Position numbers and translations under genes: made by a program. From positions 1 to 59,057 of IMG/VR virus record IMGVR_UViG_3300013005_000043: a stretch of 59,057 nucleotides of DNA; one strand, written 5' to 3'. Shown in pieces: positions 1-59,057 of the stretch. The notes under the pieces are model-generated. The model saw only the letters and a program-made list of their open reading frames with translations. It was not told the DNA's origin and searched no databases. Each line of letters opens with the position of its first letter. The stretch's first letter is position 1. Source of the DNA: a virus (lineage: Duplodnaviria > Caudoviricetes).

Positions 1-1781
1 GTGATTTTAACACCCGATTGCCAGTTGAGCGTTTCATTTCCGCTGCTATCTTTAAGTTGACGATTTTGCCAATCAATTGATGTCTTATTGCCAGTGTCAA
101 TTGTAGTTCGGTTTTGCCAGTCTACTGAATTGTTGGAACCTGTATCTCGTAGTAGTCCGCCGCCCCAATTAACTGTGAATGCTCCCGGACCATTATCTAT
201 TTTTAGCAATCGATCGTTCCAGTTAACTGACTGCGAACTCACAGTATCAACTAATCTGCGACCCTCCCATGCGACACTAAGTATAGTACTACTATCATAT
301 AGATCTCTATCATCAGCATTAATGCTTGTTGATCCCATTATATCATTAATGGCCCTAGTGACTCCACTAAAATCTAATGCAGTTACATCAGTTAATCCAT
401 TAAATGTTTGTAAATTAAATGAACCAGTTACTCCCAATGAACCTGTAATTTCTGCACTTCCGGTATATGGGAACGTAGGTGTACTTGGAGCATATGATGC
501 ACTTGTAGCAAATGACGCAGATGCTACACTCAAAGAAGAAGTAGCTACTGCCGTTGGTGTTCCGATGCTATTACCTACTAAAGTATATCCTGGTTGTATG
601 TTTTGAATTTCAATTTGGCCAGGGTTAAGGATAACAGCTTGACCATTTATCCCTACTCTAGTTACAATGCCTAACAATTGCACACTATTAGGATATGGAG
701 GTCTAGAAGTTGTAATTCCACTTCCTGTGTTAGTAAATAATTCTTGTCCTGCTTGATATGCAGTTGTATTAATGTTTGTTAAAAGACCAGAAATCAATGC
801 TTTACCAGTACCACTAGGTGCGATAGTTTCACTTGCTATATAAGTAGCCGGCATTCTAGCCGGGTTAGATGCATCGGCTATATAAACATCGGAATTAGCA
901 CCGGTTGCTCCTGATACGAATAATGGTATTCCGGAAATAATAGAAGATGTTTCTCTATTCCTTACGGTTTCATACATTGATTTTACATACTGTAAGGATA
1001 AATTTCCTGCACCATCTGTTTGTATATAGGATTCATTGCCATTATCTGCACTAGGATATATTAATCCGCTAGCCGTTAAGCCAGTTGCTACGTTAAATTG
1101 TGTTGCATATGAAGATGTTGCTGCATACGAAGCACTTATTACGTTTTGTATAGAAGATGTGGCAATTGCTATTGCTACGCCATTTGCATTACCAACCCAC
1201 GTATAGCCTTGTTGTATATTTGGTAAATCATTATAATATCCGGGCCCGTTAATTACACCCGATCCATTAAGTGCAGATTTTTCAACGTTACCTAATTTTT
1301 GTACTAATATTGCAGACCCCGTTGGTCGTATGTTTGTATAGCCGCCGCCAGCAGCAACATAAACTGAATCACCAGCTGCAAATGCTGAAGTATTAACACC
1401 GTTTATAAATCCGTTAATTAACCCTAAACCTTCATCTCCATTATTTAATGTTTCGCCGGCAATTACACCTGCGGGCATTCTTAATGGATTTGAAGCATCT
1501 GCGGGCCATACGCCGGCAATGTTTCCTGAAGTGCCTGATCCAGTTATATAACAAGGGGTTCCTTTGGCAATAGTAACACCGGATACATTTTTAATTGAAA
1601 TAGCAGTATACTCTACATTAGAAAAAGATAAATTGCCAGCACCGTCTGTTTGTATGACTTGTCCAGATATACCATCAACTGTCGGATATATCAATCCACT
1701 CGCAGTAAGTGATGTGGTTACGTTTAATGAATTTAACGCGGCATCGGAGCCAGACGTTATGACCTTTTTCCAAGATGGCAT
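1..1781 (-). CDS. Tail-fibre-like virion protein, 3' end runs off the window (absent from the ORF track)
   Basis: Manual translation from ATG at 1781 gives MPSWKKVITSGSDAALNSLNVTTSLTASGLIYP... It is Gly/Ser/Thr-rich, with an internal duplication and S(V/I)(D/N)WxxRxLxD repeats. AAGGA lies upstream. The N-terminus resembles that of the 2064-2900 protein. Confidence 0.75.
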   Translation of the reverse strand, partial: MPSWKKVITSGSDAALNSLNVTTSLTASGLIYPTVDGISGQVIQTDGAGNLSFSNVEYTAISIKNVSGVTIAKGTPCYITGSGTSGNIAGVWPADASNPLRMPAGVIAGETLNNGDEGLGLINGFINGVNTSAFAAGDSVYVAAGGGYTNIRPTGSAILVQKLGNVEKSALNGSGVINGPGYYNDLPNIQQGYTWVGNANGVAIAIATSSIQNVISASYAATSSYATQFNVATGLTASGLIYPSADNGNESYIQTDGAGNLSLQYVKSMYETVRNRETSSIISGIPLFVSGATGANSDVYIADASNPARMPATYIASETIAPSGTGKALISGLLTNINTTAYQAGQELFTNTGSGITTSRPPYPNSVQLLGIVTRVGINGQAVILNPGQIEIQNIQPGYTLVGNSIGTPTAVATSSLSVASASFATSASYAPSTPTFPYTGSAEITGSLGVTGSFNLQTFNGLTDVTALDFSGVTRAINDIMGSTSINADDRDLYDSSTILSVAWEGRRLVDTVSSQSVNWNDRLLKIDNGPGAFTVNWGGGLLRDTGSNNSVDWQNRTTIDTGNKTSIDWQNRQLKDSSGNETLNWQSGVKI

Positions 1782-1796
1782 ATCGTTTTCCTTTTG

Positions 1797-1858
1797 TGTT
1801 GTGGTTGGTTACATACACTTATGCCGTGCGTGTGCCCACTTCCTTGCGGCCTACAACA
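1797..1858 (-). ncRNA. Candidate structured 5' leader RNA of the tail-fibre gene
   Basis: GC-rich non-coding patch between a late motif (1864-1872) and the SD/ATG. Outer stem TGTTGT(A)GG/CCACAACA, CC-GCAA-GG GNRA hairpin, and ACACGCAC/GTGTATGT hairpin. Confidence 0.55.
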
Positions 1859-1863
1859 TTTAA

Positions 1864-1872
1864 TATAAATAT
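1864..1872 (-). promoter_or_regulatory. Putative late promoter motif ATATTTATA
   Basis: One of many ATATTTAT copies on the sense strand just upstream of structural genes. Confidence 0.65.
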
Positions 1873-2048
1873 CATTGTTTTAGATATTGCTCTTGTAATT
1901 TTAGTATGATATTGTAGAATGTTTCTACTTGATCACCGCGCACAGAAACATCTTTTAATAACAACAACAAAAATTCGATTTCTTGTTTTGTTAAATGAAT
2001 GTGCGTTTCGGGTTTAGATGCTGATTTTAATTTGTCAATTATGCTCAT
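1872..2048 (-). CDS. Small hypothetical protein, 58 aa (absent from the ORF track)
   Basis: MSIIDKLKSASKPETHIHLTKQEIEFLLLLLKDVSVRGDQVETFYNIILKLQEQYLKQ*. Fills the gap between two genes and has an AGTTATG start context. Confidence 0.75.
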   Translation of the reverse strand: MSIIDKLKSASKPETHIHLTKQEIEFLLLLLKDVSVRGDQVETFYNIILKLQEQYLKQ

Positions 2049-2063
2049 AACTAGTTATTTATT

Positions 2064-2900
2064 TTATGAATAAATGTATATATCTCCGGTATTAGTATCA
2101 ACATGTATTGTTCCAAAGCCATTACTAACACCACCGTAAACTGGTGCAGCACTTGGTGAAGTTAAACTAGCTTCTACGCCACCTGCATAAACTGCCGGAG
2201 AAAATGAATTGCTTGTTGCATTAAATGATGAAGTGAATCCCCATCGTGTAGTACCAGAATCGTATCCGTATAGTTCCCCAATGTTTTGCGTACCTTGTTG
2301 TATAACAATACCACCATCTCCGGTTGTATTTGATCCAGAAGCAAACAATACAAATCGATCACCTACTAGTAAATTTTGTGTATTTTGGAATGATGCTGTA
2401 CCTAATACAACTAAATCACCTGTCAATGTTAATCCAACAAATGTAGGAGAATCTCCTGTTTCCAATCCTAAATCGATTGTCGATCCAGCTACACCATTTG
2501 TTGTAAGTAATGCTTGCCCTTGAGCTGGACTCGATAATACTGATGCAGATACTACTGAGCTGCCTGCTAATATTTGTGCTTGAGTAATGCTATCACCTAA
2601 ATCAACAGAAACGCCTGCGATTGTTATTTCGGAATTAAGTATGCTAGTGTTTGGAATAAGACTTAAACCAAATGTTAGTGTATCGTTAAGTGGATTAGCT
2701 GATATAGTTAAACCTTGACCTGACGAAGATGCAAATGATAAACTTGCGGTTGTACTACCAGCAATTAAATTTGTTCCATTAAATGATGCGGTACTATAAG
2801 CATTTTTTGCTCCTAACGTTCCTGCAGTTAGATATCCAGCATCGTTATTTAATTGTGAAATATTACTACCCGATACTACTACTTTTTTCCAAGTTGCCAT
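2064..2900 (-). CDS. Tail-fibre-associated structural protein
   Basis: 278 aa, G/S/T-rich beta-type composition, MATWKKVVVSGS N-terminus, late motif at 2921-2928. Confidence 0.65.
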   Translation of the reverse strand: MATWKKVVVSGSNISQLNNDAGYLTAGTLGAKNAYSTASFNGTNLIAGSTTASLSFASSSGQGLTISANPLNDTLTFGLSLIPNTSILNSEITIAGVSVDLGDSITQAQILAGSSVVSASVLSSPAQGQALLTTNGVAGSTIDLGLETGDSPTFVGLTLTGDLVVLGTASFQNTQNLLVGDRFVLFASGSNTTGDGGIVIQQGTQNIGELYGYDSGTTRWGFTSSFNATSNSFSPAVYAGGVEASLTSPSAAPVYGGVSNGFGTIHVDTNTGDIYIYS

Positions 2901-2933
2901 GTTTTATGTTCCTATTTTATATAAATATAAGCA

Positions 2934-3266
2934 TCAATCTAAACCTACAAAAAAAGATCCAGATGTAAAATACATTCCGCCATTTGGTGCCGTACTTGTT
3001 AATTCAATGCTTTGCGTTGCTATAATTACTACTCCACTTTGTGATACTGTTAATATTGGTTGATTATTAAAATTTTTAATTAAAAATATATTGTTTATGT
3101 CACTTCTAATTTCCAATGAACCGGTGATTACTGCACTACCGGAGAATGGAAATGTATTTCCGCCGCCGCCGCCATTTAAAGCAAATGATGCAGTAATGGC
3201 ATAACTAGAAGAAATATTAAATAAAGATCCGGTTTGTAATTGTCCGGGTCTAAACTGACGTGCCAT
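2934..3266 (-). CDS. Small virion structural protein
   Basis: Likely start MARQFRPGQ, coupled by TAATG to the upstream stop. SASYA-like and FPFSGSAVITGSL motifs are typical of fibre proteins. Confidence 0.6.
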   Translation of the reverse strand: MARQFRPGQLQTGSLFNISSSYAITASFALNGGGGGNTFPFSGSAVITGSLEIRSDINNIFLIKNFNNQPILTVSQSGVVIIATQSIELTSTAPNGGMYFTSGSFFVGLD

Positions 3267-4489
3267 TATTGCCATCTCCCTTTAACTACAACAACATCTT
3301 GTGCATTAAGCGTATATCCTAATTCTGCAGTATCAAATACAATTGTTTGCGTTGTGATATCACTAGGTGTCCATGTATATACTGCTTTATCAATGTATTG
3401 TCCATTAATGAATATATCAAATTCATTTTTAGATGCAATTGCCAATGTTACTGGATTAATTGCAGCAAATGATGAAATTGTTACGGTAGTTGCATTTGAA
3501 TATGTTGCAATTTTTTCGGTTATATTAGTTAAATACGTCATTGCTTGTGCATTGATACTAACATTGACTCCGCCGCCTGATATAATTGCAGTGCCGCCGC
3601 TCATTATATTAGTTTGCAGCTGTAATAACTGAGCTGGAATTTCTAATGTTTCAAATATGTTGTTATCAACATCAACAACTTGATCAAATGTTACTTTCTT
3701 TATAGAATACATTTTCTTAATGGTTGACATTCGAACTTCTTGTTCTGATAACAATGTTCCTAAAACAGATAATGGAATTGATGCTCGAACTAATCGATCT
3801 TCTCCAATCGTATTTACCGTTTCAAATGATATTGATCCGATAGTTGTAGGAAATTTATTTGCATCATTTCCCCAAGAAAATCGACCATATGGTAAAATTT
3901 GATCAACTAATTCATTCATTTGTGTAGTAAAATCACACCATAACATCATATCATATTCTACAGTAACATATTTTGGTATATCAATAATATAAAATTGTTC
4001 TGATGGTTGCGGATTATTTTTTGGAATTGGAAACAATTCATCTTCATATCTATTTCTAGAATTATATTTACTTCGATGTACTATATAGTTTGCTGCATTA
4101 GGTCTGTTCACATCCAATGTTTTTTGTGCATCTCTTTCTCCTACAGAATTACGTTTTAGCATAATTAATGGAGATTGCAACATGCCCTTTTCATCACGTA
4201 AATAGCCTAATCTACGTACATTATCCCATTTTTCTCCGTTTGAAAATATCACCGGAACTGGTACTAATTCTTTATTCGCAGTTACTTGTGGTTGAATTTC
4301 ATTTTCAATATACCATTTAATTGCAAAATCAATATCGTAAATTGTTCTTTGTTTTGTTCGAACAACATCATCATCCCGACGAGTTTGCATTGCTCTGTTT
4401 AACGATAGATCAGGCGTTATTCCTTCCGTTCTTTGCGGATTTGGTTTATTTGTTTTTCTATCAATATCCTGTCTATTTAATCTAGGCAT
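3266..4489 (-). CDS. Tail completion / sheath stabilizer (T4 gp15-like) with C-terminal extension
   Basis: 407 aa following two neck genes. VPVIFSNGEKW...PLIMLKR and QMNELVDQILPY resemble gp15-family motifs. Confidence 0.6.
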   Translation of the reverse strand: MPRLNRQDIDRKTNKPNPQRTEGITPDLSLNRAMQTRRDDDVVRTKQRTIYDIDFAIKWYIENEIQPQVTANKELVPVPVIFSNGEKWDNVRRLGYLRDEKGMLQSPLIMLKRNSVGERDAQKTLDVNRPNAANYIVHRSKYNSRNRYEDELFPIPKNNPQPSEQFYIIDIPKYVTVEYDMMLWCDFTTQMNELVDQILPYGRFSWGNDANKFPTTIGSISFETVNTIGEDRLVRASIPLSVLGTLLSEQEVRMSTIKKMYSIKKVTFDQVVDVDNNIFETLEIPAQLLQLQTNIMSGGTAIISGGGVNVSINAQAMTYLTNITEKIATYSNATTVTISSFAAINPVTLAIASKNEFDIFINGQYIDKAVYTWTPSDITTQTIVFDTAELGYTLNAQDVVVVKGRWQ

Positions 4490-4491
4490 TA

Positions 4492-5007
4492 TTATCCTTT
4501 AAATGAAAATGCGTTATCTCCGCCTCGTCTTAAATTTTTAATACCCAATGGCGTTTGTCTTGTTGCATGTGCATTACACATAATAGAAACACTATAACCA
4601 TGACTATCACCATTTGGCCATGTTTCTGGATTTTTTCCTACAAAGTATTTGTTTGCATCGATACTATCTAATTCATAGTATTCATTATCCCAAAATACAA
4701 TGTCGCCAGCTTCTGGATAAAATCCTGCCCGTTCTACTAAATCTCTAGATACGCCAAAGGTCAATGTTCTTGTATATGAATGTCCGTAATCATCCATAGT
4801 TGATGATTTATCATCTTTAGTTATAATACATGGCAATAAGATTGAATCATAATATGATTTAGAATCAGATTCTCCGTATATATTAGATTCGGTTGTATCT
4901 AAAATCAATTTATAGAATTCAATTTCAGTATCAACAACTGCATTAATTATTTCTTTATTAATTGATGCTAAAAATTTAGCATCTCGCATTGTTCCAAATA
5001 GTGCCAT
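4492..5007 (-). CDS. Neck / head-closure protein (gp14-like)
   Basis: 171 aa with NIYGES and YPEAGDIVFWDNEYYE motifs, syntenic after a gp13-like gene. Confidence 0.65.
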   Translation of the reverse strand: MALFGTMRDAKFLASINKEIINAVVDTEIEFYKLILDTTESNIYGESDSKSYYDSILLPCIITKDDKSSTMDDYGHSYTRTLTFGVSRDLVERAGFYPEAGDIVFWDNEYYELDSIDANKYFVGKNPETWPNGDSHGYSVSIMCNAHATRQTPLGIKNLRRGGDNAFSFKG

Positions 5008-5016
5008 GGTTTCTCC

Positions 5017-6243
5017 TTATGCAACATATATTTTTAATGGAATCTTTGCTTGCATTTCTAATAATTGCGTTGCTTCTGCATTCTGTCTTGTTATCATTTG
5101 TTCTCGAGTCATTTTTTCTAAAAATTCTCGAAGTTGAGTTATCAATGTTTCTTTTTCCGATTGGCCTTGTGATGTTAAATCAGCACCATTAAGTGTTACC
5201 TCACCATTTGGAATAGGAATACTACTGTATTTATTACGTATAAAGCCTAACATTTCTTTTGATAATGCTAATGCATATCTAAATATCCACGCACGCCCCA
5301 TATCATTAATTCTACTGTATGTTTGATAGTTATATGGTATATTTGATGCGTCCGTAATAACACCTCGCATAAGTGCTGTATTGCCAAATAAGACGGCTTC
5401 ATTAGTTTTGCCATCATCGAAAATAACATCAACAAATACTTTATCAAAAAATGGTGTTGCAGATGACGATCCGGTTGGACGTACTGGCACTGGCCAAAAT
5501 TTAATATCATCTCCATGTATTTCAAATGAATATTGAGATTTTCTAATTTGATCATTAAATTCAATCGATTGCAATCTCATCAAATCTGCATGTATTGGCA
5601 TCATCATAAATGATACTGATGGTGAAAATCCACCAAAATCAAATGCATCAAGCAACTGTTGCGAACCTAAGCCTGTTCCCACAAATGGATCAAAATATCT
5701 TACGATAGCAGGTGGAGCATTATGAATTACTCGTTTTATTTCAACCGAACTAGTAGTTAAAATAATACCTAATGATTTAGATACTGCAGTTCGTATGCTA
5801 TACGTTTGTTGTCCGGGTTGAATATCAAACTGTACGGTATGCCATTTTAAGTTACCGCCGCTGTCTGCTTCAGTTCCATATGCTTTTGATAGTTTAGAAA
5901 CATATCCAAATGAATTTCCAATCAATGCATCGGTAAAACTATTTCCGGATAAGAAGCTTGATCCGGTTTGGACTCCTAACGTACTATATAAATTATTAGC
6001 AATATTTACTTGGTTTACTTGATTTGAATATTCAACTACTGCAGCTTCTAATGCTGTATAAAAATTTACAGCTTGAAGTTCAACATCTAAAATTGGATAT
6101 CCTAATGTTTGAGCTGCCATTTTGGCAAACTTATCTGCATGAGATTGAAATGTAGCATCAGTATCAAAAAATCCAAATGGAGTACTACCAGTTGTAAATG
6201 AAGAACTGCCGGGCCAAATTGGGCGATTTTCTGAATAATCCAT
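5017..6243 (-). CDS. Neck protein (gp13-like)
   Basis: 408 aa with LGYPILDVEL at the N-terminus and WIFRYALALSKEMLGFIRNKYSSIPIPNGEVTLNG at the C-terminus, typical of gp13. Confidence 0.8.
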   Translation of the reverse strand: MDYSENRPIWPGSSSFTTGSTPFGFFDTDATFQSHADKFAKMAAQTLGYPILDVELQAVNFYTALEAAVVEYSNQVNQVNIANNLYSTLGVQTGSSFLSGNSFTDALIGNSFGYVSKLSKAYGTEADSGGNLKWHTVQFDIQPGQQTYSIRTAVSKSLGIILTTSSVEIKRVIHNAPPAIVRYFDPFVGTGLGSQQLLDAFDFGGFSPSVSFMMMPIHADLMRLQSIEFNDQIRKSQYSFEIHGDDIKFWPVPVRPTGSSSATPFFDKVFVDVIFDDGKTNEAVLFGNTALMRGVITDASNIPYNYQTYSRINDMGRAWIFRYALALSKEMLGFIRNKYSSIPIPNGEVTLNGADLTSQGQSEKETLITQLREFLEKMTREQMITRQNAEATQLLEMQAKIPLKIYVA

Positions 6244-6269
6244 CTCTACACTTCCTTTTCATATAAATA

Positions 6270-6935
6270 TCAGTATGTTTCGTTTAGAAGTTTCAAAATT
6301 TCATTTAATGATTCATGTCGATGATTATCTAATAAAATGATTTCATTAACATATTTTGACTTAGTCAATTTAGGAACTTCATGTACTGCTGAATCATTAC
6401 CAAATTTTAAATCTATTTGATATCGATCACCTGTTAATATCATAATACTTTCTTTACCTAAACGAGATACAACCATTTGAAGTTGTTGTTTAGTTAAATT
6501 TTGAAATTCATCTACAATACATACTGCATGATCAAATGTACGACCTCTAAAATGTGCTAAAGAAACTAATTCAATATTTTCTTCTTTTTCCATTTTTTCT
6601 AAAATTTCTGGTTTATTATAAACCTTACGCATATTACTACGTAGTGGCACTAACCATGGTTCCATTTTTTCTGATAATGATCCAGGTAAGAATCCGTTAT
6701 CTTCGTTTGATACTGTTGGTCTTGTTATAATAATTTTATTGATTTGTCTTTTAAAAAATAAATCTAATGCAACTTGTACTGCTAACAATGTTTTACCAGA
6801 TCCAGCTTTACCTAAAATAAAATTAAATGGTGTTTGTAATATTTTTGATTTTGCTTGTTTTTGTTCTTCTGACAATGTGATGGAAAACTTAACATCGGTT
6901 TTTGGTGGAGTTTTCTCTCGATTCTGAGTAGTCAT
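6270..6935 (-). CDS. phoH: PhoH-family ATPase
   Basis: Walker A GKAGSGKT, GFLPG, RGRTF, DEFQN and GDxxQID motifs. Confidence 0.95.
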   Translation of the reverse strand: MTTQNREKTPPKTDVKFSITLSEEQKQAKSKILQTPFNFILGKAGSGKTLLAVQVALDLFFKRQINKIIITRPTVSNEDNGFLPGSLSEKMEPWLVPLRSNMRKVYNKPEILEKMEKEENIELVSLAHFRGRTFDHAVCIVDEFQNLTKQQLQMVVSRLGKESIMILTGDRYQIDLKFGNDSAVHEVPKLTKSKYVNEIILLDNHRHESLNEILKLLNETY

Positions 6936-6956
6936 AACTAACCTTGTTTTAATTTG

Positions 6957-7232
6957 TTAAAATAATTTTGTAAGTGTCGATTGTTGAAGATTCATATCTT
7001 TTAATGTTTCAATTTTACCTAAACACATTTTTCGTATAGCAAAAAACGTTTGTTTTGGCGGATATGGCGTCATAACTTTTATTTTAATTAATTCTTTATC
7101 TGGTCCTAAATCTCGTTCTATATGTACCATTAAAACTAATCGTATAGCTCGAATTCGATCTAATACATCGATAAGACGACCTGCATATCGTATTTCTGCA
7201 AACATTTCGTATTTATGTCTTTCTACTGCCAT
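6957..7232 (-). CDS. Hypothetical protein
   Basis: Start reassigned to MAVERHKY (7232), because AAGGA and a late motif (7244-7252) precede it and the longer ORF overlaps a terminator. Confidence 0.7.
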   Translation of the reverse strand: MAVERHKYEMFAEIRYAGRLIDVLDRIRAIRLVLMVHIERDLGPDKELIKIKVMTPYPPKQTFFAIRKMCLGKIETLKDMNLQQSTLTKLF

Positions 7233-7261
7233 GTTTCCTTTAATATAAATATACAACCAGT

Positions 7262-7289
7262 AAAAAAGGGTGACCGGAGCCACCCTTTC
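7262..7289 (-). terminator. Intrinsic terminator after the major capsid gene
   Basis: AAAGGGTGGC-TCCG-GTCACCCTTT followed by a T-run and ACT. Confidence 0.85.
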
Positions 7290-7338
7290 ATTTTTAATTA
7301 GTTAATTCGTTAAATTAAAAGCTAATCGAAGTTAACTA

Positions 7339-8991
7339 TTAAAGCGTGTTAAGACCGTGAACGTATACTTTTCCGTAGAATTCAGGACGAACTACTTGTT
7401 TTGCGTAACGAGTCATCACACCTTTACGTGGAGTGAAGTTAACTGGATCGTATACAAGTGGAGTCATGATTAACGGAATATATGGAGCAAATACCGCACC
7501 CGTTTCAAGGAACTGAGAACCTCTAAAGCCCATCAAGATTACATTTTCTTTCATGTATGGGTTTTTGTAAACGGTATAACGGTTGTTGATTGCACCAATT
7601 TTTTGTACACCGGCAGCAAATTCCATTTTAGTACCATCTGTGTCGGCAGCAAATCCTGGGATAGACTCAAGGATAGTTGCAACTGCTGGAGACGTTACTA
7701 AGAAGTTAGCACCACCACGTAATGTTTTTTGGTGAATTTTATTAGATACTTTTTGAAGTTTTGTACCTAAAGTTTGGAACCATCCACCTTGGGTGTTATA
7801 GAATCCATCACCTAAATTTTGGTTAGCCGTACCAGCTGCCAAAGTTGTAAATGCAGTACCATCAAAAATTGTGTTGTTTCGAGCTGACCAATATTCAGTT
7901 GTTGGAGCTGCTGAAATCAACATATCAAGGATCTCAAGGTCGATTTCCATTGATACATACTCAGACAACATTGAAGTCAATTCAGCCTCAGCATCAATTG
8001 AGTGATATGCATTAAGGTCTTGAGCGAATTCAGGTGTCCATACAGCCTTTAACTTACGTGTTTTAGCAACAATTGGGTTAGACTGCATTTCAAGGTTAAT
8101 TTCTGGAATATCGATATCAGTGTTGTATCCGTTTCCGTAAGCACCTTTATTGTCTTCAAAATCACCTCTAGTAATATCTGTAGGCTGTTTGCTATAATTG
8201 ATTTTTAAATTACCAGCATCGATAGCTAATTGAACTGCTGCAAATTGAGCAGAACCAGATAATACAAATGATGCAGTGAAGTTAGAATTCACAGTCGAAA
8301 ATGCTTGAACTGGAACAATTTCAGCAGCACCAGAACCAGATGCTAATGTAAATGAACGAACTGCATATAGGTCAGCATCGGTTGGAATGTTAACTGTTAA
8401 CATTTTGTAATTAGCTGAACCTGAATATGTAGTATCACCATTGATTTGAGCTACGGTTGGAGTAGATCCAGTTGCAGCAGTTACAGCTGATGAAGTGTAT
8501 GCATTGATTGAATAACCAAAACGTCCTGCTCCATAAAGACCGCCGCTTGGGTCACCTGCTGTAGTGGTAACACCAAACATTGAGTCATCAGCATTTGGAG
8601 AACCAAATGGATCACCGGTACGGTTATTATTATCAGCATCAAATCCAGGTTGAGCTGTACCATATTTAAAGTCTAGATAAAATACAAGACCCGATGGCAA
8701 GTTCATTGGTTGAACTGAAACGAATTCTTTTGCAGCAAATTCAGCAAAAATACGACGTACCAATGGAAGTGCTACACCTGCCCACTCTTCTGAACCAGCT
8801 GATGTTCCTGTTGCAGAAGCTTCTTTTACTAATTGACGTGCTTGGTTTTCAAGCAATTGTGCCATACCAGCACGTTCAGTCTCACCGCGAAGACCTTCTA
8901 ATAGACCCGTTCTCTCCCACTTTGCAGCCAAAGCTTTTGCATTGTTTCGTTGAACAAAGTCATTTGTTTGAAGTAAGTTTGAAATACTCAT
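7339..8991 (-). CDS. Major capsid protein (T4 gp23-like)
   Basis: 550 aa with VQPMNLPSGLVFYL, AKTRKLKAVWTPEFAQDLNAYH, YIPL and FTPRKGVMTRY gp23 motifs. Confidence 0.97.
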   Translation of the reverse strand: MSISNLLQTNDFVQRNNAKALAAKWERTGLLEGLRGETERAGMAQLLENQARQLVKEASATGTSAGSEEWAGVALPLVRRIFAEFAAKEFVSVQPMNLPSGLVFYLDFKYGTAQPGFDADNNNRTGDPFGSPNADDSMFGVTTTAGDPSGGLYGAGRFGYSINAYTSSAVTAATGSTPTVAQINGDTTYSGSANYKMLTVNIPTDADLYAVRSFTLASGSGAAEIVPVQAFSTVNSNFTASFVLSGSAQFAAVQLAIDAGNLKINYSKQPTDITRGDFEDNKGAYGNGYNTDIDIPEINLEMQSNPIVAKTRKLKAVWTPEFAQDLNAYHSIDAEAELTSMLSEYVSMEIDLEILDMLISAAPTTEYWSARNNTIFDGTAFTTLAAGTANQNLGDGFYNTQGGWFQTLGTKLQKVSNKIHQKTLRGGANFLVTSPAVATILESIPGFAADTDGTKMEFAAGVQKIGAINNRYTVYKNPYMKENVILMGFRGSQFLETGAVFAPYIPLIMTPLVYDPVNFTPRKGVMTRYAKQVVRPEFYGKVYVHGLNTL

Positions 8992-9021
8992 CTTTTTTCC
9001 TTTGTTTTTGTTTTTTTATTG

Positions 9022-10059
9022 TTATAATAATCCTGCTAATTTTTTCCATCTGTTAGCCATTTCGAAGCCTTCAGATAAAACTTGTGTTGTTTCTACGCTT
9101 GGCGCTGTAGTTGCAGATGGTCTAGAAGCCGCAGAATAAGACTCTTTAACCATTCGCTTCTTAGTTTTTGGACGAGCAAAACTTTCTGCCAATGTAGTAA
9201 ATACTAATTTTGTTTCCCTTGTATTTCCTGCTCTATCAAAATTTTCAATTACTTTCATTTTTTGAGCTTCAGTCAATTCAAAGTTACGGAACAACTTGTT
9301 AGTGTAAAGAAGTTTAGCATTAAGAAGATTTACTTCATTGATAACTGATTGAAGACGTTTAACTGTTCGATATGCTTCTTGAAGTTCTTGATCTTTAGCT
9401 ACCAATTCATCTTCCATTTCTTGCATTACATCACCTTCTGGTGCATATGCATTTGGATCTTCTTCGGCATCCATTTCACGAAGAATCGATTCGATGATTT
9501 CATTAACATCTTCTTCTTCTTCATACATTTCGTTAGTCATATCCTCATCTTCTTCCTCATAATACATCCCTTCGTTTGGCATATCAACATCCAATTCATC
9601 TTCTCCTGCCATCATATCATCTTCTAATTCTCGGATGATTGATTCTAGATTTAGATCTTCAGGTGCATCTTCCATATCCATACCTTCGTTGTACTCAGCA
9701 GACATTTCTTCTTCAGATGCTGGTTCTTCATCAGATACCATTTCTTCGCCGTCTTCACCTGCCATTCCTACTTGAAAAGAATAATCATTACCACCAACTG
9801 ATGCTGACAATGAATCATCTGTCCAAGTAAAATCATCACCACCCATCTCTTCTGTTCCTGCCTCTACACCTGTATCTACAGCTGCACCGGCCATTTCTTC
9901 ATCCTCGCCTTCAATCTCAGTTGTTAGTTTAGTAGCTAACATTTCTTTGATTCTTGGCGAAAATGCTTCTTGTAAAGCAATCTTTGCGTTTGCTAAAGCA
10001 GTTTCTTTAACAGCTTTTGCATCAGCGATTGCTTGTTTAAGCAAGTCTGATTTTGCCAT
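9022..10059 (-). CDS. Prohead core scaffold protein (gp22-like)
   Basis: 345 aa, very acidic, coiled coil, immediately upstream of the capsid gene. Confidence 0.8.
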   Translation of the reverse strand: MAKSDLLKQAIADAKAVKETALANAKIALQEAFSPRIKEMLATKLTTEIEGEDEEMAGAAVDTGVEAGTEEMGGDDFTWTDDSLSASVGGNDYSFQVGMAGEDGEEMVSDEEPASEEEMSAEYNEGMDMEDAPEDLNLESIIRELEDDMMAGEDELDVDMPNEGMYYEEEDEDMTNEMYEEEEDVNEIIESILREMDAEEDPNAYAPEGDVMQEMEDELVAKDQELQEAYRTVKRLQSVINEVNLLNAKLLYTNKLFRNFELTEAQKMKVIENFDRAGNTRETKLVFTTLAESFARPKTKKRMVKESYSAASRPSATTAPSVETTQVLSEGFEMANRWKKLAGLL

Positions 10060-10195
10060 TTTTCTCCTTAAATTTTGTTTTTTGGAAATAAGATTATTTG
10101 AAATCTTAATAGAATATAAATATTTTAATATAAACGCTATATTAAGATTGAATAGCGTATTCTACAATAAATATAGACACGTTTGAAAAAACAGT

Positions 10196-10225
10196 AAAAA
10201 AGTCCTAACATTTCTGCTAGGACTT
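10196..10225 (-). terminator. Intrinsic terminator after bS21
   Basis: AAGTCCTAGCA-GAAA-TGTTAGGACTT followed by TTTT and ACT. Confidence 0.85.
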
Positions 10226-10242
10226 AAAATTTTTTTGATTTA

Positions 10243-10482
10243 TTAAAATTTATTTTGCAAATCTCGCATTTTTTGTCGATATTGTGCTTTGGAAACTTGC
10301 ATTCGTTTTTCTACACTAGGTTTGGTAAACGTTCGATGCTCTTTTACATATTCTAATACGCCGCTTTCTTTTACTTTGCGTTTCCAAGTTCGTAATGCAA
10401 ATCCTAAATCATGATTTACTACATTTACTGCCGTTGCATTGCCTGGTACAATGCTTTGATGTTGTTTTTGTTTTTTATTCAT
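10243..10482 (-). CDS. rpsU: Phage-encoded 30S ribosomal protein bS21
   Basis: 79 aa basic protein. ALRTWKRKVKESGVL...HRTFTKPSVEKR matches the bS21 pattern ALRxFKRxxxxxGxL...YxKPS. Confidence 0.85.
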   Translation of the reverse strand: MNKKQKQHQSIVPGNATAVNVVNHDLGFALRTWKRKVKESGVLEYVKEHRTFTKPSVEKRMQVSKAQYRQKMRDLQNKF

Positions 10483-10503
10483 ATATAACTATTAAATTTT
10501 ACC

Positions 10504-10980
10504 TTATGCTCGTTTTGAATTTTGTTGCCTTACATTAAATCTAAAATGTTTTAATTCTGGTTTCTGAGCTAAATACCCTTGAAGTTTTTGTGATTCTAAT
10601 GCAGGATCTTGTCCTAATCTAAAATAAAAATATCCAATCTTACCAGATGGCGATACTGTTTTTTTAATTACGGTAAATCCTTTTCGTTCGGACCAATCTT
10701 GAATTTCTTGTGCTACTGCTTCAGCCGTTGCTGGGTCTCGGAGTATATATTCTATCCCACCTCGATAATCGGTTAAGTTGTTAACTAATTGTGCTTCTTC
10801 TAAATCTGATTCTCCTAGTTGTTTTTGAACTTTTTCCATGGAATCGCTTACTGCATCAATCGATGGAGCTAATTCATCAAACGCACCTTTTACTTTAGAA
10901 ACCATATCGGGATTCGGAAGATCAGACTGTTCGGTTAATCCAAAAAATTCTCGATATAATTTTTTAAATTTACTCATCAT
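10504..10980 (-). CDS. Hypothetical protein, probably head-associated
   Basis: 158 aa ORF in the head cluster with LTEQ and LEEA sites. Confidence 0.7.
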   Translation of the reverse strand: MMSKFKKLYREFFGLTEQSDLPNPDMVSKVKGAFDELAPSIDAVSDSMEKVQKQLGESDLEEAQLVNNLTDYRGGIEYILRDPATAEAVAQEIQDWSERKGFTVIKKTVSPSGKIGYFYFRLGQDPALESQKLQGYLAQKPELKHFRFNVRQQNSKRA

Positions 10981-10988
10981 GCACCTTT

Positions 10989-11017
10989 ATTATAAATAAT
11001 TTTTTTTCAATATCCAA
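10989..11017 (-). promoter_or_regulatory. Composite promoter: TTGGAT-N17-TATAAT overlapping TATTTATA
   Basis: Minus strand reads TTGGAT attgaaaaaaaattatt TATAAT aaaggtgc ATG. Confidence 0.65.
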
Positions 11018-11018
11018 T

Positions 11019-11396
11019 TTATCCAACAGAAAAATAACGATTTAAATGTTGTCCAATATTTTCATATGCTAGAGCCATTCGGTCTTGTGCTTCTTTAAGA
11101 TCGCGCGCAGCTTGTTCAAAATCACGATAATCTTCGTGCATTCTTTTATTACCTTTTTTATGAGCAACATTAGCCATCCAATCATCACTCTCAGTCATAA
11201 TTCTATCTGCACGTTCAACTATATTTTTAACACGTTGTGCAATTTCTTCTAAATCACCTTTTCCGTAAACCGAATCTCCCATTGCAGAAAAATTTGCAAT
11301 TTCTTGTACGAATTGTTGCTTTTCTTCGCGAGATAATGGCTTAGGTTGATCTTGCATCATAGTTTCTAAAATAAACTTTAAATTTGGTGTTCTCAT
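11019..11396 (-). CDS. Hypothetical protein in the head cluster
   Basis: 125 aa helical ORF, translationally coupled to the protease gene. Confidence 0.7.
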   Translation of the reverse strand: MRTPNLKFILETMMQDQPKPLSREEKQQFVQEIANFSAMGDSVYGKGDLEEIAQRVKNIVERADRIMTESDDWMANVAHKKGNKRMHEDYRDFEQAARDLKEAQDRMALAYENIGQHLNRYFSVG

Positions 11397-12031
11397 TATA
11401 TTATCCTACATTTACCATCTTCACATAAAATCGAAGTGATTATTTCGTTTGTTTTTGCGTATCTATTTGTTTTTATATTATTTTTATTAACTGATTCATT
11501 CATGTGCGCAGGCCGCATAAAAGCCCCATGTGTTGATGGATTTGATACGAAGTCCCAACATATCAATTCAAAATCTTCTTGTACTTCTACTACACCTTCA
11601 TTTCGTAATTCTTTTACTGATCCCAACCCACGTGATGAAATGCCTAACGTAATACCTGCTCTAAATAGTTCTTTAAGAATCTTACCAGATGGAGTATCTA
11701 AAATTTGTACAGCACCATTCAAATCATCGCCATTCCACCATATTTTTAAAACATTATGAGAAACGTTATTTAAGTTAACTACCGATGATTCGGGATGATC
11801 TAATTCTCCTAATGCTCTATGTTGATCTATATATTCTTTTTGATACCGTTGACATTCTCTTTGTAAAATATGTTTTGGATAAACACGTCCGTTTTGATTT
11901 TTAGCGCCTGCTCGTTGCAAAACACCTTGCACAACAAAACCACCAGGTAATCCATATGCAGCACCGCTTGATTCAGTTAATGAACCAATTGGCTTGAATG
12001 GCATATATTCTACTATTAGATGTTTTGACAT
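11396..12031 (-). CDS. Prohead core protease (gp21-like)
   Basis: NQNGRVYP, ALGELDHP, GISSRGLGS and DFVSNPS motifs. Confidence 0.95.
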   Translation of the reverse strand: MSKHLIVEYMPFKPIGSLTESSGAAYGLPGGFVVQGVLQRAGAKNQNGRVYPKHILQRECQRYQKEYIDQHRALGELDHPESSVVNLNNVSHNVLKIWWNGDDLNGAVQILDTPSGKILKELFRAGITLGISSRGLGSVKELRNEGVVEVQEDFELICWDFVSNPSTHGAFMRPAHMNESVNKNNIKTNRYAKTNEIITSILCEDGKCRII

Positions 12032-12032
12032 T

Positions 12033-12797
12033 TTATTCTCCTAATGCTCTTACGCGTTCTGATATTTTAATTAATCTTTCTGAAATTTTTGTTAATGCAC
12101 TGTCTACTGAAGAACCATATCCATTTCTTGCAATATTTGATTCTGTTTTTAACTTTGATGCATAATTTACAGTACGTTCAATTTCTTGTAATTGTCGCGC
12201 AACTTCTTTTATTGTATGTTTTATTTTTTGTTCAGGAGTCGTTTTTGAATTACCTGTTGCATATGCTCGATATGATTCAATAAGTTTTTCATATTTTGAA
12301 TCCATTGCTTCAGCAACGGCAGATTTCATATGGTTTGACGTTTTATCTTTTCTTTTAGATAATCCTGGCGTATTTGTTAAATCAACAGAAGGATATTTGT
12401 AGTTTTTATGTTGCCAATTTTTATCATCTTCTGCAAAAGGAAACTTATCTGTATACTCTTCTTCTTCATCTTCTGGAGCTTGATAGTCGCCTAATTTCCA
12501 GCTTGGAGAAACATTTACGGATTCATATGTTTTTGATTTATTTCGCCATTTACCTGGTTTGGCAAATGCTGCAGGTATATTATAACCAGCAATTGCACCC
12601 GTAGCATTTTGTTCGTCTAATTCTTCATCATCTTGAAGAATAGCACGCTTTCTTGCTTTTCTTCTATGATGCAAATAGTCATCAGATTTGTCATGATCTC
12701 CATCATTATCAATATCATCATCTTCATGATCAACTGCATCCAATGATTCTTCTAATTCAATAAACTTGTTTTCTATTTCTTTTAATAACGATTTCAT
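12033..12797 (-). CDS. Hypothetical head-associated protein
   Basis: 254 aa, MKSLLKE N-terminus, lies between portal-linked genes and the protease. Confidence 0.7.
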   Translation of the reverse strand: MKSLLKEIENKFIELEESLDAVDHEDDDIDNDGDHDKSDDYLHHRRKARKRAILQDDEELDEQNATGAIAGYNIPAAFAKPGKWRNKSKTYESVNVSPSWKLGDYQAPEDEEEEYTDKFPFAEDDKNWQHKNYKYPSVDLTNTPGLSKRKDKTSNHMKSAVAEAMDSKYEKLIESYRAYATGNSKTTPEQKIKHTIKEVARQLQEIERTVNYASKLKTESNIARNGYGSSVDSALTKISERLIKISERVRALGE

Positions 12798-13648
12798 TGA
12801 TGCACTCCTTGTAATTCTGTAAGCAAATCAAAATAACGTAACAAAGAAAGAATGTTTGATTCTTTAATTGTTTTCATATTTTCTACAGTGCATAACATTT
12901 CTGAAAGTTTTTGTACTTTTATTTTTGTAGCTCGATCTGTAATTAACTTTGCTTGTCCGGCAAGTTGTTTTTTAATACTTGGTATGATTTGCTCTATATA
13001 TTCTTTTAATGCAGTCGTATCATTTACATTTGTTATGTATTTATTTAACAATTGTTTTTGCGATTCATTTAAAACAGAATATTTTTCATTGAATTTATCT
13101 ACAAGTATTTTATATGCTAAAAGTCGTACTTCTTTTGGTTGAGCTCGATATGTTTCATATACTATATCTCTAGTTTCTTTTTTTACTGGAGAAATTAAAA
13201 CATTGCTTAATATTGCAGATTTACATTCCATTATTTGATTTGGATTATCCGTTTCTTCGTGTTCAAATAACATGTATATCGATGCTAATGTTTTATAATT
13301 TGGAATATGTATTTTTGCCATATTCTCAAAAACAAACTTTTCTGAAATTTCTTTTACAAGATTGTATTTTTGTCGCTTTAATGTTTGTTGGTTTAATTTT
13401 TTATAAGACTCTTTAATAGTTCGTATATAATCTAAAGCACGAGCTTCACTTTTGAATTGTTGTTCTTTTAACAATGAATTATAAAGTTGTAATTCCTTGG
13501 ATAATTCAGTATTTCGTCCAAAATATTTTTTAATAATATCTACAGTTAATGTTTTATTTGAAGATAATGTTTCGGATGTTAGTTTTCTAACTAAAATTTC
13601 AAAAAGAATTCCGGTGTTTTTATATTTCGAATGTTTTAATTTTTTCAT
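12794..13648 (-). CDS. Hypothetical protein downstream of the portal
   Basis: 284 aa, KHSKYKNTGILFEILVR N-terminus, with a late motif and SD upstream. Confidence 0.75.
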   Translation of the reverse strand: MKKLKHSKYKNTGILFEILVRKLTSETLSSNKTLTVDIIKKYFGRNTELSKELQLYNSLLKEQQFKSEARALDYIRTIKESYKKLNQQTLKRQKYNLVKEISEKFVFENMAKIHIPNYKTLASIYMLFEHEETDNPNQIMECKSAILSNVLISPVKKETRDIVYETYRAQPKEVRLLAYKILVDKFNEKYSVLNESQKQLLNKYITNVNDTTALKEYIEQIIPSIKKQLAGQAKLITDRATKIKVQKLSEMLCTVENMKTIKESNILSLLRYFDLLTELQGVHQ

Positions 13649-13687
13649 CGTTTCCTTATACAGTATCTCGATTTTTAATAAATATGT

Positions 13688-15538
13688 TTAATCTTGTAAA
13701 ATATTGTTTTCATCTAACATAGTTCCCGAATCATTTGATAATGGATCTATTTTATCTTTTAAAGATTCTAATAAGATATCTGGAGTTTTATTATTTTTCC
13801 GTTTCAGATGTTTTAAAATTTCATGCGATTCTCGTTGATGTGGTTTGATTGTTTCTGCAGATCGCGGATCTGGTTGAAATGTGGTTGCCTGATTGCCAGA
13901 TTTAAATGCCTGATCAATTGTTTTCTTGCCGGTTGGATCCCATCCAAATTCATTTTTATGTTGTCCAAATTTAATTCCTTCTTTTGGACGACCACCTTTA
14001 TCTTTTTCTTCTACTTCATCCGATGACATATGTATTGATGCTAAATCATGTGGCGTGCCAAATGATACACCGGTGATTGCTGGATCATTTCCTTCTTGCT
14101 CAATTTGATTTTGACGGAATCTCAATTTGAGATCTTCAACTACATCGGTTCTTTGCTGTAACCATTGATCTTCGGACATATTGAATATATACTCATATAT
14201 AAACTTGTCCGATAACAATTTTGAGTCTTTCATTGCAGTTGCTAATGTCATTTTTTCAGTCATTAGTGCAACTTTTTGTTGATCATAAATAATTGATGGC
14301 GCCGTTAATTCTAATTCAAAATCAATTAAATCTTCCCCTTCAAAGCCTTGTGTATATAAATGTACTATTGCAATTTTATATAATTCAGAAACAATTATTT
14401 TTTGAATTCGCTCAATTGTTCTAGCAAATCTAATATCCATTGCAGCTAACGTTGTTTTTCCTTCTACTGCTTCCGAATAACCTAAAAATGCTTTTGGTAC
14501 TTTTAATGCACCTACCATTTTATCTTTTATGTAATTAATATCATCCATTCCGGTAAATGTCATACCAGGTAACGTATCAATTGATGTAGTAGAATTACCG
14601 CCGCGGACAGGCAAGTAATAATCTTCCAACATGTTGTTGAGATTAAACTTTAAGTTGTAATTACCAGTTTGCGGATCAATATGTGGTATTTTTTTCATTT
14701 TATTGATAATTTGTTCCATAAATGCATCTACTTCATTTGGCGGAATATTACCAATATCAATTTTAAAAATACGTTTTTCTGGTGCACGCATAATACGATG
14801 TATTAGCATTGCATCTTCCATCATCATTAATTTTTGAAATTCTTTACGTGCTCCTTCTAACATAGATCTACCATATGGTAAAAAGTTAGAATCGGATAAC
14901 ATTCTAAAATGTGCTATTTCAAAAACATCATAACCTTGTTGTCGATTTCCTACGTGTTTGAATTCAATTTTATATTCTCCTGTAGCTTCGTTATATTCTT
15001 CCCAACGTTCGATTTCATAACTAGAAAATGGTCGTACGTTAATTACTCCAATTTCGTTTGCAATATCCAACTTTAAGAAGAAATCTCCATATTTGGTCAT
15101 GTTTCTAATCCATGTCCATAAATTGAATTCAATGTTTAAAATATCATAAAATAAATTATATAGTATTTTTTGAATTCTACTATTGCTAGTTTTAATTGTC
15201 AATATATCACCAAATTGATTGGCCAATGTTGATTCATCGGAATATATATCTAATGCTGCACTAATTATTGGATCACGATCCATCATTTCATAATCAGCAT
15301 ATAATTGCATCCTGTTTTGATGCATATAATAATTTGAATCATAACCGCCCATTCCTCCGACCATATGCTTGTTTGCACCATGCATTCTGGTATATCTATC
15401 CGCAACTTTTGTTTGATTTAAATTACCACGAGATTGAAGTTGATTTGTATCTACAACTTTTAATCGATCTTTGCCATACGAACGAACAACGACGTTTGTA
15501 GCAAATAAGTTTTGTAAGCGTTTTCTCAATGAAGGCAT
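13688..15538 (-). CDS. Portal vertex protein (gp20-like)
   Basis: MEDAMLIHRIMRAPEKRIFKIDIGN, EDYYLPVRG, IDTLPG and ALKVPK motifs. Confidence 0.95.
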   Translation of the reverse strand: MPSLRKRLQNLFATNVVVRSYGKDRLKVVDTNQLQSRGNLNQTKVADRYTRMHGANKHMVGGMGGYDSNYYMHQNRMQLYADYEMMDRDPIISAALDIYSDESTLANQFGDILTIKTSNSRIQKILYNLFYDILNIEFNLWTWIRNMTKYGDFFLKLDIANEIGVINVRPFSSYEIERWEEYNEATGEYKIEFKHVGNRQQGYDVFEIAHFRMLSDSNFLPYGRSMLEGARKEFQKLMMMEDAMLIHRIMRAPEKRIFKIDIGNIPPNEVDAFMEQIINKMKKIPHIDPQTGNYNLKFNLNNMLEDYYLPVRGGNSTTSIDTLPGMTFTGMDDINYIKDKMVGALKVPKAFLGYSEAVEGKTTLAAMDIRFARTIERIQKIIVSELYKIAIVHLYTQGFEGEDLIDFELELTAPSIIYDQQKVALMTEKMTLATAMKDSKLLSDKFIYEYIFNMSEDQWLQQRTDVVEDLKLRFRQNQIEQEGNDPAITGVSFGTPHDLASIHMSSDEVEEKDKGGRPKEGIKFGQHKNEFGWDPTGKKTIDQAFKSGNQATTFQPDPRSAETIKPHQRESHEILKHLKRKNNKTPDILLESLKDKIDPLSNDSGTMLDENNILQD

Positions 15539-15590
15539 AATTTAATCTATTTTATTATAAATATAACTAGATGTAGAACATGAAGATTTT

Positions 15591-17168
15591 TTAACGTATC
15601 AACCAAGTTAGATCTTCATCGTTATGACCGTTATTCCATGTCCATCCATCTGTATTATTTGATGGTCGACCCGTATAGATTTTTGTTTCAGATTTTTGAA
15701 ATTGTGATAATGCTCGTTTATGCAATTCAATACCTTGCTGTCGCAATTTTAAGGATGTATCTCGTAACCACAATCCAATACAAAATGACATTACAAGGTC
15801 ATCGTTATATCCATTCTGTGATTGTGCTTTACCATTTAACCAAACAAAAACAAATAATTCTTGAATTAATCTTTTAGAACGAATTACTGGTGTTCGTTCT
15901 CTCATATACATTTCTAGTGCTGATATCATTAATGGACGCGTACGTGAGGTTGTTGATACACCCGGGACCATTTGTGATTTGTCCTTCATATCATAACCTT
16001 TTTTAAGTTGCGTATCTACATCAACATAACCATCATCTTTATATGTATAAAATAAATTTTCATAACTACGGTCTAGTGCGGGTTGAATTGCAGCCCAACC
16101 AATGTTTGCATTTTCTATTGCTAATAATGCATTGTTCCATTCAGTTGCAACTGATACAAGCATATTACCAAAATCTTTAGGAGGCAATTTACCTTTATAT
16201 TCAGCAACTTGTGCAATTGATTCTACATCAATAACATGAAATGTTGACCAGTCAGCACCATCACCTCGTGCAACGTCTGCTACTACTATATAATTTTTTT
16301 CATAGTTTGGATATTCCCAAATCCAATATGCATTATCAAATCCTCGTCGTTCGATAGGGTCTGTACATTTTAATTCGTAATCCATTAATATAGAACCATC
16401 TATTACAGTATGTCCAGATGAAATGAAATCGCAATCGCATTCTTGTGCTGCACCTCGTTCACCTAATAATTGTGTTTGTTCATCACGCCATTTTTGATCT
16501 CGATCTGGATGTACGGTCCAATGTAGCTTGATTGTATGAAATCCATTAATTTCTTGTTCAGCTTCTGACCAAACTGAGTGGAACCAGTTACCAATACCGT
16601 TGGGTGTAGATAATACGATTGCGCCTCCACCTGTTGATAATGTAGCTTGCGATGCTATCCATATTTCTTCAATATTACGAATAAACGCAGCCTCATCTAT
16701 AATTAACAATGATAATGCTTCCGATCGTGCTCCTGTAGTTGCCGACGATACCGCTTTAATTTGCGAACCATTTTTAAATTTCAATGAAAGTTTATTATCT
16801 GCTTCAATTGTTCCTTTTAGCCAACTTGGTAAATTATCGTGCATTACCCGTACTTTAGTAACCAAGTTTTTTGCTACTTCTTGTGTTGTTGCAATAACTA
16901 ATACGTTAAAGTCATCTTTGAAAAGCATGCTCCATAAAGCAAATCCTGCAGACAATGTTGATATACCTAACTGACGAGACTTTAATATTACATTATAACG
17001 ATTGTCTCGTAGTTCCGTTAAAGAATCTTCCTGAAACGGATATAGATTAAATTTAATTTTACCTCGTTTAGGATGTTGAATATAACAATATTGTTTCATG
17101 AAAAAAACAGGATCTTTAGCACACATTGTGTACTGTTGTTGAATGATCTGTTTTATATTCTGTGACAT
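15591..17168 (-). CDS. Terminase large subunit (gp17-like)
   Basis: KSRQLGIS Walker A variant, LLIIDEAAF Walker B, STPNG, ADVARGDGADWS and DDLVMS nuclease motifs. Confidence 0.95.
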   Translation of the reverse strand: MSQNIKQIIQQQYTMCAKDPVFFMKQYCYIQHPKRGKIKFNLYPFQEDSLTELRDNRYNVILKSRQLGISTLSAGFALWSMLFKDDFNVLVIATTQEVAKNLVTKVRVMHDNLPSWLKGTIEADNKLSLKFKNGSQIKAVSSATTGARSEALSLLIIDEAAFIRNIEEIWIASQATLSTGGGAIVLSTPNGIGNWFHSVWSEAEQEINGFHTIKLHWTVHPDRDQKWRDEQTQLLGERGAAQECDCDFISSGHTVIDGSILMDYELKCTDPIERRGFDNAYWIWEYPNYEKNYIVVADVARGDGADWSTFHVIDVESIAQVAEYKGKLPPKDFGNMLVSVATEWNNALLAIENANIGWAAIQPALDRSYENLFYTYKDDGYVDVDTQLKKGYDMKDKSQMVPGVSTTSRTRPLMISALEMYMRERTPVIRSKRLIQELFVFVWLNGKAQSQNGYNDDLVMSFCIGLWLRDTSLKLRQQGIELHKRALSQFQKSETKIYTGRPSNNTDGWTWNNGHNDEDLTWLIR

Positions 17169-17169
17169 A

Positions 17170-17550
17170 TTATTTTAAAATTTCATTGATTAATATTCCA
17201 GAGCCTAATGTTGTAAATATACCCAATCCAAACCACAATCCTTTTGAATCATACCATTTTGGTTTAAGATAACGTTCTCTACGAATGTATATTTCTACAT
17301 TCTCTTGTAGTAATGCAATTTGTTGATCTTTATAACGAAGTTGCAATGAATCCAATTTAATTAATTTTTCATGTTGCATCGTTAATGTTTCAAACTTTTC
17401 AATCAATGCATTATTGATAGAATCTGCAGCATATAATGAATCTAATGTATATGAAATATCAATAATTTCTTGTTGAGTAAAACATGTATCTGGTTTAGTT
17501 TGCGTCAATGCAAACATTGGAAATAACAATATAATTAATAAATGTTTCAT
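17170..17550 (-). CDS. Exported coiled-coil protein with C-terminal hydrophobic segment
   Basis: Signal peptide MKHLLIILLFPMFALT|Q, heptad region, and GLWFGLGIFTTLGSGILI. Confidence 0.65.
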   Translation of the reverse strand: MKHLLIILLFPMFALTQTKPDTCFTQQEIIDISYTLDSLYAADSINNALIEKFETLTMQHEKLIKLDSLQLRYKDQQIALLQENVEIYIRRERYLKPKWYDSKGLWFGLGIFTTLGSGILINEILK

Positions 17551-17551
17551 A

Positions 17552-17887
17552 CTATTTTTTTGGTTTTCTGCCTCGACGGGTCTTGTTTAAAATATTTTGT
17601 TTTGCTGCATCAACTGGTAATTCATTTACTTGAACATTGTCTTTTGCATTTTGTAAATCTTTGATATCTTGTTTAGTATCTTGAATTACATCTTTTACTT
17701 CTTCTCGTTGTTCTTCAACAACTTCAGTTTTGCCTTGTAATTGATCAATTTTTTGATTATTATCATCAATTTTAATATCTGATTTTGTAACTTTCTTTTT
17801 GTTAATTTTATCACTCGTAAAAATAATAGCAATAAATGCTATAATTGCTCCAATAATAATAGCCCAATATTTTTTAATCGTTTTCAT
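17552..17887 (-). CDS. Membrane-anchored coiled-coil protein (i-spanin-like topology)
   Basis: N-terminal TM WAIIIGAIIAFIAIIF followed by a coiled coil. Confidence 0.6.
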   Translation of the reverse strand: MKTIKKYWAIIIGAIIAFIAIIFTSDKINKKKVTKSDIKIDDNNQKIDQLQGKTEVVEEQREEVKDVIQDTKQDIKDLQNAKDNVQVNELPVDAAKQNILNKTRRGRKPKK

Positions 17888-18524
17888 TTTGTTTAGTTTC
17901 CTTATTTAAATTTTCTAAAAATTTTGTTTTAAATTCTTCAAATTGTTTTTGAATAGTTTGATCAAATTCTTCTGCAGTCATTTTTGCAGTCCATGTTTCA
18001 GTAATACCATCACTATTACTAACAAATTCTTGTGCTTGCGTATATGCTTGTTTTAACAATTCAACATCTCGTTCTGCATCTCGTAACCAAGCTAATGCAT
18101 TTTCTCGAATTTTATTTTGTTCATATTCTTGATACGTGCCTTGCTTTTTTAATTCATGTTCCATTTCAATTACACAATCAAAACACATTCCGTGAATTTT
18201 TCTCATTTTTTGATCTAATTGATGCGTTCCAATACACGTACATACATCTTTTTTGCAATTAGGAAATGATTGTAATTCATCTCGAATTGATTGGAATATA
18301 TCAGAATTTTTTGTTTTTCGAATTCGAAATCCTTCTCGTTGTTCTATAACGTAAGTATTTCCATTGACATCCGTTTCTTCCCATATATCGCCAACGTTGC
18401 GATGCTCAGTTTGTTTTCCTTTTGATTCGGCATCAGAGAATCCATGGGTTTTTTTAGTTTGAAACTTATGGGTACCATCCAACATTTGTTGAATAGCTTT
18501 AACATTTTGTAACTTTTTTGACAT
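17874..18524 (-). CDS. Hypothetical protein with Cys cluster
   Basis: 216 aa with CKKDVCTC...CFDC. Confidence 0.7.
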   Translation of the reverse strand: MSKKLQNVKAIQQMLDGTHKFQTKKTHGFSDAESKGKQTEHRNVGDIWEETDVNGNTYVIEQREGFRIRKTKNSDIFQSIRDELQSFPNCKKDVCTCIGTHQLDQKMRKIHGMCFDCVIEMEHELKKQGTYQEYEQNKIRENALAWLRDAERDVELLKQAYTQAQEFVSNSDGITETWTAKMTAEEFDQTIQKQFEEFKTKFLENLNKETKQNEND

Positions 18525-18540
18525 AACTTGTTATTAATTA

Positions 18541-19422
18541 TTATTCTTCGTCTTCGGACGGAGTTTCAATTGTAATATTTTTAATTTGACGTATAGCTAA
18601 TTTTTTAGCACGTTCTGCATCTTCTGGACTTAATTTTTTAATCATTGCAGCTAATGGAGCAACAGCTGTTTGTACTAATGTAGATGGCCCTTTTTCTTGT
18701 TTGGTTTTTAGATATTCTAACCATTTCTTTACCGTAACAATTTTTTCTGCTTCTTTTTCTTCGGTAGATTTTTCAGCATCGGGAGCAGGTGCAGGCTCTG
18801 TTGGAGCGGCTGCTGGTTCTGTTGGTGCAGGTGCAGCGGGTGCCGGTGGAGCGGGTGCAGGTTCTGCTGGAGCAGGCGGAGCTGCAGCATCTGGTGTTGG
18901 TGCTGCTGCGGCATCTGCTGCAGGTGGTTCTGCATTTGGATCAGCCGGTGCATTTGGATCTTCTGGTTCTGTTGGTTCGCCTTGTTCACGTAAAAACTTT
19001 GCAATTTTTCTACGTACGTATTCTCTAACCAATTTATCTTTTTGTTTTTTTGATAATTTAGATATACGTTCATCTAATTCTGATGTAGTTACACCATGAT
19101 CAATTTTTTCTAATGCATTTAAATATTCATCCGTATCATCATCTTGTCGACGGCGTAAAATATTCATTGCATGTTTTGGATCGTATTCACCAGTTTCTAT
19201 ATTTTTATATAATCGGTCTTTATCAGTATATTTAGGAAACATGTTTCCGTCATCTTGAATTGGTTTATCTGTTTTTCGTGCAACCTTTTCTTGACGTTTA
19301 CCTGTAGAATATGGATTCAATGCACCGTTTTTATCATCGGTTGTATAATCTTTAAGATCTTTACGATAAGTTGGTTTTGAATTTTCTGGTTTTTTATACT
19401 TGCTTTTGTGTTTTTCAGCCAT
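18541..19422 (-). CDS. Hypothetical protein with Pro/Ala-rich linker
   Basis: 293 aa, low-complexity PAP/AAP tract after FLREQ, late motif upstream. Confidence 0.7.
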   Translation of the reverse strand: MAEKHKSKYKKPENSKPTYRKDLKDYTTDDKNGALNPYSTGKRQEKVARKTDKPIQDDGNMFPKYTDKDRLYKNIETGEYDPKHAMNILRRRQDDDTDEYLNALEKIDHGVTTSELDERISKLSKKQKDKLVREYVRRKIAKFLREQGEPTEPEDPNAPADPNAEPPAADAAAAPTPDAAAPPAPAEPAPAPPAPAAPAPTEPAAAPTEPAPAPDAEKSTEEKEAEKIVTVKKWLEYLKTKQEKGPSTLVQTAVAPLAAMIKKLSPEDAERAKKLAIRQIKNITIETPSEDEE

Positions 19423-19451
19423 GATTAAATTCCAATTTTATTATAAATATA

Positions 19452-21488
19452 TCATCGTGCGTATTTCAATACTCCTAGTATCTGATTTACCGGAGCGAAT
19501 GCGCCTGTGAGTTTATATGTGTTTCCTTGATATGTAAATACTACCCCTTCAGATGGAACTATTGCATCAAATCCTCCTAATTTTTCAATTCGCTTAAGTT
19601 CTAATTCTAATTTAGCAACTGTCTGCGGATTTGGATTATTTTGCAAGTCTTGAATCAATTGTGCCATTTCTTGTTTGATTGTTTGTACGGTGTTTGATGG
19701 ATTTGCTGCTAAGAAATTTGTTGCATTTTTCAATGCTACGGCTCCTAATCGTAAAAACAATGTTTCAAACGGTTCCATGTTTTGTTTGTAATATCGTTTA
19801 AATTCATTTTTATCAAATTCTTGAACCCAGTTTAAAAATTCAGGATTCGTAATTCGTTTTTTAAGTGCTGTCATACTTTCTGATTTATCAAAAAATGCCC
19901 AACGAGAAATTAAAATATTCAATACATCATCTGGGATTTCGAAGCCCATTTTCTCTGCTTGGGTTTTAATAACATCTCGCCACCATGCTTTATGATATTC
20001 TGTTACTCGATCAGTTTCGTTCAAACCAAAACGATTTTGTAATTGTGCAATTTCATTAAAGAATGCAGCTTGTTGATCTTCAAAATCAGATATTTTTCCA
20101 ATTTTAATTTGTTGCGGAGGAATAAAAGAAAATGTTTTTTGCAAGTGTGCATTTGCATCTTTAATTATGCCTTGCAAAGTAGCACCGCCGGTTAAATCGG
20201 TTTCTACCAGATTACCTTGCTCATCATATTCCATTAAATTATGAAATTGTAATACTGCTACTTCATATGCAATAACATTTCTCGTAGCAGGATATATAAT
20301 TTCCATGTTAGCAAATACTCGTCCGTTTTTAAATATTTGATTAAGTTTATCTTGAGGCACTCGCATAAATGCTTCGGCTAAATCTTCTGCAGCATTTCCG
20401 AATGCATCGGATATCGGACCTCTTCCTCCAAACTTATCTTGAATCTCCTGTACCGACATTGGATTAATAATTGTACCTTTATTTCTAGCAAAACCTATTT
20501 GTCCATTTTTCCAAGTAACTTGAATGTTTTGGCCATCTGTTTTTTCGGTTACTGCAGATTCAATATCCAATCGTCCTTCTAATGCTCTACTAACGATTTC
20601 TTTCATGTCATTAAATGTTAAACCGTGATCATCCCATGGGTGTGCCATATGTCCGGCAGCACCGCCTTCAGTCAATGTTCTTCTAGTTATACCTTCCGAT
20701 GTTAACATTTTTGCACCTAATACCGTTTTAGGAAAATCATCAAAATCATAAACAAATGAATCTTGTCGATTTGAATCTAAAAAATTACGAAGTTTATCTA
20801 TTTTTTTATTATGTCGATTTCGTTCTGACGTATTCATTACTGCTTCTAACACATCATTCACTTCTTCTTGTAATTGTTTTATCCACCAATCTTTGGTAAA
20901 CAATGCTTCTTGCAAACCTGTTGCAATTTGCCATGCATTTTTTACTAATGCATCTTTATATTGCGGATATGATGCACGAAATGTTTCATAATTGCGATCT
21001 ACTATTGCTTTACGTACTATGGTTGCCGATATAGGCGTGCCATCTGTATATGTTTCTGGATCTACGTCTATACTTAGTTCCGTTGCATCGATGCCCATAG
21101 GAATTTTACGTCCTTTTTTATCGCCAATTGTTGCATATTTGTCTACATTAGGAACAAATGTTTTTGCTCTAACATAATCATCTCCTTTTGCGGAAGCTGC
21201 CATGGCATAACGGCCGGTGGCATCTGACGGCAATTTAAACAAATATTCATACGCTGCCATTATCGGCGAATTAAATTCGGTAGGGTGAATTCGTATATCT
21301 GGATTATCATTGAGCAAGTTAAACATTTCGATGCTTTGTTCTCGCGTAATACTGTCTCTAGATTGTGGACCTATAAGTAATATTACTTGACCTACTTGTG
21401 GTGATTCGGCATAGCGTTGTGCTAATGCTAAATGAGCTCCAGTTAATGGTTTAAATCCTCCAGGAAATAAAACTGTTATTTTATCCAT
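19452..21488 (-). CDS. Fusion of cytidylyltransferase-like domain and ligase-like (KxDG) domain
   Basis: The N-terminus has FPGGFKPLTGAH and ISATIVR (HxGH nucleotidyltransferase pattern). The C-terminus has TEKTDGQN and EGVVF...YKLTG (covalent nucleotidyltransferase motifs I, IV, V). Confidence 0.7.
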   Translation of the reverse strand: MDKITVLFPGGFKPLTGAHLALAQRYAESPQVGQVILLIGPQSRDSITREQSIEMFNLLNDNPDIRIHPTEFNSPIMAAYEYLFKLPSDATGRYAMAASAKGDDYVRAKTFVPNVDKYATIGDKKGRKIPMGIDATELSIDVDPETYTDGTPISATIVRKAIVDRNYETFRASYPQYKDALVKNAWQIATGLQEALFTKDWWIKQLQEEVNDVLEAVMNTSERNRHNKKIDKLRNFLDSNRQDSFVYDFDDFPKTVLGAKMLTSEGITRRTLTEGGAAGHMAHPWDDHGLTFNDMKEIVSRALEGRLDIESAVTEKTDGQNIQVTWKNGQIGFARNKGTIINPMSVQEIQDKFGGRGPISDAFGNAAEDLAEAFMRVPQDKLNQIFKNGRVFANMEIIYPATRNVIAYEVAVLQFHNLMEYDEQGNLVETDLTGGATLQGIIKDANAHLQKTFSFIPPQQIKIGKISDFEDQQAAFFNEIAQLQNRFGLNETDRVTEYHKAWWRDVIKTQAEKMGFEIPDDVLNILISRWAFFDKSESMTALKKRITNPEFLNWVQEFDKNEFKRYYKQNMEPFETLFLRLGAVALKNATNFLAANPSNTVQTIKQEMAQLIQDLQNNPNPQTVAKLELELKRIEKLGGFDAIVPSEGVVFTYQGNTYKLTGAFAPVNQILGVLKYAR

Positions 21489-21511
21489 ATGTTCCGTTTT
21501 ATATAAATATG

Positions 21512-24193
21512 TTATGACACAATACCACCAGGCGGAGGTAATGTAGAACTTCCAACCGCGCGGCTTGATCGATATACAAATCCTTTCATAGCTAACATAT
21601 CCCCTGCGCCGCCGGCTGCGTCCCTACTCGTAATCATGTATATTCGTACGTAACGTCCTTGATAATTTTCAAAGGTTGTTGACGTCGTAGTAAAAGTTCT
21701 AGAACCACCTTCATATGTGCCAGTTGAATTTATTGTTGTGATTAGTTGTTCTGTAGCAAATAAAGTTTGCGGCACGCTCCAGGAATCATATCCAGTGCTA
21801 GTGCCAGTACTTCCTGATATACTAGCAGATTGTATATACCATTGTCCTTCGAGATTTCCAGCGGAACTAGTAGCTGCAGTAAAATTATACATGAATGAGA
21901 CTTGCATTCTAGTTTCGCCAGGCAATACAAATGTTTCAAAAATTGAAGATGTTTGTGCTCCCGTAGTAGATAAACTTCCAGTATATGTAAATTCAGATCG
22001 ATCAAAATAAACAACTCGTCCAATATTCAAACCATCAACAAATTCATTATTCGAATCAAATAATACTTGACCTCCTTGTACCGCAATAAATGAAGATGCT
22101 GTTACATTGCCTTGTGCTGTTAAGTGAAATCCACTTGCAGAAATTTCAATATTGCCATTGGCCCCGCTAACAAATGTAGTTGCAGGATTACCAAAAAAGA
22201 ATTTATCCGTTCGAACATCTATTTCGGAATCGGCGGTTGAATATCTAAAATAACTTGATGTATTTGCATAAAGTTCTAATCCAACACCGCTATATGCTCC
22301 GCCACCTTTTGTTCCAGCGCTGCCGGGTAATGCTGATCCTGACCACATCAAGAATCCCGGAAATCCTGCTGTAAATCCTTCATATCCTAAAGAACGAAGC
22401 CACCCTGCGTTTGGATATCCGCTAATTGCAACACCACTATTTAATGAATCAGCAACATATAAAGATCCAGTAAGCATTGAATAATCGCCATCAATGTATC
22501 GGTTACCACCTTCCCAATCTTTATTATAAACATATGATATTTGTTTGCTCTTTTCACCATTAACATTGTAATATTCTACTTTAAAAGAAATTTGATTGTT
22601 AATTTTATGTGTAGTTTGAATTGGCGTTTTAATGCGAGTATAATTAGGAGAATATCCTGCATCATTATCGGTTGTAGTTCGTATATCAGAAACTTGCCAT
22701 TGTCCTGCTTCTACTACTAATAACAACGTTCCATGTCCAGTATAGTTAGATTCAAAATTTAAAACAATATCATCAAACCGTTGATTATCTCCAACCGCAC
22801 GCAATTCGCCAATTCGTTTTCCTAAAGAAAAATCTTGATTGAAATAATCGGTTGGATCTGCATAAAATGCACTGCCCGATAAATATACTGATAATACTGG
22901 ATCAGAATTTGTTCTAGTTGCTAATGCATCTATTGTAACTTTATATGACGAATTTTCAATAAAATAACCAGCATTATTTGTTTTTGCAATTAAAATAGAA
23001 TTATCTGCAGATAAATCAATTGAACTAGAAATTTTCATTGCATTGTTCAATGATGCCGTCATCCATATTAATGCCGGTGCTATAGTTTGCGTGCCTTGTA
23101 AATATGCAGATGCAGACCAATACGTACTAATTATACTTTGCGATGTAAATAATCCAATTGATTCATCTGGATATAATGATGCGGTGTTCGCAACAAATAT
23201 TTCTGTTTCTTCTAATTCAACATCATTAACTAAGTCCCACGAACCTATAGTACCATTATTATTCGTAAACACTTTGATTCTAGAAACATCGCCGGCGGAT
23301 GGATCTAATCCTTTAACTTGTATGTATGCAAATGATTGAGAATTTTCAGTTGGTATGTATGTCGGCGTTGCTTCATATGCTAAAGAAAATGCAGAATATG
23401 CAAATTCTGTATAAGTGTGTGCAGATATACTTTGGCTGCTATAAACCGTATACTCTGTATCTAATAAGGCGGTAGTAGGAGATAAGATCTTTTTAATTGA
23501 TGACACGTAAGGTGTTGTTGCTACCACATAATTAGGAGTAGGGGTAGGTGTCGTCGGCGTTGCTACTGTTATAGTTCCATTTGCCATATCCGATGTAAAT
23601 ACACCGTTTGTAATTTCAATTGCTGGTTGATTGTTATATGAATAATAACGTACTTGTCCCGTAGTATAGGTTGGGAACTGCACACTACCAGAATATATCC
23701 TATTTAGTTGTACTCCTACTATTTCTTCAACTGTAACTTCAGGTACTGTTTCGAAAATAATTTCAGATATGTTTGATACATTTGGATTAACTGGTACAGT
23801 TCTAGACCATCGTACGTTTGGTTTTCCTTGCCATTCTGTTGGTATCGACTGTTGATTGATTAATGCAGCTTCCGCTAAAAGTGTTACGGTGCAATCGCCT
23901 GGAGAGGTATTTTCATAAATATAAATTGCAATTACTCTAGATTTATCTTCGTCAATATAATTTACAACTTCATGATAAATAGGATTACCATTATAATCTA
24001 ATATTTCGATACCTAAAGCTCCGCCTACTTTTAAATTAAACGGATTACCGCGAAGTTTAAATAAATTTTTGCCGGCTGTTAAACGCGTAGGAAATTCTGA
24101 TATTTGAAAATAATCTGGTGACGTAAGTGACGTATCTTCAAAATATACAGGAACAAATTGTAAACCTTTATATATAGCTTCTTTGCGTTTCAT
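21512..24193 (-). CDS. Large virion structural protein (tail/baseplate-associated)
   Basis: 893 aa, S/T/G-rich beta composition, late motif at about 24213-24220. Confidence 0.6.
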   Translation of the reverse strand: MKRKEAIYKGLQFVPVYFEDTSLTSPDYFQISEFPTRLTAGKNLFKLRGNPFNLKVGGALGIEILDYNGNPIYHEVVNYIDEDKSRVIAIYIYENTSPGDCTVTLLAEAALINQQSIPTEWQGKPNVRWSRTVPVNPNVSNISEIIFETVPEVTVEEIVGVQLNRIYSGSVQFPTYTTGQVRYYSYNNQPAIEITNGVFTSDMANGTITVATPTTPTPTPNYVVATTPYVSSIKKILSPTTALLDTEYTVYSSQSISAHTYTEFAYSAFSLAYEATPTYIPTENSQSFAYIQVKGLDPSAGDVSRIKVFTNNNGTIGSWDLVNDVELEETEIFVANTASLYPDESIGLFTSQSIISTYWSASAYLQGTQTIAPALIWMTASLNNAMKISSSIDLSADNSILIAKTNNAGYFIENSSYKVTIDALATRTNSDPVLSVYLSGSAFYADPTDYFNQDFSLGKRIGELRAVGDNQRFDDIVLNFESNYTGHGTLLLVVEAGQWQVSDIRTTTDNDAGYSPNYTRIKTPIQTTHKINNQISFKVEYYNVNGEKSKQISYVYNKDWEGGNRYIDGDYSMLTGSLYVADSLNSGVAISGYPNAGWLRSLGYEGFTAGFPGFLMWSGSALPGSAGTKGGGAYSGVGLELYANTSSYFRYSTADSEIDVRTDKFFFGNPATTFVSGANGNIEISASGFHLTAQGNVTASSFIAVQGGQVLFDSNNEFVDGLNIGRVVYFDRSEFTYTGSLSTTGAQTSSIFETFVLPGETRMQVSFMYNFTAATSSAGNLEGQWYIQSASISGSTGTSTGYDSWSVPQTLFATEQLITTINSTGTYEGGSRTFTTTSTTFENYQGRYVRIYMITSRDAAGGAGDMLAMKGFVYRSSRAVGSSTLPPPGGIVS

Positions 24194-24219
24194 TGTGCGT
24201 AATATCTTTATTATAAATA

Positions 24220-27200
24220 TTACGCATGATTAATCTTGCTAAATCCGTTTGTCTTGTTTACTTCAATTAAATTGTCAACCATATCTCGCATCGAATCAAC
24301 GTGTGATATGATGATTGAAAAATCAAATTTAGTTCTAAAATAATCAAATAAGTTTACTACTGAAGAAATATGTTCAGCATCTAATGACCCCCAACCTTCA
24401 TCGATTGCAATAAAATTAGGACGAGGTAATGCTGAAACATTGATAAGTGCAATGCGAATTGCCAATGATGATATAAAACGTTCCATACCCGATGTTAATT
24501 CTAACGGCCAATAATTATCTTCATCATATATAATATAACCGTTAATATTTTTGCCATCTGTATTTAACACCATATTAAATTCAACAATTTGATTGAGTAC
24601 ATTGTTGATTTCAGATTCAATTTTTGGAATAGCTTTTGCTACTAATTCATATGGTATTCCATTTCGCTTAACTGATTCTAAATAATATTCATATGCTTTA
24701 TATTCAATTTCTAACTGTTGATATCGTTCCAATTGTTCCATAGCCGTACTTTTATTTGTACGTGCAACTTCAATAGCACCAAACAATGATTTAATTTGAT
24801 CTTGAATTATTTTAATTTGCTGAGAACATGATGTAATTTTTGACTTACATTCTTCAATCGATGAATCTATAGATTGGTTGTGAACAATTGCAGTTTCATT
24901 TTTACGAAATGATTCTTGTCGTTCAATTGTAGTTTCTAATTCAGATTCTCGTGTTTGTAAATCACTTTCTAAAATTTGTAATTGTAGTTCGTTTCGTTCT
25001 AATGTAATTTTTTTAGTTGCAACATTGGATTTTAATTTGCTATATTGGTCTGCAGTTTCAAATACAGGTTGTAGTTTATTTAATTCGATCGTTGCAGATT
25101 CAATATGTTGTTGCAATTCTTCTAATATCGCTCTATCCGAATCAATTGTATTTTGAGCTTCGATTGCATTTTGCACGAAAACGTTAGATGTACAGTATTT
25201 GCAGTTTGGATCATATTCATGAGATTCGAGATGTTTAATTTTTTCTTGTTTTGCATTTACTTGTTCCTGTTGTTGTCTAAACTTGTGTGATTGTTTGTTT
25301 ATATTAGATTCTAATTTTTGATATTGTTCAATCTGCGTTTTAATTGCATCTACATTAATTGCTAATAATTCTAAATCTAATGATTCAATTGTTTCTGTTA
25401 ATGTTTCTAGTTCTTGTTCTGCAGATTCTATTTCTGTTTGAATTGATTCAATTTTACTAACTAACGTTTGTTCTTGCAATTGCAATTCTTTGATGTTAGG
25501 ACCATCATATGTTGTTGGTAATTTGGTTTCAATTAATTGCAATATTTGTTCTTGTAATGCATTTCGTTGTTCTTGATGTTGATCTTCAAGTTGTTCTAAT
25601 GATATAATAGTATCTTGATTGTCTGTTATAACTGCATCTGCTTGCACAATAATTTCAGCAAAATCCGTTTTCTTATAATCTTTTAATCGTCCGGCAGTTT
25701 CTTTAATTTCATCAGCGGCAAGTTGATAAAGTTGTTCGAATACCGTAATATCTAAAAACTGTGACAACAAGTCTTTGCGTTCTTTTTGTGATTTTTCTAT
25801 GAAGTTATTGTTATCTGCTTGCAAAGAAAATGCAGTTAAAATAAAATCATCATATGTGCCTAAATAACGACGAATGTTTTTATTTGTTTCACTACGTTCT
25901 TCTCCGTTCAAATTTTCTGAATCAGTATAAAAATCTACATCAACTTTAACGTGCGTTTCTTTCTTTTTATTTTGGGTGCCTTTACGTTCAATAGTATAAA
26001 TTATGCCATTCATTTCAAAACGAAATACCCCCCGAAACCAATCTTTTTTATTATTCAATACTTCATTTGCTTTGCTTGTTTTGCTACATTTATCGAATAT
26101 AGTATACGTAATTGCATCAAGCAAGCTTGATTTACCAGAAGTATTTGCTGCAAATAATCCACAAACATCGGAAAGATTTTCAAAATTTAAAACATTGCCT
26201 TCGCCATATGAAAACATGTTATCAAATTCAAATGATATAGGATGCCAAGTAGTATGACGTATTGATTCTACTGCTGGCAGTTTTGAATTTATTGTTCGGT
26301 TGATGTGTCGAATAGCATCAATTTCATTGGGCGTAGCTTGTGGAAAATTTGTATCAATATATTCCGTTAGTAATACATTTTGATATTCAACATCTCGTAC
26401 ATTTCCTATTGCTAAACTAGAAGATGTATTAGTAGAAGCCGAACCTATAGTTCGTTGAATTGTAATATCTTCTACTTGATATTTTTTACGAATTGTTGCA
26501 ATCAATCGTTTCATATCTGCAGCACTCGTTTCGTTAAACTTAATGCGAATGCGCGGACGATTAGGCATACGGTGTGGCGAAGATATAATTGCAGAACCTT
26601 GAGTTTCTATAGTTACGTATCCATAATCATTTTCAATTTGCACAAAATCTGCAGTTCTGCGTTCTATATCCCAAACTAATATACCATGGTCTAATGCTTC
26701 ACCGTGATTTTGTTGAATAAGTGAACCAGGATATGCAACAGTGCGTGCATCATCTAAAAACTGTGCCGGTTTATGAATATCTCCTAGCAAGGTAATGTCG
26801 TGTCCTTCAAACAAATCAACGCCTACATGTTCATTTGATATTTGATAACCAATATCCGTTTTAGCAGTATTTACTGCACCATGATGTAATGCAATTTTAT
26901 ATGCTGCAGCGAAATCTTTTGCACGTATGTAATCTGCAGGTGTTTTATCAACTGCCATATGATTCCAAGTAACTCCACCTAACTCAAATAATCCATTATC
27001 TTTAATGAAATGAATATGTTTGTTTTGAATTACATCTAAAACGGGACTAACTGCATCGATGCGATGCATATTATTTAAGTTCATATCATGATTACCTAAA
27101 ATAACAATTGTAGGTAATTCAAATCCGTTAAAAAAATCAACTAGCATCTGTACTAGTTCTGGTGACATATCTAATTTGCTATGCACAATATCACCAGTAA

Positions 27201-27366
27201 CTACTGCAATGCTTCGTTCCGTTTTAGTTTGATTGATATATTTAAACATGTTTTGAAATACTTCTCGATATTCTCGATGTCGTTTCAATGTTCGAATATG
27301 TACGTCTGAAATATGATAAATCTTATCGATTCGATCAATTCCTGTTTCAATTTTTTTTATGCCCAT
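24220..27366 (-). CDS. Fused SbcD/Mre11 nuclease and SbcC/Rad50 ATPase (gp47-gp46 fusion)
   Basis: DVH, GDIVH, GNHD and GDIH phosphoesterase motifs, then NTSGKSS Walker A, coiled coil with CKYC hook, LTSGME signature and IAIDEG Walker B, all in one frame. Confidence 0.92.
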   Translation of the reverse strand: MGIKKIETGIDRIDKIYHISDVHIRTLKRHREYREVFQNMFKYINQTKTERSIAVVTGDIVHSKLDMSPELVQMLVDFFNGFELPTIVILGNHDMNLNNMHRIDAVSPVLDVIQNKHIHFIKDNGLFELGGVTWNHMAVDKTPADYIRAKDFAAAYKIALHHGAVNTAKTDIGYQISNEHVGVDLFEGHDITLLGDIHKPAQFLDDARTVAYPGSLIQQNHGEALDHGILVWDIERRTADFVQIENDYGYVTIETQGSAIISSPHRMPNRPRIRIKFNETSAADMKRLIATIRKKYQVEDITIQRTIGSASTNTSSSLAIGNVRDVEYQNVLLTEYIDTNFPQATPNEIDAIRHINRTINSKLPAVESIRHTTWHPISFEFDNMFSYGEGNVLNFENLSDVCGLFAANTSGKSSLLDAITYTIFDKCSKTSKANEVLNNKKDWFRGVFRFEMNGIIYTIERKGTQNKKKETHVKVDVDFYTDSENLNGEERSETNKNIRRYLGTYDDFILTAFSLQADNNNFIEKSQKERKDLLSQFLDITVFEQLYQLAADEIKETAGRLKDYKKTDFAEIIVQADAVITDNQDTIISLEQLEDQHQEQRNALQEQILQLIETKLPTTYDGPNIKELQLQEQTLVSKIESIQTEIESAEQELETLTETIESLDLELLAINVDAIKTQIEQYQKLESNINKQSHKFRQQQEQVNAKQEKIKHLESHEYDPNCKYCTSNVFVQNAIEAQNTIDSDRAILEELQQHIESATIELNKLQPVFETADQYSKLKSNVATKKITLERNELQLQILESDLQTRESELETTIERQESFRKNETAIVHNQSIDSSIEECKSKITSCSQQIKIIQDQIKSLFGAIEVARTNKSTAMEQLERYQQLEIEYKAYEYYLESVKRNGIPYELVAKAIPKIESEINNVLNQIVEFNMVLNTDGKNINGYIIYDEDNYWPLELTSGMERFISSLAIRIALINVSALPRPNFIAIDEGWGSLDAEHISSVVNLFDYFRTKFDFSIIISHVDSMRDMVDNLIEVNKTNGFSKINHA

Positions 27367-28298
27367 AACATGTCCATTTTGAGTGCCATGATGCGCTCAA
27401 AAGTTAATATATCAGTATCGTTAATAATTTCTGTAATACGATCAAAACCTAATTCTGATGCATCTGCATCTTGTAGTTTAATAAAATAAACATTTAATCC
27501 TTCTGCCATAAACCGTTCTGCAATCTGTACTGCATTTTTTAATGCATCGGCATCTAAACAAATATAGATATCTCTAACTCGCTTTTCAATGATTTTCTTT
27601 TGTAAAGCTGGCTGAATAATTTTTCCGAATAGTGGTATTGCATTGCGTTTAACTGCAATTGCATCAAATGCACCTTCACATAAAACAATTGGTTGTGACC
27701 AATTTATAGTTAAATCAAATCCAATTATGTCTTTTGATATTTTAGGATTTTTATGTTTTTGTTTGTCTGCTCGATAAAATGCTCGAGATACAAAATAATT
27801 TAGTTGTCCCGCATCATCATAGCTAGGAATAATTATTTTGCCGGAGTATTCTCCTTGTTCGCAATATCCAATTCGATACTTTAAAATATCCAACATTCCA
27901 ACGCCTCGTTGTTGCAAATAATGAATTGCATTGCGATAATCAGGTGTATTTTTTTTATTCCATAATGGAACATAATGTTCTGGTAAAGCTAACGTTGCTG
28001 TTGCTTTTGTTTCTGTAGTATTTCGATATCTAGCAGATTCAATTATCTTCGAAAGCTGTTCAAACCATTCTTTTGATAAGCCCATTTGTTTGAATAAACT
28101 AGAAATAGTTCTACCTTTTTTATCAGATATCCAACAATGCCATGGATTTTCTCCCGCATGATTAGTATTGATATCAATTTCTAATTTTGGTTTGTAATGT
28201 GAAGTAAATGGAGAAAAGAATGCAATGTTGTTACCAGAAGTAGATTTTCCTTTACCTAAAACGGATTCTAATAATTGTAACAGTTTAAGATTCTTCAC
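27357..28298 (-). CDS. DNA primase (DnaG/TOPRIM type)
   Basis: IIIPSYD...YFVSR, LCEGAFDA and ICLDADA TOPRIM motifs. GTG start. Confidence 0.88.
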   Translation of the reverse strand: MKNLKLLQLLESVLGKGKSTSGNNIAFFSPFTSHYKPKLEIDINTNHAGENPWHCWISDKKGRTISSLFKQMGLSKEWFEQLSKIIESARYRNTTETKATATLALPEHYVPLWNKKNTPDYRNAIHYLQQRGVGMLDILKYRIGYCEQGEYSGKIIIPSYDDAGQLNYFVSRAFYRADKQKHKNPKISKDIIGFDLTINWSQPIVLCEGAFDAIAVKRNAIPLFGKIIQPALQKKIIEKRVRDIYICLDADALKNAVQIAERFMAEGLNVYFIKLQDADASELGFDRITEIINDTDILTFERIMALKMDMLWA

Positions 28299-28304
28299 AA
28301 TTAT

Positions 28305-28333
28305 AATATAATAAAAAACTGTAAAGAATCCAA
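28305..28333 (-). promoter_or_regulatory. Promoter TTGGAT-N17-TATATT for primase
   Basis: Exact 17-nt spacing, with GTG only 6 nt downstream. Confidence 0.65.
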
Positions 28334-28477
28334 TTAATAATTAATATTATAATATATGTTAAGCACATACATTTCATTTCTGGCTTAACGATTGAATCAA
28401 TAAATTCTTCAATCTATTAATTAAATAAATTTCATTAATCTTCATGAATATATTAAAAATAATTCACAAAACAAACC

Positions 28478-28960
28478 TTACTTAAAAAAACGTTTCGGAT
28501 CTATTGGTACTTCGCCCAATTTTACACATTCATCAAACCATTCTGCAGGTATATCTTTTTTTGCAACATGTTGAATACCTAATTTACGAGCAAATGCTTC
28601 GTATGTAGTTGGTGATGTTTTTGATAATTTTTGATTAGGATTCTGAAATATCATTCGAATATCAATTCCAGGATTTGATTGTAATACGTGTTTCATTTTA
28701 GTACGATCTGCAGTAGTCCAACGTCCTTTTGTTTCAATATACATGGTACCACCGTTGCGTTTTGTAAATATAAAATCAGGAGTATATTTTGCTTTACGTT
28801 CTGGAACTATGTAATTTAACGTTTCTGTTTCATAGCGAAGTTCATATTCTGTTTGTTTGATCTGATCAGAAACTGTAAGTTCTAGCCCCGATTTATAACC
28901 ATGTTTAAGTGCATTAGCTCGTTTTGAATTGCCCGAACTATGAAAATGATTTCGTCTCAT
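28478..28960 (-). CDS. T7 endonuclease I-like Holliday junction resolvase
   Basis: YKSGLE, YTPDF, ETKGRW and DIRMIFQN motifs. Confidence 0.9.
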   Translation of the reverse strand: MRRNHFHSSGNSKRANALKHGYKSGLELTVSDQIKQTEYELRYETETLNYIVPERKAKYTPDFIFTKRNGGTMYIETKGRWTTADRTKMKHVLQSNPGIDIRMIFQNPNQKLSKTSPTTYEAFARKLGIQHVAKKDIPAEWFDECVKLGEVPIDPKRFFK

Positions 28961-28963
28961 AAC

Positions 28964-30724
28964 TTATTCTAAAATAGATGTTTCAACCCAAGTTTGTTGA
29001 GTAGCGCTTGTGACGTTAGGAATATCTACTTGAGTATATGTATCTTTAGTACTTAATTTTTCTAATTTCCTATCACCGGTAACTTCAACTGTCCCGAGGC
29101 TTTGCCATTTATTTGATTCAAATTTATAAACTTTAAATTTTGTAACATTTGATTTAATTGTAACAAATTGTTTGTTAGATGTATTTATATCAGGATTAAA
29201 TAATTTAATAAATTTATCGACATCAGCAGGGTCTTCAATAGTTGTCAGTTTAGATATAAACTCTTTATCTGTCATGGTTTTATTTACTTGTTTTGCATGA
29301 TCAGATTTTAACGCAACATACCATTTTTTTTCATTTGACGCATATGTATAAACAAATTTATCTTCTTCGGATTGTGTATAAACTTTAAGACCGTTAGGTG
29401 CCGTATATGGATATGTAACAGGTTTTGCATATTCATTATACTTTCCATTTTTCGTTTCGCCTATTGCAATATATTCAGAATTTACATCTTTTCTTTCATA
29501 ATAAACGCCATTTCTAGGTTTAACTTTTCCTTCGAACGTTCCTGAAAATTTAAAACCATAAGCATCATTAACATCCTTGTAATAATATGCATCGCCTTCG
29601 TTTAATTCCCAACTAAAACTAGTTTCTATTCGTTCAGACTTTTCATTATAATCTTCATATACTTCTGACTTTACTTTGCCGATAAATTTTGTTATATCCC
29701 ATTTTTTATCTGATTCAGATAAGTCCCAAGTTAATGTACCATTATAATATGCACCAGATTTAAATTCTCCTCGAAATGAGCCCCGGCGACAATTAGTTGT
29801 ACAATCTTTAGGGAATCTAAAAGTACCGTTTCCATTTACCGGTATAAGTGAATATTTTCCAGAAATTGGATCTGCTTCAATAATGCCTGTTCCTTCAAAT
29901 GAAGATCGTATTCCATAATCTCGAGATAAAATTTCGGGTGTCAGTTTTAATTGTCCAAGTTGTACCGCATCTCCTTGCTTAGATTGAAATTTTTCTACAT
30001 CAATTCGATTCATATATTTAAAATCCGGGACAGCTCCCAATATCGACTGAGTTTTTCTAGTATTTGGAAAATTTTGTTTCCACCAATCGGGTGCTGATTC
30101 TTGAATAGTTTTCATAACATTATTTAATGATGTTGTCCATTGAATTGCAACTGGTTGTGTCATCACTAAACTCGATTCATCAGTTTCATCTCGCAAAAGT
30201 TTTTGAATCCCTTTCATGGTAAAACTAAGATTGCGATTAACATTTTTAGCTAAATATGATTGCAATATATCTAACAAATTACCTAATGGAGATGCATAAG
30301 ATACATCTACAATCCAAACTGCAAAAACTTTTCTACGATCGGTGCCTTTTGGTATACTAACAACAATTCGATAACTATATCCATAATAATCAGATAAAGC
30401 AGAATCCATTGCCATTCTATCAGCAATTGCAGATATCATTTGATCATATGTTGGTTTTTTAGTTTTATCTTTGTGAATTGCAACAACTAAAAATCCGCGG
30501 ACTGCTCCATTTTCTTGAGCAGCTTTATCAACAAAATGAACACGTAATCTTTCTAAATCACCTTTACCATATGTTGTTTTAGGAATTTTATAGATATATC
30601 CAGTTGACGGATCATACTCTGGATCGTTTTCATATTTTTTTGGTTTATCATCTTCAATTAGATGCTGTTCTAACAATCGTTTTTGCACTAAAACTGACCG
30701 TATATATTGTTCTATTCGATTCAT
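28964..30724 (-). CDS. Hypothetical protein, possibly head-packaged
   Basis: 586 aa, RLLEQHLIE leader, MORN-like FxGxF segments, late motif upstream. Confidence 0.7.
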   Translation of the reverse strand: MNRIEQYIRSVLVQKRLLEQHLIEDDKPKKYENDPEYDPSTGYIYKIPKTTYGKGDLERLRVHFVDKAAQENGAVRGFLVVAIHKDKTKKPTYDQMISAIADRMAMDSALSDYYGYSYRIVVSIPKGTDRRKVFAVWIVDVSYASPLGNLLDILQSYLAKNVNRNLSFTMKGIQKLLRDETDESSLVMTQPVAIQWTTSLNNVMKTIQESAPDWWKQNFPNTRKTQSILGAVPDFKYMNRIDVEKFQSKQGDAVQLGQLKLTPEILSRDYGIRSSFEGTGIIEADPISGKYSLIPVNGNGTFRFPKDCTTNCRRGSFRGEFKSGAYYNGTLTWDLSESDKKWDITKFIGKVKSEVYEDYNEKSERIETSFSWELNEGDAYYYKDVNDAYGFKFSGTFEGKVKPRNGVYYERKDVNSEYIAIGETKNGKYNEYAKPVTYPYTAPNGLKVYTQSEEDKFVYTYASNEKKWYVALKSDHAKQVNKTMTDKEFISKLTTIEDPADVDKFIKLFNPDINTSNKQFVTIKSNVTKFKVYKFESNKWQSLGTVEVTGDRKLEKLSTKDTYTQVDIPNVTSATQQTWVETSILE

Positions 30725-30748
30725 AATACTTTCTTTAATAAATATACA

Positions 30749-31291
30749 TCACCAATCAATCATTACCATTTTACCGTTCCATAACATGATATTATCTGAC
30801 TTAAAATCTAAATCTAAATCTAAATCTTCAATGTCTATTTTTTGTACATCTCGTTGCAACGCCCGTAAAAAATTTACTAGTTCAATATCAGTATTACGAC
30901 CACCGTCAGCATCTAAATATTCAAAAATAGAAACTTCTCCTCCATTATCTCGTGCGTATATTTTATAAGATGAAATAAATTGTTCAATTGATTGTTTTTG
31001 AGTATTTGATAAGTTATCAGCTTTTGCCATAATATACATATTACGTCCGTCTACGTAATATACCGGTATAAAAGTTGTATATTGTGAATATCGATCAACA
31101 ATTACTTCTGCAACTCGATATTCTTCAGATTCAGTTGTAATTTTAAATAATTTATCTTCATCATCAATTTCATAAACTCGGCCGTTATCGCCTTGACCGA
31201 ATAATTTAAATTGTTTATTTTGTATTTTTTGTAAAATTCGTTTTAAATCAACATCAACAATTTCATTTAATAATTTTTTAAGTCGTATCAT
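30749..31291 (-). CDS. Minimal protein-kinase-like protein
   Basis: Gly loop GQGDNGRVY, beta3 Lys (LFKIT), DFKSDNIM catalytic loop, IDW. Confidence 0.7.
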   Translation of the reverse strand: MIRLKKLLNEIVDVDLKRILQKIQNKQFKLFGQGDNGRVYEIDDEDKLFKITTESEEYRVAEVIVDRYSQYTTFIPVYYVDGRNMYIMAKADNLSNTQKQSIEQFISSYKIYARDNGGEVSIFEYLDADGGRNTDIELVNFLRALQRDVQKIDIEDLDLDLDFKSDNIMLWNGKMVMIDW

Positions 31292-31293
31292 TA

Positions 31294-32874
31294 TTATCCT
31301 TTAACTGTTATGTTTTTATCTAAATCTAAACGAATTAAAAAATTCATATCTACATCTGTGCGTTTACGTATTGGTTGTGCCAATTTACCAATAGCTAATA
31401 ATTCTCCTGCATCATTATATAAACCTATTGATGTCACGTATGGATTAAACGTGCTACCGGAAACAAAAGATCTATATGTTGCATCATCATCAGCAGTTAA
31501 TGTTACATTAGTAGACATATTGAAATCTCCGGCATCTAATCTAGCAATTACCGACAATTCATGAATTGTTACTGAACTTCTATATGATGCTGTAAACGGG
31601 GTTTTTATCATATCATTAACTCGATAATCTGCAGAAGAAAAAACAATAAGACCTTGTTTAGAAAAAACATTACCTACATATTGCGTTTGTAATGCAGTTC
31701 CACCTTCTGTTCGATCGGATAACGCACTTATCTGCGATGCGGATAATGACTTATTAAAGATTCTAATTTCATCTAAATATCCTTGTAGATTTGAACTATT
31801 GGTGCTAAAACCGCCTACTTTTAATGTATCTAAATTATCAATACGAGCTGATGCAGAAAACGGAGACGTAGCAATTACAAATAATGGTGATGTTGCAGAT
31901 GAATGCAATGTTCCGTTAATATACATCTGCATTAAACTACCAGATTTTTGACAAACTACATGATTCCATGAAGATGAAACTTGTGCAGATGATGTAATAA
32001 TTGTTTTAAATGAATTACTACCTGCAGAACTAAATATTAATTGATTACTACCACTTAATTCAATTCTAAACGGATATGTTGGCGATATGTTTGTATCAGC
32101 TTTTGTTATAACCAATTGATTACTAGTTGTAGTATTTCCACCGCTAATAAAAAATGAAACTGCATAATCATGATTTCGATCATATAAACCTGATATAGTT
32201 GTGTCAATATAACTAGATCCAGAAAACTTTGCAGCTAATCCTAAAGAACGTTGTTGCCCCGTTGTTGTTTTAATGCCTGGTACATATGTTATATTATTTG
32301 ATATATATGATGTTCTACTAGTATCAAAATATTCATTAAATCCTTCATATAATTTCACATCAGAAACAATTGACGCAGAATTATATGATGTATCATAAAT
32401 ATTTCCATATCGATCACTAGCATATGATCCAGAAACTGACGATGTAAATGAAAACGATGCTGGTTTAATTCCTTCTCCTATTCTAATTTGCGGAAAAGAA
32501 AAAATTGATGCAGTTTGAAATAATGATTTTTTTGTTTTAGTTAAATCAGTCGGCCCATATGTTTTAAACGGTTCTGATTTGTTTTTATAAAATAAATGAT
32601 TTATAGAAAAATATGTAACACTTTGCAGACTACCATCAATATTTGCAGCATCATTATATACTAATTCAGTCTCTAAAGCCGGCAATACATTTATGTCAGA
32701 ATAAATACCTTGCAAAGGTAAGACGCTAGAAGTAATACTTCCGGAATAGATAGTCCATTTTTTATACGACTGAAACGCATTAACCGTTACATCAGAAGAA
32801 TCAATCTTTTTAAAAACTGTTGGATAAACACCAACATATGAATCTTCTTGTATATCTGTTTTTATTTGTGTCAT
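31294..32874 (-). CDS. Virion protein with LamG/concanavalin A-like domain
   Basis: WNHVVC...MYINGTL...GYLDEIRIFNKSLS LamG pattern. C-terminal IGLYNDAGELLAIGKL is shared with the upstream gene. Confidence 0.8.
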   Translation of the reverse strand: MTQIKTDIQEDSYVGVYPTVFKKIDSSDVTVNAFQSYKKWTIYSGSITSSVLPLQGIYSDINVLPALETELVYNDAANIDGSLQSVTYFSINHLFYKNKSEPFKTYGPTDLTKTKKSLFQTASIFSFPQIRIGEGIKPASFSFTSSVSGSYASDRYGNIYDTSYNSASIVSDVKLYEGFNEYFDTSRTSYISNNITYVPGIKTTTGQQRSLGLAAKFSGSSYIDTTISGLYDRNHDYAVSFFISGGNTTTSNQLVITKADTNISPTYPFRIELSGSNQLIFSSAGSNSFKTIITSSAQVSSSWNHVVCQKSGSLMQMYINGTLHSSATSPLFVIATSPFSASARIDNLDTLKVGGFSTNSSNLQGYLDEIRIFNKSLSASQISALSDRTEGGTALQTQYVGNVFSKQGLIVFSSADYRVNDMIKTPFTASYRSSVTIHELSVIARLDAGDFNMSTNVTLTADDDATYRSFVSGSTFNPYVTSIGLYNDAGELLAIGKLAQPIRKRTDVDMNFLIRLDLDKNITVKG

Positions 32875-32880
32875 TATAGT

Positions 32881-32918
32881 AAAAACCCTGCTACATTTAA
32901 TATAAATATAACAGGGCT
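32881..32918 (-). terminator. Terminator-like hairpin enclosing a late promoter motif
   Basis: AGCCCTGTTATATTTA-TAT-TAAATGTAGCAGGGTT (16 bp including 3 G-U pairs), followed by TTT and ACT. Confidence 0.7.
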
Positions 32919-32936
32919 TAAATCAGTGTTGATTTA

Positions 32937-34244
32937 TTAGAAATCTAACTTAACTCGTATAAGAGCTTCTCGTTGAAATGATTTTAATAATGGTTTTGAA
33001 AGTTTTGCTACTGCTAACAATTCTTGATTATCATTGTATAATCCTACCGTAGTAATATATGTTTTAGGATCACCAATAAATGTTGATTGTGCTATTTGAC
33101 CAACACTTCCACTTACATATGATGGATTATTAGAAAAATTATATTCAGCATTTTTAATTCTTACAAAATAATGCGTACTTGTAACTTTTTCAGAATTACG
33201 AGCTAAGAATCCGTACGGATCAGATGTAGCTGGATCAGTAAACGCAGCAGATCCAGAAATAGAATGGAAAAGTACAAAATGATTATTACCTTCAGAACTA
33301 GATGAAACATTTGTTGCAAATCCTAATTTTTGATCAAGCATTTTGCCGTCTAAAATTAAAGTACCATAATCCGGATATGCTAATCCGTAATATACTGGTG
33401 CGGTAGAATTATAAACGCCTGAGTTAATAGAACCGGAAACAATATTATAAACTTTTCCTGATTGTCCAACTGTTGCAGATGAAATAGATGAATCATCAAT
33501 CAATTGTATGATTGCACCTGAGCCTGTCACAACAGAACCCGTTGCATTTGTTGCTCTGGATGCAATCGGTTTTAATGGAATTTCCCAATTTCCTGGATCT
33601 AAACGTTCTTTCATTCTGTTACGTTTAAAATTTAAAACATAAACATAATCCGTACTACCAGATCCTGCAGTTGTAAATCTTGTATCAGTTGGGGCTAATA
33701 ATAATTGTCGATATTGCGAATAAACTGCTTTACTTGGAGAATCATTAAGTTGTCCTTGTGAATCAGAACCACTACCTAAAGCATGACCAAATGCTAAAGC
33801 AAATTGCACAGCTGCGCCATCGGCGCTAGGTGTATCTTGATAAACATCTACATAATATCTACGTTGTGATGTAGTTTGTCCTGAGGCAGTATAATAAGTA
33901 GTTAAACTTGCTAAATTATCACTCCACAATCCGGCAGTAACAACTTCTGTTTGATTTGCAACAATATCATTAACTGCATCAAATTTAGTATATGTTCTAC
34001 CATTGCGAGCCAATATTTGTGCTTGATTCTGTTCAGCTACAATTTGATTTGCAAGTTGTTGTGCTAATAATCGTACTTGTTCATTTACTCCATTATTAGC
34101 AGTTGTTAATGCTTGATTTTCATTTTGTAATTGCTGGATCGCTTGTTGTGCTCTTAGATTCTCCAATCCTCGCGGCACTCCGCCAATTCTAGGTTGTTGT
34201 TTTAATTGTGCAATGAATTCATTCATTTTCATAATATTTTCCAT
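32937..34244 (-). CDS. Baseplate/tail structural protein
   Basis: 435 aa, C-terminal YITTVGLYNDNQELLAVAKLSKP motif. Confidence 0.65.
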   Translation of the reverse strand: MENIMKMNEFIAQLKQQPRIGGVPRGLENLRAQQAIQQLQNENQALTTANNGVNEQVRLLAQQLANQIVAEQNQAQILARNGRTYTKFDAVNDIVANQTEVVTAGLWSDNLASLTTYYTASGQTTSQRRYYVDVYQDTPSADGAAVQFALAFGHALGSGSDSQGQLNDSPSKAVYSQYRQLLLAPTDTRFTTAGSGSTDYVYVLNFKRNRMKERLDPGNWEIPLKPIASRATNATGSVVTGSGAIIQLIDDSSISSATVGQSGKVYNIVSGSINSGVYNSTAPVYYGLAYPDYGTLILDGKMLDQKLGFATNVSSSSEGNNHFVLFHSISGSAAFTDPATSDPYGFLARNSEKVTSTHYFVRIKNAEYNFSNNPSYVSGSVGQIAQSTFIGDPKTYITTVGLYNDNQELLAVAKLSKPLLKSFQREALIRVKLDF

Positions 34245-34245
34245 T

Positions 34246-34896
34246 TTATAATGTTGCAGTAGTTGCTTGTTTAACTGTTAAATTAATAGTAACACTACCG
34301 CCTGTTTCATTTGCAATTACTGTAATAGTTGCAGTTTTATCTTCAATTAATTGCGTTTTAGCAACAATGCGGAATTCAAATCCAGCAACTGCTACACTTT
34401 GTGCATCTTCATTATCTCCAATAAAACGAGGAGTAGTTGGAAGTACTGAATTTTGTAATGCTCTAGTTACTTGAATATCAGCCACGGTAGAATCTGACAA
34501 TATTGCCGTATAACCCAACGTTGCATTACCTCCTTTAAAGTTACTAGTATTTGGTGCAATAATTGTTGAATCGCCAGGTGCAGCCAATGTAATAGAAGTA
34601 TTTCCTACAGTAACAATTGGAATATTTGTTGTTTGTTTAGGCAACGTAATTAATTTATATTTAAGAGCCTGAGTTTCATCAGGAACTGCTTCAACAATAG
34701 GCATATTTTCTATAATAGTACCATAATATGCCGTTCCGAGAGGATGATCTGGATTCCATAATGAATAATCGATTTCATCATCTCCTACTGCAAATTGTGT
34801 AATATTGAAAGAATTTCCGCCTTTAGCTAAAAGTTCTCGACCTTTTAATGTTAAAATTGCGTCGACTGTAACGCTAGAATTATCTAAATATCCCAT
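34246..34896 (-). CDS. Baseplate/tail structural protein
   Basis: 216 aa, DAILTLKGRELLA...ITQFAVGDDEIDY pattern resembling fibre-attachment N-termini. Confidence 0.6.
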   Translation of the reverse strand: MGYLDNSSVTVDAILTLKGRELLAKGGNSFNITQFAVGDDEIDYSLWNPDHPLGTAYYGTIIENMPIVEAVPDETQALKYKLITLPKQTTNIPIVTVGNTSITLAAPGDSTIIAPNTSNFKGGNATLGYTAILSDSTVADIQVTRALQNSVLPTTPRFIGDNEDAQSVAVAGFEFRIVAKTQLIEDKTATITVIANETGGSVTINLTVKQATTATL

Positions 34897-34939
34897 ATGT
34901 TTTTACCTTATTTAATATAAATATACAATCTATAAATTT

Positions 34940-37900
34940 CTATACTAAAACAAAACTACCTTGTTGTCCATTATTTTGATATATCAATTGATTTGGATTT
35001 GATTCGCGCCATTCTACTGCAGGGCCTCCGTCGACTGTTTGAGTTGAGTTTATATTAAATGCAGGCGAAGTAAGTTTAGCACCAGAATATCGCTGATTAT
35101 TTATACCCGTTGGTAAATAATCTTGAAATTCAACTAAACTTCCAGTAAATCGTTTTGGTACATTTAATCCATAAACGCTAGTACCATATATACCAATACC
35201 ATATGCACCAATAATACCAGATGATGTTATAGGCGTTGCATTGGTTAATTTAAATTCAGAATATCTACTAGTTATATAAACAGGTTGAATTGCATCACTT
35301 AACCAATATGGTGTCGATGCAGTTATATATACACTTGCAGATCGAATTAAGTATTGATTTGAATATAACATTCCATCATATTTTTCTGAAGTAGATGCAG
35401 TTAAATACATTTGATATTGATCATCATCGATTGCAGATAATGAAACAATATTTGCATTAGTTTCACCAACATACTGTATATAATCTCCTGATGCTGTTGG
35501 AACATTATCAATTATTATTGAATTATATGATTGATCGAGTCTTTGAATTTTAGGAAGAATTGTATCTTTACTTCGTTCAAATAGATTTGGTTGTATTAAT
35601 ATACCCGTTATTTTATCAACACGAGCTGGCAATAGTTGTTCAAGCTGTCGAAAGAATGATAAATCAAACAACGTAAACATAGAAATGTATGCATTAATAT
35701 CATTTCTATTTTGATATTTTTTCCAATAGCTTTGAGCTGCTTGAATTAACTTTGGGTATGCCTTAGAATCAGTTTCTCCCGGATCGCCAATATATTGATC
35801 TAATTCAACAAATCCATATTGTGCAATGATATCTTCATCAACCATTGTTTGTGGAGAAAAATATACTCCTAATTTTTTGCTATCTAATGGTGCATTATCA
35901 TATTGACTTCGTTCCGCTCTCGTTTTAACATCTAAAGAACCGATCAATTGATTAGATTCAATACGTATTTTATTATCATCATATGTTCCCGCACCTAAAG
36001 ACGGAGCATCATAGTAATATGTTTCTTCATATGAATCATATGGTGTATTTACAGTCCAACTTGCAAATGAGGCAGAAATAGTAGATGCTTTCGGCTGTAT
36101 ACCAGATAAACTACTAGTTAAAGAATGATTTATTTTTTGCGTTAACGGTAATCTAAAAACTAGTTCTTCATATGCATCGGTATTAGCATTATATGCTCCC
36201 GGTGCTTTAACATGATTATCAAATGCCATTATATTCAATGAAGATGACCACAGTCTCAATTCTTGCAATTGTCCAACAAATCTACTAGCACCAGACGATG
36301 TTCCGCCTAAAGTTAATGTTCCAGACCCAGCAAATGATGCTGTAGCTGAAGCAGAAACTGCTGCAACAATTTTACCATACTTAGATTTTTTAGTGATTAA
36401 ATCTAGATTAGTACCATTTGTTTTTAACACAGTCATCAACCATTCATCATTGTATAATTCAATTAGTCCGGAACTAGTTCCGTTAATTTTCATTACACCT
36501 TTATTGCCGCTATTAAACTCCATTGTTACCGCATTAGCGCCTATATTAAACAGGTTCATAGTTGTTGGTATCAAAGGATTAGTGACTATATTATCTGGTC
36601 TAAAACGAAGTTCAACCGCGTTAATTGATTGCGAATAATTAACTGTTACCGTTCCTGCAGCACTACCACTAACATCTAGAGCATAATCAAAATTATATTT
36701 TTCATATACTGGAGCTCTATCAATTCTAGGACCACCATATTCATTAATACTAATTAAAGACTGAGGAATTCCATAACAAGCTAATAATGCTTGAATACTA
36801 CGTTTAGTTCCTTTAGATTTTAATAAAAATGGAAGATTATTAACAATCCTACGCCATATAGCGTATGTCATATTCTGGCCAGAAACAGATGGATCGCCAA
36901 CCGTATTTGATCCAGTTAACGGAATTCCAGCTTCAGATGTTCCTAAAACATATTGCCATAATTCTTGTGATTGATTTCCATTAGTTAAATTCCATCCAAA
37001 TTGTTTTGCAACTGAATATAATAATTCGTTAGGCATACCCAATTTAGGATTTTCTTCTCGTTTATTAACTAATGATATATTACGGATATATGTATGTAAT
37101 ATATCAAAATGTTGACCTAACATATGGGTAAATGTAATCAAATCAACATTTGCCGAATCATTTCGTATAAATTCTGGTATAGTATAATATAAAGAATTTA
37201 TGTTTTCAACATCATAAAATGAAGCCGAATTATATAATCCGTTATACCAATTATTAAACATGCTACTAGTAGTTGAAGCTAACACATATGGCCTTGTTGC
37301 ATTTAATTTTGGTACTGGTGCAACATAACTGCCGGTTAATCTACTAACATTAACAACTTCTAATGGCAATGTATGCGTAGTTAATTTTGATGATGATTCA
37401 TAATATAGAAATTTTTCAAAATCATCAAAACCACTAATTAACGAAGTTTTTAAATCAAAAAATTCTTGTGAATTAGTAGTAGCAACGCTACCAGATAATG
37501 ATGCTACTGCTGAACTTTGACTAGTATATTGTTCTAATAACTGTAATTTATATTTGAAATTTTCTAAACGCTCCGTTGCAGAGCTATAAAAAACAAAGTT
37601 ATTGAAGTCTGAATAATCAATATTTAATTTAACTCCAGATAAGCTTCCAGAAAAATATGCATCTACAATTTGTTGTGATGTTTGAACTGATGAACCCAAT
37701 ATATCTGTCCAAGTTCTATAATCAGTTCCCGCTGAAGTTTGTTGTGGAGAAAATGCTTGCCAATTTGGTCCAGCTAAAGAATTAAATTGTTTTTTATTAA
37801 CTTTAGGTTGAATTGCAACTCGGTCAATATATGTAGGTTTTTGTTCTTCTACTATCCAACATTTAAAATCTACTGCAATATCTTGCGATAATGGTTCTTG

Positions 37901-38512
37901 AAGTTTAACGTATAGATATTCTCCAATTACTACACTATTAACAAACAATACACAGTTATTTCTACTAAAATTTAATAGATATGGTTTATAATACTGTTGT
38001 GCCGTTTGATTTACGGTTTGAATATAATTGGTAATTTGCTGTAAAAATTCTGGGTCGGTATCATCGATTGCACGAAGCCGTATCTCGGTACGATCTGGAG
38101 ATATTTCATCTATTCGTAGATGTTGTCGCTCATAACTACCAATTAAATTTTTAAAGAAATTAAATGCAATACGGAAATTGCCTGCCGTTAATTTTAATTT
38201 TTCAAACTCAGAATATAAATCAATACCAATTGCAGTATTAATTGGTATTATTGCATTAGTAGCTTTGTCTTTAAATTCAGGTATTTTTGTTTGAAATTGA
38301 ATTTTATGATTTCCCGTTAACCAAGTATCATTAGAATATACATGAAACTCAATTCGATTATCATTGGACACATTAATAATATCCGTATTTAGATATACTG
38401 GCTCTACAAGATCATATGATGCAAATTCAGATTTAGTTCGAGCAATACGTTCACCAGAAACGGATTGCGTTGCTGATTTTATTTGATCGATATTTTTATA
38501 CTGATTAAGCAT
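34940..38512 (-). CDS. Large baseplate wedge-like protein
   Basis: 1190 aa, LLKSKGTKRSIQALL (wedge-like KGT motif), LamG-like segment GQLQELRLW. Confidence 0.65.
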   Translation of the reverse strand: MLNQYKNIDQIKSATQSVSGERIARTKSEFASYDLVEPVYLNTDIINVSNDNRIEFHVYSNDTWLTGNHKIQFQTKIPEFKDKATNAIIPINTAIGIDLYSEFEKLKLTAGNFRIAFNFFKNLIGSYERQHLRIDEISPDRTEIRLRAIDDTDPEFLQQITNYIQTVNQTAQQYYKPYLLNFSRNNCVLFVNSVVIGEYLYVKLQEPLSQDIAVDFKCWIVEEQKPTYIDRVAIQPKVNKKQFNSLAGPNWQAFSPQQTSAGTDYRTWTDILGSSVQTSQQIVDAYFSGSLSGVKLNIDYSDFNNFVFYSSATERLENFKYKLQLLEQYTSQSSAVASLSGSVATTNSQEFFDLKTSLISGFDDFEKFLYYESSSKLTTHTLPLEVVNVSRLTGSYVAPVPKLNATRPYVLASTTSSMFNNWYNGLYNSASFYDVENINSLYYTIPEFIRNDSANVDLITFTHMLGQHFDILHTYIRNISLVNKREENPKLGMPNELLYSVAKQFGWNLTNGNQSQELWQYVLGTSEAGIPLTGSNTVGDPSVSGQNMTYAIWRRIVNNLPFLLKSKGTKRSIQALLACYGIPQSLISINEYGGPRIDRAPVYEKYNFDYALDVSGSAAGTVTVNYSQSINAVELRFRPDNIVTNPLIPTTMNLFNIGANAVTMEFNSGNKGVMKINGTSSGLIELYNDEWLMTVLKTNGTNLDLITKKSKYGKIVAAVSASATASFAGSGTLTLGGTSSGASRFVGQLQELRLWSSSLNIMAFDNHVKAPGAYNANTDAYEELVFRLPLTQKINHSLTSSLSGIQPKASTISASFASWTVNTPYDSYEETYYYDAPSLGAGTYDDNKIRIESNQLIGSLDVKTRAERSQYDNAPLDSKKLGVYFSPQTMVDEDIIAQYGFVELDQYIGDPGETDSKAYPKLIQAAQSYWKKYQNRNDINAYISMFTLFDLSFFRQLEQLLPARVDKITGILIQPNLFERSKDTILPKIQRLDQSYNSIIIDNVPTASGDYIQYVGETNANIVSLSAIDDDQYQMYLTASTSEKYDGMLYSNQYLIRSASVYITASTPYWLSDAIQPVYITSRYSEFKLTNATPITSSGIIGAYGIGIYGTSVYGLNVPKRFTGSLVEFQDYLPTGINNQRYSGAKLTSPAFNINSTQTVDGGPAVEWRESNPNQLIYQNNGQQGSFVLV

Positions 38513-39371
38513 TTATCTCCTGATTCCAAAGATCTACATTTTTACTTGCATCTGTTATCACCCAATATGATTGCAATGCATTTATTGTGTGAAATTCTGT
38601 TGCATTATTTTGTCCAGCTTTTGCTCCGATGCCAAATCTATCTCCAATTTCAAATTCTGAATTAGGAATAACAATGTCAACTTCTAAATTTTGAACTTCA
38701 TATTGATTTATAGATCCTGGAATGTTTGGCCTAAATTCCGATGTATTTTCAAATGTACGATAATCTCTATCTAAGCCTTGTTCGCTCGTTTTAATTATAG
38801 AAAAAAAGGCAGTGCCATATGGTGTTACATTTAAAAAGCCGCCTGGCTCATCATAGCGATGTTGCAACTTGATTCTAAATCGAAGATCAACCCCGGAATT
38901 TTTAATATCTTTTGATATAGTATATGTATTTGTTGATTGTTGCGATAGACCCTCTTGTACCTCATCCATCAAAATACCAGAATAATCTGGGGTTGCTAAA
39001 ATTGGTCTGTTTTCGCTTGGACGATATCTTGCAAACACTGGATCTGGTAATTGCAAATCTACATTTAAATCTAAATCAATTGACGCATCATCAAATTCAA
39101 TACTGACAGGGAAACTATAGTAATTAAACTGCGTATCTAAAACTCGTAACATTGATTTTGTTGTTATTTTAGTAGTCATTGGTTCGATAATTAATAACGG
39201 ATTTGTTGTAACGTTTTCTTCTAATGAAATATTTCCATTTGCATCACGTGGCACAACTGATTGATTATTTGATATACGAGTTAAACCATCACGTTGATAT
39301 TCCGTTTGACGTTTAGCCGCAAATGCATCTAATTTTGATAACGCAGATGTATTTAACTTAGGTATATTCAT
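38505..39371 (-). CDS. Hypothetical baseplate-module protein
   Basis: 288 aa ORF coupled to both neighbours. Confidence 0.65.
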   Translation of the reverse strand: MNIPKLNTSALSKLDAFAAKRQTEYQRDGLTRISNNQSVVPRDANGNISLEENVTTNPLLIIEPMTTKITTKSMLRVLDTQFNYYSFPVSIEFDDASIDLDLNVDLQLPDPVFARYRPSENRPILATPDYSGILMDEVQEGLSQQSTNTYTISKDIKNSGVDLRFRIKLQHRYDEPGGFLNVTPYGTAFFSIIKTSEQGLDRDYRTFENTSEFRPNIPGSINQYEVQNLEVDIVIPNSEFEIGDRFGIGAKAGQNNATEFHTINALQSYWVITDASKNVDLWNQEINA

Positions 39372-40486
39372 TATCTAATCACTTTGAAATATATTTGATC
39401 ATCTATATATTGTTCTGTAAATCCGTCTACTAATTTTAAATTTATTCGATAATAACGCTCCGGCATTAAACCGTTCATATCCATGTAAATAAAATTACTA
39501 GTACTATCACAACTTACTTTAGTATAAATATCATCGTAAGGAATTATGACTTCATCTGTAGCTGCATCAGAAACTGAATAATATGATGATGTTGGCAGAA
39601 ATTTTACGGTTTGAATTGGAAATAAATTTGTTGCAGATTTTTGCGGATATTTATCTCGTGCGTAAATTCGTATTTTTGAAATTTCCGTATCTTTATAAGT
39701 TGGTTTAATCTTTGTATATATCTCATATGAGTCTAAATTAATAGATGTTAATGATCCAGTTGTAAACGTAGTATTATTAAAATACATTGTTAGTTTAGGC
39801 ACGTAAATCGTATGAGTTTCTCTACTAAAAAATCTTACATATCCAGCAACATTATTATTTGCTTCATCTGCATCTGAAAATTGAAGCAAAAATCCGTAAT
39901 TAGGAATTGATATTCCATTACTACCGCTTAACCAAATTTTAACTGCATCGGTTACATCAAGATTTAAATCACTTGTACGATAAGAAAATGATTCAGATGC
40001 AATTAATGATAGTGTATTTCCTGAGCCAGAATAATACAAATAATTTCCTCCTGCTCCCGATCCAGAAATATACAAACTACTAGAATTTACATTAACGTAT
40101 TGACTACCCGATATCCATGTAGATCCAGATGCTGATCCAGACCACGTTGCACCATCAATATTTAGTGCAGCTAAATATCCTGTACCATTAACCCAATCTT
40201 GACCCAACATTTTTGCATTAATAATATAATCTGATGGCAAATTTTTTGCATGAGATGTATATAGATTTAATATGAATTTACAATCATTAACCGTTTTAGA
40301 ATATTTTGATAATGATGCTGAAATTTCAGTCATATCAAATTTGACAATACTTCTAGATTTTAATAACGTATCGCCTTGTGCATCTAAACGTTTTCCTACT
40401 TCTAGTATTTCATCTAGTCCTGTATTATAATTTGCATACCGTTCGTACAACGTTGTGTCTTTTGATGCATAAAATATTCTAAACAT
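39371..40486 (-). CDS. Virion structural protein (beta-sandwich, DNRLRE-like)
   Basis: ASKDTTLYE...NTGLDEILEV, DVTDAVKIWL...NYGFLL and F.SRE...PKL pattern. Confidence 0.6.
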   Translation of the reverse strand: MFRIFYASKDTTLYERYANYNTGLDEILEVGKRLDAQGDTLLKSRSIVKFDMTEISASLSKYSKTVNDCKFILNLYTSHAKNLPSDYIINAKMLGQDWVNGTGYLAALNIDGATWSGSASGSTWISGSQYVNVNSSSLYISGSGAGGNYLYYSGSGNTLSLIASESFSYRTSDLNLDVTDAVKIWLSGSNGISIPNYGFLLQFSDADEANNNVAGYVRFFSRETHTIYVPKLTMYFNNTTFTTGSLTSINLDSYEIYTKIKPTYKDTEISKIRIYARDKYPQKSATNLFPIQTVKFLPTSSYYSVSDAATDEVIIPYDDIYTKVSCDSTSNFIYMDMNGLMPERYYRINLKLVDGFTEQYIDDQIYFKVIR

Positions 40487-40494
40487 TTTAATCC

Positions 40495-42375
40495 TTAATA
40501 ATTAACTACTCGGCCACGTATATCTTGATTAGGAAATTTAACTTCAAATATACTAGGATCCAATGATGGATAAATTATTCCATTCTTTGTAGCTGATGCT
40601 AAATCATATACATTGCCAGAATAATTTAAATCAGAATCATATAAATTTTTAAATGAAACATTAACTACCGATTGAACACCTTTAACATTTCCTAATAAAT
40701 TTGTAACATCTGATTTTATAATAGGTTGATTTATTTGCCAACGATCGATATTAAAATATGCTCGAAGATCATTAATACATTTCAATAATACTTCATTGCT
40801 ATTATAATTTGTTAATACCGATATTTCAAAATCAACACCAACATTAATAATAAATGCATCTTTAAGATTTACTGCATCGGTTAAGATTCGATAATGCCCC
40901 AAATACGTTTTTAAATTTTGTTTGATTACTTCATTAACTGCGGTAAGTTGTTTGTCTTTATTATAGCCCAAAATATACATATTCATTGCATATGGATTTG
41001 GAATTCTATTTTTTTCTAAATCTTGTTGAGAAATTTGATCATCGGGAACTATATATGCCTTAGCAACACTTCCAAACTTTGCTGGCATTGAATATGTTCG
41101 AATTATATAATCTTCTCTAGTTACTAAACGATTCTGTGTAGCAAAATTAGCTAATGCGTTATTTTTAATATCATCTAACGTGTCTGCAGTTTTTGCACCA
41201 GCACCCGGATTTACATTTGTTACAGCTAATGATGATTTTATAAGATTTACAATGTTTATGTTGTTTGTAGAATTAATATCCTCAACATAATCTATACCAA
41301 TAATATTGGTCAATGTATTTGCATCTACATTATCTTCAATTCCATTACCAACCGTATATGTAATTGTTAGTGTAGTATTAGATGGGGCTTGTCCATATGT
41401 TCGTGTATATAAAAAGTTAGATGGGTCAATATCTACATTAACACCTCTTCGAATAGCAGTTAAGCCATTTCCAACATTATTCGGATTTGGTATAATCTCC
41501 TCATCATTATTATCAGAAACCCCAGCACCAAATTGAATTTCTAATTTATTATCTCCGCGCAATCTACTAACAAATCGTTTTGCAGTTTTCTTTAGTTTTA
41601 ATAAACTAGGAGACGATGAACGATATGGAGCAAAGTCTGGATCATTTTCCAATAAATTCGGAACTTCTTCAAATATTGTATCTTGTGCTAAGTACGGAAC
41701 TTCATACCAGCTATCGCCATCCGATTCAGTAATTGAAATTATTTCGATAACATTTAAATCAGACAATACCACTTTATCATATGGTTTAGGAACACCAAAT
41801 GTAAAATTGGTCGTTTTAATTTCTCCCGAAACGGCAGGAACTTGTTTTTTTAACAAATAATATGTTGGTAATTTTGTAGTATTATTACTTTCATATATGG
41901 TTACTTCAGTTGGATCATATGATGATGAAAATCTAAATTCTACCGATTCTAAAGTTCTAAATACCGAATTCGATGTTGCATGTTTAACTCGCATTCCCGG
42001 CTTAATTGACAATGCATAGTTAAAATCTGGTTGTACAGCAGAGCCTGTTCCTATTGCGGGAACCAATTGATATACATCTAATATTACATGTGCAGGAACT
42101 GAATTTTTTGGTTGATATCCCAATGTTTTTGCAATATCATATATATTACCTCGTTCTGTCGCATATTGCAACATTGATTCTTTTAAATTGTTATCGGTAT
42201 AATATGAAAGAACATCGCCTACATATGACGCCATATTAATAAACAATGTTCCTGGCGACGATTCATTGAAGTTAGTATATGTAGTAGGAAAGTATTGTTT
42301 AGCAAAATCAATTAAATTTTGCCGAAATTGTCCAAAATCTTTTCCTAAATATGAAACATCTTTATTATTTTCCAT
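40495..42375 (-). CDS. Baseplate wedge subunit (gp6-like)
   Basis: DFGQFRQNLIDF...NFNESSPG, IQFGAG and QNRLVTREDY motifs. Confidence 0.88.
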   Translation of the reverse strand: MENNKDVSYLGKDFGQFRQNLIDFAKQYFPTTYTNFNESSPGTLFINMASYVGDVLSYYTDNNLKESMLQYATERGNIYDIAKTLGYQPKNSVPAHVILDVYQLVPAIGTGSAVQPDFNYALSIKPGMRVKHATSNSVFRTLESVEFRFSSSYDPTEVTIYESNNTTKLPTYYLLKKQVPAVSGEIKTTNFTFGVPKPYDKVVLSDLNVIEIISITESDGDSWYEVPYLAQDTIFEEVPNLLENDPDFAPYRSSSPSLLKLKKTAKRFVSRLRGDNKLEIQFGAGVSDNNDEEIIPNPNNVGNGLTAIRRGVNVDIDPSNFLYTRTYGQAPSNTTLTITYTVGNGIEDNVDANTLTNIIGIDYVEDINSTNNINIVNLIKSSLAVTNVNPGAGAKTADTLDDIKNNALANFATQNRLVTREDYIIRTYSMPAKFGSVAKAYIVPDDQISQQDLEKNRIPNPYAMNMYILGYNKDKQLTAVNEVIKQNLKTYLGHYRILTDAVNLKDAFIINVGVDFEISVLTNYNSNEVLLKCINDLRAYFNIDRWQINQPIIKSDVTNLLGNVKGVQSVVNVSFKNLYDSDLNYSGNVYDLASATKNGIIYPSLDPSIFEVKFPNQDIRGRVVNY

Positions 42376-42397
42376 TTATTGTCCTACTTAATATACG

Positions 42398-42859
42398 TTA
42401 GTTGCCACCAACTATTTGATTGTTTTGAATAATTACAGTACCGGTATTAGTTGCTGATATAACTAGTTCTGCAGCAACTTCTACAACATTAACATTGAAT
42501 TGAATTTTTACTACAATATCATATGTTAGTTGCGGATCATCTTCAGGTGTAGTGACATCAATTGATGTAATTTCTATTAATCCAACTCCAAAATATGTAC
42601 TTACTGCACTACGTATTTCTTCATCGATATCTTGTTTAAGGAATGAATTATTTGGTTCAAACAATATACGTAACAAATTAGTTCCAAAACTAGGATTACC
42701 AACAATTTCACCTGGCATTGTTAGTAATAAAAATTTAAAGTCGCTAATTGTTTGATCTAAAGTTTTATATGTAGAAGTAAATATATTTTGCGTAGAAATG
42801 CCCAAACCATATGGCGTATTCTCATTGACGTTTGCGGGATTAACTACTAAATATGGCAC
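42398..42859 (-). CDS. Baseplate wedge protein (gp25-like)
   Basis: LLLTMPGEIVGNPSFGTNLLRILFEP gp25 motif. GTG start. Confidence 0.85.
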   Translation of the reverse strand: MPYLVVNPANVNENTPYGLGISTQNIFTSTYKTLDQTISDFKFLLLTMPGEIVGNPSFGTNLLRILFEPNNSFLKQDIDEEIRSAVSTYFGVGLIEITSIDVTTPEDDPQLTYDIVVKIQFNVNVVEVAAELVISATNTGTVIIQNNQIVGGN

Positions 42860-42860
42860 G

Positions 42861-43385
42861 TTACATTCCTTTCTTTTTATTAATTGCTTTCATCAATGCA
42901 GAATAATCTCGCGTCATTGCTTGTTGAACTTCTTGAGGTACATCGAATACTTTACCCGTTTCTGGGTCTTCCATTATTTTTGGAGCAGCTGGTGCTATAC
43001 CAATAGCTTCTTTCATGTTTTGTCGCATTGCACCAAAATTAACAGCATCTCTAGATGTCATTCTAATTTCTTCCATACCTTCGTTCATCATATCTTTAAA
43101 GCTATTCATTGCTATTGGTTGTGGTTCCGATAACGAATCAGTTTCATTTAAAATAGATGCCCATTTATTATCAGTGAATTGAACTTTTGGTTTTCTTCCT
43201 GATTCATTAACCATCTTTGGTTCAACATGAATTACTTTGTTTGGATCTACTTTAACTTGTTTTTTTGGCTGTGTCATTTCTGTAATCGTAGATTGTAATC
43301 CTTCACGAAGAATGTCAGTTAATTCTTCTTTTATAACTTCGCGTACAGCGATTTTAAGTGCTTTTATTAATGTTTTTGAATCCAT
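42861..43385 (-). CDS. Hypothetical protein
   Basis: 174 aa, AVREVIKEE...ILRE leader, late motif upstream. Confidence 0.7.
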   Translation of the reverse strand: MDSKTLIKALKIAVREVIKEELTDILREGLQSTITEMTQPKKQVKVDPNKVIHVEPKMVNESGRKPKVQFTDNKWASILNETDSLSEPQPIAMNSFKDMMNEGMEEIRMTSRDAVNFGAMRQNMKEAIGIAPAAPKIMEDPETGKVFDVPQEVQQAMTRDYSALMKAINKKKGM

Positions 43386-43412
43386 ATGAATACTTTTATA
43401 TAAATATTAGGT

Positions 43413-44255
43413 TTAATAATTTATGCCCATTGGCCATTCAGTATCTGATAGTTTCGGTCCGTAAAATATTAAATTTTCTGTGTCAATATAATAATCACCC
43501 AATTTACCAATATCTGACGTCGGTCTTCCGGTTTGTTGAAATACTGTGCTCGGAGCTTCTCGTAAATTAGACAATACATCCAATTGACGTGTAATTAACG
43601 TTTGAATTGTAGTAGCCCTATCAAGTAAATCTTGTTCCGATACGTTGATGTCTCGATAAAAGTCTGATGGAAATAGATCATTATATGTATTTATGTCGAC
43701 TGGGCCATCATCAATTGAAGGCATTGTAATAACAGGAACATCGCCATTACATGCACTACTTAATTTTTGCAATGCTTCTTGAATTGGCGGCATTACTACC
43801 GGTGGCAATTTATTAATTAATGTTGGCGGATATGTTGCCAATTGCTCAATACATGTTAATGCATTAGCAATAGTTGCATCCTGAATAGCTTGTAATTGTT
43901 GCGCAATAAACAATGGAGCTGTTACTGGATTCGACAATTGTGCAGCTGTAATTGCAGTCTTTATGCTTTGAGCAACATTGATTACAGTTTTTGTTGTATT
44001 AACTACTTGTTGTACTTTTGGTAACGTTTGTTGCACTCGTGCAATTTGTTGTTGAATAGATTCTAAATCGCGTTTAAGTTTTTTGATTCTAGGATCATCA
44101 CACTTACATTTTACTGGAATTTGAATTGAATCTTGTACTACTTTTAAGGATTGATCAATCAATTTATCCGCTTCTTTTAACCCCAATTGAACTAGTAGAT
44201 TAGTTAATTTGCCAGCTAATTTAGGTATTTCATCTAATGGTGGTACTATTGCCAT
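43413..44255 (-). CDS. Hypothetical baseplate-module protein
   Basis: 280 aa helical protein, C-terminal GKLGDYYIDT...FYGPK motif seen in fibre proteins. Confidence 0.6.
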   Translation of the reverse strand: MAIVPPLDEIPKLAGKLTNLLVQLGLKEADKLIDQSLKVVQDSIQIPVKCKCDDPRIKKLKRDLESIQQQIARVQQTLPKVQQVVNTTKTVINVAQSIKTAITAAQLSNPVTAPLFIAQQLQAIQDATIANALTCIEQLATYPPTLINKLPPVVMPPIQEALQKLSSACNGDVPVITMPSIDDGPVDINTYNDLFPSDFYRDINVSEQDLLDRATTIQTLITRQLDVLSNLREAPSTVFQQTGRPTSDIGKLGDYYIDTENLIFYGPKLSDTEWPMGINY

Positions 44256-44264
44256 GTTTTACTT

Positions 44265-45296
44265 TTATTTTCTAGGATTAAATTCCATTCGATATTTTGA
44301 ACTTACTAAATCATCTAATTTTTTACGGGCAGAGCTTAACTGAGTTTGTGATAAAAATCCTCCAGTTAATTCACCACATTGTATAGGAACAAATTGTAGA
44401 TGATCTAATATTTTTCCTAATACATCTAACAATACATCTCCATGAACCAATGGTTGACTTGCTTTTTCACCACCTATATAGATGTTATTTGGCGTATTTA
44501 ATACGATGCCCAATTCGGAATCGATAACAGCTATGTCGCGTTTAGCTCGAAGTATGATTCGATCTGCAATACCTATAAATTGCGAACCATCAAATGAATT
44601 GTGTATTGTTAATGGTTTTGTAATTTTTAAATTATTTAACTGTTGGGTACTAGTTAAATATAATGATGATGCATCTTGTTCTACATCTTCTACTACAAAT
44701 TCTTTTTTAGTTAAATTTTTTCGTCCATTAGATAAAACAATAATTGGATCTCCCGATTTATTGCTTGACCACGGAGCTGATTTATAATAATGTCCTGCAG
44801 GTGATGATGCAATGCTACTACCCAATCGAATACTATTACTCCAACGGCCTTCTAGCAACGTATCACCCTCATATGGTTGTAATGGGGATATTACGCGTTG
44901 TTCAAACGTTTTGCCGGGTTTAATATTTTGAATTTCTTGTTGAGAACTATTTGACGATATTCCTGGCAACATGTTTTCATTGATAGATGATTGAACTGAT
45001 ATCGTAGTTAAATAATACCAAGTCTCTCGCCATTGTGTGGTTGTAGTTAATTCATTGAATGTTTTATATACTAATACAAATTCACCAATTAATGGAATTT
45101 GTTTGTTAGAAATATTACCTGGTTTTGCTAGTATTATACGAGTATTAAAATAATCGCCACACGTTCTAATTTTAATAGCAAACAATGAATTCGTATTTCC
45201 TACAGATGATTTATCCGGGGCTTCATATCTATAGGTATAATCATAATCAATTACTTCGCCTACATCCCATTCTAATTTACGTTCGTTAGACTTCAT
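44265..45296 (-). CDS. Baseplate hub/spike-like protein (gp5-like)
   Basis: PLIGEFVLV OB-fold-like motif, EGRWSNSIRLGS, QPLVHGD near the C-terminus. No lysozyme domain visible. Confidence 0.55.
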   Translation of the reverse strand: MKSNERKLEWDVGEVIDYDYTYRYEAPDKSSVGNTNSLFAIKIRTCGDYFNTRIILAKPGNISNKQIPLIGEFVLVYKTFNELTTTTQWRETWYYLTTISVQSSINENMLPGISSNSSQQEIQNIKPGKTFEQRVISPLQPYEGDTLLEGRWSNSIRLGSSIASSPAGHYYKSAPWSSNKSGDPIIVLSNGRKNLTKKEFVVEDVEQDASSLYLTSTQQLNNLKITKPLTIHNSFDGSQFIGIADRIILRAKRDIAVIDSELGIVLNTPNNIYIGGEKASQPLVHGDVLLDVLGKILDHLQFVPIQCGELTGGFLSQTQLSSARKKLDDLVSSKYRMEFNPRK

Positions 45297-45721
45297 GTAG
45301 TACCTTGAATTTTATTTTTTGTTGCATCAATGGTTTGTTTTAATGCAGCCGTTTCTTGTTCGATGTTATCTAATTCATCAGATAATTCAGATGATAATGT
45401 TTGTTCAGCAACACGTAATAACTGTTGTTTTTCTTCATCACTTAATAATCCATCTGCACCTGATATTGTTTGTTTGGTTGAAATATAACGTTGAACGATT
45501 GCAGTTAGTTTAACTAAATGATCATCATTTTTAACTGCAACATCTAGGTATTCTTTAATTAACGGAACAATGATTGTAGCATCTGATGCATTTTTTATTA
45601 ATGGTTGCAACTGTGCAATCAATTGATTTATTTGTCTATCTTTCTTCTTTGAATTGTGATATACATCGGACATTAAATCGGCAAAAGTAGTACCTTTGAA
45701 TAATTCATCATTCTTGTCCAT
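45293..45721 (-). CDS. Hypothetical helical protein
   Basis: 142 aa ORF with a late motif upstream. Confidence 0.7.
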   Translation of the reverse strand: MDKNDELFKGTTFADLMSDVYHNSKKKDRQINQLIAQLQPLIKNASDATIIVPLIKEYLDVAVKNDDHLVKLTAIVQRYISTKQTISGADGLLSDEEKQQLLRVAEQTLSSELSDELDNIEQETAALKQTIDATKNKIQGTT

Positions 45722-45745
45722 ATCTAAAACCCTTTAAAATAAATA

Positions 45746-46441
45746 TCAAAAAGGCAATTTTATGAAATCTGTTTGTTCGTATTCTCGAAATTTATCTTCA
45801 TAGATTGTTTTCAACGTTTTAATAACACGCGTAATATTAGTTGTTTCCAATCCGGTTCGTTCTCGTATGTAGATGTATAATGCTTTCTTATTGAAATTTT
45901 CAATATTTTCTCTAGTTTCAAATATATGTAATACTGAATCTGCTACATGTATATCAATTGAATTAGAAAAAATGTAGTTTAAATTTTCATAACAATGATT
46001 GATATAAGCATCCATGAATTCCTGCAATGTTTCTTGCATTTCTTCATTATGCATTTCAGTAATTACATTTCGCTGTTCATCAATATCTAATTCTAATGCA
46101 TCATTTTTTAATTTGCTATATGCTTTTTGATTTTCTGCAATTAAATAATTAAATGATGTTCTAGTATAATATGAATATGCTTTGCCTGCTGCCGGATTAA
46201 ATTTATCTAATCGTGCGGTAAGGTATGTAACTAAATCGGTTTGTAAATCTAAAAACGTTGAATCAATGTAATCTGGTTTTACTTTGTTTATGATATTTTC
46301 TGTAAGTTTCATAAACGCCGGATATATAAATCGTCTGTAAATTTTTTCTCTTTTAGCAATATCTTCGCTTTTATTATATGCAGAAATTGCTAAATCTGTT
46401 ATCTTTGTAAAATACGTTTTACTTTTCTTGGCTCGTCCCAT
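45746..46441 (-). CDS. Phage sigma factor (gp55-like, late transcription)
   Basis: YFT...IYPAFMKLTENII...KFNPAAGKAYSYYT...NYL resembles sigma region 2 of the gp55 family. Likely start MGRAKK. Confidence 0.7.
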   Translation of the reverse strand: MGRAKKSKTYFTKITDLAISAYNKSEDIAKREKIYRRFIYPAFMKLTENIINKVKPDYIDSTFLDLQTDLVTYLTARLDKFNPAAGKAYSYYTRTSFNYLIAENQKAYSKLKNDALELDIDEQRNVITEMHNEEMQETLQEFMDAYINHCYENLNYIFSNSIDIHVADSVLHIFETRENIENFNKKALYIYIRERTGLETTNITRVIKTLKTIYEDKFREYEQTDFIKLPF

Positions 46442-46733
46442 CAAATTCGTCTTTAAGTGTTTCAATTACTTCTTTCAGCATATCAAATGTAGTACCAACT
46501 TCATCTTCTGCAGCAAATGCACCTCGAAGATCAACTCGATTCATAACTTCATATGCAGATACTATTTTTGAATACATGTATTGATTGGTTAATTCCAATG
46601 CTTCAATATATTCATTTACATCATCGCCTTGATCTTGTATATCAGCAACTGCACCAGCAAGATACCATACTCGATATCCTAAGTATGTGCTAATTCCTAG
46701 AAGCAATATCGTTGTTATGATTAAAAATATCAT
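46419..46733 (-). CDS. Small membrane protein
   Basis: 104 aa with an N-terminal TM helix. Confidence 0.7.
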   Translation of the reverse strand: MIFLIITTILLLGISTYLGYRVWYLAGAVADIQDQGDDVNEYIEALELTNQYMYSKIVSAYEVMNRVDLRGAFAAEDEVGTTFDMLKEVIETLKDEFDGTSQEK

Positions 46734-46734
46734 A

Positions 46735-47511
46735 TTATTCCTCGTTAAATGCTTTGAAAATATCCGTTAATGCTTGTTCAACGGCAGGATTATTTTCGGT
46801 TAAATTTTTCAATCCGTTTGATTTTTGTACTCTACTTTTTTCTGAAACTGGTTTAGGTGTTTCTTTGTCTTTATTTCTCCATCGCTCAAATTCAATTTGT
46901 GCTGCCATATGATCTGCATGATGCAAAATGATAGGTAGATTTGTTTTTAATTTGGCTTGTGCTGAGCGAGCAACAAAATATGGTTTATTTGCTTCATCAT
47001 ACATACCATCATGAATTTTAATTGCTTGATATTCCGTCCAAGACATTTTAACATCATATTCTTGTAGCAACCAAATTGAAAGATCCGGTACCATAGTAAA
47101 CGGAATGTTTTCATTGTGACGATACATTTTGTTTTGATTTTTTCTATGCCAATCCGATGTTTCTACCTGATAAACTTCATTACCCTCACCTGGAAATCCC
47201 ACTTTACCTAAATCATGATGCATTGCGGCAAACATTAATTCCTCTTCGGTATAACCAGACATATCTGCTCCACTGACCGTCCATGTATTATGTAAGGTTA
47301 ATGCACAATCCATAACGCGAAGAACATGGTCGACATAACCTCCGGCAAATGCATTGTGAAAGTGTGCAATACTAGATGCTGGCATCATTACTATTCGATC
47401 TTCAAACTCATCATACATTCGATTTAATGCATCTTTACGTGTAGGAAAGAATTGATTAACTAATCCTCGATAACGTTCCCAGTTTGATTTGATTTTTTCT
47501 GCTTGTAACAT
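46735..47511 (-). CDS. HD-domain phosphohydrolase
   Basis: HNAFAGGYVDH, HHDLGK, IHDG and HHAD motifs. Confidence 0.88.
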   Translation of the reverse strand: MLQAEKIKSNWERYRGLVNQFFPTRKDALNRMYDEFEDRIVMMPASSIAHFHNAFAGGYVDHVLRVMDCALTLHNTWTVSGADMSGYTEEELMFAAMHHDLGKVGFPGEGNEVYQVETSDWHRKNQNKMYRHNENIPFTMVPDLSIWLLQEYDVKMSWTEYQAIKIHDGMYDEANKPYFVARSAQAKLKTNLPIILHHADHMAAQIEFERWRNKDKETPKPVSEKSRVQKSNGLKNLTENNPAVEQALTDIFKAFNEE

Positions 47512-47516
47512 AACTT

Positions 47517-47545
47517 ATTATATTGATTTATTTTCGTATTTCCAA
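47517..47545 (-). promoter_or_regulatory. Promoter TTGGAA-N17-TATAAT for the HD/sigma operon
   Basis: Exact 17-nt spacing, with ATG 5 nt downstream. Confidence 0.65.
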
Positions 47546-47695
47546 TCGTTGTCCATTGACAAGTTTCGATACACATTTATAACATGTAATTGCTTCTGCT
47601 TTTTCATCAACTCGTTGACAAATTTCTTCACAATACTTACATTGTAATTTTTTAAATCCTTTCGGTGCAGGACTACTTTTTGTACTTCTTTTCAC
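47528..47695 (-). CDS. Small zinc-ribbon protein, 55 aa (absent from the ORF track)
   Basis: From GTG at 47695: MKRSTKSSPAPKGFKKLQCKYCEEICQRVDEKAEAITCYKCVSKLVNGQRLEIRK*, with two CxxC motifs. Confidence 0.7.
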   Translation of the reverse strand: MKRSTKSSPAPKGFKKLQCKYCEEICQRVDEKAEAITCYKCVSKLVNGQRLEIRK

Positions 47696-48689
47696 GTTCT
47701 ATTCTAAATTTATTTCGGTATGATAATATATCTGATTTTGGATTAGTAGGAATTTTATCTTCTTTAATTACTCTATCCGGAGGTGGCGGAGGAGGAACAT
47801 TGGTTGTTAATGGATCAGGAGTTGCATCGGTATTGAAATCAGTATGTGACTCGTCTTCTAAACCATCCATTAATGTAACATCCCAGTCACTGATGTCATC
47901 GTTTGCGTTTAACAAGGCTTTATTTGCTGAAATGAGCAATATGATTGCTAAAGGATCAAACACCATTATAAGCATTAAAATCAGCCAATTAACTACGGTA
48001 TCCATGCTCTTGTTAGTAATAGTTGCAATATATTTTAATGGACCTACTTCTGCTGCAACGGTAGATGTTGTTTGCAAATTAGTAATTTTAAGATCCATTG
48101 CTGATACCGAATCCGTCATTGCTAATTCTCGTTGCATTAGTTGTTGATTTCGTTGTACGGCAATATCTAACTGTTTTTCATATGCCTTTCTATTACTAGC
48201 ATCCGTTTTAATAACTTGATTGCCATTTCGATCTGTATATTGAATACGATTATTAGATAATGCATTTGTTAGATTTTCTATGTTTGCATCAACCGTTTGT
48301 TTTTCTTTGGTTACTTGATCCAGCTGGGTTTGAAATCTATCACGCTTAGTTTTAACATTGTCGATTATTAATTCAGAATTTTGTAAACGATATGATGTGT
48401 CTTGATATGATGATGCTAAAAACCCATAGATGCCTAATGACGTAATTGCCATCAATATAACAACCGCTGTAGTCAAATAAATTTTCATTAATCTGGAAAT
48501 CGTATTCCAATAACGATGCAAGTATGATGCTGTTATAAGTTTTGAAAGTTCTAAAGTTGATGCCAAAATAATTACGGCAGTTGCTTGTGATGCAAACAAT
48601 TTACTCAATCCGAATACGCTGTAATATGCAGCACTTGCAGCTAAACTAAATGCAGCTGCTAATACAATGTACGGAAATCGTTTTGCCAT
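47673..48689 (-). CDS. Multi-pass membrane protein with long coiled coil
   Basis: Three N-terminal TM segments, a coiled coil, and a C-terminal TM with VFDPLAI. Confidence 0.75.
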   Translation of the reverse strand: MAKRFPYIVLAAAFSLAASAAYYSVFGLSKLFASQATAVIILASTLELSKLITASYLHRYWNTISRLMKIYLTTAVVILMAITSLGIYGFLASSYQDTSYRLQNSELIIDNVKTKRDRFQTQLDQVTKEKQTVDANIENLTNALSNNRIQYTDRNGNQVIKTDASNRKAYEKQLDIAVQRNQQLMQRELAMTDSVSAMDLKITNLQTTSTVAAEVGPLKYIATITNKSMDTVVNWLILMLIMVFDPLAIILLISANKALLNANDDISDWDVTLMDGLEDESHTDFNTDATPDPLTTNVPPPPPPDRVIKEDKIPTNPKSDILSYRNKFRIEREKKYKK

Positions 48690-48871
48690 TATCCTCGTTC
48701 AATATAATATTTTGCTGATTCTAATTTTTTTAATGCACGTGCTAAATTGTCAAGCATTGATGGCTTATCAATCTTTCCTTCTTCCAACGCTTTACCAGTA
48801 ACGCGAATAATATTGTGAGCATCAACAATATCATCCGTAATTTTTTCTCTAAATTTATAATCTACTTTCAT
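48689..48871 (-). CDS. Small hypothetical protein
   Basis: 60 aa, coupled to the next gene by TAATG. Confidence 0.7.
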   Translation of the reverse strand: MKVDYKFREKITDDIVDAHNIIRVTGKALEEGKIDKPSMLDNLARALKKLESAKYYIERG

Positions 48872-48917
48872 AAATAACCTTTTTATATTATTATTAATAT
48901 TATATATAATAAATATA

Positions 48918-49943
48918 TTAGTCTAAAATTAATTGTGTGTTTTGACAACATTCAACATTTAAAGCAATCAATGATTGTTCTTTAGCCTTAGCCTCAACCA
49001 TAACATCAAGATCGGCAACACCATATGTAGCAGGAAGCCGTGTAATGTAGTCAGCATGAGCCTGCTCCTTGATCTTGGTAAACTCCTTGTATTGTTTGTG
49101 GAAGGTAGGCCATTTGGGCAAGTCGGCAATGTCAATGTTATGATGTGCAAACATACGCTCGATAAGAATCTGTGCTTCGCGTCGACGAGACTCGCTGTAA
49201 TGGGTACATTGCGTAACACCATGACGCTGCCAAGTTTCGCGAGCCATGAAGAATGCTTCTTGTTCGGATATGTCACCAGTATTGAATGTGTGATGCCAAT
49301 AGTCAAACGTAATAGGTATAGCAATTTCGGTATGCAACATGGAATATAATTCGCGCACCGAATACATGGAGGCCTTGTCATCATTCTCAATAACTAAACG
49401 TGCCTTGCAAGAATCTGAAAGGCGATCATAGTTATGCAACCACCGTGCAATGGTGCCGGGTTTGTCGTTGTAGGTAGCACCAACGTGAATATTGATCTTG
49501 TTCTCAAAGCTAGGAGCAAAACCCATCATATCAAAGAGCTCAGAATGTCGTTCAAGACCAATGATAGAATTATCAACAACTACAGCATCGGGACTGCCAA
49601 GGATATGAAATGGACCAGGATGCGTTGTGATGCGATGGCCATGCGCACGAGCATAATCACCTGCGGCACGTAGATGCCGTGCAATAAGATCAATGTCAGG
49701 CAAATCTGCAAGCTCGTAATGATTCCAACGAGGAAAGAGCTCAGAGCCTAAACGAAACAAACGAATACCGTGTGCTTCATTCCATTGCAGAATAGTAAGT
49801 AAATCGCGGGCATTGGCAAGTGCAATGTCGGATGCTAACTGCAAACCACCCAATTTAAATTTGCGATCAATCATGGCACGACCGGTACGAATACCTTGGG
49901 CGGATAACTCCATGTTGATACAGGCATAACCAAAACGTATCAT
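48918..49943 (-). CDS. uvsE: UV damage endonuclease (UvsE/UvdE)
   Basis: RFGYACIN, RITTHPG, NIHVG, IENDD, FDYWHH, HADY and VEAKAKE motifs. Confidence 0.95.
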   Translation of the reverse strand: MIRFGYACINMELSAQGIRTGRAMIDRKFKLGGLQLASDIALANARDLLTILQWNEAHGIRLFRLGSELFPRWNHYELADLPDIDLIARHLRAAGDYARAHGHRITTHPGPFHILGSPDAVVVDNSIIGLERHSELFDMMGFAPSFENKINIHVGATYNDKPGTIARWLHNYDRLSDSCKARLVIENDDKASMYSVRELYSMLHTEIAIPITFDYWHHTFNTGDISEQEAFFMARETWQRHGVTQCTHYSESRRREAQILIERMFAHHNIDIADLPKWPTFHKQYKEFTKIKEQAHADYITRLPATYGVADLDVMVEAKAKEQSLIALNVECCQNTQLILD

Positions 49944-49957
49944 ATATGTTTTATTTT

Positions 49958-50019
49958 ATATTATGTAAAAAGAATGAAAAATCCAAATTACGTTATTTTT
50001 TTTTTGCGTAATATTTATA
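49958..50019. promoter_or_regulatory. Divergent promoter pair (TTGGAT class leftward, ATATTTAT rightward)
   Basis: ATCCAA at 49981-49986 and ATATTTAT at 50011-50018. Confidence 0.6.
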
Positions 50020-50038
50020 TGTAGTAAAAAGGAACACA

Positions 50039-50539
50039 ATGAAAAATATTTTAGCAGAAAACATGTTGCGATTTGGAACAAAAAATATTTCCGAAGCAGA
50101 TATACGAACAAAATTAACAGAAGCGGCATACACAATAATTCCAGTAACCATAGACATCCCGGCACAAAAAAATGAACAAGGTGTTTTAGTAGCTATTCCA
50201 AATGCTTTATTAAAATTTCAAATCATCAACACAAAGGGAACGGAGGGAAGTATGACTGACGGCTTTGAGTCAATTTCGCAAATTCATTGGCCTAACGGTA
50301 GTGCAAAAGTAAGCGGCAAACCGACTAAAGATGGTAATGGAAGTATTGTTGGAAGTTTTGCAACAGATGCTGCCGGATTAAAGACATTAACATCATTCGT
50401 TGGAAAAAAAGATATGACCGGTACTTTAGGTATGAAAGTAACAATACAGCCACAAAATGAACTTGTTCCTGCACCAGCTACGGTTAGATTCAAAGAGCGA
50501 CAACAAACCGTAACGCCAACACCCGTAAAGAAAGATTAA
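50039..50539 (+). CDS. Probable head-packaged protein with LAENMLRFG leader
   Basis: 166 aa, MKNILAENMLRFGTKNISE...LTE leader shared with 51168-52523, SD AAGGA. Confidence 0.7.
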   Translation: MKNILAENMLRFGTKNISEADIRTKLTEAAYTIIPVTIDIPAQKNEQGVLVAIPNALLKFQIINTKGTEGSMTDGFESISQIHWPNGSAKVSGKPTKDGNGSIVGSFATDAAGLKTLTSFVGKKDMTGTLGMKVTIQPQNELVPAPATVRFKERQQTVTPTPVKKD

Positions 50540-50556
50540 AATTATTCACAATAAGT

Positions 50557-50580
50557 AATGGGGGCATTGCCCCCATTTTT
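50557..50580. terminator. Bidirectional terminator between convergent genes
   Basis: AATGGGGGC-ATT-GCCCCCATT followed by TTTACT. Confidence 0.85.
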
Positions 50581-50593
50581 ACTAGTTGTTAAA

Positions 50594-51022
50594 TTATAAT
50601 TTAGTAGATGTAATTGTAAATTTTGTTGGTAATGTTACAATTCGTTCCATTTCATAACCATAGCCATACACAAATATATTTCGATTAACATCGACAACAA
50701 TTTCGGTATCATCGGCTGCATCATCTAATTTAATAACAATCTGACTGCTATCTTGCAATATATCAACAATTGCAGCACTTCCAACTACTGTATCTTGAAA
50801 ATATACTTCGCATATACCTTTATCAAAATCAATTACATAATGACAGTCCGTAGTTTCATATGAAACGGAATCTGGTTTTAAAATGGCTTCATTGTTAGAC
50901 ACATCAGAATATTTATAATATTGAATAAATTCTATAATGTGTACATCTACACATTTAGGTAATTCGGATTGTGCAACAACTACATTAGAAATCAATACAA
51001 ATGCAAACAATAACTTTTTCAT
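50594..51022 (-). CDS. Exported (periplasmic) beta-rich protein
   Basis: Signal peptide MKKLLFAFVLISNVVVA|Q, acidic mature domain. Confidence 0.75.
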   Translation of the reverse strand: MKKLLFAFVLISNVVVAQSELPKCVDVHIIEFIQYYKYSDVSNNEAILKPDSVSYETTDCHYVIDFDKGICEVYFQDTVVGSAAIVDILQDSSQIVIKLDDAADDTEIVVDVNRNIFVYGYGYEMERIVTLPTKFTITSTKL

Positions 51023-51057
51023 GGCTCTTAATTTTTTAACTGGTTAATTATATTACA

Positions 51058-51117
51058 ATAATATAAAAATAAATTTATAAATCCAAATTATGTTATTTTT
51101 TTTTAAATGATATTTAT
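51058..51117. promoter_or_regulatory. Divergent promoter pair, second copy
   Basis: ATCCAAATTATGTTATTTTTTTTT nearly repeats 49981-50004. ATATTTAT at 51110-51117. Confidence 0.6.
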
Positions 51118-51167
51118 TATTGTTAACAAGAACATATATATATAAAACCTATAAAGGAAACAAAAAC

Positions 51168-52523
51168 ATGAATTTAGAACGATTATTGGCCGAAAACATC
51201 GTTCGGTTTGGAACAAGAAATTTAACTGAAAATCAAATAAAACGACTACTTAAAGAACAAATGTCGGTTAGTGGTACTCCTCCAACTTCACCAGTTCCAA
51301 TAGTTAACCAATTTGTTAATGCTTCATCAAATTGGGGACCACAATTTACAGCAACATATAATACAGTTAAAGCATTTCTTACTAGAAACCAAGTTCCGTT
51401 TGCCGTAGGCATCGATTTAGCAGCAGCATGGTTAACGGTAGCTAGATATCTAGAAGGACTTGATAAATCAAAATTTAAAGCTGCATTTAAATCAATGCAA
51501 TCATTTGTACAATTTATTGAAAATTTAGGTCCATTAGATGGTAATGCATTTACAGCTGTAGAAATCCAATTGAATGAATCTACAAATGAAAAAGGAAAAG
51601 TATTAACTTCAGGAGTTATAACAAAAACAAGCGTTACTGGAAATCAACCAGGCGAATCATCTGACATCAATGACATTGTACAATTTTGTAATGATTATAA
51701 TTTGCAAATTACTGCTAAAAGCATAACAGATTCCGGCATTAATATTGACGGTACAATAGCAATTGACCCATATACACCAGGCGGCGGATATTCAATTGCA
51801 TCTGGAGCAAAAGGTGAAATCAAAGGTGGAACTTTCGTACAAGGTATGCCTGGACGCGTTGCTGGTGCTGGTAGCTTAAATTTAGTGAACGATGGAGGAT
51901 ATTTTTATATTTATTCATTAACAAAATATACAGCTGCATCAGCCGGAAGCGCTGGGAAGCAAATAACAACGATTACAGTAACTCCAGGTCCTGTAGTTCC
52001 AATTGATGCTACTGATGCATTTGAAAAATTAAAAATTCAGTTATCTCAAGCCGGCACAGAAGATATTAAAACAGCATTAACTGGATTACAATCGATTGGT
52101 AAAATAACAAATATACGGATTGAGTCAGCTGCATCATATGATGAAGAGGTAACATTAAATAATGCTGAGTTTGCTAAAAAGGTAGGATTACAACCAAATC
52201 AAGTTCCAGCAGACCCAACAAAGGATGCACAAGGAGTTGTAAAAGATCCAATGTCAGGAGGTAATGCATTTTTAGCATATATGCGAGGCGAAGCATTGAA
52301 AAATTTAGTAACGCAACTAATTCCGGGAATAACACCTACAGTAACCGCTGAAGTTAAAATTGGCGGCGCTAAAGCTAGATATGCAAAAGTTTTTGTAACG
52401 GTTCAAAAACCAGATGGGTCAACGGAAGTTACAACAGATGATCTTAAGACTATTGGTGTTGGAAGTAAAACTGTTAGCGGTGCAGGAACATTTAAAATTT
52501 ATAAATACGAAGCAACCTTTTAA
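51168..52523 (+). CDS. Probable head-packaged protein with C-terminal OmpA-like domain
   Basis: Start reassigned to MNLERLLAENIVRFGTRNLTE (SD AAGGA). IRIESAAS...NAFLAYMRGEALKNLV resembles the OmpA/MotB C-terminal pattern. Confidence 0.6.
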   Translation: MNLERLLAENIVRFGTRNLTENQIKRLLKEQMSVSGTPPTSPVPIVNQFVNASSNWGPQFTATYNTVKAFLTRNQVPFAVGIDLAAAWLTVARYLEGLDKSKFKAAFKSMQSFVQFIENLGPLDGNAFTAVEIQLNESTNEKGKVLTSGVITKTSVTGNQPGESSDINDIVQFCNDYNLQITAKSITDSGINIDGTIAIDPYTPGGGYSIASGAKGEIKGGTFVQGMPGRVAGAGSLNLVNDGGYFYIYSLTKYTAASAGSAGKQITTITVTPGPVVPIDATDAFEKLKIQLSQAGTEDIKTALTGLQSIGKITNIRIESAASYDEEVTLNNAEFAKKVGLQPNQVPADPTKDAQGVVKDPMSGGNAFLAYMRGEALKNLVTQLIPGITPTVTAEVKIGGAKARYAKVFVTVQKPDGSTEVTTDDLKTIGVGSKTVSGAGTFKIYKYEATF

Positions 52524-52540
52524 CATAAAATTTATTAAGT

Positions 52541-52568
52541 AATAGGGTGAAGAAATTCACCCTATTTT
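52541..52568. terminator. Bidirectional terminator between convergent genes
   Basis: AATAGGGTGAA-GAAA-TTCACCCTATT followed by TTACT. Confidence 0.85.
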
Positions 52569-52569
52569 A

Positions 52570-53145
52570 CTATCCTTTATATGGAGTTTCTAAATATTTA
52601 TACGGATCTTTATAAAATCCCAATTGAAAAATACAATATACGTTTTTATAAGTCCCATAGTCTAAAACATTAACTGATATAGCACCAAATTTATTCAGAA
52701 TTATATTTAAATTAACACCAGACACTTCAATCTTATAATTAGTAGATGCCACAGATATAATTGGAGCTTTTAATGTTTTATGATGCCATTCCGAATGTTT
52801 CCATTGTTGAATACACGAATCAACAATCATTTCATATAAAGCTGGAGTAAGTTCTTGACGGATACCACAAACGCCTACGATTAATTCAGTACCTGGCATA
52901 ATATTAGTCCTATGACCCCACATACCATTAATACATAAATAATCATTTTGTTTTTTTGCCGAAACATAATAATTTTCTTCCCATATAAACGCCGATTCTC
53001 CCAATGATTTCCGGTATTCATTAACTTTTAAAAATAATTGTTTAGATAAACATTTATCTTCATAATATGATTGAGGTTTTCCTACAAAAATTTGAGCTGA
53101 TACGGAAAATGACACAAAACCTAAAATAACCAATAAACGTTTCAT
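52570..53145 (-). CDS. Exported CAP/SCP-domain protein
   Basis: Signal peptide MKRLLVILGFVSFSVSA|Q. LFLKVNEYRKSLG...H...QWKHSEWHHKTL matches the CAP pattern NxxR...WxxSxxH. Confidence 0.75.
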   Translation of the reverse strand: MKRLLVILGFVSFSVSAQIFVGKPQSYYEDKCLSKQLFLKVNEYRKSLGESAFIWEENYYVSAKKQNDYLCINGMWGHRTNIMPGTELIVGVCGIRQELTPALYEMIVDSCIQQWKHSEWHHKTLKAPIISVASTNYKIEVSGVNLNIILNKFGAISVNVLDYGTYKNVYCIFQLGFYKDPYKYLETPYKG

Positions 53146-53169
53146 AACTTTAATTTTTTAATTAAATTT

Positions 53170-53227
53170 ATAATATAAAATAACATCGTAAAATCCAACC
53201 TATTCTTTTAATTATGTTCATATTTAT
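53170..53227. promoter_or_regulatory. Divergent promoter pair, third copy
   Basis: TTGGAT-N17-TATTAT on the minus strand (53198-53170) and ATATTTAT on the plus strand at 53220-53227. Confidence 0.6.
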
Positions 53228-53231
53228 TAAT

Positions 53232-55427
53232 ATGATACGATCTATAACATATGACGAAGTATTGCGAGAAGCTTTTTTAGAAAAATTTGTAGAGCAAAAG
53301 CAATTACAACTCGAAGCTCCGAAATCAGATATTCCCCCTGCAGGAATGTATAAGTTACCAAATCAACCCAAAGGATCGTATTATGCAGTATATAAAAATA
53401 ACTGGTACTATTTTTTTCCGGAAAGAATTACGTATGCCGGAGGCGGAGATGTAGACGAACAATTGAGCCATAAAAAAGTAACAGATGCCGCAGAAATAAA
53501 AAAATTAAATCGTCGAGCAAAATGGTTTCGAAAATTTTCTGCATCGGAATTACAAGTCCTAGCAAAAATTACTCCAAAAGACAATACATTAACATATATT
53601 GATACAGATGGTGTTGAGACTGTCAGAAAAGTTTTAGTTACGCCTGAGATTGTAATCAGCCGAATGGATCCTAAAAAAGCCGCTCAACGAATTTATGATG
53701 CTAAGGGTATTATAGATAATGAATCTGAAGCATTGGCCGTAATATCAAATATTACCGACAGTCAAGAATATTGGAGAATCAACAAAGCATTCATGGATAA
53801 AGTTGATCCAAAAAAACGAACAATTGTTGAATATTTAAGATCATTTTTATCAACAGCAGATTTATGTAGAGCTGCTTGGCTATTAGAAGGCACATTAAGT
53901 AAAGGCGATTATTCCGTATTAAAACAATTGAATACGTACGGCGAAATAAAAAAGGTTGCAACATGGGTGTATCGCAATATGCCGAATTCCATAAAGAATC
54001 AATTAAATTTAAAAGAAAAACAACAATTTGATAAAGAATTGCCACAAATGGAAATGACATTTCCGGGCGGTGTAGGAATTCAAATGCCAGCATTTGGTGG
54101 TCCTGGACGGGGTACTGGTGCAGTAAATTTAAAAGCTGATTATTATGCAGGTTTAGCACAAAATTTAAAAGGGTGGCATCCGGATGCAGCGCGTATGGTT
54201 TGGAATTATTTGCATTCTCCAGCGCTGTATTTAAATGAATTCAAAAATGATTTAAAATCAGTAGACTTTCGAGATTTTATGGCTCAAGTAGGTAGCGTAG
54301 CAGGGCAAGCAACATATTGGACTTGGGAAGAGACGGTACAATATTTACGAGGACTTGCTTATTCTCCCGAAGGTATAATTGGTACTGTTGTGTTAGATGT
54401 GTTTCCACTTACAAAATGGATTCCTAAAGTAGTATTTGGTATTTTGTTAGCGGATGATATATACAAGATATCGACGGGTACTTCTAACGACGAAACCGTA
54501 ATGAACATGATATTCGATGCATTGGGCGTATTTCATACAGCCATAATAAGTGCAGTTGGTAAAGTTTTCCGTCCATTGTTGCGAGGTATTATTTCGATAA
54601 TTGGTCGTGGTTTTAAAATGACAGCGCCTGGTGTTAAATATTTAGTACAATTTATACAACGTGCTTCAAAATCTGTAATTGCAACTTTGGAAAGAATTGG
54701 CGGTGGTAAATTATTATCAACAATTGTACAAACGTTTAAAGAAGGATTAACATTAATTAAAAGCACAATAAAAGATATTCCATTTTTAAAAGGTGCAATT
54801 ACTTATTTAGATAAAGCACTTGCAACCATTGAATTGTATTGGATTGGTATGATTAAACCGTTTTTAGAGACATTGCAAAATGTTATAAAAACAGTAGCAC
54901 GATGGCCTGGTCAAACAGTTGAATACATCATGGGCAAATTAGGTTATGGTGCAGAGACGTTGCCAGCAAAAGCTGTTAAAGCTGGAGTTCATACAATACC
55001 CATTGCATATAGTATAGATTGGGCACTTCGAAGTTATGCTAAATGGAAATCTGAATATGATTTAAAACAATTAAGCGAAAAACAACAACGAGCTTTCTTA
55101 AAAGCAAATTCGGAACTATTACAAGAGCATGTTATTGGAGTTCCAAATGTTAAACGTTTAGAATCATGGAAATATGATGAAACTGCAGGAGAATTAAAAT
55201 CATTTGGCGTTTGGAATAACTATGAAGATCAAATGTCTGATGCATTTGGTAATATTATTCCAATGGAAATGGTATTATATGATACGTTAAAGATTGAAGG
55301 CGAATCTGCTACATATATAAAAGTTATGATGCCATTAGATCCAAATTTAAAAACTATTGAAGAAGTATATATAAAAAGATCAGAAATTGATCAAGTTAAC
55401 ACAAAACCATTAAAAGACATCAAATAA
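53232..55427 (+). CDS. Large probable virion-internal protein with hydrophobic helices
   Basis: Likely start MIRSITYDEVLRE after a late motif. Annexin-like segment and hydrophobic/amphipathic helical region. Confidence 0.65.
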   Translation: MIRSITYDEVLREAFLEKFVEQKQLQLEAPKSDIPPAGMYKLPNQPKGSYYAVYKNNWYYFFPERITYAGGGDVDEQLSHKKVTDAAEIKKLNRRAKWFRKFSASELQVLAKITPKDNTLTYIDTDGVETVRKVLVTPEIVISRMDPKKAAQRIYDAKGIIDNESEALAVISNITDSQEYWRINKAFMDKVDPKKRTIVEYLRSFLSTADLCRAAWLLEGTLSKGDYSVLKQLNTYGEIKKVATWVYRNMPNSIKNQLNLKEKQQFDKELPQMEMTFPGGVGIQMPAFGGPGRGTGAVNLKADYYAGLAQNLKGWHPDAARMVWNYLHSPALYLNEFKNDLKSVDFRDFMAQVGSVAGQATYWTWEETVQYLRGLAYSPEGIIGTVVLDVFPLTKWIPKVVFGILLADDIYKISTGTSNDETVMNMIFDALGVFHTAIISAVGKVFRPLLRGIISIIGRGFKMTAPGVKYLVQFIQRASKSVIATLERIGGGKLLSTIVQTFKEGLTLIKSTIKDIPFLKGAITYLDKALATIELYWIGMIKPFLETLQNVIKTVARWPGQTVEYIMGKLGYGAETLPAKAVKAGVHTIPIAYSIDWALRSYAKWKSEYDLKQLSEKQQRAFLKANSELLQEHVIGVPNVKRLESWKYDETAGELKSFGVWNNYEDQMSDAFGNIIPMEMVLYDTLKIEGESATYIKVMMPLDPNLKTIEEVYIKRSEIDQVNTKPLKDIK

Positions 55428-55437
55428 AGGAATATCA

Positions 55438-57051
55438 ATGAATTATCAAAAAAAATTAGATTCATTAATTGAACGAGCTTTATCAAATATTGTTCAAAAT
55501 AAAAAAATTATAATTAGCGAACAAGATCCACCTAGTAAAGGAGGATTTGTATTTACACCGGAGACGCCAGAAACTGTAACGACTACTAACGCTACGGGTA
55601 AAACTACAAAACCAAAAACTGTTAAGAAAGTAGTAAAAAAAGATGCAGAGAAACCAAAACCATCAACAACAAATGTAACAGATTCATCTACTACATGGCA
55701 GCCTCCGGCAAAAGATTCAACTGCTTACCAAAAAGCATTAGAACAAAAAGTTCAAAAATATTATGATAAAGATAATCCGGAACATGATGATGCATGGAAT
55801 GGTGTCATGGTATATGGTGCATTGATAGGTTTAGGTGCATTTTTACTTGGAAAAGGTTATGTTAAATATAAAGCCGTAACAGACCCAGAATGGGCACAAA
55901 CATCAGGATTCTATAGAAATATGTATGGTCAACCTTTTTGGCCTGGTTGGATTCGTTGGTTTGGCGGGCAACAATTAAGAGATATTCAAGATTTAAAAAA
56001 ATTCTTAAATTTAGAACGCGAACGAGGAAATATTACTTTAACAGAATATGATAATTTCATTCGCGCATTAAATAAATCCGATCGATATATTAAGCGAGCT
56101 AAGACTTTTAATCGAGAGCTAAAAGATGTTAAGGCTGGCGTAATGACCATGGAAGAACTTATAGAAAGATTGCCAAGAGCATATCAAGAAAATGAAGCAT
56201 TTACATCAGCTTTATTAAAATATGATGATGAAGTATTATCATATGGTAGACCTGGAGGAAGGAGAGTTGTTCGAGGAACAGCTGGCGAACTTACGGGCAC
56301 TGCACCAGGATATGCAGCCAAATATACCGATTTAATCAGATCATATGATGAAATGCGTTATATAGATTGGAATGAGTTTGTACAAACATATGGTGATAAA
56401 TATGGAGAACTCACTAATATATCGGCCTTACATAACGTTGGCCCCGGGCAATGGATAAGTTGGGTCGATTATGCTACACCAGATCAATTAAGAGAAATGA
56501 GAAAAGCAGCAAAGGCAGCAATAAAAGCTGGCGAGCCAATCCCGATAACAAAATATGGAATAGAAGATATGATGTTAAATGCAAGCGAAGGACAGTTTTT
56601 AGGTCCGGATGGAAGAATGGCTGGAGGGCCTGCAGTAACAAAGCCAGTTGTAACAATCAACATGCATGCATTTGCTAGTTCTACCATTCTTAGAAATTTA
56701 GAAACATCTGTTAAAAATAACGTACCTTGTATAGAATTTCATTTAAAGTTTCAAACGGCAGGAAAAGAAAATTTAAAAAAGTTTTTAATGAGTGATGAGA
56801 TGACAACAATTGCCGGAGAATCTTATTCTTCAGCTGAAGCAAATGCTATTATACGAAAACTTGACTCTGATGGATCGAACATTGTATTACCAAAAAAATA
56901 CACAGAGCCCGGCGCGACAATCCCGGATATGAACCAATGGACTGCTGACATGAAAGAAATAGGACTTCGACCAGTTTATAGAAATGATTCAAACAGAAAA
57001 CGACAAATTGCGTACGCAGAAATTTATAAAATATTAAGAAAGGGTCTTTAA
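55438..57051 (+). CDS. Probable virion-internal protein with one TM helix
   Basis: 537 aa, IISEQ leader end, T/K/P linker, TM VMVYGALIGLGAFLLG, SD AAGGA. Confidence 0.65.
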   Translation: MNYQKKLDSLIERALSNIVQNKKIIISEQDPPSKGGFVFTPETPETVTTTNATGKTTKPKTVKKVVKKDAEKPKPSTTNVTDSSTTWQPPAKDSTAYQKALEQKVQKYYDKDNPEHDDAWNGVMVYGALIGLGAFLLGKGYVKYKAVTDPEWAQTSGFYRNMYGQPFWPGWIRWFGGQQLRDIQDLKKFLNLERERGNITLTEYDNFIRALNKSDRYIKRAKTFNRELKDVKAGVMTMEELIERLPRAYQENEAFTSALLKYDDEVLSYGRPGGRRVVRGTAGELTGTAPGYAAKYTDLIRSYDEMRYIDWNEFVQTYGDKYGELTNISALHNVGPGQWISWVDYATPDQLREMRKAAKAAIKAGEPIPITKYGIEDMMLNASEGQFLGPDGRMAGGPAVTKPVVTINMHAFASSTILRNLETSVKNNVPCIEFHLKFQTAGKENLKKFLMSDEMTTIAGESYSSAEANAIIRKLDSDGSNIVLPKKYTEPGATIPDMNQWTADMKEIGLRPVYRNDSNRKRQIAYAEIYKILRKGL

Positions 57052-57053
57052 TT

Positions 57054-57611
57054 TTATTTTTTAATAAAACCGTTTAAGAAATCTCGCTGTCGTTGGATTG
57101 CGTCATCAAGTTCATGATTTTTTCGTTTTTTTGAAGTTGATGTAAGCAATCCAACATTGCTAGATTTAGAAGCATCTTTTGTTGTATGTTTAATTCTGGG
57201 TTCTTTAGGCTTTCTATTATTTTTTGAAGGTATGTCGTTGCTAGTTGTATGCTGGCTTGTGCTTTGTACTGTTGTCCTTCTGGGGTGTTCAAAAATTGGT
57301 GAATCCGATCCTGCAAATCCATTTCTGGCTCTCGTTTCGAGTTCTTCTTTGGTAAATGATTTTGTTTTATCGATATCAATGCATCCTGTGAAATATGCTG
57401 TCTTATAGCCTTTGGTTGTAACCCCACACGGATATTTTGTAGTGTTCGATTCAACCATATACTGAACTCCCCAGCCCACTTCTTTAGTATTAATAACATA
57501 ACCATATTTTTTTGTACCTAACCAAGTAAAGAATACCGGATCGCCTATTTTAAATTGAAGTTTGTTAAATTGTTTTTGTATATTATCTGGTATTGTTTGT
57601 TTTTTTGCCAT
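57054..57611 (-). CDS. Hypothetical protein (SH3/KOW-like N-terminus, basic tail)
   Basis: 185 aa, FKIGDPVFF...G.V pattern. Confidence 0.65.
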   Translation of the reverse strand: MAKKQTIPDNIQKQFNKLQFKIGDPVFFTWLGTKKYGYVINTKEVGWGVQYMVESNTTKYPCGVTTKGYKTAYFTGCIDIDKTKSFTKEELETRARNGFAGSDSPIFEHPRRTTVQSTSQHTTSNDIPSKNNRKPKEPRIKHTTKDASKSSNVGLLTSTSKKRKNHELDDAIQRQRDFLNGFIKK

Positions 57612-57617
57612 GTATTT

Positions 57618-58085
57618 TTAATTTAAACATAAGCCTGTAGAACAACTAATAATTCGAAATACGCGCATATATCTCGTAATCTTATCTCGTTTAAACATTT
57701 TTTCTGTTGCAGTGTCTCGAGTAATCATATAGCCGGATTCTATGAATTTAATTATTACTGCACGAACCGCGCGTAAACTATTTGATTCAATCATAATGCT
57801 TGTATCATCAATTGTAACATCTACATAATCAGTATTTTTTGATAGATCAGATACTTCAATTTCTTCTCGTTGAGCACTAATTAAATTGAGATCTTCAACT
57901 TCATTATATCGTTCTAAATTGTTTTGAACTGTATCGAAAAAATTAGAAAGATCTAAACCAGATGATTTAATACGAGCTGCATCATATGAATCAAATAAAA
58001 ATTCAAGTTTCTGTGTTTTAGCCAACGACTTGAAATATTCATATTCTGAATATGCAATTGTAATACTATCGAACATCGTTTTCAT
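57618..58085 (-). CDS. Hypothetical protein
   Basis: Likely start MKTMFD, with a short overlap with the upstream gene. Confidence 0.65.
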   Translation of the reverse strand: MKTMFDSITIAYSEYEYFKSLAKTQKLEFLFDSYDAARIKSSGLDLSNFFDTVQNNLERYNEVEDLNLISAQREEIEVSDLSKNTDYVDVTIDDTSIMIESNSLRAVRAVIIKFIESGYMITRDTATEKMFKRDKITRYMRVFRIISCSTGLCLN

Positions 58086-58260
58086 TTTGCAGCTCCGTTT
58101 CAGAAAGTTTAACATCAAATATCTTAATAAACTCAGTAACTGGTAAATCTTTGATTAGAGCAGCTGTTGTTTTAGCAGATTCTAAAGATTCAGCATATAT
58201 TCGCCCTATAGGCTCGGAACTAGTGTCAGATCTATAAAAATATACATACCATGTTTTCAT
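58066..58260 (-). CDS. Small hypothetical protein
   Basis: 64 aa in a tightly packed operon. Confidence 0.65.
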   Translation of the reverse strand: MKTWYVYFYRSDTSSEPIGRIYAESLESAKTTAALIKDLPVTEFIKIFDVKLSETELQNENDVR

Positions 58261-58272
58261 GATCTGCCTTTA

Positions 58273-58665
58273 TTATAAATATAATCCTAATTCATATTTT
58301 TTCATTGATACTTCTAAGGCGTCTGTCAATGTTTGTGCTAATTTTCCAATTTCATGTTTACGTAATGAAAATGTATATCCTTTAACATCCACGTAAAAAA
58401 CATCATCTTGTTTAGGACGTTGTGCATAAACGTTTTCAGATAATGTATTTATGTTTTTAGCAAGATTAATCAAATCTTTATAATTTAAAGAAAGTTTTTG
58501 ATTAAATATGCATAATTGTCCAACTGTACAAGCCATTGGATCGGTTTTAAAATTTTCAGCTGATATTTTAGATTCAACTTCAAAATCTAAATTAGCCCAA
58601 GTTTCGCCATATCGTTTAACATATTTTTCTGAAATAGCCCATGGCTGATTAATACTGTTTGTCAT
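58273..58665 (-). CDS. Hypothetical protein
   Basis: 130 aa in a tightly packed operon. Confidence 0.7.
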   Translation of the reverse strand: MTNSINQPWAISEKYVKRYGETWANLDFEVESKISAENFKTDPMACTVGQLCIFNQKLSLNYKDLINLAKNINTLSENVYAQRPKQDDVFYVDVKGYTFSLRKHEIGKLAQTLTDALEVSMKKYELGLYL

Positions 58666-58667
58666 TT

Positions 58668-59057
58668 TTATTGTAATTTATAAATTAATACTGTATATAC
58701 GTCTTTTGAATAATTGCATCGGATATTAACAAATTGATATTTTTCAATCAACATGTCCATAACTAATCCGGGATGCACATAAAAGAATCCTTCATGATGA
58801 TATGTATTTATTGGATTCATTAAGTTAAATGCAACTACTTGTGTTGATAAATTATATAATATATCGATATCACTAAATAGTTTACGTAAATCATCGTCTT
58901 CGGTTTTACATCTACGCTGCGTAAATACGCCGGATGCAACCACCCATTGATGTTTATCGAGTTTAGCAGTTTCAAATGCACCTACATTAACTTTGTCTAA
59001 GCCCCATTTTTGTTCGCCTAAGTGCGTCATTATAGGATTATGGTCTATGGCATTATA
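58668..59057 (-). CDS. Class I SAM-dependent methyltransferase-like protein, 5' end beyond the window
   Basis: The frame stays open to the window edge (YNAIDHNPIM...). WVVASGVF and VAFNL are typical of the C-terminal half of such enzymes. Confidence 0.6.
   Translation of the reverse strand, partial: YNAIDHNPIMTHLGEQKWGLDKVNVGAFETAKLDKHQWVVASGVFTQRRCKTEDDDLRKLFSDIDILYNLSTQVVAFNLMNPINTYHHEGFFYVHPGLVMDMLIEKYQFVNIRCNYSKDVYTVLIYKLQ

Follow-up and report, generated by a model that had tools for sequence, protein, structure and literature searches.

A conserved three-way-junction RNA ahead of a phage tail-fibre-like gene, a candidate gate on fibre translation

Introduction

To our knowledge, structured cis-acting RNAs are rare in the structural modules of phages, and none is known on a receptor-binding (fibre) gene. 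A 59-kb virus contig, analysed here over its whole length and referred to as the window (estimated completeness about 35%), raises the question of whether such an RNA exists and what it might do. On the minus strand, a spacer of 90 nt separates a 58-aa ORF (1872-2048) from a fibre-like ORF (3-1781), and a reading of the letters alone had taken this spacer for a GC-rich, multi-stem leader RNA, possibly a protein-binding operator of fibre translation. Here, the leader is dissected in the window, followed through homologous loci and weighed against the classes of regulatory RNA that it resembles.

Results

Anatomy of the leader in the window

The minus-strand letters quoted in the original prediction agree exactly with the window over 1779-1872, and the description of the spacer as GC-rich is borne out: the spacer has 41% GC and the element within it 49%, while 14 other intergenic gaps of at least 40 nt have 4-33% and the window as a whole 32.9%. 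Likewise, the element was said to have no U-tract, and none is found near it, nor is there a terminator-like site within 500 nt; the GC-rich hairpin plus U-tract that marks intrinsic terminators and attenuators is therefore not found in the element. ARAGORN reports 0 tRNA or tmRNA genes across the window.

In the minimum free energy (MFE) fold, minus-strand 1797-1858 forms a three-way junction of three stems and about 60 bases, in which both the anticipated junction and its GNRA-capped helix (CC-GCAA-GG) are present. The fold has an energy of -18.1 kcal/mol and a z of -1.03, and 33 of 200 shuffled sequences are equally stable. Thus, the single-sequence fold of the window is no better than chance, and the case beyond chance comes only from comparative data. 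The parts of the locus are as follows.

1872-2048, minus strand: 58-aa ORF from a family of small, helical-looking proteins found ahead of almost all copies of the element
1864-1871, minus strand: AT-rich box TATTTATA, candidate late promoter, 5 nt upstream of P1
1794-1860, minus strand: whole element as matched by covariance model R1 (junction plus 2-3 flanking bases), 67.3 bits, E 3e-16
1853-1858, minus strand: 5' strand of P1, UGUUGU, paired with 1797-1802 (MFE fold; columns 3-8/74-79 covary)
1852, minus strand: bulged base of P1, A here; U in 82, A in 51 and C in 5 homologues (n=138)
1850-1851, minus strand: 5' strand of P1b, GG, paired with CC at 1803-1804 (columns 10/73 and 11/72)
1842-1849, minus strand: P2 hairpin CC-GCAA-GG with a GNRA loop (MFE fold, alignment)
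1839-1841, minus strand: J2/3, AAG, invariant (45/45 in the alignment columns)
1806-1838, minus strand: P3, with base UGG/CCA (1836-1838 with 1806-1808)
1819-1825, minus strand: P3 loop GGCAUAA, in which GGCAU is complementary to AUGCC of the start
1809-1810, minus strand: two-base AA bulge of P3, then G-U, C-G and the distal stem
1805, minus strand: J3/1, a single A (A56), invariant (alignment)
1797-1804, minus strand: 3' strands of P1b (CC) and P1 (ACAACA) (MFE fold, covariation)
1782-1796, minus strand: unpaired, A-rich linker of 15 nt, CAAAAGGAAAACGAU, from P1 to AUG (sequence, MFE fold)
3-1781, minus strand: tail-fibre-like gene starting MPSWKKVITSGS (MPSWKK), ATG at 1781, 3' end beyond the window

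Covariation among homologues and the strand of the RNA

The comparative case rests on an alignment of 45 distinct elements. Those of the window and of L016 were joined by 43 taken from a list of 46 unique ones, L014, L026 and L042 being left out as near-duplicates. RNAalifold applied to this alignment predicts a three-way junction. When the structure is taken as 18 pairs, 96.1% of the cells in the 45 sequences are paired, compared with 83.4 +/- 0.7% when the columns are shuffled (0 of 500 shuffles reach the observed value) and with only 31-46% for 3' partners offset by 1-3 columns (the slid control); of these two controls, the shuffle ignores relatedness and the slide does not. Eleven pairs have changed on both sides, and cells with a double change number 114, against 35.6 in shuffles. 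A second set of 72 distinct rows, gathered by an independent pattern scan, gives 95.9% paired and 27-49% after sliding, several P3 columns being fixed by the pattern in this set.

The exchanges are seen in individual columns. G-C alternates with A-U at 11/72 (34 to 11) and at 37/69 (31 to 14), with no broken pair at either, and at 7/75 (23 to 21), again with no broken case, while 4/78 is AU in 27 and GC in 12; the distal pairs of P3 covary as well. By comparison, 10/73 is G-C in all 45 sequences, and 39/65 is G-U in 41 and A-U in four. Wobble pairs also point to the strand: U-G at 8/74 in 14 of the 45 and G-U at 39/65 in 41 of the 45 would be mismatches on the opposite strand, and the structure therefore belongs to the fibre-sense RNA. 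Compensatory pairs thus stand above both controls, and conservation and covariation among homologues, whose absence the original prediction had named as grounds for giving it up, are clearly present. We regard it as almost certain that the element is a real RNA structure under selection.

Conserved architecture

P1 consists of 5-8 contiguous pairs in 123 of the 138 variants parsed for leader features, followed by one bulged base and then by two pairs, the first G-C and the second G-C or A-U. P2 sits directly on P1 with no linker and varies in length and sequence, ranging from 2 to 9 bp in homologues, with compensating stems such as CCC/GGG, CCU/AGG and CUC/GAG in addition to long ones, and frequently with a GNRA loop. 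P3 opens with the base U-R-G/C-Y-A and continues with a two-base bulge on the 3' side, a G-U and a C-G pair, and a distal hairpin that is variable, after which a single A leads back to P1. Altogether, about 12 unpaired or junction bases are invariant, and it should be noted that the invariance of J2/3 and of the core arises partly by selection of the sequences, because the regular expression used to locate copies demanded AGT and the pattern fixed parts of the core too.

By eye, the variants listed fall into three architectures. In the first, that of this window, P2 is short and P3 is long, the latter ending in the loop CACGGCAUAAGUG; the second, that of Flavobacterium phage immuto, has both P2 and P3 short; and the third has a long P2 with a UGGC loop and a short P3 that is often capped by GAAA. 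The GNRA loop, also as judged by eye, changes place between lineages, capping P2 in some and P3 in others.

Distribution and copy number

Searched with the fibre protein, viral contigs yielded 79 loci, and R1 finds one copy of the element in each of 72 of them, just upstream of the protein match. In the other seven, the match begins beyond residue 1 of the protein or falls at the locus edge. Elements before the ATG can be seen by eye in nearly all 79 loci, and BLASTN similarity upstream of the start is absent. The same holds for isolated phages: BLASTN returns only four records of immuto, with similarity that begins at the ATG and none in the leader, and the immuto element was recognised by eye and then confirmed with the covariance model. 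The exact core pattern occurs in at least 120 stretches of viral contigs, 78 of the 80 listed pass R1 with one copy each, and at least 141 unique variants exist overall, 141 having been parsed from the loci gathered. Single copies are the rule in long sequences too, since five of five large records of 114-160 kb, namely immuto (160 kb) and four contigs of 114-157 kb, have exactly one, and in the window R1 has a single match, the next best reaching 14.4 bits (E 0.33).

When 185,579 cellular genomes were scanned with the pattern, one of the 80 matches listed passed R1 and 79 failed. Set against the 78 of 80 among viral matches listed, this indicates that the element is phage-specific, whereas the bare pattern is not. 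For the same reason, the assignment of hosts from cellular pattern matches was rejected. The sole true cellular match, L235, comes from a 'Candidatus Pelagibacter' MAG; this contig of 15 kb keeps the same gene order and carries the full module of small ORF, RNA and MPNWKK fibre together with an MA-type paralogue (see below). It is probably of phage origin, either binned with the Pelagibacter MAG or integrated there, and it may be mis-binned.

Traces of the phage are also found in environmental RNA. Near-identical pieces (at least 99%) of window positions 1-5000 occur in metatranscriptome assemblies from lakes and rivers, which places the phage, or a virus closely related to it, in fresh water. 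Parts of the first 5 kb, small in each case, are present in 21 lake or river RNA runs, four of which were examined and yield 4-5 short contigs each at a depth of 2-4; one piece of 151 nt spans 1851-2001 and another ends at 1812, and these contigs carry no information on transcript start, end or strand.

The genes on either side

The nearest named relative is immuto, a 160-kb myovirus whose homologue is annotated as 'putative tail fiber-like protein' and lies among structural genes. The fibre ORF of the window shares 77% DNA identity with it and 85% identity over the first 40 aa. Among the 80 pattern matches listed in viral contigs, 71 are followed by an ORF reading MPxW[KR]K, and the exceptions are three matches at locus ends, two that fail the model, one that is unexplained (L102), one with an insert of about 110 nt (L097) and two with homing-endonuclease insertions (L087 and L147). 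In L087, an HNH gene (1553-1795, minus strand) lies between the RNA element and the fibre start and reuses the AUGCCAAAU start; in L147, a NUMOD1 gene with a weak GIY-YIG (10525-11247, minus strand) holds the same place. The stop codons of both endonuclease genes overlap the first fibre codons. The insert of about 110 nt between RNA and fibre ATG is conserved between L097 (about 3950-4064) and L171 (about 11540-11651), and comparison of the L171 copy with Rfam yields only sub-threshold chance matches.

The fibre protein shares its N-terminus, xWKKVIVSGS, with a family of paralogues of the form MA[TESNQ]WKKV(I/V)VSGS, represented in the window at 2064-2900 (minus strand) and by 108 unique cases in related loci, and the RNA is never found before a member of this family. 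Both types, MA and MP, seem to be encoded in every one of these phages. Counted over unique contexts, the RNA lies before 145 of 153 MP-type starts, against 0 of 108 for the MA type. Five MP-type genes that lack the RNA occupy the other gene slot, and the tie between MP-type proteins and RNA may therefore reflect shared ancestry of one orthologous slot rather than function. The element keeps a fixed position and strand before one gene family, always in sense, as expected of a cis-regulatory leader.

On the other side, nearly every copy of the element is preceded by an ORF of the same family, 50-100 aa long, which has no match in Pfam or PHROG and falls in virus-only hypothetical clusters in the Atlas. 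Its products look like two-helix proteins and often come in tandem, as in L001 (2444-2626 and 2700-2924), and they may be fibre chaperones or adaptors. Where there is room downstream, as in 269 family members, the RNA follows in 180 cases and is missing in 89, the latter being mostly the first of a tandem pair; in L107, L133 and L136, a small ORF directly precedes an MA-type fibre-like gene without the RNA. The idea that the small protein is the partner of the RNA is weakened by this, since the family also precedes RNA-less MA-type genes; by eye, the family is not notably basic.

Promoter-like box, linker and ribosome binding site

The element was predicted to begin right after a late motif, and TATTTATA does lie at 1864-1871, five bases ahead of the first paired base. 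This box is found 10-26 nt before the ATG of at least ten other minus-strand ORFs, compared with 82 nt here. The window contains 21 occurrences against 15.6 +/- 3.6 expected, which is not above chance, so that only the placement is striking. Ten boxes precede successive minus-strand structural ORFs, at 2920-2927, 6262-6269, 10991-10998, 15556-15563, 19442-19449, 21502-21509, 24212-24219, 32901-32908, 34916-34923 and 43399-43406 (all minus strand). The boxes so placed look like a late-promoter or initiation signal of the phage, and late-promoter-like boxes at 10-26 nt from the ATG would therefore leave very short leaders. At 32875-32936 (minus strand), directly before an ORF starting at 32874, a TATTTATATTAAATG box is situated in the loop of a terminator-like hairpin, CCCUG...CAGGG followed by UUUUU.

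Among homologues, a TATTTAT-like box lies upstream in 106 of 138 leaders, in which the stop codon of the upstream ORF and P1 are at least 12 nt apart, and in 93 of these 106 only 5-11 nt separate its end from P1. Were the box a promoter, the mRNA would therefore begin, at its very 5' end, with the junction. In a further group the box is missing; here the upstream stop codon abuts P1 (19 of 138 variants), and an SD-like site overlaps P1 (21 of 138, see below). Downstream, the linker from P1 to AUG is 6-25 nt long in the 138 variants, most often 9-12 nt, and at most 12 nt in 86 of them.

The claim that the element closes just before the Shine-Dalgarno (SD) sequence is true of the window, where GGA lies inside the 15-nt linker, but fails in some relatives, where the SD is inside P1: an SD-like 4-mer, mostly within AAGGAG, overlaps the 3' strand of P1 in 21 of 138 variants. 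Use of such sites differs between the groups of loci, with SD-like sites before 99 of 159 ORFs in the SD-overlap loci; the corresponding figures are 47 of 158 for loci resembling the window and 8 of 136 for those resembling immuto. L235, itself of the SD type, has GGAGG just 3' of P1 and not within it.

Complementarity between the hairpin loops and the start codon region

The variable hairpins contain GGC[AG] in 82 of 137 variants, compared with 11.8 +/- 3.3 in shuffles (maximum 25). The motif is complementary to the UGCC of AUG-CCA, is carried on P3 or P2 depending on lineage and is missing from 55 variants; in the window, GGCAU at 1821-1825 is a possible partner of AUGCC at 1777-1781. An invariant start offers no covariation, so that pairing between loop and start is a lead and not a finding. 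UGGC-type loops go with CCA as the second codon in 23 of 23 cases, compared with 45 of 58 for other GGC loops, a weak difference that is confounded by relatedness. Another candidate pairing, that of an invariant CCAAC with GUUGG in codons 3-4, was rejected, as the third codon varies (AAU, AAC, UCU, UCA). It is a speculative and rather unlikely extension of the lead that the junction is the sensor of a new class of regulatory RNA, be it a riboswitch for the state of the infected cell or a new self-cleaving ribozyme, which would time the receptor-binding fibre and would do so, in many variants, through long-range pairing between the GGCA loop and UGCC.

Searches for a known identity

As the original prediction had it, no riboswitch or ribozyme already known can be matched: none of the 4227 models of Rfam 15 reaches its gathering score anywhere in the window, and there are 0 matches in 1600-2100 even at E<=10, which includes the models of hammerhead, twister, twister-sister, pistol, hatchet, hairpin and HDV. 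Kink-turn and hammerhead cores were set aside too, as they do not fit the strands of the junction in an informal comparison by eye with the consensus. A search of the literature returned no description of such an element. Thus, in the proposal of an undescribed cis-regulatory RNA that acts as an operator and sets fibre stoichiometry, the first half stands, in that covariation, Rfam and the literature agree on an undescribed, conserved and structured RNA on the mRNA strand that is tied to the fibre start; the second half keeps its conditional form, and the element may be such an operator.

Discussion

A candidate gate on fibre translation

The reading that we favour, with a probability of roughly 0.45, is that the element is a cis-acting gate on fibre translation, probably set by a trans-acting factor. 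The ribosome, through its 30S subunit, covers roughly -20 to +15 around the start codon. P1 closes 6-25 nt upstream of the AUG, so that the junction, once folded, covers the upstream portion of the ribosome binding site. Acting in cis on translation initiation of the fibre gene, the element would, in SD-using relatives, bury part of the SD, so that fibre synthesis would depend on whether the junction is folded or opened. In the window and in many other variants, occlusion would be steric at best, because the SD-like GGA and the AUG lie outside P1. Recognition of the folded state by a trans-acting factor is suggested by the many unpaired bases that are invariant; this factor would most likely be a protein, of the phage or of its host, serving as repressor or activator, and the junction would be more than a plain hairpin. 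Initiation control is preferred to a role linked to the promoter or the 5' end because the neighbouring start site is the constant feature: the element lies behind an AT-rich box in 106 of 138 variants or directly behind a stop codon, and hence the downstream start site is constant and the upstream context is not. What the comparison shows is the structure with its strand and conservation, a fixed place before the AUG and, in one clade, the overlap with the SD; any effect on translation, the direction of such an effect and a partner of whatever kind are inferred.

Weighing the alternatives

Several other explanations are less probable. The element could be a riboswitch, that is, an aptamer for a small molecule or ion whose ligand stabilises P1 and thereby shuts or opens the fibre start. 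Purine-type and other translational riboswitches are built with a closing P1 over the SD, and the compact three-way junction with its peripheral hairpins of variable length, its dozen or so invariant bases and a closing helix that overlaps the SD in 21 of 138 variants is of that build, while the switch of the GNRA loop between P2 and P3, as seen by eye, hints at a tertiary fold. Nevertheless, there is one copy per genome and always before a structural gene, never a metabolic or transport gene; no Rfam riboswitch matches, an alternative pairing against P1 was not found, and the gene context, fibre only, suggests no candidate ligand; we hold a riboswitch to be improbable. A constitutive device that needs no trans factor, in which the junction couples the fibre gene to the upstream ORF or to the 5' end or simply damps initiation to a fixed, low level, draws on the 19 of 138 variants in which the stop codon abuts P1 and the SD is partly in P1, given that a terminating ribosome that melts P1 and frees the SD is classic translational coupling; a small ORF of one family before nearly every copy fits as well. 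For such a purpose, however, a plain hairpin would be enough, and the invariant AAG, the AA bulge, the G-U and the single A, conserved among variants with little other sequence in common, are left unexplained, just as the box and at least 12 nt between stop codon and P1 in 106 of 138 variants do not suit coupling; we do not think this device probable. Ribosome hopping from the small ORF to the fibre ORF is rejected, as a matching pair of take-off and landing codons is not conserved and, in most variants, a box and a spacer intervene.

Other possibilities place the element outside translation. As a self-cleaving ribozyme, or a structure that is processed by RNase or stabilises the RNA, it would create or protect the 5' end of fibre mRNA. 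Many small ribozyme classes occur in phage genomes, and the element resembles them in size and conservation; in 93 of 138 variants a promoter-like box ends 5-11 nt before it, which may put it at the very start of the transcript, and in other variants it is intercistronic. Against this, the known ribozyme models have no match even at E<=10 and the junction strands (0, 3 and 1 nt) are unlike the hammerhead core; we hold this explanation to be quite improbable. Far less probable is an element acting at the level of transcription, the nascent RNA modifying RNA polymerase in the manner of put-like antitermination or causing it to pause just past the late promoter: a promoter-like box immediately upstream in most variants and the long gene that follows would suit it, but box-less copies directly after a stop codon (19-32 of 138) would not, the distance that is tightly kept is that to the AUG and not that to the box, and the window has no terminators nearby. 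Hardly credible is the view that there is no functional RNA at all, and that a DNA-level signal, such as a site of recombination or homing on the edge of the exchangeable fibre module, or chance accounts for the element. In its favour, the element travels with the conserved first 28 or so codons of fibre genes that are otherwise very different, and homing-endonuclease genes lie beside it in two loci; yet three helices covary, the G-U pairs fit one strand and replaced hairpins still pair, by which this view is largely refuted.

Comparison with known systems

The proposed gate on translation has its nearest precedents among phage operators, including those of Mu Com/mom, T4 gp32, gp43 and RegA, and MS2 coat/replicase, in which a cis structure abuts the start of one gene, is present once per genome and, as the element would, sets the amount or timing of a protein. 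These operators are, however, single hairpins, a pseudoknot or unstructured, have a known protein and are not known to include one that controls a fibre gene, whereas the element is a three-way junction with about 12 invariant bases that spans many phage lineages. Leaders of ribosomal-protein genes, as in the case of Geobacillus S15, come close in another respect, with a three-way junction and a conserved G-U beside a bulge at the ribosome binding site, and from this analogy autogenous control would be a possible logic; yet there is no match in sequence or model, and the fibre has no known RNA-binding role to mimic.

Three-way-junction aptamers of the purine class share with the element a closing P1, hairpins that vary, junction bases that are invariant and, in one clade, overlap with the SD, but no Rfam model matches at E<=10 and the structural gene context implies no ligand. 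Phage self-cleaving ribozymes (hammerhead, twister, pistol, hatchet) are alike in size, phage setting, intergenic position and conserved core, and differ in that no model matches and in that the junction strand lengths depart from the hammerhead core. The put RNAs of HK022 are likewise structured cis RNAs right after a promoter, but they consist of two stem-loops that act on RNA polymerase, whereas the constant neighbour of the element is the start codon and some copies have no box. By analogy, then, the element would come nearest in its workings to the translational operators of phages, to leaders of ribosomal-protein genes or to a riboswitch gated by P1, while belonging to none of the classes against which it was compared.

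Implications

The covariation support is good enough for the entry of a new RNA family, and the element is widespread, being present in well over 100 related phages from aquatic settings and crossing phage lineages with and without use of the Shine-Dalgarno sequence. Should small-molecule binding or self-cleavage prove true, the RNA would constitute a new class. If fibre translation is gated as we favour, it would offer a handle on the timing or amount of the protein that determines host range. In addition, the covariance model locates fibre-gene starts in uncultivated phages of the Flavobacteria type and in related aquatic ones.
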